Source: Octopus bimaculoides (lineage: Eukaryota). From it: a stretch of 64,000 nucleotides of DNA. The notes beneath the pieces were generated by a model that saw only the letters and a list, made by a program, of their open reading frames with translations, was not told the origin of the DNA and ran no database searches. The stretch is from contig NC_068989.1 of the NCBI RefSeq assembly GCF_001194135.2, positions 4,759,632 through 4,823,631 on the forward strand, written 5' to 3'. This document shows positions 1 through 64,000 of this stretch, piece by piece (the first letter of the stretch is position 1; every line of letters starts with the position of its first letter). The position numbers and the translations under genes were made by a program.

Positions 1-700
1 GAACACCTTTCATCTTGAAACCAAAGAGGGTCGTTTTTCTTCTAGCGCTGACTTAAGCCACTCAAGCTGCTCGCAGTAGATCTCCTTTGTTATCATTTGG
101 TTTGGGTTTAAAAGTTCAACGTGAACTAAACCTTTCATATTCCTCCAAATAGATAGCAACACCATACGTGGGGGAAGACCTTTTTTCTCCTGGGGTGCCG
201 GTGTTTCTCCTTTCCCTACCCACTGTCTTCAATGCTTGACATTTTTATAGAGAACCCATTTCTCATCACCAGTCACTATTCTGTCGAAAAAGGTTCATTC
301 ATGAGATGTGACAGTAAAGAAGAGCACACATTCACTCTCTGCACACGATTAGACTCAGAAAGTTTGTGAAGAACCCACTGACCCAATTTGCTGATTTTCT
401 GATGGCACCCCCTCTTTTTCCCATCTGCTAGTTCCTTAACAGTTATGATGGGATTTTGTTCCACCGGGGTTTGCAGGATGCCTCATTGAACTCTACAGAT
501 CTTCCAGAAGGAGGCTCATCTTCTAGGCTGTTTTTTACAAATTGGAATTTCTGGAACTACTGTTGACACTGGTTTACGCTTATTGTCCGATCCCCATATA
601 CTACATTAATATTTCTCACACTTTCCATTGCGTTGTTGCCTTTATTGAACTCAAAGCAAAACATGCTGAATTGGATTAATACCTCTATCTTTGTCTGTGG
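1..700 (-). pseudogene. Degenerate mariner (Tc1/mariner, DD34D-type) transposase, truncated by the window edge
   Basis: Manual minus-strand translation across frameshifts and stops gives EFNKGNNAMESVRNINVVYGDRTISVNQCQQ*FQKF (HTH), EDEPPSGRS, KLGQWVLHKLSESNRVQRVNVCSSLL (WVPHEL motif), DRIVTGDEKWVLYKN (first catalytic Asp) and VLLSIWRNMKGLVHVELLNPNQMITKEIYCEQL. These motifs are in mariner order. Confidence 0.92.
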
Positions 701-879
701 CTGCAAACATTCAGGCCAGTTCTATGGATAGCTTCTTCCTTTCCCCCATCAACTGAAAAGAGTTGTAGGTATTGCTCTTCATCCTCTTGTTGTACGATAA
801 AAAACAAGACCAAATGTGATAGGTTCTAGTCAGTTAGTATGGCCATTTTATTAAATCCATCACATAAAATTTAGGATCT

Positions 880-1090
880 TATGTAAATATAAGAAACCAT
901 TATTAGAGTTCACTTGAGCTGTTAAAAGTAACAACCAAGTCTCCCTTTTATACATTGCTATCTTAAAAAAGCTTGGACACATTGAATAATGTAACTCTAG
1001 ATATACTATATCTGAATACATGATGGATGGCTAAGGCTGGAATTGCTTTGATCAAAGGTCTGTTAGCCCAGAGTTTGATCTAAAACAACC
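880..1090 (+). mobile_element. Family E interspersed repeat (SINE-like, (AAC)n tail), degenerate copy
   Basis: GGACACATTGAATAATGTAACTCTAGATATACT...GGCTGGAATTGCTTTGATCAAAGGTCTG...CTAAAACAAC; this family recurs more than 10 times in the window. Confidence 0.6.
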
Positions 1091-1348
1091 ACTACCATCA
1101 TCATTCTTTGATCAATTACTTCAGCAAGAGAAATGTTTGTGTGTTTTGTCTCAACTTGAGCATGTGCAGATAAATTTACAAATATTCCAAAATAGAAATT
1201 GAGGAAATTAGGTAAATAGATCAATAACTATTTATTTGATCAGCAAACAGTCTGATAAATATTTTTATTCCTTGTTTTTTTAAAGTTGCCCATCCTAAAA
1301 TCTTAGAGTGAAAGCATGAAGTTTTCATTTGAAAGGCAGTATGACAGT

Positions 1349-1660
1349 TTATTCCTGAGTCAGCAGAAACAGGGTGTTGTTGTTGCTCGTCTGTGTGTTT
1401 GAAAAATTACTGGGAAACAGTTGAACAGATTTTCACCAAATTTGGCAGAAATGCTCATTGGATGAGTGGCTTGCACTCAATGAATTCTGGTTTGGTAAAT
1501 CAAAATGTTTTTTTTTTTTTTGTTTACGTATGCATAAACGATAAGCAGGGGAAATAACTCTTGATGTTGAAATACGAATTCGTATGAGACTATTAAATTA
1601 AATTAAATTTTATTTTATCCTTGTATGCGCACAGGGCATGCATCGCCCCTCTAATGCCTT
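1349..1660 (+). mobile_element. Helentron/HINE-like non-autonomous element
   Basis: TG-rich start, core ACTGGGAAACAGTTGAACAGATTTTCACCAAATTTGGCAG, and 3' GC-rich hairpin GGGC-ATGCATC-GCCC (1634-1648) followed by a T-run. The layout resembles DINE-1/HINE-type elements; assigned from recollection. Confidence 0.45.
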
Positions 1661-1694
1661 TTTTTTTTTCATTATACTACTTTAGTTCTGTTAA

Positions 1695-1890
1695 CATTGT
1701 TTAACCCCTGGTTGTCTCTTATCCAGCAGACTTAAAACCAAAAGTATCCCAGATGTGCCCATCCTGTATCTTGTGTATCTAGCACATTATTCAGTGTATA
1801 CTTGTTTTTTTTTTATGAAAATGGAGTGTTATTTGAAGAAGGTATCGTTGTGATTGCTACCAGGTTGAAACCCACGTAGAAGTTGCGTTG
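1695..1890 (-). mobile_element. Family E repeat copy
   Basis: TTGTTTAACCCCTGG...GTATCTAGCACATTATTCAGTG...TGCTACCAGGTTGAAACCCACGTAGA; inverted relative to the 880-1090 copy. Confidence 0.55.
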
Positions 1891-2729
1891 TTGGTTTGTT
1901 TCTTTAATGTTGGCTTCCAAAGCATTGAGCTAAACTGTATTGTTAGGATTGCATTTGTGTTCTTGTATCTTTGCTGCACCCATCAAAACTATCATCATCA
2001 TCATTTGCTATGAGTAAAGCTATTAAAACAATTTTGTTGTATACTTTTGTATTTTGATTTTTTTAATTAGTGTTCAAATTAGAAGAACAAGAATTTTCTT
2101 TGTTGTAGATTCTTTTGGTTGACTGCAATTTTCATTTTTCTTGTTTATTATTGATAAAAAAATATCAAAAGTTTAAAAAGACTTTTTTCCTTTGACTTCT
2201 ATTAAACATTTCTTTTTTTATAATTTAATTTCATTGTCATTTTCAATTTTTGTATTTTTAAGGAATTTTTCTTTTATCGAGTGAAAGAACTCAATCTCTA
2301 GCAGGATTTCTACTTTATGGTCTTAGCATTAAGTTAATGCATGCATACATACAAACGTGCATACGTGCACATGCACATATGCTGTCATATAAACACAAGA
2401 GTCAATGAACATAATCATGCACAAATACTTGCAAACAAATGCACTTGCTCTTCTACACATACATGCAAACATAGCATTCACAGGTATGCACATACATAAA
2501 GACACTTAACCATGTGTGCATGCAGATAAACAAAGTGCAGTATAACCACGTGCATGTGCACTCATACATGTATCCAAGCAAATGTACACATGTTGTGCAA
2601 ATACATACTTTCATGGGCACACATGCATGAAAACACAAACACAAGAGAGCACACATACATAAAGATGTACGGTCACATAGAAGTATGTGAGCACACTATT
2701 ATACATACTCAAACCCTCACATACTTCTA

Positions 2730-2764
<35 letters not shown>

Positions 2765-3312
2765 CACACGCATATCACTCCTCTCTTTATGACACACCAT
2801 TTTCCTTAACAATTCAGAAATGGAATGCCTGAAGTGACTTTTTTAATTTCTATGTTAATTTTAAAATTGTTCAATGGAGGTGAAGATCAGACATGCTAAA
2901 TCCACAACAATTGACTTAATTAGACCTTTGGACAGGATATGTTCATCTGACCTGTTTGTTGCTGTTACTCCACTCCAGATTACTCTCATCCAGTAGACCT
3001 ATAATCAGTGGTATTCCAGCTATGATCATCTTGTTGTAAATGAATGTGCATTCATTTCCTATATTCTACATTAACATGTCTGACTATAGGGAAATATTAG
3101 CTTACTTGGGAGCTTACCTTTTTGATAGGAAACCAGATTATTGCAGGTAACATCCCCTGATGACTTGGTGCCTATTGCCTGGTAGTTCAGTGAACTGAGA
3201 CAATTTCAAATAAGGTTTTGCTCAGAAGCACATAAAAATTCTGCTTTGCATCAGACTTAAACTTGTGATTCCACAAGGAGGTAGTCAGACATTACCCACA
3301 GTAATATAGAGT

Positions 3313-3466
3313 AGCTGTGTTGTATGTAGCTTGCTTACCAACCACATGGTTCCAGGTTCAGTCCCACTGCATGGCACCTTAGGCAAGTGTCTTCTACTAT
3401 AACCTCAGGCCTACCAAAGCCATGGGATTGGATTTGGTAGACAGAAACTGAAAGAAGCTTGTCGTG

Positions 3467-3497
<31 letters not shown>

Positions 3498-3700
3498 TTG
3501 TGTGTCCGTGTTTGTCCCCCCAATATCGCTTGATAAGTGATGCTGGTGCATTTATGTCTCCGTAACTTCGCAGTTCAGCAAAAGAGACCAATAGAATAAG
3601 TACTAGGCTTACAAAGAATAAGTCCTGGGGTCAATTTGCTCAACTAAAGGCAGTGCTCCAGCATGACCACAGTCAAATGACTAAAACAAGTAAAAGAGTA
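3313..3700 (+). mobile_element. SINE-B, near full length, with internal (TA)/(TG) microsatellite
   Basis: Head CCAACCACATGGTTCCAGGTTCAGTCCCACTGCATGGCACCTTAGGCAAGTGTCTTCTACTATA (B-box-like GGTTCAGTCC); tail GTGCTCCAGCATGACCACAGTCAAATGACTAAAACAAGTAAAAG; many paralogous copies in the window. Confidence 0.85.
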
Positions 3701-3704
3701 TAGT

Positions 3705-3735
<31 letters not shown>

Positions 3736-4560
3736 AGGGGAAATAGCAAGTATTCTGTGGTTTAATCAGTAGTAATGTTGTTGCTGAAAAATCAATCAAC
3801 TTGTTTCTCTTTTCTGATTTAAATTGATTATTATGTCTAATATAATTTAAGTTAAAATTTTAGCATTTAATTTGTAACAATAATTATTATAATAATGATT
3901 TCTTACAGAGGTACAAAATCACAAATTGTATGGTTGAAGAAATGGGATATTTGCATTGTCTATATATTATGGCTAATGACTTTGCCATTATAATTTATAC
4001 TAAGAGAATCACTGTCCTCTGCGTGCGTTTCTCATAGTTTATGTATTATATAATGATGACTTTTTCTCTCACCCTTATGTACATGTGCTCATGCGCACGC
4101 ACACACACACGCACACACACACACAGAGTACTACATTGCCTAGTGTGTCCTTTCCTAATTTAAATGATAGGGTGAAATCTGAAAGGAATTTAGGTCAAGC
4201 AATCACATAGAAGCTTCCTTAAACATCAAGACTAACTTACATTGCTATCATTTGACAAAAGAAAATGTTTAGTGGTGAAATATGAAATATGAATTACATA
4301 GGGAATGTGATAGGTAACAAGATGAAGGGTTGGTGATGTTTCAGTTACATATTTTGATATACTTACATGAGCTTTCTTATAAGTGAAATGAATTAACTAC
4401 TGTTCAGAATTGAAACCAAATTGCAGACTTGGCTTGCCATAAGCTTACTTGTTTATCATTTATCAGTTTCTATACTATGTTAATAATAGTAGTATTAATA
4501 GTAATAATAATAAATTCCTCTTTTGTTGTCAAATTATGTATTGTCGTTGATAAAGACTTG

Positions 4561-4627
4561 AAATTAACTTGTTTTCTTTTATTTCTTTTGCAGGTAAGTT
4601 GACCTGAGCTTTTCATATTTTGTGAGT
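4561..4627 (+). other. Candidate recursive splice site (ratchet point) with cryptic RS-exon 4594-4621
   Basis: Branch-like TTAAC (4564-4568), pyrimidine tract TTTTCTTTTATTTCTTTTG, CAG (4591-4593) directly followed by GTAAGT (4594-4599), and a second donor GTGAGT at 4622-4627. Confidence 0.6.
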
Positions 4628-4756
4628 AAAGTACCAATCAATTATTTTTTATAATTTACTTTCCGTTGGTTTTGATTTAATATAGGATCTTTTGATTAGT
4701 GAGAGACTGGATGGCATCAGCAAAAACATTGATGGTTTATATTCTTTTAGTGACAT

Positions 4757-4973
4757 TAAGGCAGCGAGCTGGCAGAACCGTTAGCACGCCGTGCGAAATG
4801 CTTAGCGATCTTTCATCTGTCTTTATGTTCTGAGTTCATATTCTGCCGAGGTCGACTTTGCCTTTCATCCTTTCGGGGTTGATAAATTAAGTACCAGTTG
4901 CGTACTGGGGTCGATCTAGTCGACTAGCCCCCTTCCTAAAAAATTCGAGCTTTGTGCCTAGAGTAGAAAAGAA
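4757..4973 (+). mobile_element. SINE-A (tRNA-derived), near full length, CpG-rich copy
   Basis: GGCAGAACCGTTAGCACGCC head, GAGTTCATATTC B-box-like, central GCCTTTCATCCTTTCGGGGTTGATAAATTAAGTACCAGTT domain, tail TTGTGCCTAGAGTAGAAAAG. Confidence 0.85.
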
Positions 4974-6530
4974 TTTCATTGGATTTTAGTATGTATTCTT
5001 TGTGCTCTTTTATCATGTGTATAACATGTATTGGAACACATGCACATGACACTGTTTTGTACAACACAGTTGAATAGATGGAAGCTGGTTAACATTATGT
5101 TGCAGTTCTGTTCCTTCTTGTTTGGTGGGCTGTAGATTTCAAGACAATATTACTAGATTTCAAGGCAATTACGAATTACATATCTAATAATGTTGTACTG
5201 TTTTTTTTATTCCCCCCCCCCCTGTAACCTCATTTATCACTGATTCTTTCATCACTGGTCTGAGAAAATATGGAATACTCAATTTTGAACCATGTTCACA
5301 GATTGATCCAGGTACTGAGCTCTGGGACAAACTTACAGCTCTATGCAGTGCTGAAAAGTTGACAAATTAGTACAATCACTTGGAGTGTTAAACTTCTATC
5401 GGGCTGAGTAAATTAATGTGCATCAAAAAGTTATCTAAAAATAAATGTGGTAAGAAAATATAAAAAAAAACATCTTACTTAAGGACTTATATTCATTATT
5501 CTAATAAGTTTGAGAGGAAAGTCCAAACATGTTTTGGTCTTATGCTGACCTCATCAACAAAGCATAGCCTCCATTGTACCACCAAAGTGGTTTATAAAAT
5601 AAAAACTAAGTAAAATGTATTTACATTTACTAAAGATTTTACATTTTGTAGCATAGGAAAATGAAATGGTTTAAAAATAAAATAATTTATATATGTAGTG
5701 AATCTTCATGAAATGCAACGATTAAGTTAGAAAGTAAGAATATTTAATGCAATGGACATTACTAAGCTAATTAGAATGAGATAACTTGTTCTAAATGCAC
5801 TTATGGTAAACGAAATGAACAACTCCCATTTTTATTGAACTTCTGCTGCTACTTAAAGTGGTGAATTTATACTCACATGAAGTGCTTGTGTGTAGTGAGC
5901 GTGACTTGGTACCGGATGATTAATAGCTATATCTTTTGAAGAAAGCTCTATGACAACAGAAATGTACTCTGGTCTTTGATTTTGTTTTCCTTGGTGGTGG
6001 TTTTCCCTCAATTACACCAAAGTGCTGAGATCTCTATTTACTATAGCCACCCACTTGTTGAGGAGCTGCAGTTTCCTTGTGTGGTCAGCCATAGCAAATG
6101 ATGTTCCTATGGTTGTCTAGCACTGTGTGTGTGTGTGTGTGTATGTTAGAGAGAGAGAGAGATTTTGGATTTTGGGCAATAATAAAAGTACCCACTACAT
6201 ATAAAATTTATTTGATTATTCCAAGCTTAGAAGAAAAAAGTACACACACACACAAACACACACATAAAATTGCAACATTTATGATAGAATTTGAACCACT
6301 GACCTCCTATACCATTTACCTGGTACTTATCAAAAACACACATACAGACACACACAGACACACACACCAGTTCATGCATGGGTGTTTGAAGAACAAACAT
6401 TGATGTTGTTAATCTTCTGGAATAAACAAAAGAGGATCAGGGAACTTCTGAGGAGATTATGTTGCTCTGAAGTATTTGCTGACTCGCGTTTTTTTCTCAA
6501 CTATTGCCACAACAAACTACTTTTGCAGCT

Positions 6531-6531
6531 G

Positions 6532-6606
<75 letters not shown>
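6531..6606. repeat. Compound trinucleotide microsatellite (CTA)n-(ATA)n
   Basis: Directly visible perfect arrays. Confidence 0.95.
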
Positions 6607-6680
6607 TTACTTCTTATATAAGCATTTTTTAATATCCTCTATTTCTTTCTCGTTTGCTTGCTTTCTTGCTTCTTTTTAAA

Positions 6681-6725
6681 ATGAACTCCGCCTGTGAGCC
6701 AGATGTACATAACACACTATTAAAG
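6681..6725 (+). CDS. Candidate alternative first coding exon (MNSACEPDVHNTLLK, phase 0)
   Basis: AAAATG start, 15 open codons, strong donor AAG|GTATGT at 6726-6731; non-repetitive sequence; no homology recognised. Confidence 0.25.
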
Positions 6726-8330
6726 GTATGTTCGTGTATGACAGTGTGTGTGTGTGTGTGCGTATGCATTTACTCATACACACACACACAAGAAAAAAAA
6801 ATGCAAACACGTTTACTAACCTTCAACTCTTCAAAGATGGCATCAATGGTATGAATATCAATCTCTACCCTTCACTCACAGCCAGTGATTCTGTCTCAGC
6901 CCCCCCCCACTCACCCTTTCCAGATTCTGGGAAATACATACACATAGATAAAACACTCAAGTGCATATACTCACATCCACATTCATTCGCACGCGTTTTA
7001 ATCAGACGTGTGTGTAGAAATACATTCAGCTTTTTCTTGCTGATATTTTTCATACCAAATGTTGTGTATACAAATTGATTCCCTTCGCCACCATACCTTC
7101 ACCACCTCTTTAAAACCAAAGTCTCAACCCTTTTGAAGTATAAAACCACCCCTCCTGGTTCTATAATACAAACTTCCTTCTTTAAAGTTATTTAAATTAT
7201 AACCTTCCATCTATATTTCATGTTAATTTATCTTCGAAACACCAGCTTAAAAATGACAGTTATTTACTAAATTATTCATTATTTTCAAAATTAATTGAAG
7301 TGAAAGCAGTATATTTCATCAGAAATAAAGTATACATTAACTTGTCATTACCTCTAGTGTAGTTATCTTCTGTAGCACTAAACAGTTCTCTCTATCCTTT
7401 CCTTGTTTATACGTGCATGTATGTATGATCCTGGTCTCACTTCCATGGTTAGGCAATGCAGTGTAGCCTTGAGCAAGGCACTTCATTAAAAATGGAAATG
7501 TGTAATTGCAATAGTGGTGGTGGTCATGCAAATTAACCCTGTGACAGTCTGACATCCTGTTCAGGGAAGAGCTCCATTTTCTGTCATTTAACCAAGTTAC
7601 AATTTACAAATCAGAGTAAGCTCCAGCCTTGAAAGCCCCTCTGCTTCAATTTCAGGCCTTGTGCCTATAGTAGAAAGGATTATTCATATTTTCTTCCCCT
7701 TTTTTTAAAAAAATTTTTATCCATTCTTTGATACTGCCTCCAGGTTCTTTTAAACACTTGCTTAATTAAATAGTTTTTAATTGCCACAGGTTACCCCCCG
7801 CCCCCACACACACACTCTCTCAACATTTTTCCTGTCATCTTTTACTTAATTTTCTGTTTTTTCATTGTTTTCACTATTTGAAGTTTATAAAACATTTTCT
7901 TTTTATTTTCTGTACTCCTCTCCTTTCCCTATCTCTGATTTCTGTTCATAATTTCGTCTTTTTGTCTTATCTTTGATTTTTATTTTCTTTCTTATAATAA
8001 TATTTTTAAATATCAATTTGCCCAGAGGGATGTGTGTATGAATGAGATTTATTTTGCACGACTTTTACTAGTTTCAATTATTGCAATGGAGGCCATGCTA
8101 GGGCATCATCTTCTATCGTGTTGTTGATTATATATATATATATTCCAGTGTTTGCTTTATTGACTAGTATATATTTCATTGGTCCCCTCCCCCTAGAAGA
8201 ATGAGAGGAGAATTTGGATGAGATTTGAACTTGGATCATAAAAGAACATAAGATACCACATGCTATTTTTTCTATCTAATGCTCTACTGATTCTGCCATC
8301 CACCCATATGTATGTATGTGTTATTTTTTT

Positions 8331-8480
8331 TTTTACTTGTTTCAGTCATTGGACTGTGGCCATGCTGGAGCACTGCCTTAAAGGACTTCAGTTGAATAAA
8401 TCAACTCTAGTACTTATGATTTTGTTTTGTTTTTATGAGAATGTAAACAAACCTGCAGCAGTTGTCAAGTGATTGCAGGA
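8331..8480 (-). mobile_element. SINE-B tail fragment
   Basis: TTTTACTTGTTTCAGTCATTGGACTGTGGCCATGCTGGAGCACTGCC is the reverse complement of the SINE-B tail. Confidence 0.8.
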
Positions 8481-8484
8481 TGAT

Positions 8485-8535
<51 letters not shown>

Positions 8536-8747
8536 TTTTCTATAGATGGATGCCCTTCATACCACCAACTCTTACTTGTTTCCAAGTAAGATATTTCCTC
8601 ATGACCTGGCATATTTTTGCAGAATATTGGAAATAGACACCACTTGCATGATGGTGACACTCATTTACAAGTTAAGATATGGAGACAGTAACTCAAACAT
8701 GTACAACAGGCTTCCTACAGTTTCTATGTTCTAGGTTTACTCATGGT

Positions 8748-8878
8748 TGGTCCAGGGCTGTAGTGGAAGACTCTTGTCTGAGGTGCCACATTGTGAACTG
8801 AACTCAGAACCATGTGGTTGGGAAACAAACCTCTTACCACACAGCCATGCCTGTATGTGTGTGTGTGTAATATATATA

Positions 8879-8911
<33 letters not shown>

Positions 8912-9064
8912 ATTGGGCTTCCACACATTTCCCATTTACACTCACAAATCATTAGTTAGCCCAGGGCTATAAACAGAAGACACCTGCCCAAGGTGCTGCT
9001 CAGTAGGACTGAACTGGAAACTGCATAGTTACAAATCTTAATCACACAGCCATGCATGCACCTG
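8748..9064 (-). mobile_element. Two tandem SINE-B head fragments (8748-8855, 8915-9064) separated by a microsatellite
   Basis: Both contain the reverse-complement head: GAAGAC(T/A)C(T/C)TG...AGGTGC...GAACT...CACACAGCCATGC. Confidence 0.75.
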
Positions 9065-9180
9065 TGTGTAAGGATTATTTGTAGTTCGTTGGTTCTAATT
9101 TACTTTGTTGATAAATTCAGTGTGATATTTAATAGGATTCTAACCTTAATTTCAAAGTAACGAGTAGCCCAAATTAAAAA

Positions 9181-9456
9181 GAAACACCCCACTCCCTCCC
9201 AAAAGCTAGTTGTTGCCCAATCAGGCAACCCTGGGCTGTTTAGTGTCATTGTATGACTGGCTGGATAGCTTGATGGCTTGTGGGTGCTGTTGGTTAACCG
9301 GTTGGTGCCAGATTTTCCCGATGCATTTTTCAATTGCTGTTCTTCAAAACATCAACTTTGTTTATTTTAATCCTTTTCCTATCAGACTTAAATATCAGAA
9401 CCCACTTGTTTATTTAACAGATAGACAGAAACCTCTTTACTTCAAAGGAGGTAAAA
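9181..9456 (+). promoter_or_regulatory. Promoter-like unique island with CACCCC/CCCTCCC boxes, a GTTGCC-CAATCA-GGCAAC palindrome and a candidate donor
   Basis: Inverted repeat 9212-9229 overlapping a CCAAT box; ATG at 9321 open to donor GAG|GTAAAA at 9451. Confidence 0.3.
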
Positions 9457-10212
9457 AAAGAAGAAAACAAATCTTCCAGGTGACCCTGTACCTTATCTAT
9501 TTCTCCTCCCATGAATGCAGGTGCAGGGAGTTGAGGGATGAAAGGAAATTTGTTGATGATAATAATAGCAGCAACAAAAACAAAAACAACAAAAATGATG
9601 GTGGTGGTGGTGAAATGAGAGAGGGGTGTATCTTAAAAGAATTCTAATCAAAGTTCAACACCCAAGGAAAATAACTTGCTTTTTCACTGTCTCTGTCTTT
9701 CCTCTCTCTGATTCTCTCTCTCTCTCTGACTCTCTCTCTCTCTCTCTCTCTCTTCCTCTCTCTCTCTCCATTTTCACTCCTTATCTCTTTGCTTCAATAT
9801 TTGCCTCTCCCACCCAAATATATGCACTCTTCCTCTCTCTCTCTCTCTCTCTCTCTCTGCTGTCTCCTTCTCAACAAGATCCTGTTGTAAACATAGTTGT
9901 AGAGGTGTGGGAATAGGGGACTGAGATAGGGTGGAAATCAGTGAAACAGAGAGAAGCTGAAGACATGTTGCACATGCCAGTGGTGGTAACTGAGGGTTGT
10001 AGTGCTAGGATTTGCACTCCACTCTCTACTTACTCCCCACCAAATGACTAATTTAAAATAAGATATGTAAACATAGATTGTTCAGATTTAAGGATACATC
10101 TGAGAACTGCAGGAGGCCAGGGTGGTATTTATGTCTGGCGAGTAAATGAAATAAGTATGGGGTCTCAACTGAAATACTGGGTGGTAAAGTCGAGGGTTAT
10201 TATTGATGGAAG

Positions 10213-10402
10213 ATGGGCAGAATTGTAAAGCATTGGATGAAATGCATTGCAGTATTTCTTCTGACATTTTACCACTAAGGTGAACATTGCCTTTCATCCT
10301 TCTGGAGTCAATAAGATAAAAGTACCAGTTGACTACTGGGGTTGATGGTATTGACTAAGTCTCTCCTCTCAAAACTGCTGGCCTAGTACCTAAATTAGAA
10401 AC
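10213..10402 (+). mobile_element. SINE-A copy
   Basis: GGGCAGAATTGTAAAGCATTGGATGAAATG head, GCCTTTCATCCTTCTGGAGTCAATAAG...AGTACCAGTTG domain, GCTGGCCTAGTACCTAAATTAGAAAC tail. Confidence 0.8.
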
Positions 10403-10562
10403 ATTTTTATTTGTAGAGATTATAGTAATTGTAAATGTGGTAATGATGATGGTGGAGGAAATATGTGTGGCAAATGGTTATAAACACATACTGTTCAGAA
10501 CTTGCCTCCACACAAAGTATGTGATGGGTATGAGGTAGGTGTGTGGTTGCTTTGATGTCCAT

Positions 10563-10563
10563 A

Positions 10564-10607
<44 letters not shown>

Positions 10608-10700
10608 TTAATGTCCACTTTTCCATGCTTGTATGGAACAGACAGTTTCCTGAGGCAGATTTTCTATTGCTAAACCCTCCATACCCTGAACTATTTTCTC
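10563..10700 (-). mobile_element. (CAT)15 tail plus 3' end of a SINE/RTE-like repeat
   Basis: CATCATTTAATGTCCACTTTTCCATGCTTG...GAGGCAGATTTTCTA is the reverse complement of the tail seen at about 62060-62130. Confidence 0.7.
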
Positions 10701-10723
10701 TACACATTACTGAATGTATGTAT

Positions 10724-10766
<43 letters not shown>

Positions 10767-11152
10767 CACACGTTCATACATGCACTTTCCTCCCTCTCCC
10801 TCACACTTGCCTTTCCATTCACATTAACCCAAAAAATGTTGGTCTAATTCTCACCTGGCTGTCTCAACTAATATACATTTATATCTCTGCGTATGCTATT
10901 CATTTTTTCTTAAGTATGCATATATGAATGTTTATCTGTGTATGCTTGTGTTTGTGCATATACATATATACATCTTATATACAAGGTTGCATTGAGCACT
11001 TTTATATTTTCATACCACAAAATAAACAAGAACCATACACAAACACACGTATATTTTCACATGGATACATTACTTAATTTTAATAACATCTTTCTCTCCC
11101 TCTATCACAGTTTATTGCAATCAATTTTGTAGACTCTCTCTGTCTATGTCTG

Positions 11153-11233
<81 letters not shown>

Positions 11234-11395
11234 AAATGGAACGTAAACAAGAGTGAGATGAAAATAGATAACACACCTGCTGGGAATTGAACCAAACACC
11301 TTTAAGTTCTCAACGAAGTGTGCAGTGTTATGTACATAATTGGTCCCTAAATATTTGTTGGATTTATCTGAATGGGTGTGAGTGAGAGAGAGAGT

Positions 11396-11434
<39 letters not shown>

Positions 11435-11640
11435 TCTGTGGTGTCAGAATAATAATAATGGTGATGATAATATGTAAACACAACTTCAGTCTGCACTAAG
11501 ATTACTATTTACTTTATTTCAGTTGTATAAATGTATTTGTGTTGGTTAAGGTTGAAATGTTTGTGATAATTAGAGAATGTGGAATCCGTTTCCCAGAGAT
11601 TTTCTATTTTCTGTATAGAATTGGTATTTTATATATATAT

Positions 11641-11957
11641 GGCTCAGTGGTTAGAGTCTCGAGCTTATGACCGTGAGGTTGTGAGTTTGATTCCCGGACC
11701 GGGCTGCGTGTTGTATTCTTGAGCAAGACACTTTATTTAACATTGCTCCAGTTAACTCAGCTGTAGAAATGAGTTGCTACGTCACTGGTGCCAAGCTGTA
11801 TCGGCCTTTGGATAACATCAGTGGTGTGGAGAGGGGAGGCTGGTATGCATGGATGGACTGCTTGTCTTCCACAAACAACCTTGCCCGGACTTGTGCCTCG
11901 GAGGGGAACTTTCTAGGTGCAGTCCCATGGTCATTCATGACCGAAGGGGGTCTCCTC
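11641..11957 (+). mobile_element. SINE-D, tRNA-derived, with intact Pol III A and B boxes
   Basis: A box GGCTCAGTGGTTAGAG, B box GAGTTTGATTCCC, then TTCTTGAGCAAGACACTTTA...CTCAGCTGTAGAAATGAG central domain; a partial paralogue lies at 41335-41440. Confidence 0.8.
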
Positions 11958-11972
11958 ATATATATAAAATAC

Positions 11973-12018
<46 letters not shown>

Positions 12019-12479
12019 GTATATGTGTATGTATGTATCTTAAAAAGTTAAGAAATATTTATGCAACAAAGAATAAAAATCAATAGTATTTATGGTTGAA
12101 TACAATTTTCAATTTACTGGCTAGAATGGGAGGCAAGACTGGTTATATTTTGGTCTTATTCTGACCCCATCAACATACTTAGAGAAGTAGCAATAGAAGA
12201 ATCATTAAGTAAATGTAGGAAATTGTACAATTGTTGTACAGTTACTTAAGGGATTTTTATATCACATGCTAACAAATATATGTGCCAAATTGTCTAGGAG
12301 CTGCCATAAACTAATTGTTAACCTATCCCAGAGGTCAATTTATCTCATTCACTTATTACCCTGAAAATCAAATGGAGCTAAGCCATGACCTTTTCAGAAA
12401 GAGAGCGAGGGTGGGAATAGGAGAAGGGGATTTTTTTTTAAAGACATTTAAGAATGATGAATTTGCCAACAACAAATAC

Positions 12480-12700
12480 ATGGTCACCCTCAGCATCACC
12501 ACCACCATCACCACTGGTTTTATCATCACCATTAGTAAAACTTCAACTGTGCTGGAGGCATCAGTTTTTTTTTTAATATTTTTCCTCCCCCTCATCACCT
12601 TCACTGCCATCAGCATCATCACTGCCTTCATCAACATTACTTCAATCATCATCATCACCGCTACCATCATCACTATTTCCACCACCACTCTCTTCACCAA
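12480..12700. repeat. Low-complexity (CAT/CAC)-rich tract
   Basis: Degenerate trinucleotide sequence; similar tracts at 15520-16500, 21560-21860, 44800-45100 and 51100-51450. Confidence 0.85.
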
Positions 12701-12915
12701 GTTGGATTTAAATCAAACTCAAGATTGTGTTAATTATTAAAATTATGGTGTAAAGAAAGAACAAACTTTGTCTCTTGCTTGCTATCACAAAGTTGAAGAA
12801 CATAGAACATAGTGCCAGATGTAACAGTTTTGTTCCTGCAGTTTGATGTTTAGCTCAAGTCAATGCTGATCAAACAGGCTAATGGTCATAGCTTCCCTGT
12901 TTTGTCCATCTCTCA

Positions 12916-13046
12916 GAATGGAAGGGCATCCAGCCGTAGAAACCATACCAAACCAGACTGGGGTGCCTTCCAGCTGGCCAGCCCTGGTCAAATCATCCAC
13001 CCCATGCCATCATGGTCAACAGATGTTAAATGATGATGTTGATGAT
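12916..13046 (+). mobile_element. Family C repeat 3' end (RTE-like (GAT)n tail)
   Basis: GGAAGGGCATCCAGCCGTAGAAACCATACCAAA...CATGCCATCATGG...GATGTTAAATGATGATG. Confidence 0.75.
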
Positions 13047-13298
13047 TTCCTAATTTAAGATGGCAGAACGTGATATGAGGAGTGTTTGGCTATTATTACT
13101 TGCTGGTTGAGTGACCATATAGGTAAATGTGGTCCACTTGATAGTAATGGTCATGTTAGTGGTGATTGTAGCAGTAGCAGTTGTTGGGGGTGTTAAAGAT
13201 GGGATGGGGACTGTAGGAGTGATAGGGAGGAGAAGAGATGGGGACCCAAATGTTCCTTCAGGAAGTTGTAAAAACTCAAGCTAAAATAAATTACTGAG

Positions 13299-13320
13299 AT
13301 GGCTGTCAGAAAGTTCAAAG
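13299..13320 (+). CDS. Weak candidate first coding exon (MAVRKFK, phase 1)
   Basis: GAGATGG start context and donor AAG|GTGAGA at 13321-13326; motif-only. Confidence 0.15.
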
Positions 13321-14079
13321 GTGAGACATCTTTCTCTCCTCCCACCGTCATTCCTCTAACCTCTCATTTCACCAATTTGTTCTTTGTTGATTGTTACACT
13401 CAGCCTTGGCATAATTTTTTTTCTTACTAAGTTCTCTAACACACACCCTGCTCATATCTTTCTCTTTCTTACTTCTCTTTCTTTCTGATATACTTGCATT
13501 TCATGGTCCACCCACCCCTTTTTATTGTCTCTTCACTCTTTCTTTCACTATACCAATGTCTGTTTCTTTTGTATATCTTTGAATTTGCAATAGATACAGA
13601 TGGAACTCTGTGTGTGTGTGTGTGTGTGTGTAGAAGGGGTTCTGTCATTAGTAGATAAAAGCATTGAAGTCTTGTGTTACAAATAAAGGTTGGTGAGTTC
13701 AATCCTAGCCCAAGGTTATATGTGTAGAAATCTGACATCTGAAGATCAGAAGAATACATTGAATGAAATGAAACAGAGTTAAGATGGAATCACAAAAGAT
13801 GAGGTTAATAGTCTAATCAATGTGACAACTCTTACCCTCAAAAGATACCTTTCTACAAAAGAGGTCCTAATGATCAAGATTATTCCATTTTTTTTTTTTT
13901 TCATATTTTTCGTTTTTATATTTGTGAATGTTTTGGGTTTTGCTTTTCAGTGACACATACATAGTTAATATTTTTTTTCCATCATCATCATTGTCATCAT
14001 CATCTTGTATCACTACTACTACTATTGCTACCACAATCACCTTGTATTACTTCCATCTTGGTATCTCAATATGAACTAA

Positions 14080-14310
14080 CAAGAGAATCTCGTACATGGT
14101 TGCTTGGTCTGCTCAAAATAGAAGTCAAATTTCCCTGAAATCATACTGTACTGTCTTTAAAATTAGACCAAAAAGAAAAAAAAAAAGTGGAGGTAGAAAA
14201 GCAGTTCTAGATATATTAGAAAAGCTGAGATGGTTGCAGCTGGAATGCTTTCTATCATAGCTCTGCTTAATCAGCGTTGACTCCAGGCTAAACAACTACA
14301 ATACTGCCAC
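14080..14310 (+). mobile_element. Family E repeat copy
   Basis: ACATGGTTGCTTGGTCTGCTCAAAATAG...GATGGTTGCAGCTGGAATGCTTTCTATCATAG...CAGGCTAAACAAC. Further copies at about 14640-14790(+), 15245-15440(+), 26740-26930(-), 31230-31440(-), 32015-32320(-), 35555-35780(-), 39760-39985(-), 41075-41290(+), 43955-44165(-), 61295-61490(+). Confidence 0.7.
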
Positions 14311-14462
14311 AATGTATCACTACCATCTTATTGCTAACACTGTCATCACCACACCACAATCACTGCCACCACCACTACACTACGGTGTCATTGTCATCTA
14401 ATGAAGGAACTTCTATTCTGTCAAGCTTGATTTGCTAGAAATAGGCAGCCAAATAACTTCCC

Positions 14463-14635
14463 TCATCATCATCATCATTTAATGTCTGCTTTCTATGCTG
14501 GCATAGGTTGAACGGTTTGACAGAAGCTGGCTAGGCAAATGACTGGACCAGGCTTCAGTGTCTGTTTTGGTATGCCCTTCCTAACACCAACCACCTTACA
14601 AAGTGGACTGAGCGCTTTTTACATGGCACCTCATA
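14463..14635 (-). mobile_element. Family C repeat 3' end
   Basis: CATCATCATTTAATGTCTGCTTTCTATGCTGGCATAGGTTGAACGGTTTGAC...GCCCTTCCTAACACCAACCAC. Confidence 0.8.
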
Positions 14636-14882
14636 TTGTAAAACAAAAAGAGATATATTAAATAATAGTAATCATAAATACATATTTTTCAAGAAAATGA
14701 GACAGTCAAGGCTAGGATGTCTTCCATCATCTTTTTCTCCAGCTCAGTCAAGGCTGATGAGCTGGAGCTAAACAACAACAACACCAACGGCTTTCTGATA
14801 ATTTTTAATATGTTATTGTATCATTTTTTAAGATGGTAAAGAACAGTTTGAGAGATTTGGCTGCTCCTTCATGGAGGTGTAA

Positions 14883-15046
14883 CAGTGACATAACTCAAGT
14901 ATGTGCTGCAGCCAGCCTTGAGTTCCCTCCACTTGAACCCCCACAGAAAATATGTCGTTGTGCAATGATTCCCTCTAAAAGTTCTGCCCCATGAAAGTAT
15001 TGCTCAGAGCAGACTGCCCTCACCCTCCCTTCTTGCTGCACTACTG
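14883..15046. mobile_element. Possible degenerate MITE with CAGTGGCGTAGC-like termini
   Basis: Left end CAGTGACATAAC and right end GCTGCACTACTG are both near a CAGTGGCGTAGC consensus with CpG decay; no TSD seen. Confidence 0.3.
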
Positions 15047-16629
15047 AGATCTTGAGACTGGAGTGGGAGACAGGAGGAGTGAAACTAAGGCATACTCAGA
15101 TTTTCACACTGCCCTCCATATGATTAACACCACTGTATGTTTAAGTGCATAGCACGGGCCTCAACCAAGGTGGAGTTTGGTAAATTTGGAGAACTGTATA
15201 TATAGATTACATCTAGTTATTTAACTGCAAATAAGCTAGCCAATGAGGAGACTTCTACATGGTTGTGCGACCTGCTAGAAGTAGCATCTCAAAGAAATCA
15301 TAATCTACTCTTGTAGAGAGAGGAAGGATAATGTAGTGCTTGGTGCACTATATCTCCAAAACAAATGGGATTGTCATAGCTGGAGTTCTTTGATCATAAG
15401 TTTACTCTATGAAGTCTGACCTGGGGTTAAACAACAATCAGCTGACTACTTAAGTGCCATAGTCCTGTTTGATCAGAGCTGACTTCTAGAGAGAGACTAC
15501 ACCACTAATTTTACATAACATTACAATCATGATTTATCATCGTCATCATCATCGTCATCATCAACATCTTTGTTGTTGTTGTCATCATCATGATAATAAT
15601 TCATAATGATCATCACTACCTGGATTTTTTAATCACCTGCCACAACTAGTAAAGCATATCACATCATCATCATCACTGTCATCATCTGCATTTCCTCAAC
15701 TGTCTTTTTTACACATCACATGCAATCCCTCCACCATGATTTGTGTTTTGTCCTTTGTATTATTTTGGTGTTCTTTGAGCCCTCCTGGCTAATAAAGAAA
15801 TTATCATTATTAATCATCATCATCATCGTCATCATCATAATCCAGCAATATTAAGAATCACTATCACTACAATCTCCATCGAAATTATCATGTGCATCTA
15901 CTTCTTCCTCTTTAAAAACCACTCCAACTATGACTATCAATATTTATATTCATTATAACAGACTCCCACCCCATTATCATCATCATCATCATCATCACCA
16001 CCACTTGAGCATTATCAACATTAGCAAAACTACTACCATTCCATATGCATTTTCTGAACACTCACTTCCATCGTTATCATTATCATCAGAACCTCCATCT
16101 TAAATCTTCACTGACGAGCATTCTAATTAGCAACACTACACTTAGAGCATTTGCTATGGCAAAATCATCATCATCAACATAATCATTAGCAATGATATTA
16201 GTACCAACACTGCTACCATAACCACCAAATTAGCAACACTGCCCCCCCCCCCACTGGTACAACATTAACTGTACTATAATCACCACTACCATTATCACTA
16301 CCAGCATCATTGTGAACATAGCTCATTACATACACTGTCACTACATTGGGTACATAACCACCATCATCAGCACCACCACCACCTACTCTGTCACAGCCAT
16401 CATTACCTCTACTGCAACTACCACTAAGACAATTACTACGTCCACCACTTCCGCCAGCACCACCACCAACAACAACAACCCCTTCATCATCATTAGTCTA
16501 AAATATCTACTCTCTCTTGAAAGCTTTGAACAACAAAAGAATGGTTGTTAAAATCTTTTGAATAGAATTTGTATTACTGGTTCATTATCTATTTACTAAC
16601 TGCCTGCACCATATTCTGGACATTGGGGA

Positions 16630-17020
16630 GGGTTGCAGTCACTCATCCATTCACCCATTTCAATCCATACACCAATCCACAATCTGTACATCCATCCTGC
16701 AAATCACAGTCCATCTTTATACACCATCACTTCTATATTGTTCCCTAATCCATTCATCAAACCCCCATCATCCATCAATATACCAAGTATTTTAAATTCC
16801 TTCCTTTCTAACATGTGCTTTATTCATTCTGCTATATTACCAGATATCTCTACATCTATTCTTTCTATTCACAACACATCCCTCCATCAAATTTTCCTTC
16901 TATCCATCCATCCATCCACTTCTCTATCTCTTTCCATCTGTCAAATCATGCTCAAACATCATCATACCATCTCTCCATTATTCCATGTGACTATCCATCC
17001 ATCCATCCATCCATATGTAT
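16630..17020. repeat. Degenerate (ATCC)n/(TATC)-rich low-complexity tract
   Basis: Repeated CCATCCAT motifs; a related (TCTA/TGTC)-rich tract lies at 29450-30140. Confidence 0.8.
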
Positions 17021-17212
17021 AGGAGGGTGTTGAGAGAAAGTTATGGTGAGGAGATTTATTTTGGTTTGCTATTGGAATTTTGTTATTGTTTAGGATTCAG
17101 TCAGGATTGGACGGTGTAAAACATGACAAATTCAGGTCACAACACATATTCTAATGCTCTCACCTACTTCTCTCTCTTTTTTTTTCCATATATATATGTG
17201 TGTGTGTGTGTA

Positions 17213-17365
17213 TCATCATTTAATGTCTGCTTCCATGCTGGCATTGACTTAATGGTTTAACAAGAACTGGCAAACCAGAAGACTGTACTAACCCCTACTG
17301 TCTGTTTTGGTATGGTTTCCAAGGCTGGGTGCCCTTCCTAACATCAACCACTTTACAGAAATTGT
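17213..17365 (-). mobile_element. Family C repeat 3' end
   Basis: CATCATTTAATGTCTGCTTCCATGCTGGCAT...GGGTGCCCTTCCTAACATCAACCAC. Confidence 0.75.
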
Positions 17366-18776
17366 CTATATGTGTGTGTATACATATTTATTTACCTATG
17401 TATATGTGTGTGTGCATGAAGCTATGCATATTTATATACATATAAATATGTTGATAAATATACATCCATAAACATATATCTATATCTCTGTATATCTATA
17501 TCTTAGCGGGTGTTGATGCATGTGCATATTTTGCGCTCACACATTCATATGAATTATTTACTTGTTATAATACATAATCACTTCAATATCTGCATAATTG
17601 TACTTACAGATGTGAACATATATTTGAAAATGAAATCAATACAAAATTTTCTAAATCATTTCCTTCAACAAGAAATAAAACGTGATGTAACAAGAAAATA
17701 CAAAGCAAACACACACACACATGCACACAAGCACACATGCATATACATGCAGAGATCATACCAGTTCACACACACATAAACACATACACACAGGTAAAGT
17801 TTTGTTTTTTTATGAATATTTTATTTCAAAGTGTTATTTATTAGAATATAATAGATAAAAGGGCAAAATCATTATTGATGAATGCATGCTATGTATATAT
17901 GCATTTTTCTCTGTTTCTGTATGTATACGTTTTATTTCTAAACGTATAATGCTTTACCAGGTATATGCATAAAAAACTTGTATGCAAAATGGATTTGAAC
18001 ACGCACACATCTTATGTATGTTTTATCCTTGCACATGTACACACACATTCACATCCATACTTGAACGATTGTGTGTAAGCTTGAATTTATTTAATCTGTG
18101 TTTGTGTGTGTACATGTGTTAAAATTTAAATGGACATCTATATATGTACATATGCTTAAATATATGTGTGCATGTATAGCTATTCAACACACATTTTCAC
18201 ACATACATAATGTATGCAATCTTACATATGAATATGCAAGTATTCACACATGCGTATGAGAGTTTGCAAAAGTTTTTTGACTTTTTCACTCTCTTCTTTT
18301 CTTCACTCGCTAATTCTCTCTCTTTTTATTTTTTCTCTTCTTTGTGTTGTATTTGTGTGCATGTGTGCACATGCTTGCACACAGACACACTCACACACAT
18401 TGACATATGCAAGAATTCTTTGAAATACTCAAACTGAATCAATGTAAAAATTACTTAATATTTTCTGTCTAAAACAAGACTAACAAATTTGTGCCACCGT
18501 GTAGCTATGTATGTTGTTTCTGGAGGTATGAAATGTTTTGGCACAGCTGTTTTGGCCCTGAGCATTTGACATTACCGGTTCAATGCTGTCTTATTTGACA
18601 TCAGATGTTCTAATATTTCTCTCATTCTCTCTCTCTCTCACTCTCTCTCTATGCATATGAGCATACTTCATTTTTTGTGTATAGGGAGAGGGTTAGTGTT
18701 TGTGTCAATTGTGTTCAATTAATAAATTATAATCTCTGTCTTTCTCTTCATCCCTCTTTCCATCTATATGAGTTTA

Positions 18777-18837
<61 letters not shown>

Positions 18838-20138
18838 CTCTTGTGCCCAAAAGTATTGTTGTCAAAACAGGTTCAATGTCCAGTTACCTGTGGCAAATTG
18901 CGTGTATCCAAACAGCTGTCTCTGATAACCTTATTCCGTGTTTCTGGCAATAGTTGAATTATAACTGGCCAATCTGTTTCAGCATTGTTCCCTATTTCTG
19001 GTAAGATCAGCAGCTTACCAGAAATGATTGAGTCCTTGCTAATCAATTGAAAGACATTGTTTGGGTGGAGTCTAGGATATTTGTGTGCATGTAGCAGCAG
19101 CAGATACAACCACTTCATTCAATGCCAACTACCTTTGAAAATATCAGGTACATAATGCCTCAATATCAACATATTTTGATTTATTTGCATCTGTATTATT
19201 CATTCTTTATAGACGTTTACTGGTGCCATCTCAAAGCATCAACCACTTCAAACATACACATTTACAGCTTAAGTGTGAAAAGTGGACTCTTGTATCAGAA
19301 AGTACCTGTTGCTACAAAGAGGAGAGACTTCTGAGAAGAGTACAGTCCTCAAAAAATGAAGGCAAACAACTGTATTCATTTGTGTGCAATTACTGGGAAG
19401 CCAAATCTACAATGTTGGTTTTAGTTCTCGGTTGAAATTATTTTAGTTGTTATTTAGTTCAAATATGTCCTAATTGGATATATGATCAATCATTCCAATC
19501 AATACAATATCATTTTTTCCCAGTTATTGTTTCTCTTAAACTGCATTTAGCAATATTTCAATGTTTTGGGGTTTTTTTTTTCTTTGCCCATGGGGATCCT
19601 ACTTCGACTCCAGGTTTACTGCTGATGTCAATGGAAATTGCAACTTTTCTCCATGACTAAGCTTTGATAGTAGATATCTTATTTCTCTTTGGGCTAATTA
19701 ACCTATTTTGGCTAGTTAGTTAATCACTCTAAACTTCATCTATTTATTTTTATCAAGTGTTCTCACTAATTTGTTTTCTGTGATAGAATAATGTTTACTA
19801 CCATTGCCCATTGCAAAGTATTTATTCATTTACATGTAGATGTGTGTGTATGTGTGTGTGAGAGAGAATATAAACATACATCTTCAACATGTATGCAGCA
19901 CATACGTATAAAAATCTGGAATGATAATATTGGCTTCTTTTTGAAGAGGAACAAAGCTTTGGATGTATAGAGATGAGGGAGTTATTGTATTGCAATTCCA
20001 TCTATTTCCCAGCAACATTAGCAGTAAACTTTGAGCTGAAGAGGGAGCTTCTAACAGGTCTCTTGACCTGCATTCTTGTCTGATGATTACTCAAAGGTTT
20101 CCCTAAGGATGTGGAATGCTGTAAATGGAACTATAACT

Positions 20139-20169
<31 letters not shown>

Positions 20170-20333
20170 GAGAGAGATATTGAAGGAAAAATAGTTTCAA
20201 TAAATGAAGAAATTCCCTTATATGGTATTTAATACACTTTATTAATGTGTGTGCATTTTGAGTATTGACTGCAGACGATACTGGATGTTGGATGGATCTC
20301 TCTGACTTGCTTGTTGGATAGTCATTCCTTGTT

Positions 20334-20374
<41 letters not shown>

Positions 20375-20571
20375 CCAAATCGTTTCTATTGAACAGAAAA
20401 CCCAGGATCTATCTCTGTGTATTAGTGAAAATGTGAAGAAAGTGGAAAGAGATATATCAACAGGTCATGACCTCTTGGCAGTGACTTCTTTCTGAAGATT
20501 CTAAGTATAGTTGGGTGAATGGGTCACATAGAAGAAATGAAGAATGATATGGTAATAACAGCACACTGGTA

Positions 20572-20608
<37 letters not shown>

Positions 20609-21075
20609 ATATGAGTGAGTGTGTACAAGCATATGTATGTGCAAGCATGCTTATGTGCGTATGTACATACAAAATGTCATACACTTACAGAGACACACAT
20701 ACATACATAGTTATGTATGTGTGCCTTTGTCAGTGCATATTTGTAAATGCATATATTCATATCTTTATGTATATACAGTTGGATGCAAAAGTAGATATAC
20801 AGTAAATATCACATCAGTGTTATAATAATTCATTAAAATTATTAGCACATTAGCCTTGTTTTTGATATTTTCAGTGTCGTTAATCATAATACAGTTATCA
20901 TAACTATAATAATATTTTTATTGTAACTTTTAATTGTTTTGATAAAAATAACCGAGTATTATATGTTTTCTTTTTTTTTTTTTTATCATAACTGTATACT
21001 TACTTTTGCACCACTCTGTATATGTTTATTATATGTATCGTCTTCAACATCAAGAACTGTATGTGCCATATTGAT

Positions 21076-21129
<54 letters not shown>

Positions 21130-22219
21130 GTATGTATGGTTATGCCTGTGTGCTTGTGTGAGTGCATATTTTTGTTGTGAATGTGTTTATGTGTATCATT
21201 ATCAAACATCAACAGTGTGTGTGTGTGTGTGTGTGTGTGCATATGCATATTGTGTGTGTGTGTGTGTGCATATGCATATTGTGTGTACAAAAACATAAAA
21301 CCAGATTGCTTTATTGTTTAGATTCTTTTGTGAGACTGGAATGTGACCCTCCTCAAAGAAACAAAGAGAATTCCTGAAAATAAGGAAATAAATAGAAATG
21401 AATAGGTTTCATTTTTTATGAGCCCTCCTATCTTTTTTTGAATAGCCTATTGGCTTGAAACACAATCATCCCTTTTCTTTTTCAAAAGCCCTTCTTCATA
21501 TCATTCTATAACCACCATTGTGAAATCATCTGTACCACCATCATCTCAAGTATCATCATTATTTATTGGCATTGCCATCATCACCATCATCACCATCATC
21601 ACCATCATCAGTATCATGTCATCAGTGTCATCACCGCCACCACCACCACCACCACCACCACATCATTGAGAGCACTACCATCATCAGAAACCATCATCAT
21701 CACTGCCATTGTCATCATTACCATCTTGGTTGTCAGCATTGACATCATCATCATCATCGATATCTCCATTGTCGCAATCTTCTTCTTCGTCACCACTCTC
21801 ACTGCCATGAATAATCACGAATGTCATAACCTTATAATCATTACCATTACCAATACCATTGACATTATTAATAATATAGATCTCTATATTGGCATATAGT
21901 CACTAATTTCTAAGAGACATGTATGTATTGTCAATTGGATTGATTATAATGTATGATCGATATTTATTGTATTGATCCTCAAACTCTTTAAGAATAAAAG
22001 GTGAAGCTCAATCTGACCAAATTTGAACTCAGAATGCCAATCTTAGAAGATTTTTCAATATTTAGTTCCATCCTTCTATGTTCTAACATTTTTGACTCCA
22101 CCACCCATAATATTTGGGATTGATGTAATTTACTAGCCCCTGTCCCCAAAATTTCAGGCATTGTACCTATTGTGGAAAGGCTTATTATTATTTTTATTAA
22201 ATGTTACTGCAACAGGTAA

Positions 22220-22384
22220 AAGGTTTAGCACTATTTCGTCCATTTTGAGTTCAAATTCTGCCAAGGTCAGCTTTGCCTTTCATCTTTTGGAGTTGATAAA
22301 ATAAGTACCAGTTGAACAACTGGGGTTGATGTAATCAACTTACCCTAACCCCGAATTGCTGGCCTAGTGCCAAAATTTGAAATC
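22220..22384 (+). mobile_element. SINE-A copy
   Basis: GAGTTCAAATTCTGCCAAGGTCAGCTTTGCCTTTCATCTTTTGGAGTTGATAAAATAAGTACCAGTTG...GGCCTAGTGCCAAAATTTGAAATC. Confidence 0.85.
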
Positions 22385-22389
22385 ATTAT

Positions 22390-22720
22390 TAGAGAGAAGG
22401 AATTGGAGAGGGCATTTGTTCCTGGGGGTTACAGGGAAATCTCGGACAGTGGGGGTTCCTTGATTATCCCTAGAGGCCTTCCCGTATCAGGAGGGCCACA
22501 TTTCTATCATCCTCCCCGCCACATTTTTTTTTAAAACCCTTGTATACTATGCAAATGTCCCTTTTTATTCAGTGTATACCGTATATACTTACTTTCTTTC
22601 ATTTTTTTTTTAATCATTTCCTTGTATGAAAATCCCCACACTTTATGCCTGTCTCTGTATTGTTCCCCACATCCTTCGCCCTTGTGGTAAATAAATGAAA
22701 TTATTATTATTATTATTACT
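22390..22720 (+). mobile_element. Probable 3' end of a non-LTR retrotransposon
   Basis: GC-richer body ending CCCTTGTGGTAAATAAATGAAATTATTATTATT (AATAAA plus (ATT)n tail); a similar tail GGCTAATAAAGAAATTATCATT lies at about 15790-15810. Confidence 0.45.
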
Positions 22721-22944
22721 AAGGTGGCAAGCTGGTAGAATCGTTAGCATGCTGTGCAAAATGCTTAGTGATATTTCATCTGTCTCTATGTTCTGAGTTC
22801 AAATTCCGTTGAGGTTAACTTTGCCATTCATCCTTTTGGGGTCGATGAATTAAGTACCAGTGAAACAGTGAGGGGGGGGGGATCGATGTAATTGACTAAT
22901 CCCCTCCCCCAAAATTTCAGGCCTTGTGTGTATAATAAAAAGGG
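22721..22944 (+). mobile_element. SINE-A, near full length
   Basis: AAGGTGGCAAGCTGGTAGAATCGTTAGCATGC...TCATCCTTTTGGGGTCGATGAATTAAGTACCAG...CAGGCCTTGTG. Confidence 0.85.
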
Positions 22945-23087
22945 TTGTTGTTGTTGTTGCATCTCATGACTACCATAAGCAACTTTGTGTAGTAATAAAT
23001 ATGACATCTTTGTGAGTGTCAGATAAGAAACATGGTTGTATTATATGACACACTATTTGCTGGCTGCTGTATGACCAGTTTATCACG

Positions 23088-23101
23088 GTTGCTATGGAAA
23101 C
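23088..23101 (+). promoter_or_regulatory. RFX X-box (GTTGCTATGGAAAC)
   Basis: Exact fit to the X-box consensus GTYNCY-AT-RGNAAC; a second degenerate box GTTGCTGTGACAAT at 23178-23191; GATA site AGATAAG at about 23021. Confidence 0.6.
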
Positions 23102-23224
23102 CTAATGAATGATGTACAATGAATTTTGCCAACTCAAACGGAACCTACGACAGTTTGCAATCGACTTGATTGCACTGGTTGCTGTGACAATAGCATTTTG
23201 AAATCAATAATGATAAAAGTAATG
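23102..23224 (+). other. Candidate alternative first exon ending ...GTAATG|GTGAGT (possible coding MIKVM or a lone ATG, phase 0); 5' end uncertain
   Basis: Unique, CpG-retaining sequence downstream of the X-box, followed by a consensus donor GTGAGT at 23225-23230 and then microsatellite-rich intron-like DNA. Confidence 0.45.
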
Positions 23225-23374
23225 GTGAGTGAAAGGGAGTATGTGACAAGAAGAATGCTAGGGAGTTTTCTATGTGTGTCTGTGTGTCTATCTACAGATG
23301 TGTGTGAAAATGTATGATTAAGCATGTATACATATGTATAAGTGCAGGTATGTGAATGTATATGTGTGTGTGTG

Positions 23375-23412
<38 letters not shown>

Positions 23413-23819
23413 CATGCATATGTAATATCCATATTTTGCTGTGTATCTGTCTATGCATACATTTACATGTATATGTAAATGTATGCACATGTATGTGCAT
23501 ATGTATAGATGTATGTAATTTCAGTTAAGCCTTGTTGCTTTTTGGTAAGGAATTCTCCTTGCCAATATATTGACCAGAATATAATATCAGTGTACACGCA
23601 GTGAACTATACCAAAATCTATAGATCAATTTCATCTTTCTATGGTTTCATTCCATCATCTGTATCTATTCTCCTTCTCTCTCTCCTTTCATTCCTTTGTT
23701 CTTATCTCTCTCTCTCTCTCACTATACACACACACACATACACACCATCATCTTTTTAACATCAATTTTTCTATACTTGCATGAGTTATACAGAATTTGT
23801 CAAGACAGATTTTCTATGG

Positions 23820-24050
23820 CTAGATGCCCTGCCTGTTGGCAACACACATCTGTTTGTAAGGAAGGTAATATTTTTCCATAGCTAGACCTGTTTCTCTAAG
23901 AAAACCATAAATGAACAACTTGTTTGTATGACAATGATGCTTATTTACAACCATCATATGGTGTCTAGACACACACACACACACACACACACACGCTTGA
24001 CAAGCTTCTTTCAGTTTATGTCTACCAAATCCTCTCACAAGGTATGATAA
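23820..24050 (-). mobile_element. SINE-B variant (B head plus alternative tail)
   Basis: Reverse complement of the 53565-53850 and 61875-62130 copies; includes CAAGCTTCTTTCAGTTTATGTCTACCAAATCCTCTCACAAGG. Confidence 0.65.
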
Positions 24051-24339
24051 ACCTATTTCCTCTGCCTCTTTCTATTATTCATTCTCTAACAAGACTGTTC
24101 TGGAAGACCCATTCAGATGAGTATTTCATATTTTTAGTGTGCACGACATTTTACTGTGAATATAAAAATTCAGGTCCTGTGAATAAAGATGAATTCTGAA
24201 GTTTTGTGCTGAGCCTTTCTTATAAATTTATATTCCCTGTTTTTAATCCTAGTTACCTGGATGCTGAATTTCCTCTTTTATTAAAAATTTTTCTGTTTAA
24301 ATTTGAATGATATATTTTAAAACTTCTTTTTTAAGTAAA

Positions 24340-24640
24340 ATGTAGTTGTTGTTGCAATCATACTCCTAAAATCAGGAGACTGATTATCTGTGAAGTGCAA
24401 GATGGAGATGTGTTCAAAGAACATTCAGACAAATTTTTATCCAAGATACCAGATGAACCTTCATCATGGCAAGAAAGGGGATCTCTGTCCAACTCACTAC
24501 TTCACAGGACTGGTTCTGGAGCCCGAACCAGAAAATGAGTCTAAAATAAACCACCATTGACACTAATAATGGTGCCTCTGCATGGCCACAGCCTCTGGCC
24601 AAATCCAACGAAGGAATATACAATTAAAAGAAAATGCTCT
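24340..24640 (+). pseudogene. 3' end of a LINE ORF2 (CR1/L2-like) plus 3' UTR
   Basis: Translates DGDVFKEHSDKFLSKIPDEPSSWQERGSLSNSLLHRT (24401-24538), resembling LINE ORF2 C-termini (F..LD.FL..IPD.P...SNSLL); followed by the GGTGCCTCTGCATGGCCACAG tail. Confidence 0.6.
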
Positions 24641-24924
24641 GAACCCAGTACTAAGCAGTAATCACCAAAGATTTCATTAAAAAGAAAAAAGGAGAAAAAA
24701 CTACTTTAAATGCGCATGATTCGATTTAAATCAGAATTTCAGATTGTCATCAAATTGAGTTAGCTTCATTAGGTTTGCTTCAGAATTACAAAAAGAAAAC
24801 ATGGCTATCATTCAATGAACATGCTTGAACTGTTGGACATTATGTGCACCCTTAAGCTGAATTAAGTACATTGGTATGAGATATTTGCTTGAAATCTTTG
24901 GTGAGTAATGCTTCTCATTGGTTT

Positions 24925-24970
<46 letters not shown>

Positions 24971-24998
24971 CTTTATCGTTCTGCAAAATATAAGTATT

Positions 24999-25409
24999 NN
25001 NNNNNNNNNNNNNNNNNNNNNNNNNNNNNNNNNNNNNNNNNNNNNNNNNNNNNNNNNNNNNNNNNNNNNNNNNNNNNNNNNNNNNNNNNNNNNNNNNNNN
25101 NNNNNNNNNNNNNNNNNNNNNNNNNNNNNNNNNNNNNNNNNNNNNNNNNNNNNNNNNNNNNNNNNNNNNNNNNNNNNNNNNNNNNNNNNNNNNNNNNNNN
25201 NNNNNNNNNNNNNNNNNNNNNNNNNNNNNNNNNNNNNNNNNNNNNNNNNNNNNNNNNNNNNNNNNNNNNNNNNNNNNNNNNNNNNNNNNNNNNNNNNNNN
25301 NNNNNNNNNNNNNNNNNNNNNNNNNNNNNNNNNNNNNNNNNNNNNNNNNNNNNNNNNNNNNNNNNNNNNNNNNNNNNNNNNNNNNNNNNNNNNNNNNNNN
25401 NNNNNNNNN
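24999..25409. other. Assembly gap (N run)
   Basis: Ns. Other gaps: 27568-27632, 29726-29735, 30599-30608, 33029-33786, 56394-56415. Confidence 1.
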
Positions 25410-25467
<58 letters not shown>

Positions 25468-25470
<3 letters not shown>

Positions 25471-25630
25471 GGATTTCTTTCAGGTTTTGACTATCAAATC
25501 CATTCACAAGATCTTGGTCAGCCCAGTGCTATGATAGAAGACACTTGCCCAAGGTGCCATGCAGTGGGACTGAATCCAAGACTACATGGTTGGGAAACAG
25601 CCTTCTTAACCACACGACCACACCTGCACC
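25468..25630 (-). mobile_element. SINE-B head
   Basis: GATAGAAGACACTTGCCCAAGGTGCCATGCAGTGGGACTGAATCC...GGTTGGGAAAC...CTTAACCACAC. Confidence 0.85.
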
Positions 25631-25996
25631 TATGGCCTGGAAAAGAAGAAAAAACTCCCGATCCCTTGAAATCACACTACAGGCAGAACACATTCTTTAA
25701 TGTACTCCTAGGTATATTATGTCCCTAAAAAGGTGTGACGGTTATTACTGAACATTTCACTCGTAAGTCTGCTCATTCATAGATCTGATGTGTGACTTGG
25801 TAAAATCAGTAACATCACCACCGCTAATGTATATAGCTTTTTTTTTTTTTTTTTATAAGTTAAGGACTTTTTGGGAAAAAATTCAATATTTATCAATTAT
25901 TGATATGTAACATGTATAAATTGAATGTGGTGTGTGTGTTGTAAACTTCTTTTATACATTTCAATGCATGTTTATATGAATGTAGAAATGCATGAT

Positions 25997-26029
<33 letters not shown>

Positions 26030-28084
26030 AACAGAAAGTGAAATCAAATAGATAATTCTGTATTAGTGCAGATATCGGAAACTGATATGTGCGTGTTTGT
26101 GTGTACAATCACACATGCATATATGTGGGTGTGTGCGTATAACTGCAAATATATTTAGACAGTCACAAACAAAGGCACATTTACTAAATGTATGCATATA
26201 CATTTACAGAGAAGTACCTATACACACAAACACATGCACACACAGTATACAGCCATATTTGCAGATGTACACTCAAACATATTCACACATACACACAGAT
26301 TTGCTATGCCACATAATTACACAAAAGTATACATACTCATATTCATGTATAGAAATATGTACACACATGTATACATTTGTGCACTCACTCATTCACATAC
26401 ACGCACATATAGATTAAATTATGTCCCCACATTTGCATATGTCTAAAATGTATATACTCTCTTTCTAAAGCACACAGATATTGTGTGTTCAAGATACGTC
26501 TGGTCTTAGAATGTTAGGCAAATTAAATTAAATTCAGAGTAAGATTAATATCTTGAATAAAATCACTGTTGAATATTTGCAAATTATTTTATTTTCCATA
26601 ATGAAATTACATTGAAGTTGATGCAGAAAAATGTAGTTTCAGATTGAAACACAGATAACTAAAGGCTGGCAGTAGCACTGAGCTTGAAGTACACGAGTGA
26701 TTCTACCTGTTATTTTTTAACACATCTTTTCCCATTCATCAACTGTGGTTAAGCAGGATTATGATCTAAGACATTCCAGTTGTGACCATCTTGTCTTTTT
26801 TAAATCATATCTAGAAGACCACAAATTTTAATACATCCCCCTTTTTTTTTTAATATGGTAGTGTGCAATTGAAGCAGATTTATTTGTTATTTTTTGCAGT
26901 TGAGTGACTGCATAGAGGCTCTATTGATGTCTTGCAATGGCTCTAGCAGAAAATAGAAATGAAAGATAACCCATCAAATTGTCGTCAATGCTTGGTGTGT
27001 CTACAGGAATCATTGAGTTTCTACATTCTTGCTTGACCTCCTTGAAATAGCCCACAAATTTTCACAATATATCTTACTGCCTTAAATGGAAGAACACTTT
27101 GAGTAAGTTAGATACACTATGTCTCTCCCCTCCATAAGAAAAGACAAGATAACTACTATTGGAATACAGTTGCTCATACAACCACTTGATGAGCCTAACT
27201 TGGGATTAAATAACTTCAACTGCAGCAACGTACAACACCTTGGAATGAGCTTGTACATGGTTGTTTGACCCATGAGAAATAATAGCCAAGTTTGTCTTAT
27301 CACACATTATATCTTTAAAAAGGAAAAGATAGATCAAGCTTTATACACCTTCTCCATATCTTCAATAGAAATACAGAAAAGAAGATCACTAAGGAAAAGT
27401 GATGAGTAAGTGAAGAAGAGAAATCTGAATTAAAAAGATGTATAGTTCAGATGAGCTGGGTATCTACACACTCATCTAAATGTATCATCTGATGTTTGTA
27501 AAATGAACAATACTGGAAAATACCCCAAAGTGAAGATGCTGTTTGAAGGTATATAAAGCATTATCAANNNNNNNNNNNNNNNNNNNNNNNNNNNNNNNNN
27601 NNNNNNNNNNNNNNNNNNNNNNNNNNNNNNNNGGAAAATACCCCAAAGTGAAGATGCTGTTTGAAGGTATATAAAGCATTATCAAAGTTGAAATCTAAGA
27701 AAGGTTCCGTATTTTTCAAGCTTTAGGAAAACCTTCAGCTATTCTGATGTCACTTTATGTCAGTTTGGAAGATGGATCTTGCAGAATGGTTTTTATCGTA
27801 GTTATTTGAGATTATATGTACAAGATGACTCAAAAAAAAAATGGATCATGCAGTGGAAAGAGACTCTTGGAATGCGGATTGAACACTTGAGAGACAAACA
27901 CCGTGTTGTGTATTGTGAAGTAGTGTATGCATGAATGGCTTTGAATATGTGTTGACAACTGTAAATAAATTCTATCTTGTTTGGAAAAGAATGACAGTGA
28001 AAAGAAGACAATGTAACTATAGAACCTTTGCTTCAATGAATTTTGTCTAAAGCAGGCAAGCATACTTGGATATGTGGTTGTAAA

Positions 28085-28350
28085 ATCAGTGACAATGATA
28101 TATGACCATCTTCACTTAACATCCATAAAGCACCCGTGCCGGTGACATGTAAATGACACCCGTGCCAGTGACACTCAAAAGGCACCCATGACACTCTTAG
28201 AGTGGTTGGCATTAGGAAGGGCATCCAACTGTAGAAACCATGCCAAATCAGGCTGAAACCTGGTACAGCTCTCTGGCTTACCGATTCCAGTCAAATCGTC
28301 TAATCTATGCCAGCATAGAAAGCAGATGCTAAATGATGATGAAGATGATG
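28085..28350 (+). mobile_element. Family C repeat
   Basis: GAGTGGTTGGCATTAGGAAGGGCATCCAACTGTAGAAACC...CTATGCCAGCATAGAAAGCAGATGCTAAATGATGATG. Confidence 0.8.
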
Positions 28351-30545
28351 AACCCAGGTGAGCTAATATAGAGAGAACAATGCAAATAAGCAAATAAATA
28401 TGCTTGGGTTTGATATATAAAATATATATACATATACACATGTAAATACAGAAAGGGATATATATAAAGATGCCAATCTCTCCACCCTAAAGAAAGAGGT
28501 TGGATTTACGATACTGTTTATATGCATCCACTACTGGTTGCATATACCTGACTTTTTGCATGTTCCATCTGCCAACATTACAACTATTACATAATTCTGT
28601 ACTCCCAAAAACAGTTGTCGAACCTGAAATATCATGCCCTCTCCTTTTAGTTTTCTGCATCTTTGCACTCTATGTAAATCTGCTCTGTAAAATATATCAA
28701 TGTCTTTATGTTTACACATGAATGTTCATCTCATGAATATTTTCAGTTTTTGTTTACACACACACACACACACATATCCCTATATATATTTGCATGTATA
28801 TATGTATGTATATTTTATGTATCAAGCCTGAGTATGTTTATTTGTTTATTTGCATATATATATATATATATATATATGTATATGCATGTATATGCACATA
28901 CACATACCTATAAATATATACATACATTTACCTATATGTAACTATATGTATGCTCTTTCATTCTACCTCTCGTCATTCCAAATTTTTGTAGTCATTCATT
29001 CATACATTTATTTTGCATTCACTTTCTTCATGCTTTATTGCATTGTTAAAGAATTCTTAACATATATGAATTATTATTATTATTGCTTTCTCTATAGTTG
29101 TTCTTGTTGCCATTGTTCTTTTCTCTTTACTAGAATTTTTGCTTTTGATATTTCCTATCACATTAGGACATTTTTTCTGTATCTAATCTCCTGAGAAATC
29201 TCTAAAAAATCTCTTACTCTCTCTTACTTTTCTCCCCCTCCCCTCTTTGTCTCCCTTTTTGTTTCCTTCTTCTCTCTCTGTCTGCCTCCTTTTCTCCTCC
29301 CCTTCTCTCTCACGCAGAAACTTTTTGCCTCTATTCATCAGGTCCTCCTCCTCCTCCTTTTCCCTTTCCTTTATCCCTACCTTAGAGTTTCCCTTTATTC
29401 GTCTCTGTCAGTATATCTCTCTGTCTGGATAGCTTATCTCTCTATAAATCATATATATATTGCAATCTATTTAGCTCTATGTCTGTCTGCTTACCTCATT
29501 TTATGATACCTGTTCTAGATATCTACTTGTCTATATATCTTTGTCTCTCCACATCAGTATCTAGTCGTCTTTGTCTATCCATCAATATCTATCCAATTTT
29601 CTCTGTCCATTTGTGTCTATCCATCCCTATAGGTACGTTTTTGTACATTTATCTGTCTATTCATCCATCTATGTTCTTTCTATCTAAATGTGTCTGTTTA
29701 TCCTGTTCTTGGCTCTGTGTGTGTGNNNNNNNNNNGTGTATCTTCATTTGTCTATTCTTAATTGTCTATATCCTTTGTGTATCTGCCTTTCTTTGTCTAG
29801 CCATCTTTATCTATATGTCTCTCTCTACCCAAGTATGTCTATTTCTCCATGCATGTTTGTTCATACATATCTAGCCACGTGTGTGTATCTACCCACATGT
29901 GTCTATCTTCATGCATCCATCTGTCTATGTCTATCCGTCCATTTTTTTGTCTATTCATGTGTATCCATCTAGGTCTATCTGTAATTATCTGTGCCTGTGT
30001 ATCTACGCATATGTTTATCTTTTATCTATCTGTCTGGGTCTGTACCTGTTTAACAATCTCTTTGTCCATCTTGCTAACTACCTCTCTATCACTGTACACA
30101 TCTCTTTTCACTCTATCCTCCCTCCCTCTCTCTCCACACATTTCCAATACTCAACAAGAAGAGTTTCTGATCTCGTTCGACAATGCAATTATTGATTACA
30201 ACATTGCATGGCATTGTGCTTTTAGCTCACTGAATTAATTTTCATGCATTCTCATCATCATTTTACCGTTATTGTTATTGTTATTATTATTGTTGTTGTT
30301 TTCTACCATATATATTCTAACAAGTTCAATTTATAGTGTTTGCCAACTGTGACAAACACAGAATGGTAATAAATTAAAATATTGATGTTCTTGTGTGAGT
30401 GTTTATGTGTGTGAGTGTGTTTATGTATGTGTGAGTGTGTTTTTGTGTGCGAATGTGTTTGTGTGTGTGTGTGTGTTTGTGTGCGAGTGTGTTTCTGTAT
30501 GTTTGATGTATTGGCTTTCCATTTCACTTCTTGTCTGATGATCAT

Positions 30546-30598
<53 letters not shown>

Positions 30599-30608
30599 NN
30601 NNNNNNNN

Positions 30609-30659
<51 letters not shown>

Positions 30660-31457
30660 AGGAATTGTTTCACAGTTGATGGCTATGTCTTCAATGGATG
30701 TGTTCAAGCATGAAAGCATGTAATCCCATTCATAGGCATAAGGAAAACTTTCAGCAATGCTGTATTTTGGTTGTTTTCCATCATTGTTAACAGATAAACA
30801 CACCGTGTGTGAAAGAGAACAAGAAAAAGAGAGTGAGAGAGAGCAAAGGTTGGTGTTGTATTATAGCTTCAATGTATGTCAATGTCACCAGTCGTGAATG
30901 GAAGAAGCAGGCCTTGAATTTCTACTGGTGAACACTTTCATTCATAGATGTGTAACACATGATTGACCAATGAAATTGAAGCAAGAGTGTAATATGAGGC
31001 AGGACATGTTATAATAGAGTAACAATAATAACAGGAGATTTAGTAATTGTATATTATTGATAGCATCAGTAGTTGTGGTGGTGGTAGTACTTCTGGTGCT
31101 TAGTATTGTATAGCACAAGTCAGCTCTGTTTTATTGATTTATTTTGACCAGACACAAGACTGCTTTTTCCAGAGAAGTGTCACAGAAATATGAATTGACC
31201 CAATACACTGTTGCTATTGTTATTATTTAGTATCAGGTCAGCCTTAATCTACTAAGCCTATTATCAAACCAGTTCCATTCATGACCATCCCTCCTTTTTT
31301 ATATATAGATATAGAACTACAATATCTTCTTTTTTATATAGATATAGAACTACAATATCTAATGTCTCCTATTTCTAAGGGTGTGATTTTAGGAAGATCT
31401 GACTGCTATTTTTTAACAAGTAATTATGTAGAGGCTTTCCTCTTGACTCATTGGTAT

Positions 31458-31690
31458 TTATTACCTCCACCCTTGCTGAGGCAGAGGTATTGTTTAGTCC
31501 TGTTTGTTTGTTTGTTTGTCTGTGGACAAGATATCTCAAGAACCGCTGGATGGATTTGGATGAAACTTTCAGGGATGTTTGGCCTCTTGACTGGCATGAA
31601 CTGATTAGATTTTGGGATCGATCCAGTACTGAACAAGGATTCTGGATTATTTTTCTGGTTTTTTACTTAATTTTTGAAAGCAGTTAGGTT
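31458..31690 (+). mobile_element. Helentron/HINE-like non-autonomous element (5' part)
   Basis: TTATTACCTCC...GCAGAGGT 5' inverted repeat (ACCTC 31463-67 / GAGGT 31484-88), (GTTT)n microsatellite, ATCTCAAGAACCGCTGGATGGATTTGGATGAAACTTTCAGGG core, GATTAGATTTTGGGATCGATCC. This is the typical DINE-1/HINE-type layout. Confidence 0.65.
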
Positions 31691-32833
31691 CATTTTTGTA
31701 TATTCTTAGTAATATAAAGCTTTCCTTTCATAAGTCCCAAGTTACTCTGCTGGTTACAAAATTTGGGCTTGTGTATCATATATGATGTATAGATTTCAAG
31801 AAAATGTGTCCTGTGTATCGTGATACAAAGGACAGACAAAGGGTTTAATCTGGAAAACAGATTAAAGCTACTACTTAATTGACACTTCAGTGGTTGAATG
31901 GCAAATACCCTATAAGCTGAAAAATAGAGGAACAAAATTTAATATTTTAAGGTGATTTGACCTGGGATTTTACAATTTCTCTCAGATCACTATTTTTTCT
32001 TTGGACAAAAATCTAATTGCTGTTTAGCCCATGGTCAACCCTGATGAAGTAGACATGATCAAAAGGATCCCATCCATAACTACCTTGTCATTTGTGTACC
32101 TACATCCTTTAATATCTTTCACTTAAGACTAAGTTCCTTATCAGCCTTGACCAATATAACCATGATCAAAGGGATTATATCTCTAATCATCCCATTTTTT
32201 TCAAAACCTGTATCTAGGACTACATTATCTATTGTGTGTCCTTCCTTTTTTAAGACTATAGGACGTGATTTAATGAAGATGCTACCAATATTTGTAGCTG
32301 GTCAGATGAACATATAGGGCCTCCTTTGTTCTTAAAATTCTAATTATTTTAGATCAGTGCTGTTGTTGAATAAATCAACCCCAGTGCATCGATGATCCAT
32401 ATTTTATCACTACCACCACCACCACCTTCCTTTTGCAAGAAATGAAAATTGGTCCTCCAATCTCAATGAGGAGAAAGGCAAACTCTGTATTGACAGCATT
32501 GATCTCAGAACTTAGGATTAGATACAAGGTATTTAGTGTGGTGTTCAAGAATGTCTGCCAATTAGCTGTTTTAAATTTGCTTTACTATTAAAACCAACAT
32601 TAATAACTAATGAGCAGTCTCATTAAATCTGGATGAACACGTGTGTGTATGTATGTATATATATATACACACGTACACACATTGCATTATGCTTGTGTAT
32701 AAATCACACCCTTAATTTGGTGTTAAATTTTGGTACAAAATCTTTTCACTTCATAGTTTTAGTTTGCCCTATAAATTGCGTTCCAGATTATCAGTATAAA
32801 ATAGTGACTTGTACATGTGTAAATACAGTATAA

Positions 32834-32888
<55 letters not shown>

Positions 32889-34664
32889 GCACATGCATAC
32901 ATACATATACATACATGCATACATGCACTTGTGTGCATAGTGTTATTGTTTAGTTTCATATAGTCTCTATTCAAGCAGATCTATGATTAAAGGCCTTTTT
33001 TTTCATGTTTTTCCAGTATCTGGATGAANNNNNNNNNNNNNNNNNNNNNNNNNNNNNNNNNNNNNNNNNNNNNNNNNNNNNNNNNNNNNNNNNNNNNNNN
33101 NNNNNNNNNNNNNNNNNNNNNNNNNNNNNNNNNNNNNNNNNNNNNNNNNNNNNNNNNNNNNNNNNNNNNNNNNNNNNNNNNNNNNNNNNNNNNNNNNNNN
33201 NNNNNNNNNNNNNNNNNNNNNNNNNNNNNNNNNNNNNNNNNNNNNNNNNNNNNNNNNNNNNNNNNNNNNNNNNNNNNNNNNNNNNNNNNNNNNNNNNNNN
33301 NNNNNNNNNNNNNNNNNNNNNNNNNNNNNNNNNNNNNNNNNNNNNNNNNNNNNNNNNNNNNNNNNNNNNNNNNNNNNNNNNNNNNNNNNNNNNNNNNNNN
33401 NNNNNNNNNNNNNNNNNNNNNNNNNNNNNNNNNNNNNNNNNNNNNNNNNNNNNNNNNNNNNNNNNNNNNNNNNNNNNNNNNNNNNNNNNNNNNNNNNNNN
33501 NNNNNNNNNNNNNNNNNNNNNNNNNNNNNNNNNNNNNNNNNNNNNNNNNNNNNNNNNNNNNNNNNNNNNNNNNNNNNNNNNNNNNNNNNNNNNNNNNNNN
33601 NNNNNNNNNNNNNNNNNNNNNNNNNNNNNNNNNNNNNNNNNNNNNNNNNNNNNNNNNNNNNNNNNNNNNNNNNNNNNNNNNNNNNNNNNNNNNNNNNNNN
33701 NNNNNNNNNNNNNNNNNNNNNNNNNNNNNNNNNNNNNNNNNNNNNNNNNNNNNNNNNNNNNNNNNNNNNNNNNNNNNNNNNNNNNNATAATATAATGTTT
33801 GTGTGTATAGGTTCAGTATGGTTGAATGTTTAAGATTACTTAGCAGGTCCTGGTTTCAATTCTGCTATGTGGCATCTTGGGAAAGTGCCATCTTGGGTTA
33901 TTGTAATTCAAAGGCCCAGCTGGATAAGGGTGAGCTGGATGAAGTGGAGGCTTTTAAAATGCACAGAATGCACTTCTGCAGTTGATGGGACTAATTACAC
34001 TACAACTTGTGGCATGTTTTACTTTGCAGTGGGGGAGAGAGAGAGACAGCTTGGTTCCCAAAACAAAGATTATGAGCTCCTATTTCTAAGCATTCATTTA
34101 TGTCTCCATGCCATAGTTATGGTCTTGTTGAAGCGATATCTGCTACTCAACAATGATTGCTCTGGAAACCATTAAACTTCTAAATGCTATGGTTACTTCA
34201 ATAAAAGGCTGTCAACAGTAATTTGTGAATTTGTCTATCTATAAAATCCAGGCTAATTATGTAACAATGTGATGTGTGTAGTGGCTGAATCAGCTGAGAC
34301 ATGCTTATGCAGCATGTATGTGTGTTTTCACTCTGCCATTTCATAATAGCTACATACAATAAAAGTTTTTTTATTTGTAAAGAATGACCTGTTGTGCACT
34401 TGCAGAATTATACAGCTCAGGGTTACTATAGGGAAAATTCTTCTGATGTTATGTTTTTTTAATTTGCTTTCGAATCTGAGAAAAATTGTTAAATGTGTCA
34501 GAGTATTAGTAATTATTGTTGTTGATTAGCCCCAGATCAACTTTGATTGGGCAAAACCTTGATCTAAGCCATTCTAGCCATGGCTTATCCTTTAAGGGAT
34601 ATGAGTGTTTGCATTTCGGTTTTGTATTTGGTTTGCAAGGTTCTTTATGTGAATTCGTGTGTTG

Positions 34665-34952
34665 AAGCATATATTATTGTGTCTAGAGAGAATCATTCTT
34701 TTTTTGTATCTTATTATTTAACACACTCACTGGTTTGATTTCCACTCATTTACTTATTTTTTCTAAAATTTTTGTTGCGTCTTGCAACCTTTTCAATAAT
34801 TGTTGACAAATTCACAACTACTGAAAAGTTTGCAAGACACTATGAAAATTTTAGAAAAAATAAATAAGTAAATGATTGAAAATTGAACCGGTGTGATAAA
34901 TAATACGGTGCTAAAAGAGAATGACTCCCCCCAGACACAATAAAATATGCTT
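34665..34952. repeat. Long imperfect inverted repeat (arms about 34665-34798 and 34820-34952, spacer about 21 nt)
   Basis: Left arm AAGCATATATTATTGTGTCT...CGTCTTGCAACCTTTTCAAT pairs with right arm ACTGAAAAGTTTGCAAGAC...AGACACAATAAAATATGCTT. Confidence 0.9.
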
Positions 34953-34959
34953 TATTTTG

Positions 34960-35390
34960 CATTAAACCTTTTACTTCTTATGGAGATTAGGCTGTCAATG
35001 ATTTTTCTTCACTGTTCTCAATTCTGGATTGTCCTTGCTATCTCTTTCCGGTTGGATCTCGGTTTCTTCAACTTTGCCTCAGTATCCTGCTTCATATGTT
35101 TCCTTGAGAAAAGACCTTTCTCTCCTAGATCTTGTTGGTTATGGATTGTCATCGATGCTTCTATAACTTTGCTTTTAAAGCAGGGGTGTCAGCCTTATGC
35201 AAATCCATTTTTACCTCTGGGAAGAGGTGGTCTATATTAGCCTGATCCCTATCTGTTGACTTGTCCAGTATGGGAAGCCCTACAAGGAGTTTGCACTCTG
35301 CTAGCATAGCTCTCAGGGTCATTGAAGTACTTAAGCGATCACATTGCAACAAGTACAGGACCTTGTGATGGATATAGGTATATAAAATTA
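34960..35390 (-). mobile_element. RTE-clade LINE 5' UTR / start fragment
   Basis: Minus strand TCAATGACCCTGAGAGCTATGCTAGC...CTCCTTGTAGGGCTTCCCAT...GGCTGACACCCCTGC...ATCGATGACAATCCATAACCAACAAGATCTAGGAGAG resembles RTE (Expander-type) 5' ends; assigned from recollection. Confidence 0.55.
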
Positions 35391-36658
35391 CATTATCCTT
35401 TTTCATCTTTGATAAGACTCTAAGGTATGATTTGTGGAAGATTTGGATGTTATTTCTAGCAGTTTGAATGATCCTGTGGAAGCATCCTTGGTGCACAAGT
35501 ACAAGTGCACAGAAGTATATGTGTTTGATGTATTTCTGCATATTTGTGTGAGCTATTGTTGTTGTTTAGGTTATCTCTGATCAAGCAGACATATCAAAGA
35601 TGCTCCATTTCTGACCAACCTGTCTTTTTTGTATATCTAGGTATATTTTGCAACATCTCTCTCTCTCTCTCTCTTTCCTTCTCCCCATCTCTCTCTCCCT
35701 CTCTCTCAAGACAGAAGGGTATTATTTGAGTGAGTTTTTGCCACTATAGCTATTAGATTGAGTGACTGCATATAGGCTCCATCATTCATTTGTGTGCATA
35801 AGTGTATATTTGTTTAGTGTAGTTGGAGCCAGTTCGGATAGATATTAGCTTCTAATTATGACATTCTAGACATTGCATGCTGTCTATCCCTTACTGTAGC
35901 AGGATATTTCCTAACTTGCATCCCTCTCTCTATCTCATTAAAGTTAAAACACGCCACAAGTTTGTAGTGTAATTAGTTCGCAGATGCTCACATTATCAAT
36001 TGCAGAAGTGCATTCTGTGCACTTTAAAAGCCTCTACTTCAGCTCACAGTCAACCAAGCTGAATATATCCCACTGTGGTTCTTGAGTACACCCTGTGAGG
36101 AGGTCTGGACATGTTGATATCAATGTATGTACGTGTGCATGTGTATATATATATATATACTTGTATCCAAGTACAGATATGCACATGTGTAAGTGTGTAT
36201 AAATACATTCATGTTTTCGCACCATGTATATGTGAGTGTTAATATGTCTGTATTTGTGTGTGTATATCTAGGAGTGAACTCAGAATTTAAGTATTCAGTG
36301 AAGCATTCAGCCATTGAGAGATATGGTTACAAGTTCCACCTCTCTCTTTCCCCACACCTTCCCTATGTTTATATTTCTCCTTCTTATGCCTGTTTATCTA
36401 CCTTATCACTTAATTAAATCAATTCTGTACACATTCACACATTTTAATCTTGCTCTTGTATTCTTCCCTCTCCCCCCTCTCTATCATTTGCATGCAAACA
36501 CATACAAATATACTCCCGATTTCATTTTCTTCCTCTCTTGCTTTCCGTGTGTATGTGTGTGTATATATACACAAATACACACCAAGTTAGACACAATTTC
36601 TCTTTCTCACACATAGGCATATTTTCATATAAACATACTTATGTGTGTATGTATTGTA

Positions 36659-36704
<46 letters not shown>

Positions 36705-37399
36705 TACAAGATACTTTCTTCAGTTAAAAAAAAGGAAATAGAATCTTCTTTGGTGTTTCAGTTAACCATTTAAACCATTTACTCATTGAATTATAGTGTG
36801 AACAGCTGAGTATTCCACAGTTAGACATCTCCTTCAGGGCAGTAGTATAACATTGTGTGTATCAAGACTCACTGTTTGAACCACAAGTGCATTCCATCTG
36901 TCAGTTTATGCATGTTCTGGTGGTGTGCAACATAGTATAGTGTTTGGGACTAATGAGGGAGTATGGGGTTAGGCTTTGACATCACTATCAAGTTCAGTCA
37001 AGCCTGAGATGGTAGCACCTGTCAAAGACCCCAGTTATGGATGAAAAAGTAAGGAGTTGAAGGAGGGCTGATCTGTTGGCATATGTCATACAAGCAACCA
37101 ACAACCTGTGAAGACGTGCTCTGATGTCAGGTGAACCGATCCCTTCTGCCTAAGAATATCCTGTGCCCAAGAGTAAGCACAGGAGAGCAAGAGACTAGCA
37201 GAGCAAACTGTAAGTAAACAAGTAGAAGGCAATGGGAACCCACTGCTGCATCATCCCCCCCCATAAAACTCATGAATCTTTAAATTTTGGCATGGAGGTC
37301 TATGTTTGTTGATATCTGTAGACATAGCAGGTGGAATCCTTTTCCATTGTTAGACTGTTTACTGAGCAATCTGTAAATAGTGTTTAGAAGAGGAGAGAA

Positions 37400-38100
37400 A
37401 GAGGACCCTGCAAAGTTGGTGGTGATCTATTTAACAAGGGACCAGAAGTTTGGAAAGTGGTAAAGCTTGATACATGGAAATATCCTTTGAGCATTAGATA
37501 GTTGTCTTTATAGGGAGTTGCACTGCTAGATGACTGCAACTGAGTTTTGAGAAGTGAATGATATCCTCTAGGCATTGTTAGCTTTGTTTTCTGCTTGAAC
37601 AGCAGCAGGGCAGCTGTACATAAATTACTTGGGGTGTTGAAACCTTAAGTTTTTGTTGTGTGGATGGTGTAAAGGGACATGCCAAAAAGGATGATTTCAG
37701 TTACCCATCTAGCTATTTCTAAAGGCTCAGGAATGAAGTACATAAACTGTCAAAGGTAAGTGACATAAAACTGGTAGAGCTCTGACTAATCAACTGACTT
37801 GGAGTGCTGTAGGACCCAGAGGAAAGAGCACAAGTTGTGTATTGCAGAGTTGTGATAAGGCAGTGGTCAGGTGTTAAGTTTTGAGGTGGAAAAGACATCA
37901 AGAGTATTTGGGATGGTTATGTGATGATCTCGAATGTGAGTAAGGGAGGAAATAAGTCGAGAATTGCGAAGGATGAATGTGTGAACTGCAAGAAATTGTG
38001 AACATTGAAATCACCAAGTAATATATATTTACAGCTAAGTGGACATGGCCATTTAACATTAAGTGTCTTGGCTTTGTGTCAGTGACAGGATATGAATGAA
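37400..38100 (-). pseudogene. CR1/L2-type LINE ORF2 fragment (APE endonuclease C-terminal half and linker)
   Basis: Minus-strand motifs in the correct order: ILLGDFNVH (GDFNVH 37998-38015), PNTLDVF, PDHCLI (37854-37871), then WVTEIILFGMSLY...CTAAL linker; multiple frameshifts and stops. Confidence 0.8.
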
Positions 38101-38372
38101 CAACTAATTCTTCATTCAATTGTTATGTCACCCCCTAATGTCTCAGAGTAATTGTGTTCTCTCAGCCATTTCTATGCTACAACTAATCTACCAATCAAAC
38201 TATGTTATTGATTTTTATTGGCCATTCTGTTATATGCCTTTCAAAAGCAATTCTTTCTTTCATTTTTCTGCCAATTGCCAACATAGACAAGTATCAAGTT
38301 TGAGGTCTGGGTGTGTGTGCTCATAATTTTGAATTGCTATTTCTCTCTCCCTCATGTACACACACACACACA

Positions 38373-38416
<44 letters not shown>

Positions 38417-38796
38417 AACATCCATGTCTGTATGAGTCAGACAAAACTTGTCACTGTCTCTCACCTCTTTTGAAGCAAGGTAACATTTCTTCTAGTCCTT
38501 TGAACCTGTACAGCTCAGTGGCCCATGTTTTCATGGAACATAGCAAACAATTGACAATGTTTTTGTATGAATGATGAACTTGATTGCAAATGTTGAGACA
38601 AGGGAGACAATAACACACATGCATATACATAAATACATACACACAACAGGTTCCTTACAGTTTCCACCTACCAGTTGCACTTACAAAGCTTTGGTCTGCC
38701 TGGAGTTATCATTGAAGACATGTTAAGATACCAAAGCTTATAAATTTATGTAATGTCTCTTACATCTGCTCCCATGCAAGAATAAAGAAATATGTT

Positions 38797-39009
38797 GAGA
38801 TGGTGAGTTGGCAGAATCATTAGCACGCCAGACAAAATGTTTAACAGTATTTTGTCTGTCTATGTTCTGAGTTCAAATTCTGCCAAGACCAGCTTTGCCT
38901 TTCATCCTTTTGGGGTAACTAAAATAAGTACCAGTTGAGTACTGGAGTCGATTTCATTGACTTAGCCCCTCCCTCCGAAATTGCTGGCCTTGTGCGAAAA
39001 TTTGAAACC
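38797..39009 (+). mobile_element. SINE-A, full length
   Basis: GGTGAGTTGGCAGAATCATTAGCACGCCAGAC...GCCTTTCATCCTTTTGGGG...AAGTACCAGTTGAG...GGCCTTGTGCGAAAATTTGAAACC. Confidence 0.88.
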
Positions 39010-41334
39010 ATTATTGTTATGTTAATTTACTTATTCCATATCTATCATACACAATAAATTCATCTCAACAGACAGGGCAAATTATCTATGAGAATTGAAA
39101 ATTAGAATTTATATTGTTTTTCTTTGTAATTCTTGGAATGTATTTTCTTAGATATTAATATGTGCTGATTTGTATCGATTTTTTTTTTACTACAAAATAA
39201 GGGAAAATTTTTCTTTTTCTTTTTTTCATTTTTTTTGTATTAGTTTATTTTAAAATATTGATATTAATAAATGTTTGTTAGATATTTTTTAATGTGCCTA
39301 TGTATTCGTCTGTGTACTTGCACACGTACATCGAGAGATTGATAAAGAGGTGAAAGAAAAGTAAAAAAAATGAGAGAAAATGGTGAGGAATGAAAAGAAG
39401 AGAGAAAGCAAAAATGAAAGCAATAGAGCAGGATAGGAAAGAAACAGAAAGAAGTGGTATAATTAGACTATAAAAGAGAAGCTGTTTTGGAACAGAAAAA
39501 CATAGGAAAAAAAGAGAGGGTGGGAGATGTAGAAAGAGAGAGAGAGCACTAGAGTAAAAGATTAATTGAAAATACTAACTGAAGAAAGTTGTTTGGCCTT
39601 AGGTTGGCCCTGAACTAGCAACCCTCTCTATAACAGACCCCAGTCTGTTGCAAGCATTTGAACCAGGCATCTTTCTGTTGGTAACTCATTCTGATGTGTT
39701 ACTTCTCATTGCAACAACCTTTGAGTAATGGTTTCTCCACCCATCCAACCCCAACCTCATCTGTCCTGTAAAAAGATTATGTGTCTTGCCCTTCTTCTGA
39801 CTAAACCATTTAAGAAATATTCACAAGCCATGATCATCCAATGCTTTTTCTAGTCTTAGTGTATCTACGAATAATTTTCAAGTGTATCCTTCCCTTTTTT
39901 TGGTTGTCAAGATAGTAGCCTGTGATTTGAGGGTGACTTAGTTACTATTTCTAATAGGTTCTATGCCCATCTAGTAATTCTATGATAGAAATCTGGTATG
40001 ATTTGCTAACCCTTCTGATTATTATATCAATTGTGGCCTGTTCTGTAATTCTTAAGAAGGTCACAAAATTAAGAAAGATGGTCAAAAGAAGTTTAACCAG
40101 TAATTGATACTATGAAGTGCACTCAATTTTAAGAACAAAAGCCTTCTATTAGCCACACTTTATACAGTATGAGCCAGTGAGGAGCATCTATGCTAGAACT
40201 AGCAGACAAATCTATCATAATACTCTACTGTCTGGTAGACAAAACATGAAACATCTTTGATCATGTGTCAGCTCAATCACAGCTGATTTTGAGCTTTAAC
40301 AACTCTATACAATTTAGCTGAACTGACCTTCAAAGGAAAGTGTTACTTTACAGTCTTAAGATGTCCATTCATGCATAAAAATAACAGCTGTATATCTCTG
40401 TCGATTTGAAGTCAGTTTTCCCATGTTGACATACTTTACATGAGTTTCACAACATCTCACAACTTGTTGCAGTCCTTGTAATCTGGTACACATGCAGTTA
40501 TAAAGAGAATCAGCAAATCATCCATTTTTGTTGTTGCATGTCATGTTTTCACATGGTTTTACAACTGAATGTTATCCCTATCACCATCCATTTTACAACA
40601 TGGACTGGATGCATTTTATCTACTCTGTATCAATGTTTTATTCAGATTACTACATATATATATAATACACACATACATAACATATATCTATCAAGCCAAT
40701 AAGGGAACCTATGTGTATATCTATAGCATGTGTATCAATATATGAATATGGAAATGCTGTGCATGTGTACTTATATAAATCTCTAGATTCATGTACATGC
40801 AATGATGCATGCGCATACACGTACATAACTTTAGTATTAGGTTCCCTAATGTTTGTTAATGTTAGGTAGTGTATTGCAAGTTATAAATATCGGCTGGAAA
40901 TGTAGAGGTGTTGGAGAGAGAAAGGGGATAGATTCCAAAACAACAGTAAACACTCATAGCAACAATAATTTCTTATGTAAGTATCAAAGAACAAATTTAT
41001 AAAGAGAGGCTGTAATGGATAGATGGATGAAATTGCAGTTTTCTTTATTTAAACACTACCAACAGCATTGAGCCAATGAGAGAAACGCCATGTAGATGCT
41101 TGATCTGCTAGAAATAATAACAAAATCCACTTCAAATGACACCCTACTATTTTTTAAAACAAAAGAAGTATATTTTGGGTAATGTGGTCTTAGATACATT
41201 TTATTTGTAACAACAAAGACAGGTTAGGACGTCTGAATAGTCTTTGCTTGCTCATTGATTGGCTTTTACCTAGAGGTAAAGGAATTGGTCAATATTTGGT
41301 TGCTTGATCACCTACAAATATCAGTAAAATCTCC

Positions 41335-41640
41335 TTGCAATGCGTTGTGTCCTTGAGCAAGACACTTTTTCATGTTCACTCAGCTGACAAAAATGAGTAG
41401 TACCTGTATTTCAAAGGGTCAGCCTTGTCACACAAGGGGCTACACACAGAGGGGACAAACAAGGACAGACAAATGGATTAAGTCGATTATATCGACCCCA
41501 GTGCATACTCCTTGAGAACTCCGTTAAGGGTACACGTGTCTGTGGAGTGCTCAGCCACGTGCACGTTAATTTCATGAGCAAGCTGTTCTGTTGATCGTAT
41601 CAGCTGGGACCCTCATCGTCATAACCGACAGAGTGCTCCT
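41335..41640 (+). mobile_element. SINE-D internal and 3' portions interrupted by an unrelated repeat fragment
   Basis: TTGTGTCCTTGAGCAAGACACTT...CTCAGCTGACAAAAATGAGT, then GGGGACAAACAAGGACAGAC...ATCGACCCCAGTG (resembles an inverted SINE-A-type end), then a CpG-rich tail TTGAGAACTCCGTTAAGGG...ACCGACAGAGTGCT. Confidence 0.5.
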
Positions 41641-42575
41641 CACTGGAATATTTGTCACACTTCCATGTCCCACTGCCACTGCCAGTGTTTGAACTCGGGA
41701 CATTGAGGGATGAAGTAAAACACTAATACATTTGATATGATGTTCCATTATTTTTGTTGCATCGTCTTCATGTAACTACAACATCAATATTTAACAGTAA
41801 CAGCAACAAAAACAACAAACAGCAACAAGGGATCAGCTGGTCTTTATCAAAATGTAATCACTCACCCATCCTATGCCACCTCCTGGTTTGAATCTGGTGA
41901 AACATGAAACTTTTATTTACTTATAATAATGTTCACCGTTATTGAGGGAGAAGATTGGCTTACATTGGGTAGCTGGGTCTAGGTGGCGGGGTATAAACAT
42001 GGAAGGTGGTGTATTGATGAAAGAGACTGTGTAGATGTGAGAAACGTGTGTATGTGTGTTAGGAAGACGGTGGTATAAGAAAAGGTATGTATGCAAGGTA
42101 GATGGATATAGGCAGAGAGAGAGAGAGAAAAAGGTAGATCAGAGAATTTTTAAGGAATTGAGAGGATGAGAAGTGAGAAGCTAGTGAATGTATGTGTACA
42201 TAGGCATTTGTGTGTTGTGGAGGTGTGTATGTTGAGGCAAAAGAATATTAAGGAAAATTGTGTGTGTCTTTGGCCAGTTGGCAGAGTAATCATTCCCTCC
42301 CTCTGTGCTCCAAGTTCAAATCCTACCAAGGTCAACTTTACCTTTATAATGATAAATTTCAACTGGTAAGCTATAAAGGCTTTTATGAAGCACAAAGAAT
42401 ACATAACTGGGTTGGGCTGAAGTCAAATGCCAAGGGTTGGGTCAATAATTAAGTTCAGATGGTGATGCATTAAATATTCACTTACATTATGGTAGTACTG
42501 TAGAAGGTAGTCTTTTGTGTTGTACTTATACCAGAACTAAACTACTCTGGTCTGATATGTGTTTGTATATTAAAA

Positions 42576-43079
42576 ATGGGAGAAGTGAAACCCTCAACTT
42601 TTGAATAGTGCTTGGTAAAATAAATGGCTACACTGTATCCATGACTTTACAAGTTTTCCACAAGCAGAAAGTCTACTTTAATTTCAGAAAGTTATTGACG
42701 TATGCAAATGATGTAGGATAGAAAATGGTATGACTGAGCCAGTAGTGTTCCATAATGTTTATCGTACAAGGACCTGATGCTGTTAGAACAAGAGCCAGCT
42801 GAGAATACAGATGAGAATATGGAAATTCTACCATGTCCACTTAAAATAACTGCAAGGAATATTGCTAAAAGGTTATCACTTATAGAGGAAGATCTGCAAA
42901 TTTTTGTTGTTGTTGTTGTTGATAACAACTATAATCATGAAAGTAACATAATAATTACAAGAGGAGTTAACGAGCTCAGCTCCTACATTGAGCTGTACAA
43001 AGAGACAATGTGCCATAAACTTCAAACAATTTTGGATGAGCTCTTTACCCCTCAAGTAGATGTTGATGATGAACTGTAA
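42576..43079 (+). pseudogene. pogo/Tigger-family transposase C-terminal remnant
   Basis: GEVKPST/LNSAW*NKWLHCIHDFTSF (cf. WEEVK.STLNGVWKKL...DF.GF), then DLMLLEQE...ITARNIAKRLSLIEEDLQIF...LSSYIELYKETMCHKLQTILDELF (cf. Tigger C-terminus ARGFSLFEEALLVF...CYRVIYDEKK..QTSLDRFF). Confidence 0.8.
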
Positions 43080-44283
43080 GATTGAAGATAGTATCTCTCA
43101 TCCTCGAAGTAACTCTCGTTCCCTCACCACAACCCCTCACACAGTAGTCAACATGTTTTATGGTTAGAGCGTATTCTATCACAATATTATGATTCTTATT
43201 TGTACCCTAATATATTTCTCTTCAAATGTTTTTATGTATATATATTGTACTACAGACGTGTAGGTATTGTTATTTTCGTGAATAAAAATAGTCATGTTGC
43301 TGGCTTTTTTATTGTCTTTTTTTATGTACGTGTGTGTGTGTGTTTTTTTTTGTTTTTTGTTTTTTTGTAGGGGGAGAATTCATTGGAACACATTATCACT
43401 GTATATCATGAAATTCAATGAGAAAATTAATTTCATGTTATGGGATTTTGCATTATGACAAGCTTTTCAGGAATGCATTAATTTCCACAATGCAGGACAA
43501 GGGAATTTTCGTGTGTGTGTGTGTATACATGAGCGCTCACGCGCGCACACACACACACACACACACGCACACTTACTTACTTTTCTGCTGTTATCTTTGC
43601 TATCTTTGAAGAAAAAAAGTTAAGTACATGTGTGTGAAAGAGCAAAAGGAATATGTGATCTTAAGAAAAAGTGACCATAAGAATGAGTGTGTCAACTTAG
43701 TGGGGAGAGAGAGAGAGAGAGGTGGGGGAGAGAGCAAGCAAGCAATGGAGAAAGAGAACATTTGATAGAAAGTTGTTTAGAGAGGTTGGCAAAAATATGT
43801 CGGTCTATTCCCTGTGGTTACTAGTTTTCTGATTTAATATTCTGTTTTATATTTTTACTCTGTGTCTGTATATGAATGATTCTCTGTGTGTTTGTGAATA
43901 TAAATGTGTAAGTTTCTACACATACGTTTATATGTGTTATATATGTCTTTGTGTTGTCTAAAGTTAAGTCGATTCAGATGAAGCAGCCTACAATCAGAGC
44001 CATTCCAGTCTTAACATCCTGTCTTTTAGGAATGCATAGAGCTACATTATTTTCTTTACTATATTTTCCCCTCTCATTTGGAGAAGTAGTGTGGTTTGAT
44101 GGAGATTTAACAGTTATTTCTAGCATATTGAGCAACCATTTAGAGGCTCTATCATTGACCTGTATATAGTTCCTAGGAGTGTGTAGTTGTGTGTAGATAT
44201 GTATGCATCTATGTGTGCATGTGTGTAAAATATATATGTAAATGTATGTATGTAAATATAAACGACATGATTATTTTAATTTT

Positions 44284-44340
44284 GATGCCCCAGCATGGCC
44301 ACAGTCTCTGGCTGAAATCATTAAAATAAAAATTAAAAAA
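44284..44340 (+). mobile_element. Isolated LINE/SINE 3' tail fragment
   Basis: GATGCCCCAGCATGGCCACAGTCTCTGGCTGAAATCATTAAAATAAAA matches the tail at 24571-24600. Confidence 0.65.
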
Positions 44341-45971
44341 GTATATATATATATATGTGCCTACACAAATTTGAATTTATAATTTTTCTTTCATTTCTTT
44401 TCCTTCAATTTTTTCCTATTTCTTTTTCTTTTATCTTTCTTCACCCTCTCTTTCTCTTTCTTCGCCCTTTCAGACATTTTTCATTCATTCATTTACTCTT
44501 TCTTCTTGTCATTGCATTGAGGCACTCGCCCATCATTTGTCTTCCTTCCCTTCTCCCCCTTCTATATATCTTTACTCAATTAGCCTTGTTAATTCACCGG
44601 CACGGTTCCTTAACCATATAGGCTCTCTTTCTCCACCAGTGGCAAAACGGCTAAATTGATGGATTGACCGACCGGACTGAAACTTATAGTCCTGCTTGGC
44701 TTAGTTCTCTGATTATCAGCTGCATTCTTCCATTGCACTACTTCCTACCGTCTCTTCCTTTTCTATTTCCTCTCTTGACACATGTTGGAATGGCAAAGCC
44801 CCGTCCATTGCTCGCACCAGTGCCACCACCACTCCACCTCCACTACCATCACCATTACCACCTCTACCAATATCATCATTGCCAGTACCAGCACTAACCA
44901 GCATAATTACTAAAATACCATCACAACTTTACCAACCAGCATCACTATTACTACTGCTACACTGTCACTACCACCTCCACCACTACAACCATCACCACCA
45001 ACAGCATCAAACTATCACCACCACTACATTCAGCCAACACCACTACTGCTAAAACCACCACCTCTATCATTGTCACCTACCACCACCACCACCATTACTG
45101 ATCTCTTGTCAAATTTTGAGCTGCTTCCTATTTCTCCCTAGAGCCTTCAGCTTAAAGATTTTGGGGTTTGGCGTGTGTGTGTGTGTGTGTATGGTAAATG
45201 AGTGAGATGATAGGGGGACATGTTTCCATGTGTCTATGTATGCGTTTTAGTGGGATATGCTTAAAGATTGGGACATGGTTTAGCTATGTGGCTTGGTGCA
45301 GGAGAGAGAGAGAGAGAGAGAGAGAGAGTGAGAGGAGGGGGAGAAAGAGAGAGAGAGAGAATGTGGAAAAGAGGAACAGGTGTGAAAGAGATTACGTATG
45401 CATGCAAGGGAGAGCAAGATAGAGTAAGGGAGGGTAGTTATATGGATGAAAGGAGGAAGAGATTGTATATGCCGAGGAGAAAAGGAGAAAATCCAGCTTG
45501 TGAGAGAAGGTGAGAGGAGTGTGTGAGAGAGAGTGAGTGAGTGAGACAGACAGACAGAGACAGAGAGAAAATTGTGCATCTGGGGATGTGTGTTTTCATA
45601 TTTAGGCTTGTGTGTTAAATGATTATTCTTTGTGTATGTGTTTGTGTTTTGTTGGTGTATGATTGTATGCATTGATGTAGGTGTTATTATTGCCCAGAGG
45701 TGGGCAACCGTGCAGTCACACAGACAGGTTTGCCAACCACCTTTTGAGTTCATTTATAACAGATGACTAACAACCTTGCTGTAAAACATCTGACAAACTT
45801 CTGCAATGACTCATCAATGTAGGTTCTAATAACTGTGACTGCAGTTTATGGCACAGGTGCATGCTCACATGCATTTGGAATTTACTGCTTCAAGCAAGAA
45901 TTCTGTCATTCATTCTTCTCACTTGTGGAATTGGAAATATTTGTGTTGAAGAATTTCAATAATTAATATTG

Positions 45972-46238
45972 AGAAGGTGGTGAGTTGGCATGAATGGTAG
46001 AATACTGGACAGAATTGCTTTGCAGTATTGAGTGTCAGAGTTGTCGACTGCTAGAATGTATAGAATGATAGACATAATAACTTGAATTATTTAGTTTTAT
46101 TTCAAGTTCAAATCCTACTGAGATTAACTTGACTGTGTGCTTTTTCATGGTCTGTAAAATAAGTACCAGTAACCTACTGAAGTCAAGACAATCCACTCTT
46201 CTCTCCCCTAAACTTTCTGGCTATGTGGAAATGTTAGA
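45972..46238 (+). mobile_element. Degenerate SINE-A copy
   Basis: GGTGGTGAGTTGGCATGAATGGTAG head...CAAGTTCAAATCCTACTGAGATTAACTT...TAAAATAAGTACCAGT. Confidence 0.65.
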
Positions 46239-46404
46239 TATACTTATGTAGTGTCAGAGCACTGGTTCAAAGAAAGTAATTCAGCATTTTAAATTCTTTT
46301 TGTATTTCTTATCGTTACATGTTTTTAAATAAATAATTGAAATTTTTCCTTTTTTTTTTTCATCCCCAAAATAACCTTTACCTAAGTTCAATAAGATGCC
46401 CTAC

Positions 46405-46495
46405 ACTGAATTGTCTATATGCTGAATTGTCTATACGCTGAATTGTCTATACGCTGAATTATCTGGCGCTCAATTGTCAGGCACTCAATTGTCGC
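46405..46495. repeat. Six-unit 15-16 bp tandem array, core CT(G/C)AATTGTC
   Basis: ACTGAATTGTCTATAT, GCTGAATTGTCTATAC x2, GCTGAATTATCTGGC, GCTCAATTGTCAGGC, ACTCAATTGTCGC. Confidence 0.9.
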
Positions 46496-48589
46496 ATCAT
46501 GCTTTAAATTGTCCTGATTGAGTAGAACCTTCCTGCATATGTATTTTTGAACCATATCTATCTCATCTCAAGTGTTGAGGGGAGGGTGTAGAAGAAAAAT
46601 TTGAAAAAATTTGGCTATAACACTGAACATATTGAATGACCATGTAGAGTTTCTTAGATTCTCTTGTTGATTTGTTTAGTACTTTGTCAAAACACACACA
46701 TACATAATTTTCTTTAGACAATAGACAACTACACTCCCTCTCTTTTTCTCTCTCTATACCAAACTATATTTAAAGAAAAGTTCAACGAAAATACTCCAGA
46801 CATGTTAAGAAGATAAACTGTTTGCACTTCAAATTTTTACTATTTGATAAGATGAGATCCATCATCGAAACCGGTAACATTCTATATTTTCTTTGTGATT
46901 TTAAAATCATTTTAGTAAATTCCTTCTAAATTGAAATGTCTTAGATTTACTTCTGTGCTATTTCCACCTTTTATTTATTTGTATATATATATATATATAT
47001 ATATATGTTTAGGAGCATGGTACTAAAAGCTTGAGGAAGTTCACATCCCATGAAGAGGACATAAGTCTGCAACAGGTTTCTTTCTTTTTTTCTTTCCAGC
47101 TTTACTAGCAGGAGAATTTTAAATCACATTGAGTGTATGTATCTATGCATCCAACTATCTATCTACCCATTCATCCACACACACATGCATATATATGTAT
47201 ATACACAATGTGTATGTGTGTGTGTATATATATATATATAAACTTCACAACATGTTTTGAGTACTCTTTTTCTTTTTTGCCTGTCCAAATGTATATTTAT
47301 TCATAACTGAGTCTGCGTGAGGATGGAAGACAAGAAACTGCAAGTGGTGACTCATACAGAAATTCAGTTTCGAAGGAATAAATGAAATATATAAAAATAA
47401 AAACATTTTGTAGAGTTTACATATACATATATAGGCACACACGCATGTGTGCACATACTATGTATGTATCCAAATGTGTCTACATTTTGAGCTTTCCTTC
47501 TATTTTTATTTATTTATTTTTTAGTGCCTGCTTGATTTATTTCTGAATGTCAACTTGTAGCTATGGGGATTCTTCACCTACCTCTTTTAGACACACTTGT
47601 CAGGGTTTTGGTAATAAATCTTTCAGTGCAGCAACAGAGAATGAATATTACCTATCAAAAAAAAGCAGCAAATGGAATGGAAACTGTACAGCTCAGTTAT
47701 CTTTATCTCCTCCTCTTCCTCCACTCCCACCACCACTATTTTCTTCTAACAGGTCCCTTGTGCACGTTAAGAGAGTAATCACCACCAGGTTATATACAAA
47801 TTATCTTTTTTTTTTGTTATTTTACTTCATTGTTTTGTTTCTATTTAGCAGTCTGTCTATATCAATATGTATCTATCTCATTAGCTATCCATCTATCAGT
47901 CTGTCTGACCCATGCAAGCATGAGAAAGTGAAGATTAAAATGACAACAGTGGTACATGTAGTAGAGCTGAAATTATCCAGTGTTACTACATGCAAAAACT
48001 CTGGGTAGTAACTGAAATTAACCTCAGCTTTATAATGAATATTCACTTTTATAGAGAGTAATTTATTCCTCTGGCTTGTAAACTCAGATGCACACAGACA
48101 CACACACGGACGCACACAGTTACTCCATATATCTGTCTGTTTGTCTGTCAGACTTACAGTCTGCTTGTCTTACTCTGCATGGATCTGTTAGTGTGTGTAT
48201 GTTATCTTTCATTTTAAATTATTTGAATTCTTACTATAAAGGATTTGGTTTCAAACAAAGAACCAAAGCTCCAACATTGGAATTTAGCTAATGACAACAA
48301 TGACGAGTTAGACATTGAATTTCAGAAGAGTTTTGTTTATTTCTCTGCTTCACTTATATATTGTATTTGCTTTCTTTCTTTGCTTGAAAGCCTCAGTTTT
48401 CAGGTCTGTCACTCGAACATTTAGTAACATAGTCAAGTCACCAATAATCAAAAGTATAACTGTATCTACAGTCAGTGTAGAGAAACACTTGTCTATGTAT
48501 ATATCATCTTCTTTTGTGAGTTTTGAAAGAAATGTCAACATCTGCAGGGAAGCTTATTTCTATATCTATCTTGTACTTGCTTCAGTCAT

Positions 48590-48960
48590 TAGACTACGAC
48601 TATGCTGGCATGGGTTGGACAGTTTGACTGAGGACTGGCAAGCCGGGAGGCTGTACCAGGTTCCAATCTGATTTGGCAGTGTTTCTACAGCTGGATGCCC
48701 TTCCTAACACCAAGCACTCCAAGAGTGTAATGAGTGCTGTTTACGTGCCACTGACACAGTTGTCATTGATCTGACACCAGCATCGGCCACAACTACGATC
48801 TCACTTGGCTTAACAGGTCAACACAAGCATGGTATATTGCCATGAGGACAAATGCTCGAATGGTACTTTTTACATGCTACCAGCACAGGTACCAGTCAGA
48901 CAGCACTGGCATTGGCCACAACTACAATCTCACTCGGTTTGACATCACTGCTTTCATGAG
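48590..48960 (-). mobile_element. Family C repeat with internal subrepeats
   Basis: TATGCTGGCATGGGTTGGACAGTTTGAC...TTTCTACAGCTGGATGCCCTTCCTAACACC; duplicated GGCCACAACTAC(G/A)ATCTCACT(T/C)GG unit. Confidence 0.8.
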
Positions 48961-50242
48961 GCCCAATGCATATATATATATATGTATAGTAATCATTTTT
49001 TCTTCAGCCAGCTGTGCAGAATGTGCTCTACTGAAGAAGACTAATAAAACTAAAACACATCTGCTGCTTTCGCTAGTTGGCCTCAAAGGCCAGGTTGTCT
49101 ACTCCAATCTGTATTGTCTATATTGTCCAAACATTTCAACTGATTAATCTTATAGTTATCTCCATGCTTTCTTTAAATTTTAAACATCCTTGAGAGAGCT
49201 TTTGCTGACTAACTACTTATATAATTATACTTTATAAAAGTTTTTCAACTCCCTCTCTCTTTTTCTCTCTCTCTGTCTCTCTCTCTATATATACACATAC
49301 ATGCATGTGAGTGTGCACATGCAGACACGCACACACACACACACATACACACAAACATGCTGATAGTATTCAACAAAAACCATTATCGTTGATGTCCAGA
49401 GAAAGTGGTTAAGTTTTATGGTTATGTAAATATCTAAATTAGCATTTCTAACAACACATCCATAAAAACATGAGACTGTATATCTTAGGGTTTTAGCTAT
49501 TTTTTCTTTACATGTTGTTCAGTGTTTTCTTTTCTGTTTGCTTCTCCATGTCTATATTTCTATTGTAATTTTTGTTGGATGATTCTTCAAAGTTTGGCAT
49601 TTGCATAGTAGTTTGTATATTTATTTATGCCCAGGAGGAGCAATAAAAGGTGGTTGTTTCTATTACAGTCATCAGAGAGAAAGTGGTGCAAACACTTGTA
49701 GTGGGTGATATTTAGGTGATTAATGGTCAATTCCAAATGTTGCTGGTTAGTCGTTGAATATGGGTGAGTGAGGGAAGATGCATGAGTGAAAAAAGGAAGT
49801 TATAGATTTATAAAACTTTAAAGGAAGAATTGGATGCAATCATGGAGAATCCAATACAACAGCACATCTGTTACTTTATTATTCTTTTATTAGTTTCAGT
49901 CACTGGGCTGTGGCCATGCTGTAGCAAAATCTTCAAATGTTTTTTTTAGTTAAGTATATCAACCCCAGCACCTATTCAAAGGAGGGCCAACACAAGACCA
50001 CTTAGCAATGGCATCACAGAATGACAGTTAAAACTAACAGGTCACATACTCCAGCTATCATTCTGTTTTAAACAGCTTTGAATTGGTCACCACCAGGTGG
50101 GAAAAGAAAGATAAAGACTCTTTACCTTCCTGGATTTACATATCCTAAAGCATTTACACCAGCATGCATACATACGCACGCGCACGTTCTTTGGTTGTCC
50201 TTCTAATATGAGCCCATTATTATTCCATCCATGCATTTGCAG

Positions 50243-50260
50243 TCAGAACATGTGACCCAG
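50243..50260 (+). CDS. Candidate 18-nt microexon (SEHVTQ if phase 0)
   Basis: Acceptor CCATGCATTTGCAG with upstream TGC motifs, donor CAG|GTACGA, length divisible by 3; motif-only. Confidence 0.15.
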
Positions 50261-50488
50261 GTACGACATGCTCATGGAGAGTCTGAAGTAACTCAAATCA
50301 CAACAGTTTACTTGCTGATCATGTTTGTATTTTCATTAACTTCCATTTTAACCCAAAGCAATCTACACTGCAAAGCAGAGTCTTGCTTGCTTCATTATAG
50401 ATTTCATTAGATACTGTATAGTGTTGTACGTAATTAACTTTTGTTGCTTTTTATCTCTAAGCAACACCACAGTTTGAACATAACACAC

Positions 50489-50516
50489 TTCCATTTTGAC
50501 AGAAGTCAAAATGGAA
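50489..50516. repeat. Perfect 12-bp hairpin TTCCATTTTGAC-AGAA-GTCAAAATGGAA
   Basis: Exact reverse-complement arms read directly from the sequence. Confidence 0.9.
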
Positions 50517-51914
50517 AAGCATATGATTCAGGCATTTTGGGTCTTATCCAGTGTTTTGATAATTTGCTAAACTTCTCATAAATAAGAAAAGACTCTACAA
50601 GCTGACTTTGTTGTGCACGTTTAACAATTCAATAAAATTTGTGGAATTTGTCCAAAACAAAGAATATCTTAGATTATATTAATTTTTATCAAGTTTCCAC
50701 ATATTTTCCTAACCTTTCTTTTTTCCTTTATTTTTTTATTTACCTTAGTTGAAAAGATAGAAAACTGAAGCTGATTGTACAAAATGGTTCAAAGTTTCTA
50801 TTTGTGATTTTTCGGTGCCAGAGATTTTCATAGTATGGTGAATTTTATCTGTATTGTACTTACTGCAGAGAGAAATAAAAAAAGGAAAATGGCCACCACT
50901 GTTGTAGATAAACAGCAATATTATATTGCAGACCTATTCAACCAAAGGACATTAAAACAGTGGCAATGATAATGATGATAGGTTTTTTGTTTTTCTTTTG
51001 TTTCTTGTTTGTTCAGAAAACCTAGTTGTAGAAATCTTGTTGATAGGAACCAGAAACTACTGATTTTTTTTTTTTTTTCCCTGGTAGTTGTGGTAACAGT
51101 ATTGGTGCTAATATAGGCAGCAGTGGTGGTGGTGGTGGTGGTGGTGATTCTGGCACCATTATATTAGTGTTGTTGGCACTGACAATAGCAGTGCTAGTCT
51201 CAGTGGTGTTACTACTGGTGACAGTGGTGATGGCCATTATTTAATGCCAGCAATGCTGGTTGTTGAGAGATCTTGGCAGCATTAGTATTAGTAAGATTGG
51301 AAAGACATTGATGGAGGAAGAGTGGTGGTGGCGGCAGTGCTGATATTATTACTGGTGTTGGCAGAGTAGATGAGGCATTGTTGATGGCCAGGAAACAGTG
51401 CAGAGAATGATGATGGTGGTGGGAAGTGGGGGAAGAGGTGGTGATGAGGATGACTCAATATTTTGGAAAAATGGATTACTTTCAGTCAGCTGCCATTTTC
51501 TTTTTGACTGTAACATTGATTTGCAGGACATTGAAACCAAAGGATTAAAATTAAAGAAATTTGTACTGAGAGACCTCTATGAGATGTCTGTGGGGTGCAA
51601 GAGAAAAAGGGGAAGAGAGAAATGGTGATGGAAAAGAAGTTTCACTTCACATATAAATTTATATAAAAACAAGACTGTGTGTGTGTGTGAAGAGAAAAAC
51701 ACACTAAGTGGTTATTTATTTGCAAACATCCACCAAGAAACAAACTAATGATAAAAGCAAACTAGAAATAGTAAAAAAATAAAATGATGGAGGAAAATAA
51801 AAAGCTAAGCGAAAATTCTAAACCTCATAGACTCCCTTGGGTTTTTTCATGGTGAGTGGAAATGTTGATGAATATGTATTATATGTATGTATGTATATAA
51901 AGTGTTCGTATACC

Positions 51915-51953
<39 letters not shown>

Positions 51954-52088
51954 GGGGAAAAAGATTGGATGAGAATGTCGAAAATTCTAAGTATTACCCT
52001 GTGTGTAAATGGGAAATCTGTGCATGCATCTATTTGTATATATATATGTATGTATATATATATATATATATGTGCGTGTGTGTACATA

Positions 52089-52149
<61 letters not shown>

Positions 52150-52180
52150 CATCATCATATATGATGATGATGATGATGAT

Positions 52181-52550
52181 ATAGCTTCTCATATCGTTCT
52201 GGGTTCAGTCCCACTGTCTGTTGTATGGCACCTTGAGCTAGTGTCTTCTCCTATAGCCCCAGACTGACCAAAGTTTTGTAAGTGGATATGATAGATGGAA
52301 ACTAAAAGAAACCTGTCATGTATATGGATGTATATGTTTGTGTGTGTATGCATGTGTAACATTGTCTTTTTTTTGCCCATCATTACCACTTGGCAGTTGA
52401 TATCGGTTTGTTTATGCTTCTGTAACTTAGCAGTTCAGCAAAAAAGACTAATCCAGGCTTAAAAATAGAATTGGGGTTGATTTGTTCAACTATGAAAACC
52501 TTTCAAAGTGTTCGTCTAGCATGGCCTCAGTCTCATGACCAAGATGAAAA
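52181..52550 (+). mobile_element. SINE-B, near full length
   Basis: GGGTTCAGTCCCACTG...GGCACCTTGAGCTAGTGTCTTCT...GTAACTTAGCAGTTCAGCAAAAAAG...CTAGCATGGCCTCAGTC. Confidence 0.8.
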
Positions 52551-52676
52551 AAAAAGTCAGATATGTGTATTCATTGGACTATAGCCACGCTGGGGTAATC
52601 CCTTAAGTGATGTTTGGCCACTTCAAATGAATTTACAGATATGATGGGGGAAAATTTTAGTAGCCGTTGGCTGGCA

Positions 52677-52736
52677 GGTTTGTCTGAAGAGAACAAGCAC
52701 CATTTGGCGCTAAATTCGAAATCGTGATATCAAATT
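52677..52736 (+). ncRNA. Type I hammerhead-ribozyme-like motif (candidate)
   Basis: CTGAAGA (52684-90), stem II GAA/TTC with G10.1:C11.1, GAAA (52718-21), stem III ATC-gt-GAT, cleavage triplet AUA, stem I GGTTTG/CAAATT with one mismatch at the junction. Confidence 0.3.
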
Positions 52737-53019
52737 AACCAGCATTACTTTTGCTGATCTAGCAGAAGAAAGACGATATTATTGTTCACTGGAATTCTTT
52801 CCTATCATGCTCATATCAATTTTGTGACTATTCCGTAGCACAGAATTATTTTTGACTTCTGTTTTTAGCAATGCAGGTACTCACATTGTACCCTTGTATA
52901 TGAATGTATCTTATATGATTAATTTTGCTTGTACAGCTGGTATTCTCTGCCACTAGTGACGGTATTTTGATAGTACTATCAATCTCATATTTACTTATAT
53001 ATTTCAAAATGTAACCACA

Positions 53020-53230
53020 TGTGGATCATTGGCGATTTTTTTTCCTCCATCTTCCTTTTCTCTTGGACTTTCCTCTGTCTCCTGTTTCTGACGAAGAACT
53101 TTGCTCGAAACATAAAACCACCTTTCTTTCCTTCCCTGAGCGTCTGCTAATACTTTACACGTACCATGTCCTCCAGTTGTTGTTTTTTTCTTGTTTGCTC
53201 TTCATTTCTTTTTTGGGTTTACTATATATA
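53020..53230 (+). mobile_element. Penelope-like element terminal-repeat fragment
   Basis: Pyrimidine-rich repeat containing CTGACGAAGAACTTTGCTCGAAACATAAAACC, the minimal hammerhead signature typical of PLE pseudo-LTRs. Confidence 0.55.
53084..53118 (+). ncRNA. Minimal (PLE-type) hammerhead ribozyme motif, probably decayed
   Basis: GTTT-CTGACGA-AGAAC ttt GCTC-GAAA-CAT-A-AAAC: stem I GTTT/AAAC, one stem II mismatch, and ACAT in place of the palindromic ACGT. Confidence 0.55.
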
Positions 53231-53564
53231 TTTGGATTTACTATATATATATATATATATACACATATATATTATATTTGAAGTTAGAAGTAGTTCTATA
53301 ATATAAACATTATCAATGTCACATACTTAATGTATGTGTGTTGCTAAATGCTTTTTGACTGCAGTATTTTGTCCAGTGAAAGTCCCTTTAAGACATAGTG
53401 TTAATAAACACACAGCACACTTCAAAGCCAGGCAAAATTAACCCCCATCACACACACAGGTGAATGAGAATGACAAATATTGACATTTTGCTGTTATTTC
53501 AGTTCATTGGTGTCATGTACTTACTTCACCCTCAAGATGAATTCAATTTGCTGTCCTGAAGTAT

Positions 53565-53850
53565 ATACAAGTTCCTTCTGCTGTAGCCCCAGGCCAACTA
53601 AAGCTTTGTAAATGGATTTCATTGACAGAAACTAAAAGAAACCCTTTGTATATGCATGTGTGTCTGTGTGTGTGTGTGTTACTGTCTCCTTTCCTTGACT
53701 TTGCATGATAGTTGTAAACATGTGTCACTGACATGCAAGCTGTGTCCTTTGTTTCCAGTCTTCCCTGTAAACATGTCTAGTTATGGGAAATATCTTACTT
53801 GAAAACAGTTAAGAGTTGGTGACAGGAAGAGCATCCAGTTATAAAATCCA
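53565..53850 (+). mobile_element. SINE-B variant (B body plus alternative tail)
   Basis: CTGTAGCCCCAGGCCAACTAAAGCTTTGTAAATGGATTTCATTGACAGAAACTAAAAGAAACCC, microsatellite, then CTTGACTTTGCATGATAGTTGTAAAC...ACATGTCTAGTTATGGGAAATAT...GACAGGAAGAGCATCCAG. Confidence 0.7.
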
Positions 53851-53984
53851 CTTCAACCACTAATGTTGATGATAATGATGAACCTATTGAAGCTGGTGCT
53901 ACTAAATCATTGGATTCTACCTCTGGTTGTGCATGATTTTCTTCAGATATTTCTCCTGGCATATTTCCAAATTGCAGAGATGTT

Positions 53985-54210
53985 GCATTTTTTATACATA
54001 GTACCCAAGTTTCGGTGCTGTGTATGAGAAGGGGTATAACAACTGCCTCATATTCCATAAGTTTGGTTATCTGGTTTTTTTGAGATGAGTATCTAAGTAT
54101 CATGCTCTGAGACGGTTTGTGTTGGTGTGCTTTATCTAGTGTTGGATCTCTCAATATCTGTGATAGATGGCTACCTAAATGTTGAAAGTGTTCTGTATTT
54201 TCCACCATAC
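53985..54210 (-). pseudogene. RTE-clade LINE reverse transcriptase C-terminal fragment
   Basis: ORF-track peptide VENTEHFQHLGSHLS...ITKLMEYEAVVIPLLIHSTETWVL matches RTE thumb-region motifs (LE.V..F.YLGS..S / TKL.VY.AVV...LLYGSETW). Confidence 0.8.
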
Positions 54211-55817
54211 ATGTACGTGCCTAAACCAGTGGACCAGGTTCCTATAATACCTAGTGTAGAATGGATGTGTATGTATATGTGTTTATATACTGTTGGTGAC
54301 TGTGTGTGTATATACACACACACATACACATCATATACATACACACATGTAGGTCTTTAAGAATACAAGTAAAAATCTTAGTAAATGTGTTTCCTCATGT
54401 GATGATAGTTGGTACCACCTTGTGTATGCATGTATGTTTGTGTGTATGTGTTTGCATGCAAAAGAAATGCTGGAATCTGAAGGGATCAAAGAAGTAATGG
54501 GAGAATAGAGTGAGAGATGGAAAGTGGTGTGAAAGCTTGATGGATTCCATTTAAATGAAACCAGATGTAGATCTTACAGAACTGAATCAGTATTGCTTAT
54601 ATTCAGGTGAATTTAAGCATCTATTTGGTGGATGGTAGTGGGGCAGTGGTTTGGGTGTTGGCCCTTGTGGCTGGCCTAATTCTGTTGTCTGATGATTTCT
54701 AACATAGGTGCAAGGCCACACATTTTGAAGAGAATGGACAGAGGATTACATTGAATGTAGAAGGATGAAAGTCAAGATTAACTTGGACCATATTCATTCA
54801 GTGTTGTGAAGTTGTATCTAACAATGAGAATAGCTACCTAACATATCTGGTTATCAACCAAATGTAATATAAATATTACTTTATGTCACATGTCTATAGC
54901 GAAAGAGGTTGTATGATGAACAAGATGGGATAAAATAGGGACATTTACTTGTTTCTTTAGCAAAACTTCTACAGGTTTTACTTGGAGAAGGAGGTGAGGA
55001 TAAAAATGGTGGTGCTACCCTTGCTGAAAGTTGAGTGTGTAACCTCAACATGCACCTTCAGGTTAGAGACCACAGCTTGGAGAAGATGCTGGTCCTTAGC
55101 AGTAAAGGTAATTCAGGATCTGGAGGGTTTCGTGTGTGGGTCTTAGAAGGCTTTTCTCTTAGTGGAAATTTTTATCTCCTTTTCTGCCATTGTTTTCATA
55201 TCTGTTCTCTCGTACACAATTCTATGTTAAACTCTACTAGTTTCATATTTTGGCCTTGTAATGTCCTCTCACTCATTGCCCTCATGGCAAATAAAGATAA
55301 GTATTGGATTTCATATTTTCATATTTCTTTAAAAAAAATAAATAAAACAATGAACTAAGATCAAAACTGTAATTGGAAGAAAACAAACAAAAGACAGATC
55401 AGGATATGGCATCATAGATATGTTTACTTCCTGTGAAGAATGATTCCTTCATTTCTGTCTCTCCATTTTCCTTTTATTTTCAACCACTTTTGTCTGAAAG
55501 CATCAAATATATTTTTCTTCCATTTATTTCTCTTTTCTTTTTTTCTCTCTCCTTTTTTTTCTCTCGCTGCTTCTTTTCTTTTTCGAATTCATCTGAGTCT
55601 CCAACTTGAAGAGGCTGGAACAAATGCTTACATATATTTATTTTCATTTTTTTTTTTATTTATATATTTACATTTTTATCAATTTTCAGTTTTAACGAAT
55701 TTTTTTCAACATTGATATCAATTTTCTGTTTGTGAAACTCCTGCAGCAGAAATTTCAACTCTTCAGATTGTATAACTCAGCATTTCATGGTGAAATGGTG
55801 ATGGGGTGGAATATATA

Positions 55818-55826
55818 TGTATGCAA

Positions 55827-55857
<31 letters not shown>

Positions 55858-55880
55858 TGTATGTATGTATGTATGTATGT
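55818..55880. repeat. (TATG)n tetranucleotide microsatellite
   Basis: Directly visible; one of very many (CA)n, (TA)n, (GA)n, (CAT)n and (TATG)n arrays across the window. Confidence 0.95.
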
Positions 55881-55964
55881 ACAGCCGAGAAAGTCATCTG
55901 TTTATTTTTTCCCTTCCTTTCTCCAGTTTCAAGGGTTTATTAGTATGTCTTTATTACACACACA

Positions 55965-55996
<32 letters not shown>

Positions 55997-56337
55997 AGTT
56001 AGGTAGGTAGGTGGTGTTTGCGTATATTTAACATTTTGTATGCTTAACAATTTTTGTATGAAAGTATGCATGTGTGTAGTATAATGATTTTTGCTTTGTA
56101 GTACACTGTCTATATGTATTTCCAAAGAATACTGTACTCATGTACAAGAGTACAGAGATGTAAGCCCTCTCTCTCTCTCTCTGCCCTTTCTCTTATGCCC
56201 AGTCTACTTGTACTACTCAGCACACACACACATACACACCAGCAATGAATAAATAGGCTTTTTTTTATGTGATTGTAAAGTACAGCCTGTTGTGACCATA
56301 AAATTCAGCTTATATATATAATTTAGATGTATTCTTT

Positions 56338-56393
<56 letters not shown>

Positions 56394-56419
56394 NNNNNNN
56401 NNNNNNNNNNNNNNNATAT

Positions 56420-56571
56420 ATATTCTTTTACTTGTTTCAGTTGTTTCAGTCATTTGACTGTGGCCACACTGGAGCATCGCCTTGGAAGATTTTAAGTTTA
56501 GTATTTATTCTATCTGTCACTTTTGCTGAACCATTAAGTTACAGGGACGAGTAAATAAACACATACACAAA

Positions 56572-56634
<63 letters not shown>

Positions 56635-56700
56635 GGCTTCTTTCAGTTTCCATCTGCCAAACCTACTCACAAGGCTTTGGTCAGCCTGAAGCTATAATAG
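56420..56700 (-). mobile_element. SINE-B, minus strand (tail 56420-56560, middle 56632-56700)
   Basis: CTTTTACTTGTTTCAG...TTTGACTGTGGCCACACTGGAGCATCGCC and GGGCTTCTTTCAGTTTCCATCTGCCAAACCTACTCACAAGGCTTTGGTC. Confidence 0.8.
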
Positions 56701-56704
56701 AAGG

Positions 56705-57065
56705 TTGTGTGGTAAGAAGCTTGCTTTCCAATCACATCGTTCTGGGTTCATTCCCACTGCATGGCATCTTGAGCAAATGTATTCTACTGTAGCCTTGGGT
56801 TGACCATATACGTGTGTGTGTGTGTGTGCGTGCGCATGTGTGTGCGTGCACATGTGTGTGTGTGTTTGTCCCCCCATCACTGCTTGACAACCACTGCTGG
56901 TGTATTTATGTCCTCGTAAGTTAGCGATTCAAGTAAAACAGTATGATAGAATAAATACCAGGTTTTAAAAAAAGGCAACTAAGTATTGGGGTCAATCCAT
57001 TTGACTAAAAATTCTTCAAGGTCGCGTCAACATGGCTGTAGTCTAATGACTGAAACAAGTAAAAG
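56705..57065 (+). mobile_element. SINE-B, full length
   Basis: GTGTGGTAAGAAGCTTGCTTTCCAATCACATCGTTCTGGGTTCATTCCCACTGCATGGCATC...CATGGCTGTAGTCTAATGACTGAAACAAGTAAAAG. Confidence 0.88.
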
Positions 57066-57896
57066 ATGCAAATGTGTGTGTATTATATGACAAAAAACAC
57101 GTGTTCTACTGGTTATAACATTCTAGCTATAGTCACTGTCTCTTTCCTGCATATTTGTAATGTGGATGTTTGTATGCATTTATATATGTGAGTGTATATG
57201 TGTAAGTTCATGTGTGAGTTTGTGAGTGTGTATTTCATTTGTGCGCAAATATTATCATGATTTTCTTAACCGTATCTACAGTTGAGTTGTTCTTTTATAT
57301 ACAGGAAAAAAAAAAAAAGCAGGTAGGGGTAGGGAATTGCTGGTGCCTTTGTTGTGCTTGTTATAGAAACAAGATTCTTTATTGAATTACACCTGAGAAA
57401 ATGATGAGTATAATTGCATCTATCCTGTAATCCAAAACTTACCTCTCCATCCCTTCTCATTCCTCAGAACATATTTTGACATATGCAAACTGTTTCCTGT
57501 TTCTGCTGTGATTTATTCATCATAGTCCTAAATGTTGTTGTTGTTGTTGTTGTTGCTATATTGTTCTAATGAAAACATGTCCTTTTTTTTTGTGTGTCTG
57601 TGTACTGACTAATAGACTAATAACATTAACATCTGATTGGAGTGGAACATAAGTAGGGTTGCTTTTTGTATATTTTTACTAAACTTTCTTCAGGTGTATG
57701 CATGTACATGTGTTTTTGTACAGATTACCCACATACTTGAATTCAAAGAGGCATCCATAAAAACGAACAACTGTATCAATCTCACCAGTCATGAACGGCC
57801 TCTAAAAGGCGTTGGCTCTGCTCTGTTCTCCTCACTCATACACATATGCATATATAATGATGATGAATTTTCATTTGCATTTAAATTATATATATC

Positions 57897-58200
57897 TTTT
57901 ACTTGTTTCGGTCATTGAACTGTGGCCTTGCTGGGCACCACCTTAAAGAATTTAATCGAATAAATTGTCCCCAATACTTATTCTATCCATCCTTTTTGCT
58001 GAATTGCTAAGTTAGACGACAATATATGTACTGCACTCTGTATATGTCAAGCTTCCACACAGATTCCATCTACCAAATTCACTTACAAGAAATTAGTTGA
58101 CACAGCTATAGTTAAAGACACCTGCCCAAGGTATCATGAAGTGGGACTGAACCTAAAATCATATGGTCGCAAAGCAAGCTTCTTGACTATATCGCCACAT
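57897..58200 (-). mobile_element. SINE-B, minus strand
   Basis: CTTTTACTTGTTTCGGTCATTGAACTGTGGCCTTGCTGGGCACCACC...GACACCTGCCCAAGGTATCATGAAGTGGGACTGAACC. Confidence 0.8.
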
Positions 58201-58859
58201 CTCTGTTTATATATAAGATTTATCTATAGAATTTTTATTTTATATTTTCTAAAAATTTTGTTTTTATATATTTTGACTACAACCTTTGATATCTTGATAA
58301 TTATCATTGTCATTGGATGAGAAAATATTCATTGTTCCAAAAATTGTATAATATAACAATAATCCTGTTCATTCGTCTGGGCGTATCTAGTTTAATTACC
58401 TAAGGTGGGGTCGGAGCAGCTGGCAGTATGAATGGTAGGGTATTGCTTAGAATTGCTCTGCCAGAGCATTTGACGAGTTTTCTTGGAATTCCTGTGTCAG
58501 GGCCATAAATGAGGGGACTGGGTATCAAGTGGAGTATTGAATGCAGTGGAAAGATGGATGAAGGCTGTGGTGAGGAAGTATGAGGGGCCCACAAGATGGA
58601 CATCAAAAAGCTAAAGTGACCTCAATGTTAGCTACTTTATATTATTGCTAAAAGGACTTTTGAGTCACTCTTTATATACATATCTAACTATGGCCATCCC
58701 TCAGAATCAAAGATGACTGGGTAATATTATACTATACTTCCACTCATTGTTTTGGGTACCCATGTAGTTGCGAGTTGATACCTTCTCAACCCTTCCACCC
58801 TTGACCCAAGGGAGCATCAAGGATGTGACAGCTGGAGGGAGAGAAAGTTACAACAGCAC

Positions 58860-58995
58860 TCAGTTGGTCCTTTATCAACTGTGAATTGATGAAAGGTAAA
58901 GCTGAACTTGGTAGGTTTTGAACTCAAAATGCAGGTAGCTGGAACAAATATTGCAATGTCCTATGCTGTAACAACTCTGCTAATCAGCTGCCTTA
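58860..58995 (-). mobile_element. SINE-A, minus strand, degenerate
   Basis: GATGAAAGGTAAAGCTGAACTTGGTAGGTTTTGAACTCAAAATG...AACTCTGCTAATCAGCTGCCTTA. Confidence 0.65.
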
Positions 58996-59798
58996 CACAC
59001 GCACACACATACACACACGTGCGCATGTGCGCACACGTGTGTGTGTATTCATTCATGCATGAATATATACAGGGGTGTATCAGGTAATGCAGTATTTCAT
59101 TAGGTTTTACACTTTAAAATCTAACTGATGGAGCACATGGTATTTATTTGTGTTGTGAAGCAATATGTGTATTATATAGCCTTATACAAACATTAGAACA
59201 TGCTGCTTTTGTAATAAAAATATATTCTTTTTTATTACACGCACACACACATACCCACAAATACATGTTTCTAAATCTGTGGTTTCTCCACAGACGCTTT
59301 GTATTGCTTTCTGTCTTTTTCATGTTATTTTTCTCTTTAAATTGTGTTTGTGTGTGAGGAAGTGTACAGATTGTAAATTGCATGTATTTCTTGAAAAACA
59401 GTTTTCTGCTGACTTTTGTTACAAATTAGTAGTCGGGTTGTATAATGTTTTGTCATGGCTAATTGGCACTGAACATTTGCAGTTATGCAAGTAGCTAGAT
59501 ACTTACATGGTGTCCCCTCCCTAAATGGGAATCTCATTCACTGAAGAACTGGCTACCAAGGGGCTGATTAACAAGCAATGTATTAAGGTCTGGGTAAATA
59601 AAATTATATAGTTATGTAACTTGCACGTGCCAGCTATCCCGCAAATAATGGCAGTATTTAAACATTAATACAATGTTAAATGCTTTGTTATTTATGGGAC
59701 ATCTTGGAAAACCGAGAAGGATACAAAGCTGTGGTTTTGTCAGATTTCTAATGCATTGTTATAAGTGTCAGTGGATATACGATTTGTACCTTCTGCAG

Positions 59799-59844
59799 AC
59801 CCATTCAATGCTTCCTCACTATGCCACCATAGAAAACCATATAT
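59799..59844 (+). CDS. Candidate exon (46 nt; MLPHYATIENHI from ATG 59808, phase 1)
   Basis: Acceptor CCTTCTGCAG, donor AT|GTAAGT (59845-50), embedded in a repeat-free island 59400-59900. Confidence 0.25.
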
Positions 59845-60753
59845 GTAAGTGATGGTGATGATGAGAAGAATATTGCTGATAATCTTAACACTTCAACTGC
59901 ATTTGTCTGGGAAAGCATGCCAAAGGCTATGGGCTACACCCATCTTTCTGCTAAATACATAATCTTATAACACCTATTGTTAATAATTCTTGATAATAAT
60001 ATAAAGTATTGATAATTTCTAATTCTTTGAATACTACGCTCCTGTGGAAGAAAAGTTGAAATCTTGGATGAAGCCCTGGTCAGCTTTAGGCCTCATTAGA
60101 AGATACTTGCTCTTGACCATACAACCATGAATGTGTGTTTGTGTGTGTACATGCATGCATGCGTGTGTGTGAGTATACATACATACATACCCAGTTGGCA
60201 ACCATCTCAGAAATTTTGTGTCCTGGCACTGACCAATATCACCCAGCATGTTATTACGGTGTCCAACAAACTGAATACTGACATTCAAGCATCACTGTCA
60301 CCTTACTGTTTTAGTGTGTATGTTTCACTGACCCTGGGAAAAATAATTGTCTTTGCTTATGTCTGCTTGATCAGGGTAGACTCAATTCTAAAGAACAAGA
60401 ATCAGGTACTTTGATTGTTCTTTCTAGCGAGTCAAATGACTACATAAAGCTCCTTCTGTTGACTCGGTTTTTTTTTACTTTTTTATAGTAGGTGGCTTAA
60501 AGGTAATGCTAATTATGCCAATTCTGTATACATGGAAGTAACCAATAAAATGATTATTGGTGTTTGACAAATTCTATGCATGCATTTATCCAGTCTTCCT
60601 TGCTCATGAAACCAAAATATAATTTAAGTAAAGCGAGATCACAGCCATATCACATAACCAGCCCATTTAAAAAATACCTTTGAATTGTTGGGCAACACAC
60701 CGTGTTTGAGGAGACCTATTGAGTCAAGTAAAATAAAAAATCAGATCACAATC

Positions 60754-61055
60754 AAATAGAAATTGTAGTTGTGGCCGATGCCAGTGCCACCTGACTGGCT
60801 TTCAAGCTGGTGGCATGCAATAAGCACCATTCATGCGTGGGTCGTTGCCAGTGTTGCCTGACTGGCTCCTGTGCGGTGACACGTAAAAAGCACCCATTAC
60901 ACTCTTGGAGTGGTTGGCGTTAGGAAGGGCATCCAGCTGTAGAAACATTGCCAGATCAGATTGGAGCCTGGTGAGGCCTCCTGGCTTGCCAGTCCTTAGT
61001 CAAACCATTCAAACCATGCCAGCATGGAAAACGGACGTTAAGTGATGATGATGAT
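60754..61055 (+). mobile_element. Family C repeat, well-preserved copy
   Basis: GCCAGTGCCACCTGACTGGC subrepeats, GAGTGGTTGGCGTTAGGAAGGGCATCCAGCTGTAGAAAC...CCATGCCAGCATGGAAAACGGACGTTAAGTGATGATGATG. Confidence 0.88.
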
Positions 61056-61874
61056 ATTAATAAGTACTAAGCATGTCATTAATTACTTCTACAAATGCTG
61101 TTCTCAACATGTGTATCTTAATTAGTAATAACCTAATTAGTACAACTTTGAGAATTCTTGATGAAACTTGTATTTTCTCATTAATGCAAGAATGTAATAC
61201 AAAATACTTTTGTGGACAATACTTCTGACAAGCTACAAATTGCTAACACTTGACCTGGGGATAACAGCACTGGACAAACAGATCAATGAGGGAACCTATA
61301 TGTAGGCAGTAATTTTGCTAGAAATAACAGCTAAATCTTCAAGCCACATGCCATGATCTTTAAAAAATGGAAGGACACTTTATATATAGTACTCTTAGAT
61401 ACATTGTGTCTGAATAAAAGATGGGTTGATCACATCTGGACTGCCTTTGATCATAAATCTGCTCAGTCAAGGTTTACCTGAAGCTAATAGAACATTTTCA
61501 CTAAATCATCATTTTGTATTGTTTAGACATTGAATGTATTACTATTTCTCAGATGAATTCACCTCTCACCTGTTATTGATTAATTTTATTAGAGAGAAAG
61601 TGGTGATGGGCAGGTGGCAGAAATGATATTAGATTTACTGTATTTAGTCACCACACTGTTTTGAGTTTAAATCCCACTGGTGTCATCTTGGCCTTCAGGC
61701 AATCAATACTAGTTATGTACAGTTGAATTCCTTACTTTCTGAGTGAAATCGTTTTTTTTTTTTTTTGTGTGTGTGTCAATGTTAGAATTGGTTACAACAG
61801 TGGAGGGCCAGACACAATAGCGTACCTGACACAATGCTTTTCTGTGTCTATGTCTGGCTTTTTACCATTTTGTA

Positions 61875-62130
61875 CAGGCACAGATGCGGCTGTGTGGTTA
61901 AGAAGCTTACTATCTTGACAACATGTGATGGTTTGTGAATGAGCATTACCATCATGCAAGTCATGTTGGTGGTTTCCAGTCTTCTATGAAAAACATGTCT
62001 AGCCATAGGGAAGTCTTACCTTATCTGGAAACAGGTGAAGGTTGGCTACAGGAGGGACATCTAGTTAGAAAAATCTGCCTCAGCAAAATCCATCTGACCT
62101 ATGCTGGCATGATAAAGTGGACATTAAATA
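61875..62130 (+). mobile_element. SINE-B variant with internal deletion and alternative tail
   Basis: GGCTGTGTGGTTAAGAAGCTT head joined to CTTGACAACATGTGATGG...AAACATGTCTAGCCATAGGG...AAAATCTGCCTCAGC...GTGGACATTAAA. Confidence 0.65.
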
Positions 62131-62243
62131 ATAATGAATTCAAATCCCAGTGAAGCCAACATAGCCTTTCACAGTCTTCTAAGTTAAAGAAGTACCAATC
62201 AAATACCAAAGATAATTTAATTGAATATTCCCTCTCGCCTATA

Positions 62244-62496
62244 ATCATCATCATCATCATTGTTTAACATCCGTTTTCTATGCTGGCATGGGTTGGACGG
62301 TTTGACTGAGGTCTGGAGAGCCAGCAGCTGCACCAGGCTCCAATCTAATCTGGAAATGTTTCTACAGCTGGATGCTCTTCCTAATGCCAACCACTCTGAG
62401 GGTGTAGTGGGTGTTTTTTACATGCCACCGGAACAGGAGCCAGTCAGGTGGGCCTGGCATCGATCACATTCAGATAGTGCTTTTTACATGCCACCA
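62244..62496 (-). mobile_element. Family C repeat, well-preserved copy
   Basis: ATCATCATCAT...AACATCCGTTTTCTATGCTGGCATGGGTTGGACGGTTTGAC...TTTCTACAGCTGGATGCTCTTCCTAATGCCAACCACTC. Confidence 0.88.
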
Positions 62497-63207
62497 GTAA
62501 AGATAATTGTGGCCAGGTGTTTTGTTATTTACCAGGAAGATATCTATTCTTAAAGTTTGAGTACATTTTTGGTAATTCCCCTGTTTCCATTCTCATCTCT
62601 CAGTTCAACTCATCTTCAGAGTGATTACATTTGTTTCTTTAATATTTTTCCAATTTATATTTTCGAAAGTGATAGAAAGCATATTTTGTCTTCTCTATTT
62701 CCAATTCTGTCACAGCTACATAATTACCAGGTTGCATAGTAGTTACTATTCCTGGCTCAATAGCTCTTGTATTCTTTGTATTGTTTGAACCACTTCCATA
62801 GTGGCAGTCTTTGTACCATTTCTTTTGTGTCAATCTCACACTCTGTATATCTGTATATAGATCAGGAATATGTAATTCTTAACACTAATTATATTAGTTA
62901 GATATATTGATGCATTCATATAAATTCTTTTATTGTATCAGTCATACACTGTGGCCATACTGGAGCACTACCTATCAAAAAAAAAAAAGCACTGATGAAA
63001 CAAAATAATATATTTTGATTCTGTGTTGCTGTTTGACTTTGAAGAAATAAGTTGAATTACCTTCAGATCCCCTCTCTTTCTCTCTCTCTCCCCCTCTCTC
63101 TCTCCCTCCCCCCTCTCTCTCTCTCTCTTTGTGTGTTTGATAAGTTTATTAAGTATCAATGTACAAAGCTCTCGGCCCTTGAGTCACTCAGTAACTGCTG
63201 ATTATTA

Positions 63208-63332
63208 GGTACACACACATATACATACACACACACACCCACACATATACATACACACACACACCCACACATATACATACACACACACACCCACACATAC
63301 ACACACACACACACACATATACATACACACAC
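63208..63332. repeat. CA-rich minisatellite (~26-bp unit ACACACACACACCCACACATATACAT)
   Basis: Three to four higher-order units visible. Confidence 0.8.
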
Positions 63333-63819
63333 ATTGTGAATACTGAAGGGTTAAAGTGTACATTTCCAGGAGTGGAAGGGTAAATAGCTAAGTAAAAGAC
63401 AAGGGCAATTCCAGATGATCGGGAGGAGGGCTGCTCTGAATAACAGGTAATACAAGCCTTGGGTTTTGATATGGGGCTGGTGTGGGATGGTGGGGAGAAG
63501 AAAAGTGAAAAAGCACAGTACCCACGTGGGTGAGAGTGAGAGGGTGGGTGGATAAAAAGTACCTAAGAGAGCTAATTGTGAAATCCAACTCTAATATCAT
63601 AGCCATATTCATGTTTTGCATGGAATGGTGAATTAGTGAGATTTGTGTGTGTGTGCATGCATGCACACACGCATACACACACACTTTATTTTACTGTTTT
63701 CTATCCAGGGAAGTAGGAGGGGAAGTTGTTTGCCAACCAGACAGACTAAGGAAAATTATATTACATTTGAGTAAGAGACATAGAACAAATGTAATGGTAA
63801 GATTTGAACTCATGAATGG

Positions 63820-63990
63820 GTGTGGCTGTGTGGGTAAGAAGTTACTTCCCAACCATGTGGTCTTGGGTTCAGTCCCACTGCATAACACCTTGGGCAAGTG
63901 GCTTCTACTATAGTATTGGGCCAACCAAGGCCTTGTGAGTGAATTTAGTAGATAGAAACTGAAAGAAACTGTTATGTGTGTGTGGTGTAC
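63820..63990 (+). mobile_element. SINE-B head
   Basis: GGCTGTGTGGGTAAGAAGTTACTTCCCAACCATGTGGTCTTGGGTTCAGTCCCACTGCATAACACCTTGGGCAAGTGGCTTCTACTATAG. Confidence 0.88.
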
Positions 63991-64000
63991 TCTTGCTTAG

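Follow-up and report, generated by a model that had tools for sequence, protein, structure and literature searches.

Cephalopods have large genomes, rich in repeats, with very long neuronal genes, and the question at stake is whether their giant introns are handled in the invertebrate way, by means of ratchet points, or in the vertebrate way, with few such sites. One locus in a stretch of 64,000 nucleotides from Octopus bimaculoides (the whole of which is called the window here) raises this question, as an earlier note on this DNA had described a putative recursive splice site and a short, stop-laden cryptic RS-exon at positions 4561-4627. For insects and vertebrates recursive splicing is an established fact, and in the sea urchin it is suggested by an enrichment of the motif (Shepard et al. 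2009). The site in the octopus is a good, unproven candidate for a recursive splice site, with sequence features that match those of fly ratchet points wherever they were checked. Its actual use, within a long intron of a + strand gene, is a serious possibility somewhat short of probable.

The motif and its anatomy can be read directly from the DNA (Table 1). The composite acceptor and donor reads TTCTTTTATTTCTTTTGCAG/GTAAGT, where the slash marks the splice junction, and conforms to Yn-N-YAG/GTRAGT. The description in the earlier note held throughout. Reading of the sequence and script indexing place the branch-like TTAAC where it had been reported, and the pyrimidine stretch of 18 nt corresponds to positions 4572-4589, with 17 pyrimidines among the 18 positions. 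The direct contact between CAG and GTAAGT is correct to the base, and the second donor, GTGAGT, does follow 28 nt on. The intervening segment, whose length is not a multiple of 3, has one stop in each frame, as had been claimed (TAA 4595, TGA 4600, TGA 4605). Direct reading also identified a TT at -6/-5 of the acceptor (4588-4589), a feature absent from the earlier note, and an AG-free zone of 36 nt (4556-4591) that contains the pyrimidine tract. The position of the candidate branch A and the AG-free zone are results at the level of motifs only, and TTAAC is weak evidence for a putative branch point, as it is a motif frequent by chance in AT-rich DNA.

Table 1. Features of the candidate recursive splice site, in positions of the window
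Feature	Positions	Strand	Remarks
Branch-point-like TTAAC	4564-4568	+	Fits yUnAy; candidate branch A 4567, at -27 from the acceptor
Polypyrimidine tract	4568-4590	+	T-rich; 20/22 pyrimidines over 4568-4589
CAG acceptor, putative recursive 3' splice site	4591-4593	+	Junction after 4593
GTAAGT consensus donor, abutting the acceptor	4594-4599	+	5' splice site that the joining of an upstream exon to 4594 would regenerate
Putative cryptic RS-exon	4594-4621	+	28 nt, not a multiple of 3, stops in 3 frames
Downstream donor TTT/GTGAGT	4622-4627	+	Exon side non-consensus
Further donor-like TTA/GTGAGA	4699-4704	+	Read by eye, unscored

Because its exon side (TTT) departs from the consensus, the donor at 4622 is weaker than the putative recursive donor, and this agrees with the donor competition predicted for a skipped RS-exon. 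An exon of 28 nt is below the size usually deemed comfortable for exon definition. The donor-like motif at 4699 would close an alternative RS-exon of 105 nt (4594-4698), which may be of a more comfortable size for this purpose. The site lies within an AT-rich stretch (~3770-4757) that occurs only once in the window. The claim that this DNA is not repeated is therefore sound within the window, where no second copy was found at up to 3 mismatches and no repeat family extends across the site; a repeat origin of the site was rejected on these grounds, within the same limits.

In order to determine how exceptional the composite is, every AGGT on both strands of the window was scored with a crude position weight matrix (summed log-odds of the 3' and 5' splice sites). 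The candidate has 27.6 bits and the runner-up on either strand only 17.4 bits, which supports the statement in the earlier note that no other AG/GT of such quality exists in the window. Likewise, a search for Y16-N-YAG/GTRAGT with at most one mismatch returned the candidate as the sole match in the window, and none of 100 shuffled sequences had a match. Shuffling understates pyrimidine tracts approximately 40-fold, because the pyrimidine runs of the real DNA are destroyed: Y16 tracts with at most one mismatch occur at 1,248 positions in the real sequence versus 32 in the shuffles. The expectation for the composite was computed with the real tract frequency (~1%) in place of the shuffle rate, giving ~0.005 composites with the perfect core per 64-kb window and ~0.023 for YAG/GTRAGT. 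The core itself, CAGGTAAGT, is at chance level, with one occurrence observed in the window versus 0.56 expected, and YAGGTRAGT was observed once versus 2.33 expected. GTRAGT was found 75 times in the window (74.5 expected), which corresponds to about one per 1.7 kb per strand, and at this chance-level density a second donor within 50 nt has a probability of ~3%. In a genome of 2-3 Gb, chance would produce ~200 composites with the perfect core, or ~900 with YAG/GTRAGT, of which only a handful would have a second donor within 50 nt. The composite is thus rare per window and not rare per genome. Since the site was picked out of a scan of many windows, its rarity is by itself no proof of function.

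These frequencies count against the recursive reading, given a core at chance frequency and hundreds of chance composites per genome. The site could have arisen by chance, from a T-rich tract that happens to adjoin the core 9-mer in AT-rich non-coding DNA; it would then be intergenic, antisense or intronic at noise level, and have no selected function. The abundance of pyrimidine tracts in real DNA and the choice of the site from a many-window scan point in this direction, and we give it considerable weight, short of an even chance. Published base rates point the same way, with ~0.07-0.12 such motifs per 100 kb on control strands and in intergenic DNA across all the animals studied (Shepard et al. 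2009). In the same survey, which includes no mollusc, the motifs show a 4-22 fold enrichment on the sense strand of introns beyond 50 kb in sea urchin and four insects, and one of only 0.9-1.5 fold in the long introns of vertebrates. Against chance stands the agreement of independent features: the complete constellation of perfect 9-mer, TT at -5/-6, AG-free zone, branch motif at -27 and second donor is expected only ~1-2 x 10^-4 times per window. In addition, the spliceosome could hardly ignore a near-consensus acceptor in a transcribed intron; should the site lie in sense orientation within a long intron, the acceptor would very likely be engaged and the regenerated GTAAGT used.

The surroundings of the site bear on both of these readings. 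ORF, Pfam and protein-homology searches detected no coding exon or gene across the 64-kb window, and no Rfam family or tRNA was identified in it. The lack of any gene sign favors a chance motif, and the lack of exons, RNA genes and protein homology is also compatible with deep intronic DNA. The window would be either a deep intron or intergenic, and intergenic DNA would look alike. ORFs of at least 70-110 amino acids were considered as exons and rejected, being translations of microsatellites or repeats. When the 10 least repetitive ORFs were compared with Pfam, two matches emerged, both below threshold: PIEZO (17.4 bits) and Bt_P21 (17 bits). The PIEZO-like ORF (126 amino acids, 35161-35541, - strand) was also rejected as an exon, with a score that is below the cut-off of 29.6 bits and no homologue among 5.8 billion proteins, and its match is probably spurious; a GT follows ...CCAGAG at about 35214 in this ORF. 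For the ORFs that span the candidate site, four exact look-ups in the protein collection returned no record. A chimeric protein query, composed of ORFs around the site and an ORF from a SINE as positive control, had no match either, the control included, so the collection seemingly lacks the non-coding ORFs of this genome. A 24-mer from the site had no match in metagenome contigs, the DNA collections holding no cephalopod genomes.

Base composition provides a hint about strand. On the + strand, T exceeds A in 28 of the 32 bins of 2 kb that make up the window (positions 1-64000), with a mean AT skew of ~-0.066 and a slight excess of C over G. Introns of Drosophila and human are reported to have more T than A on their coding strand. 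The persistence of the skew is thus a weak hint at + strand transcription, under a rule that comes from fly and human and with a possible contribution from repeats. To this extent the window-wide skew argues against a chance motif.

The recursive reading can be described as a sequence of steps, for which we infer the transcription, the strand, the intronic context and the actual use of the site. The host gene would be transcribed on the + strand, with the site inside one of its long introns. Branch point, pyrimidine tract and CAG acceptor, aided by the donor at 4622 or that at 4699, would be recognized as a tiny cryptic exon, and the upstream exon would be spliced to 4594. This junction would regenerate a consensus 5' splice site, exon/GTAAGT, able to out-compete the weaker downstream donor, and a second step would then remove the cryptic exon together with the remaining intron, so that the mRNA keeps no trace of the event. 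Should the cryptic exon be included by mistake, its stops in 3 frames would direct the transcript to nonsense-mediated decay. The weighing of this reading was made with rough estimates, combining a prior of ~0.2 for sense-strand intron, taken as a fraction of the genome, with the hint from the skew and an enrichment factor between the vertebrate-like and the invertebrate-like values.

A close parallel is found in the intronic ratchet points of Drosophila, known from Ubx, kuz, Bx and other genes (Burnette 2005, Duff 2015, Joseph 2018/2021). Fly ratchet points are tandem acceptor/donor sites in long introns with an unusually strong pyrimidine tract, and 99.5% of them have TT at -5/-6, versus 44% of ordinary introns. 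The branch points of fly recursive lariats peak near -30. The octopus site shares the tandem arrangement, the T-rich tract, the TT at -5/-6 and the YAG/GTAAGT, and its candidate branch A lies at -27. It is also similar in its short, out-of-frame, stop-containing putative cryptic exon closed by a weaker donor. The RS-exons of flies are ~50 nt long, show little conservation and are out of frame as a rule, and their closing donor loses to the regenerated donor of the ratchet point; the putative RS-exon found here has 28 nt instead of ~50 nt, the sole misfit among the sequence-level criteria. Another difference is the spacing of sites. The host introns of flies extend over 11-133 kb and their recursive segments average ~18 kb, whereas the 64-kb window has a single site, with no second one of any quality in the other 60 kb. 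Moreover, the evidence that defines the fly sites consists of junction reads, saw-tooth coverage, lariats and deep conservation, whereas the octopus site is known from its sequence.

Recursive sites of vertebrates, found in very long neuronal genes, are also similar, with a YAG/GT followed by a downstream donor that defines an RS-exon with premature stops; there, donor competition decides between skipping and inclusion (Sibley 2015; Blazquez 2018). Those sites differ from the present one in having been identified from RNA data, in annotated introns of at least 100 kb, and in being conserved. The motif by itself predicts little in vertebrates, the ratio of sense to antisense being 0.9-1.5. A third comparison is with the pseudoexons or poison exons of long introns, such as the DMD pseudoexons, in which an acceptor-donor pair also encloses a short segment with stops. 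Pseudoexons do not need a consensus donor that abuts the acceptor, and such an abutting donor is the distinctive feature of the octopus site.

In a second alternative, the site would be an ordinary exon boundary. It could delimit a cassette exon of small size, either non-coding or poison (4594-4621 or 4594-4698), or else CAG/GTAAGT could be the donor of an upstream exon of a 5'UTR or lncRNA, the T-tract being incidental. A strong acceptor followed by consensus donors at distances of 28 and 105 nt is what such a cassette exon would have, and stops in all frames would fit a UTR, a lncRNA or a poison exon; in mammals, most RS-type exons are in fact expressed and not fully suppressed. In addition, frame +1 is open from 4429 through the 4593/4594 junction. 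This ORF is, however, a low-complexity translation of (TAA/TAG)-like sequence without homologue in the protein collection, and a cassette exon that opens with the stronger donor should normally be skipped. We consider an ordinary exon boundary rather unlikely.

Another possibility would be that the site is not spliced at all and acts as an isolated strong binding site of U1 snRNP, which keeps a long pre-mRNA from being cleaved and polyadenylated too early (telescripting). The 5' end of U1 snRNA can pair with CAG/GTAAGT along its whole length, and the DNA around it is A/T-rich, both of which would suit this role. Nevertheless, it would leave the adjoining acceptor signals without explanation, consensus donors are no more frequent across the window than expected (as given above for GTRAGT), and + strand transcription would be needed here as well. 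A pure U1 binding site appears highly improbable.

If true, the recursive reading would add a third bilaterian lineage to those whose giant introns are served by ratchet-point splicing with a cryptic RS-exon, and the very short RS-exon, of 28 nt, would test the limits of exon definition. The earlier note was aware of no description of recursive splicing in cephalopods, and the literature searched indeed has no report for octopus, squid, cephalopods or molluscs, the co-mentions being incidental. A used recursive site in a cephalopod long intron would have no documented precedent among molluscs or lophotrochozoans, an outcome that we regard as a serious possibility, not quite as probable as its opposite. 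To a specialist, a confirmed cephalopod site would be expected rather than surprising. One confirmed site would not settle whether cephalopods follow the invertebrate or the vertebrate way; it would justify a genome-wide count of the motif in sense versus antisense orientation.

The remainder of the window is composed of (CA)n and (TC)n microsatellites, SINE-like repeats and six assembly gaps. A SINE family of ~215 nt, which starts with GGCAGCGAGCTGGCAGAA..., has three + strand copies that are ~80% alike (4758-4975, 22720-22940 and 38800-39010), the first of which starts ~165 nt downstream of the candidate site; ARAGORN called no tRNA in this family. Further interspersed repeat families are present in both orientations, 65-94% alike: one at 3311-3459, 56701-56849 and 63822-63970, a pair at 3647-3695 and, inverted relative to it, 8331-8379, and a pair at 48650-48791 and 62327-62468. 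An ORF of 137 amino acids on the - strand (53795-54208) resembles by eye the C-terminal part of a decayed LINE reverse transcriptase (...LLIHSTETWVL...), and has no match in Pfam or in the protein collection. The six gaps are runs of N, 1,276 N in total (24999-25409, 27568-27632, 29726-29735, 30599-30608, 33029-33786 and 56394-56415), and most of them border on (CA)n or (TA)n microsatellites.
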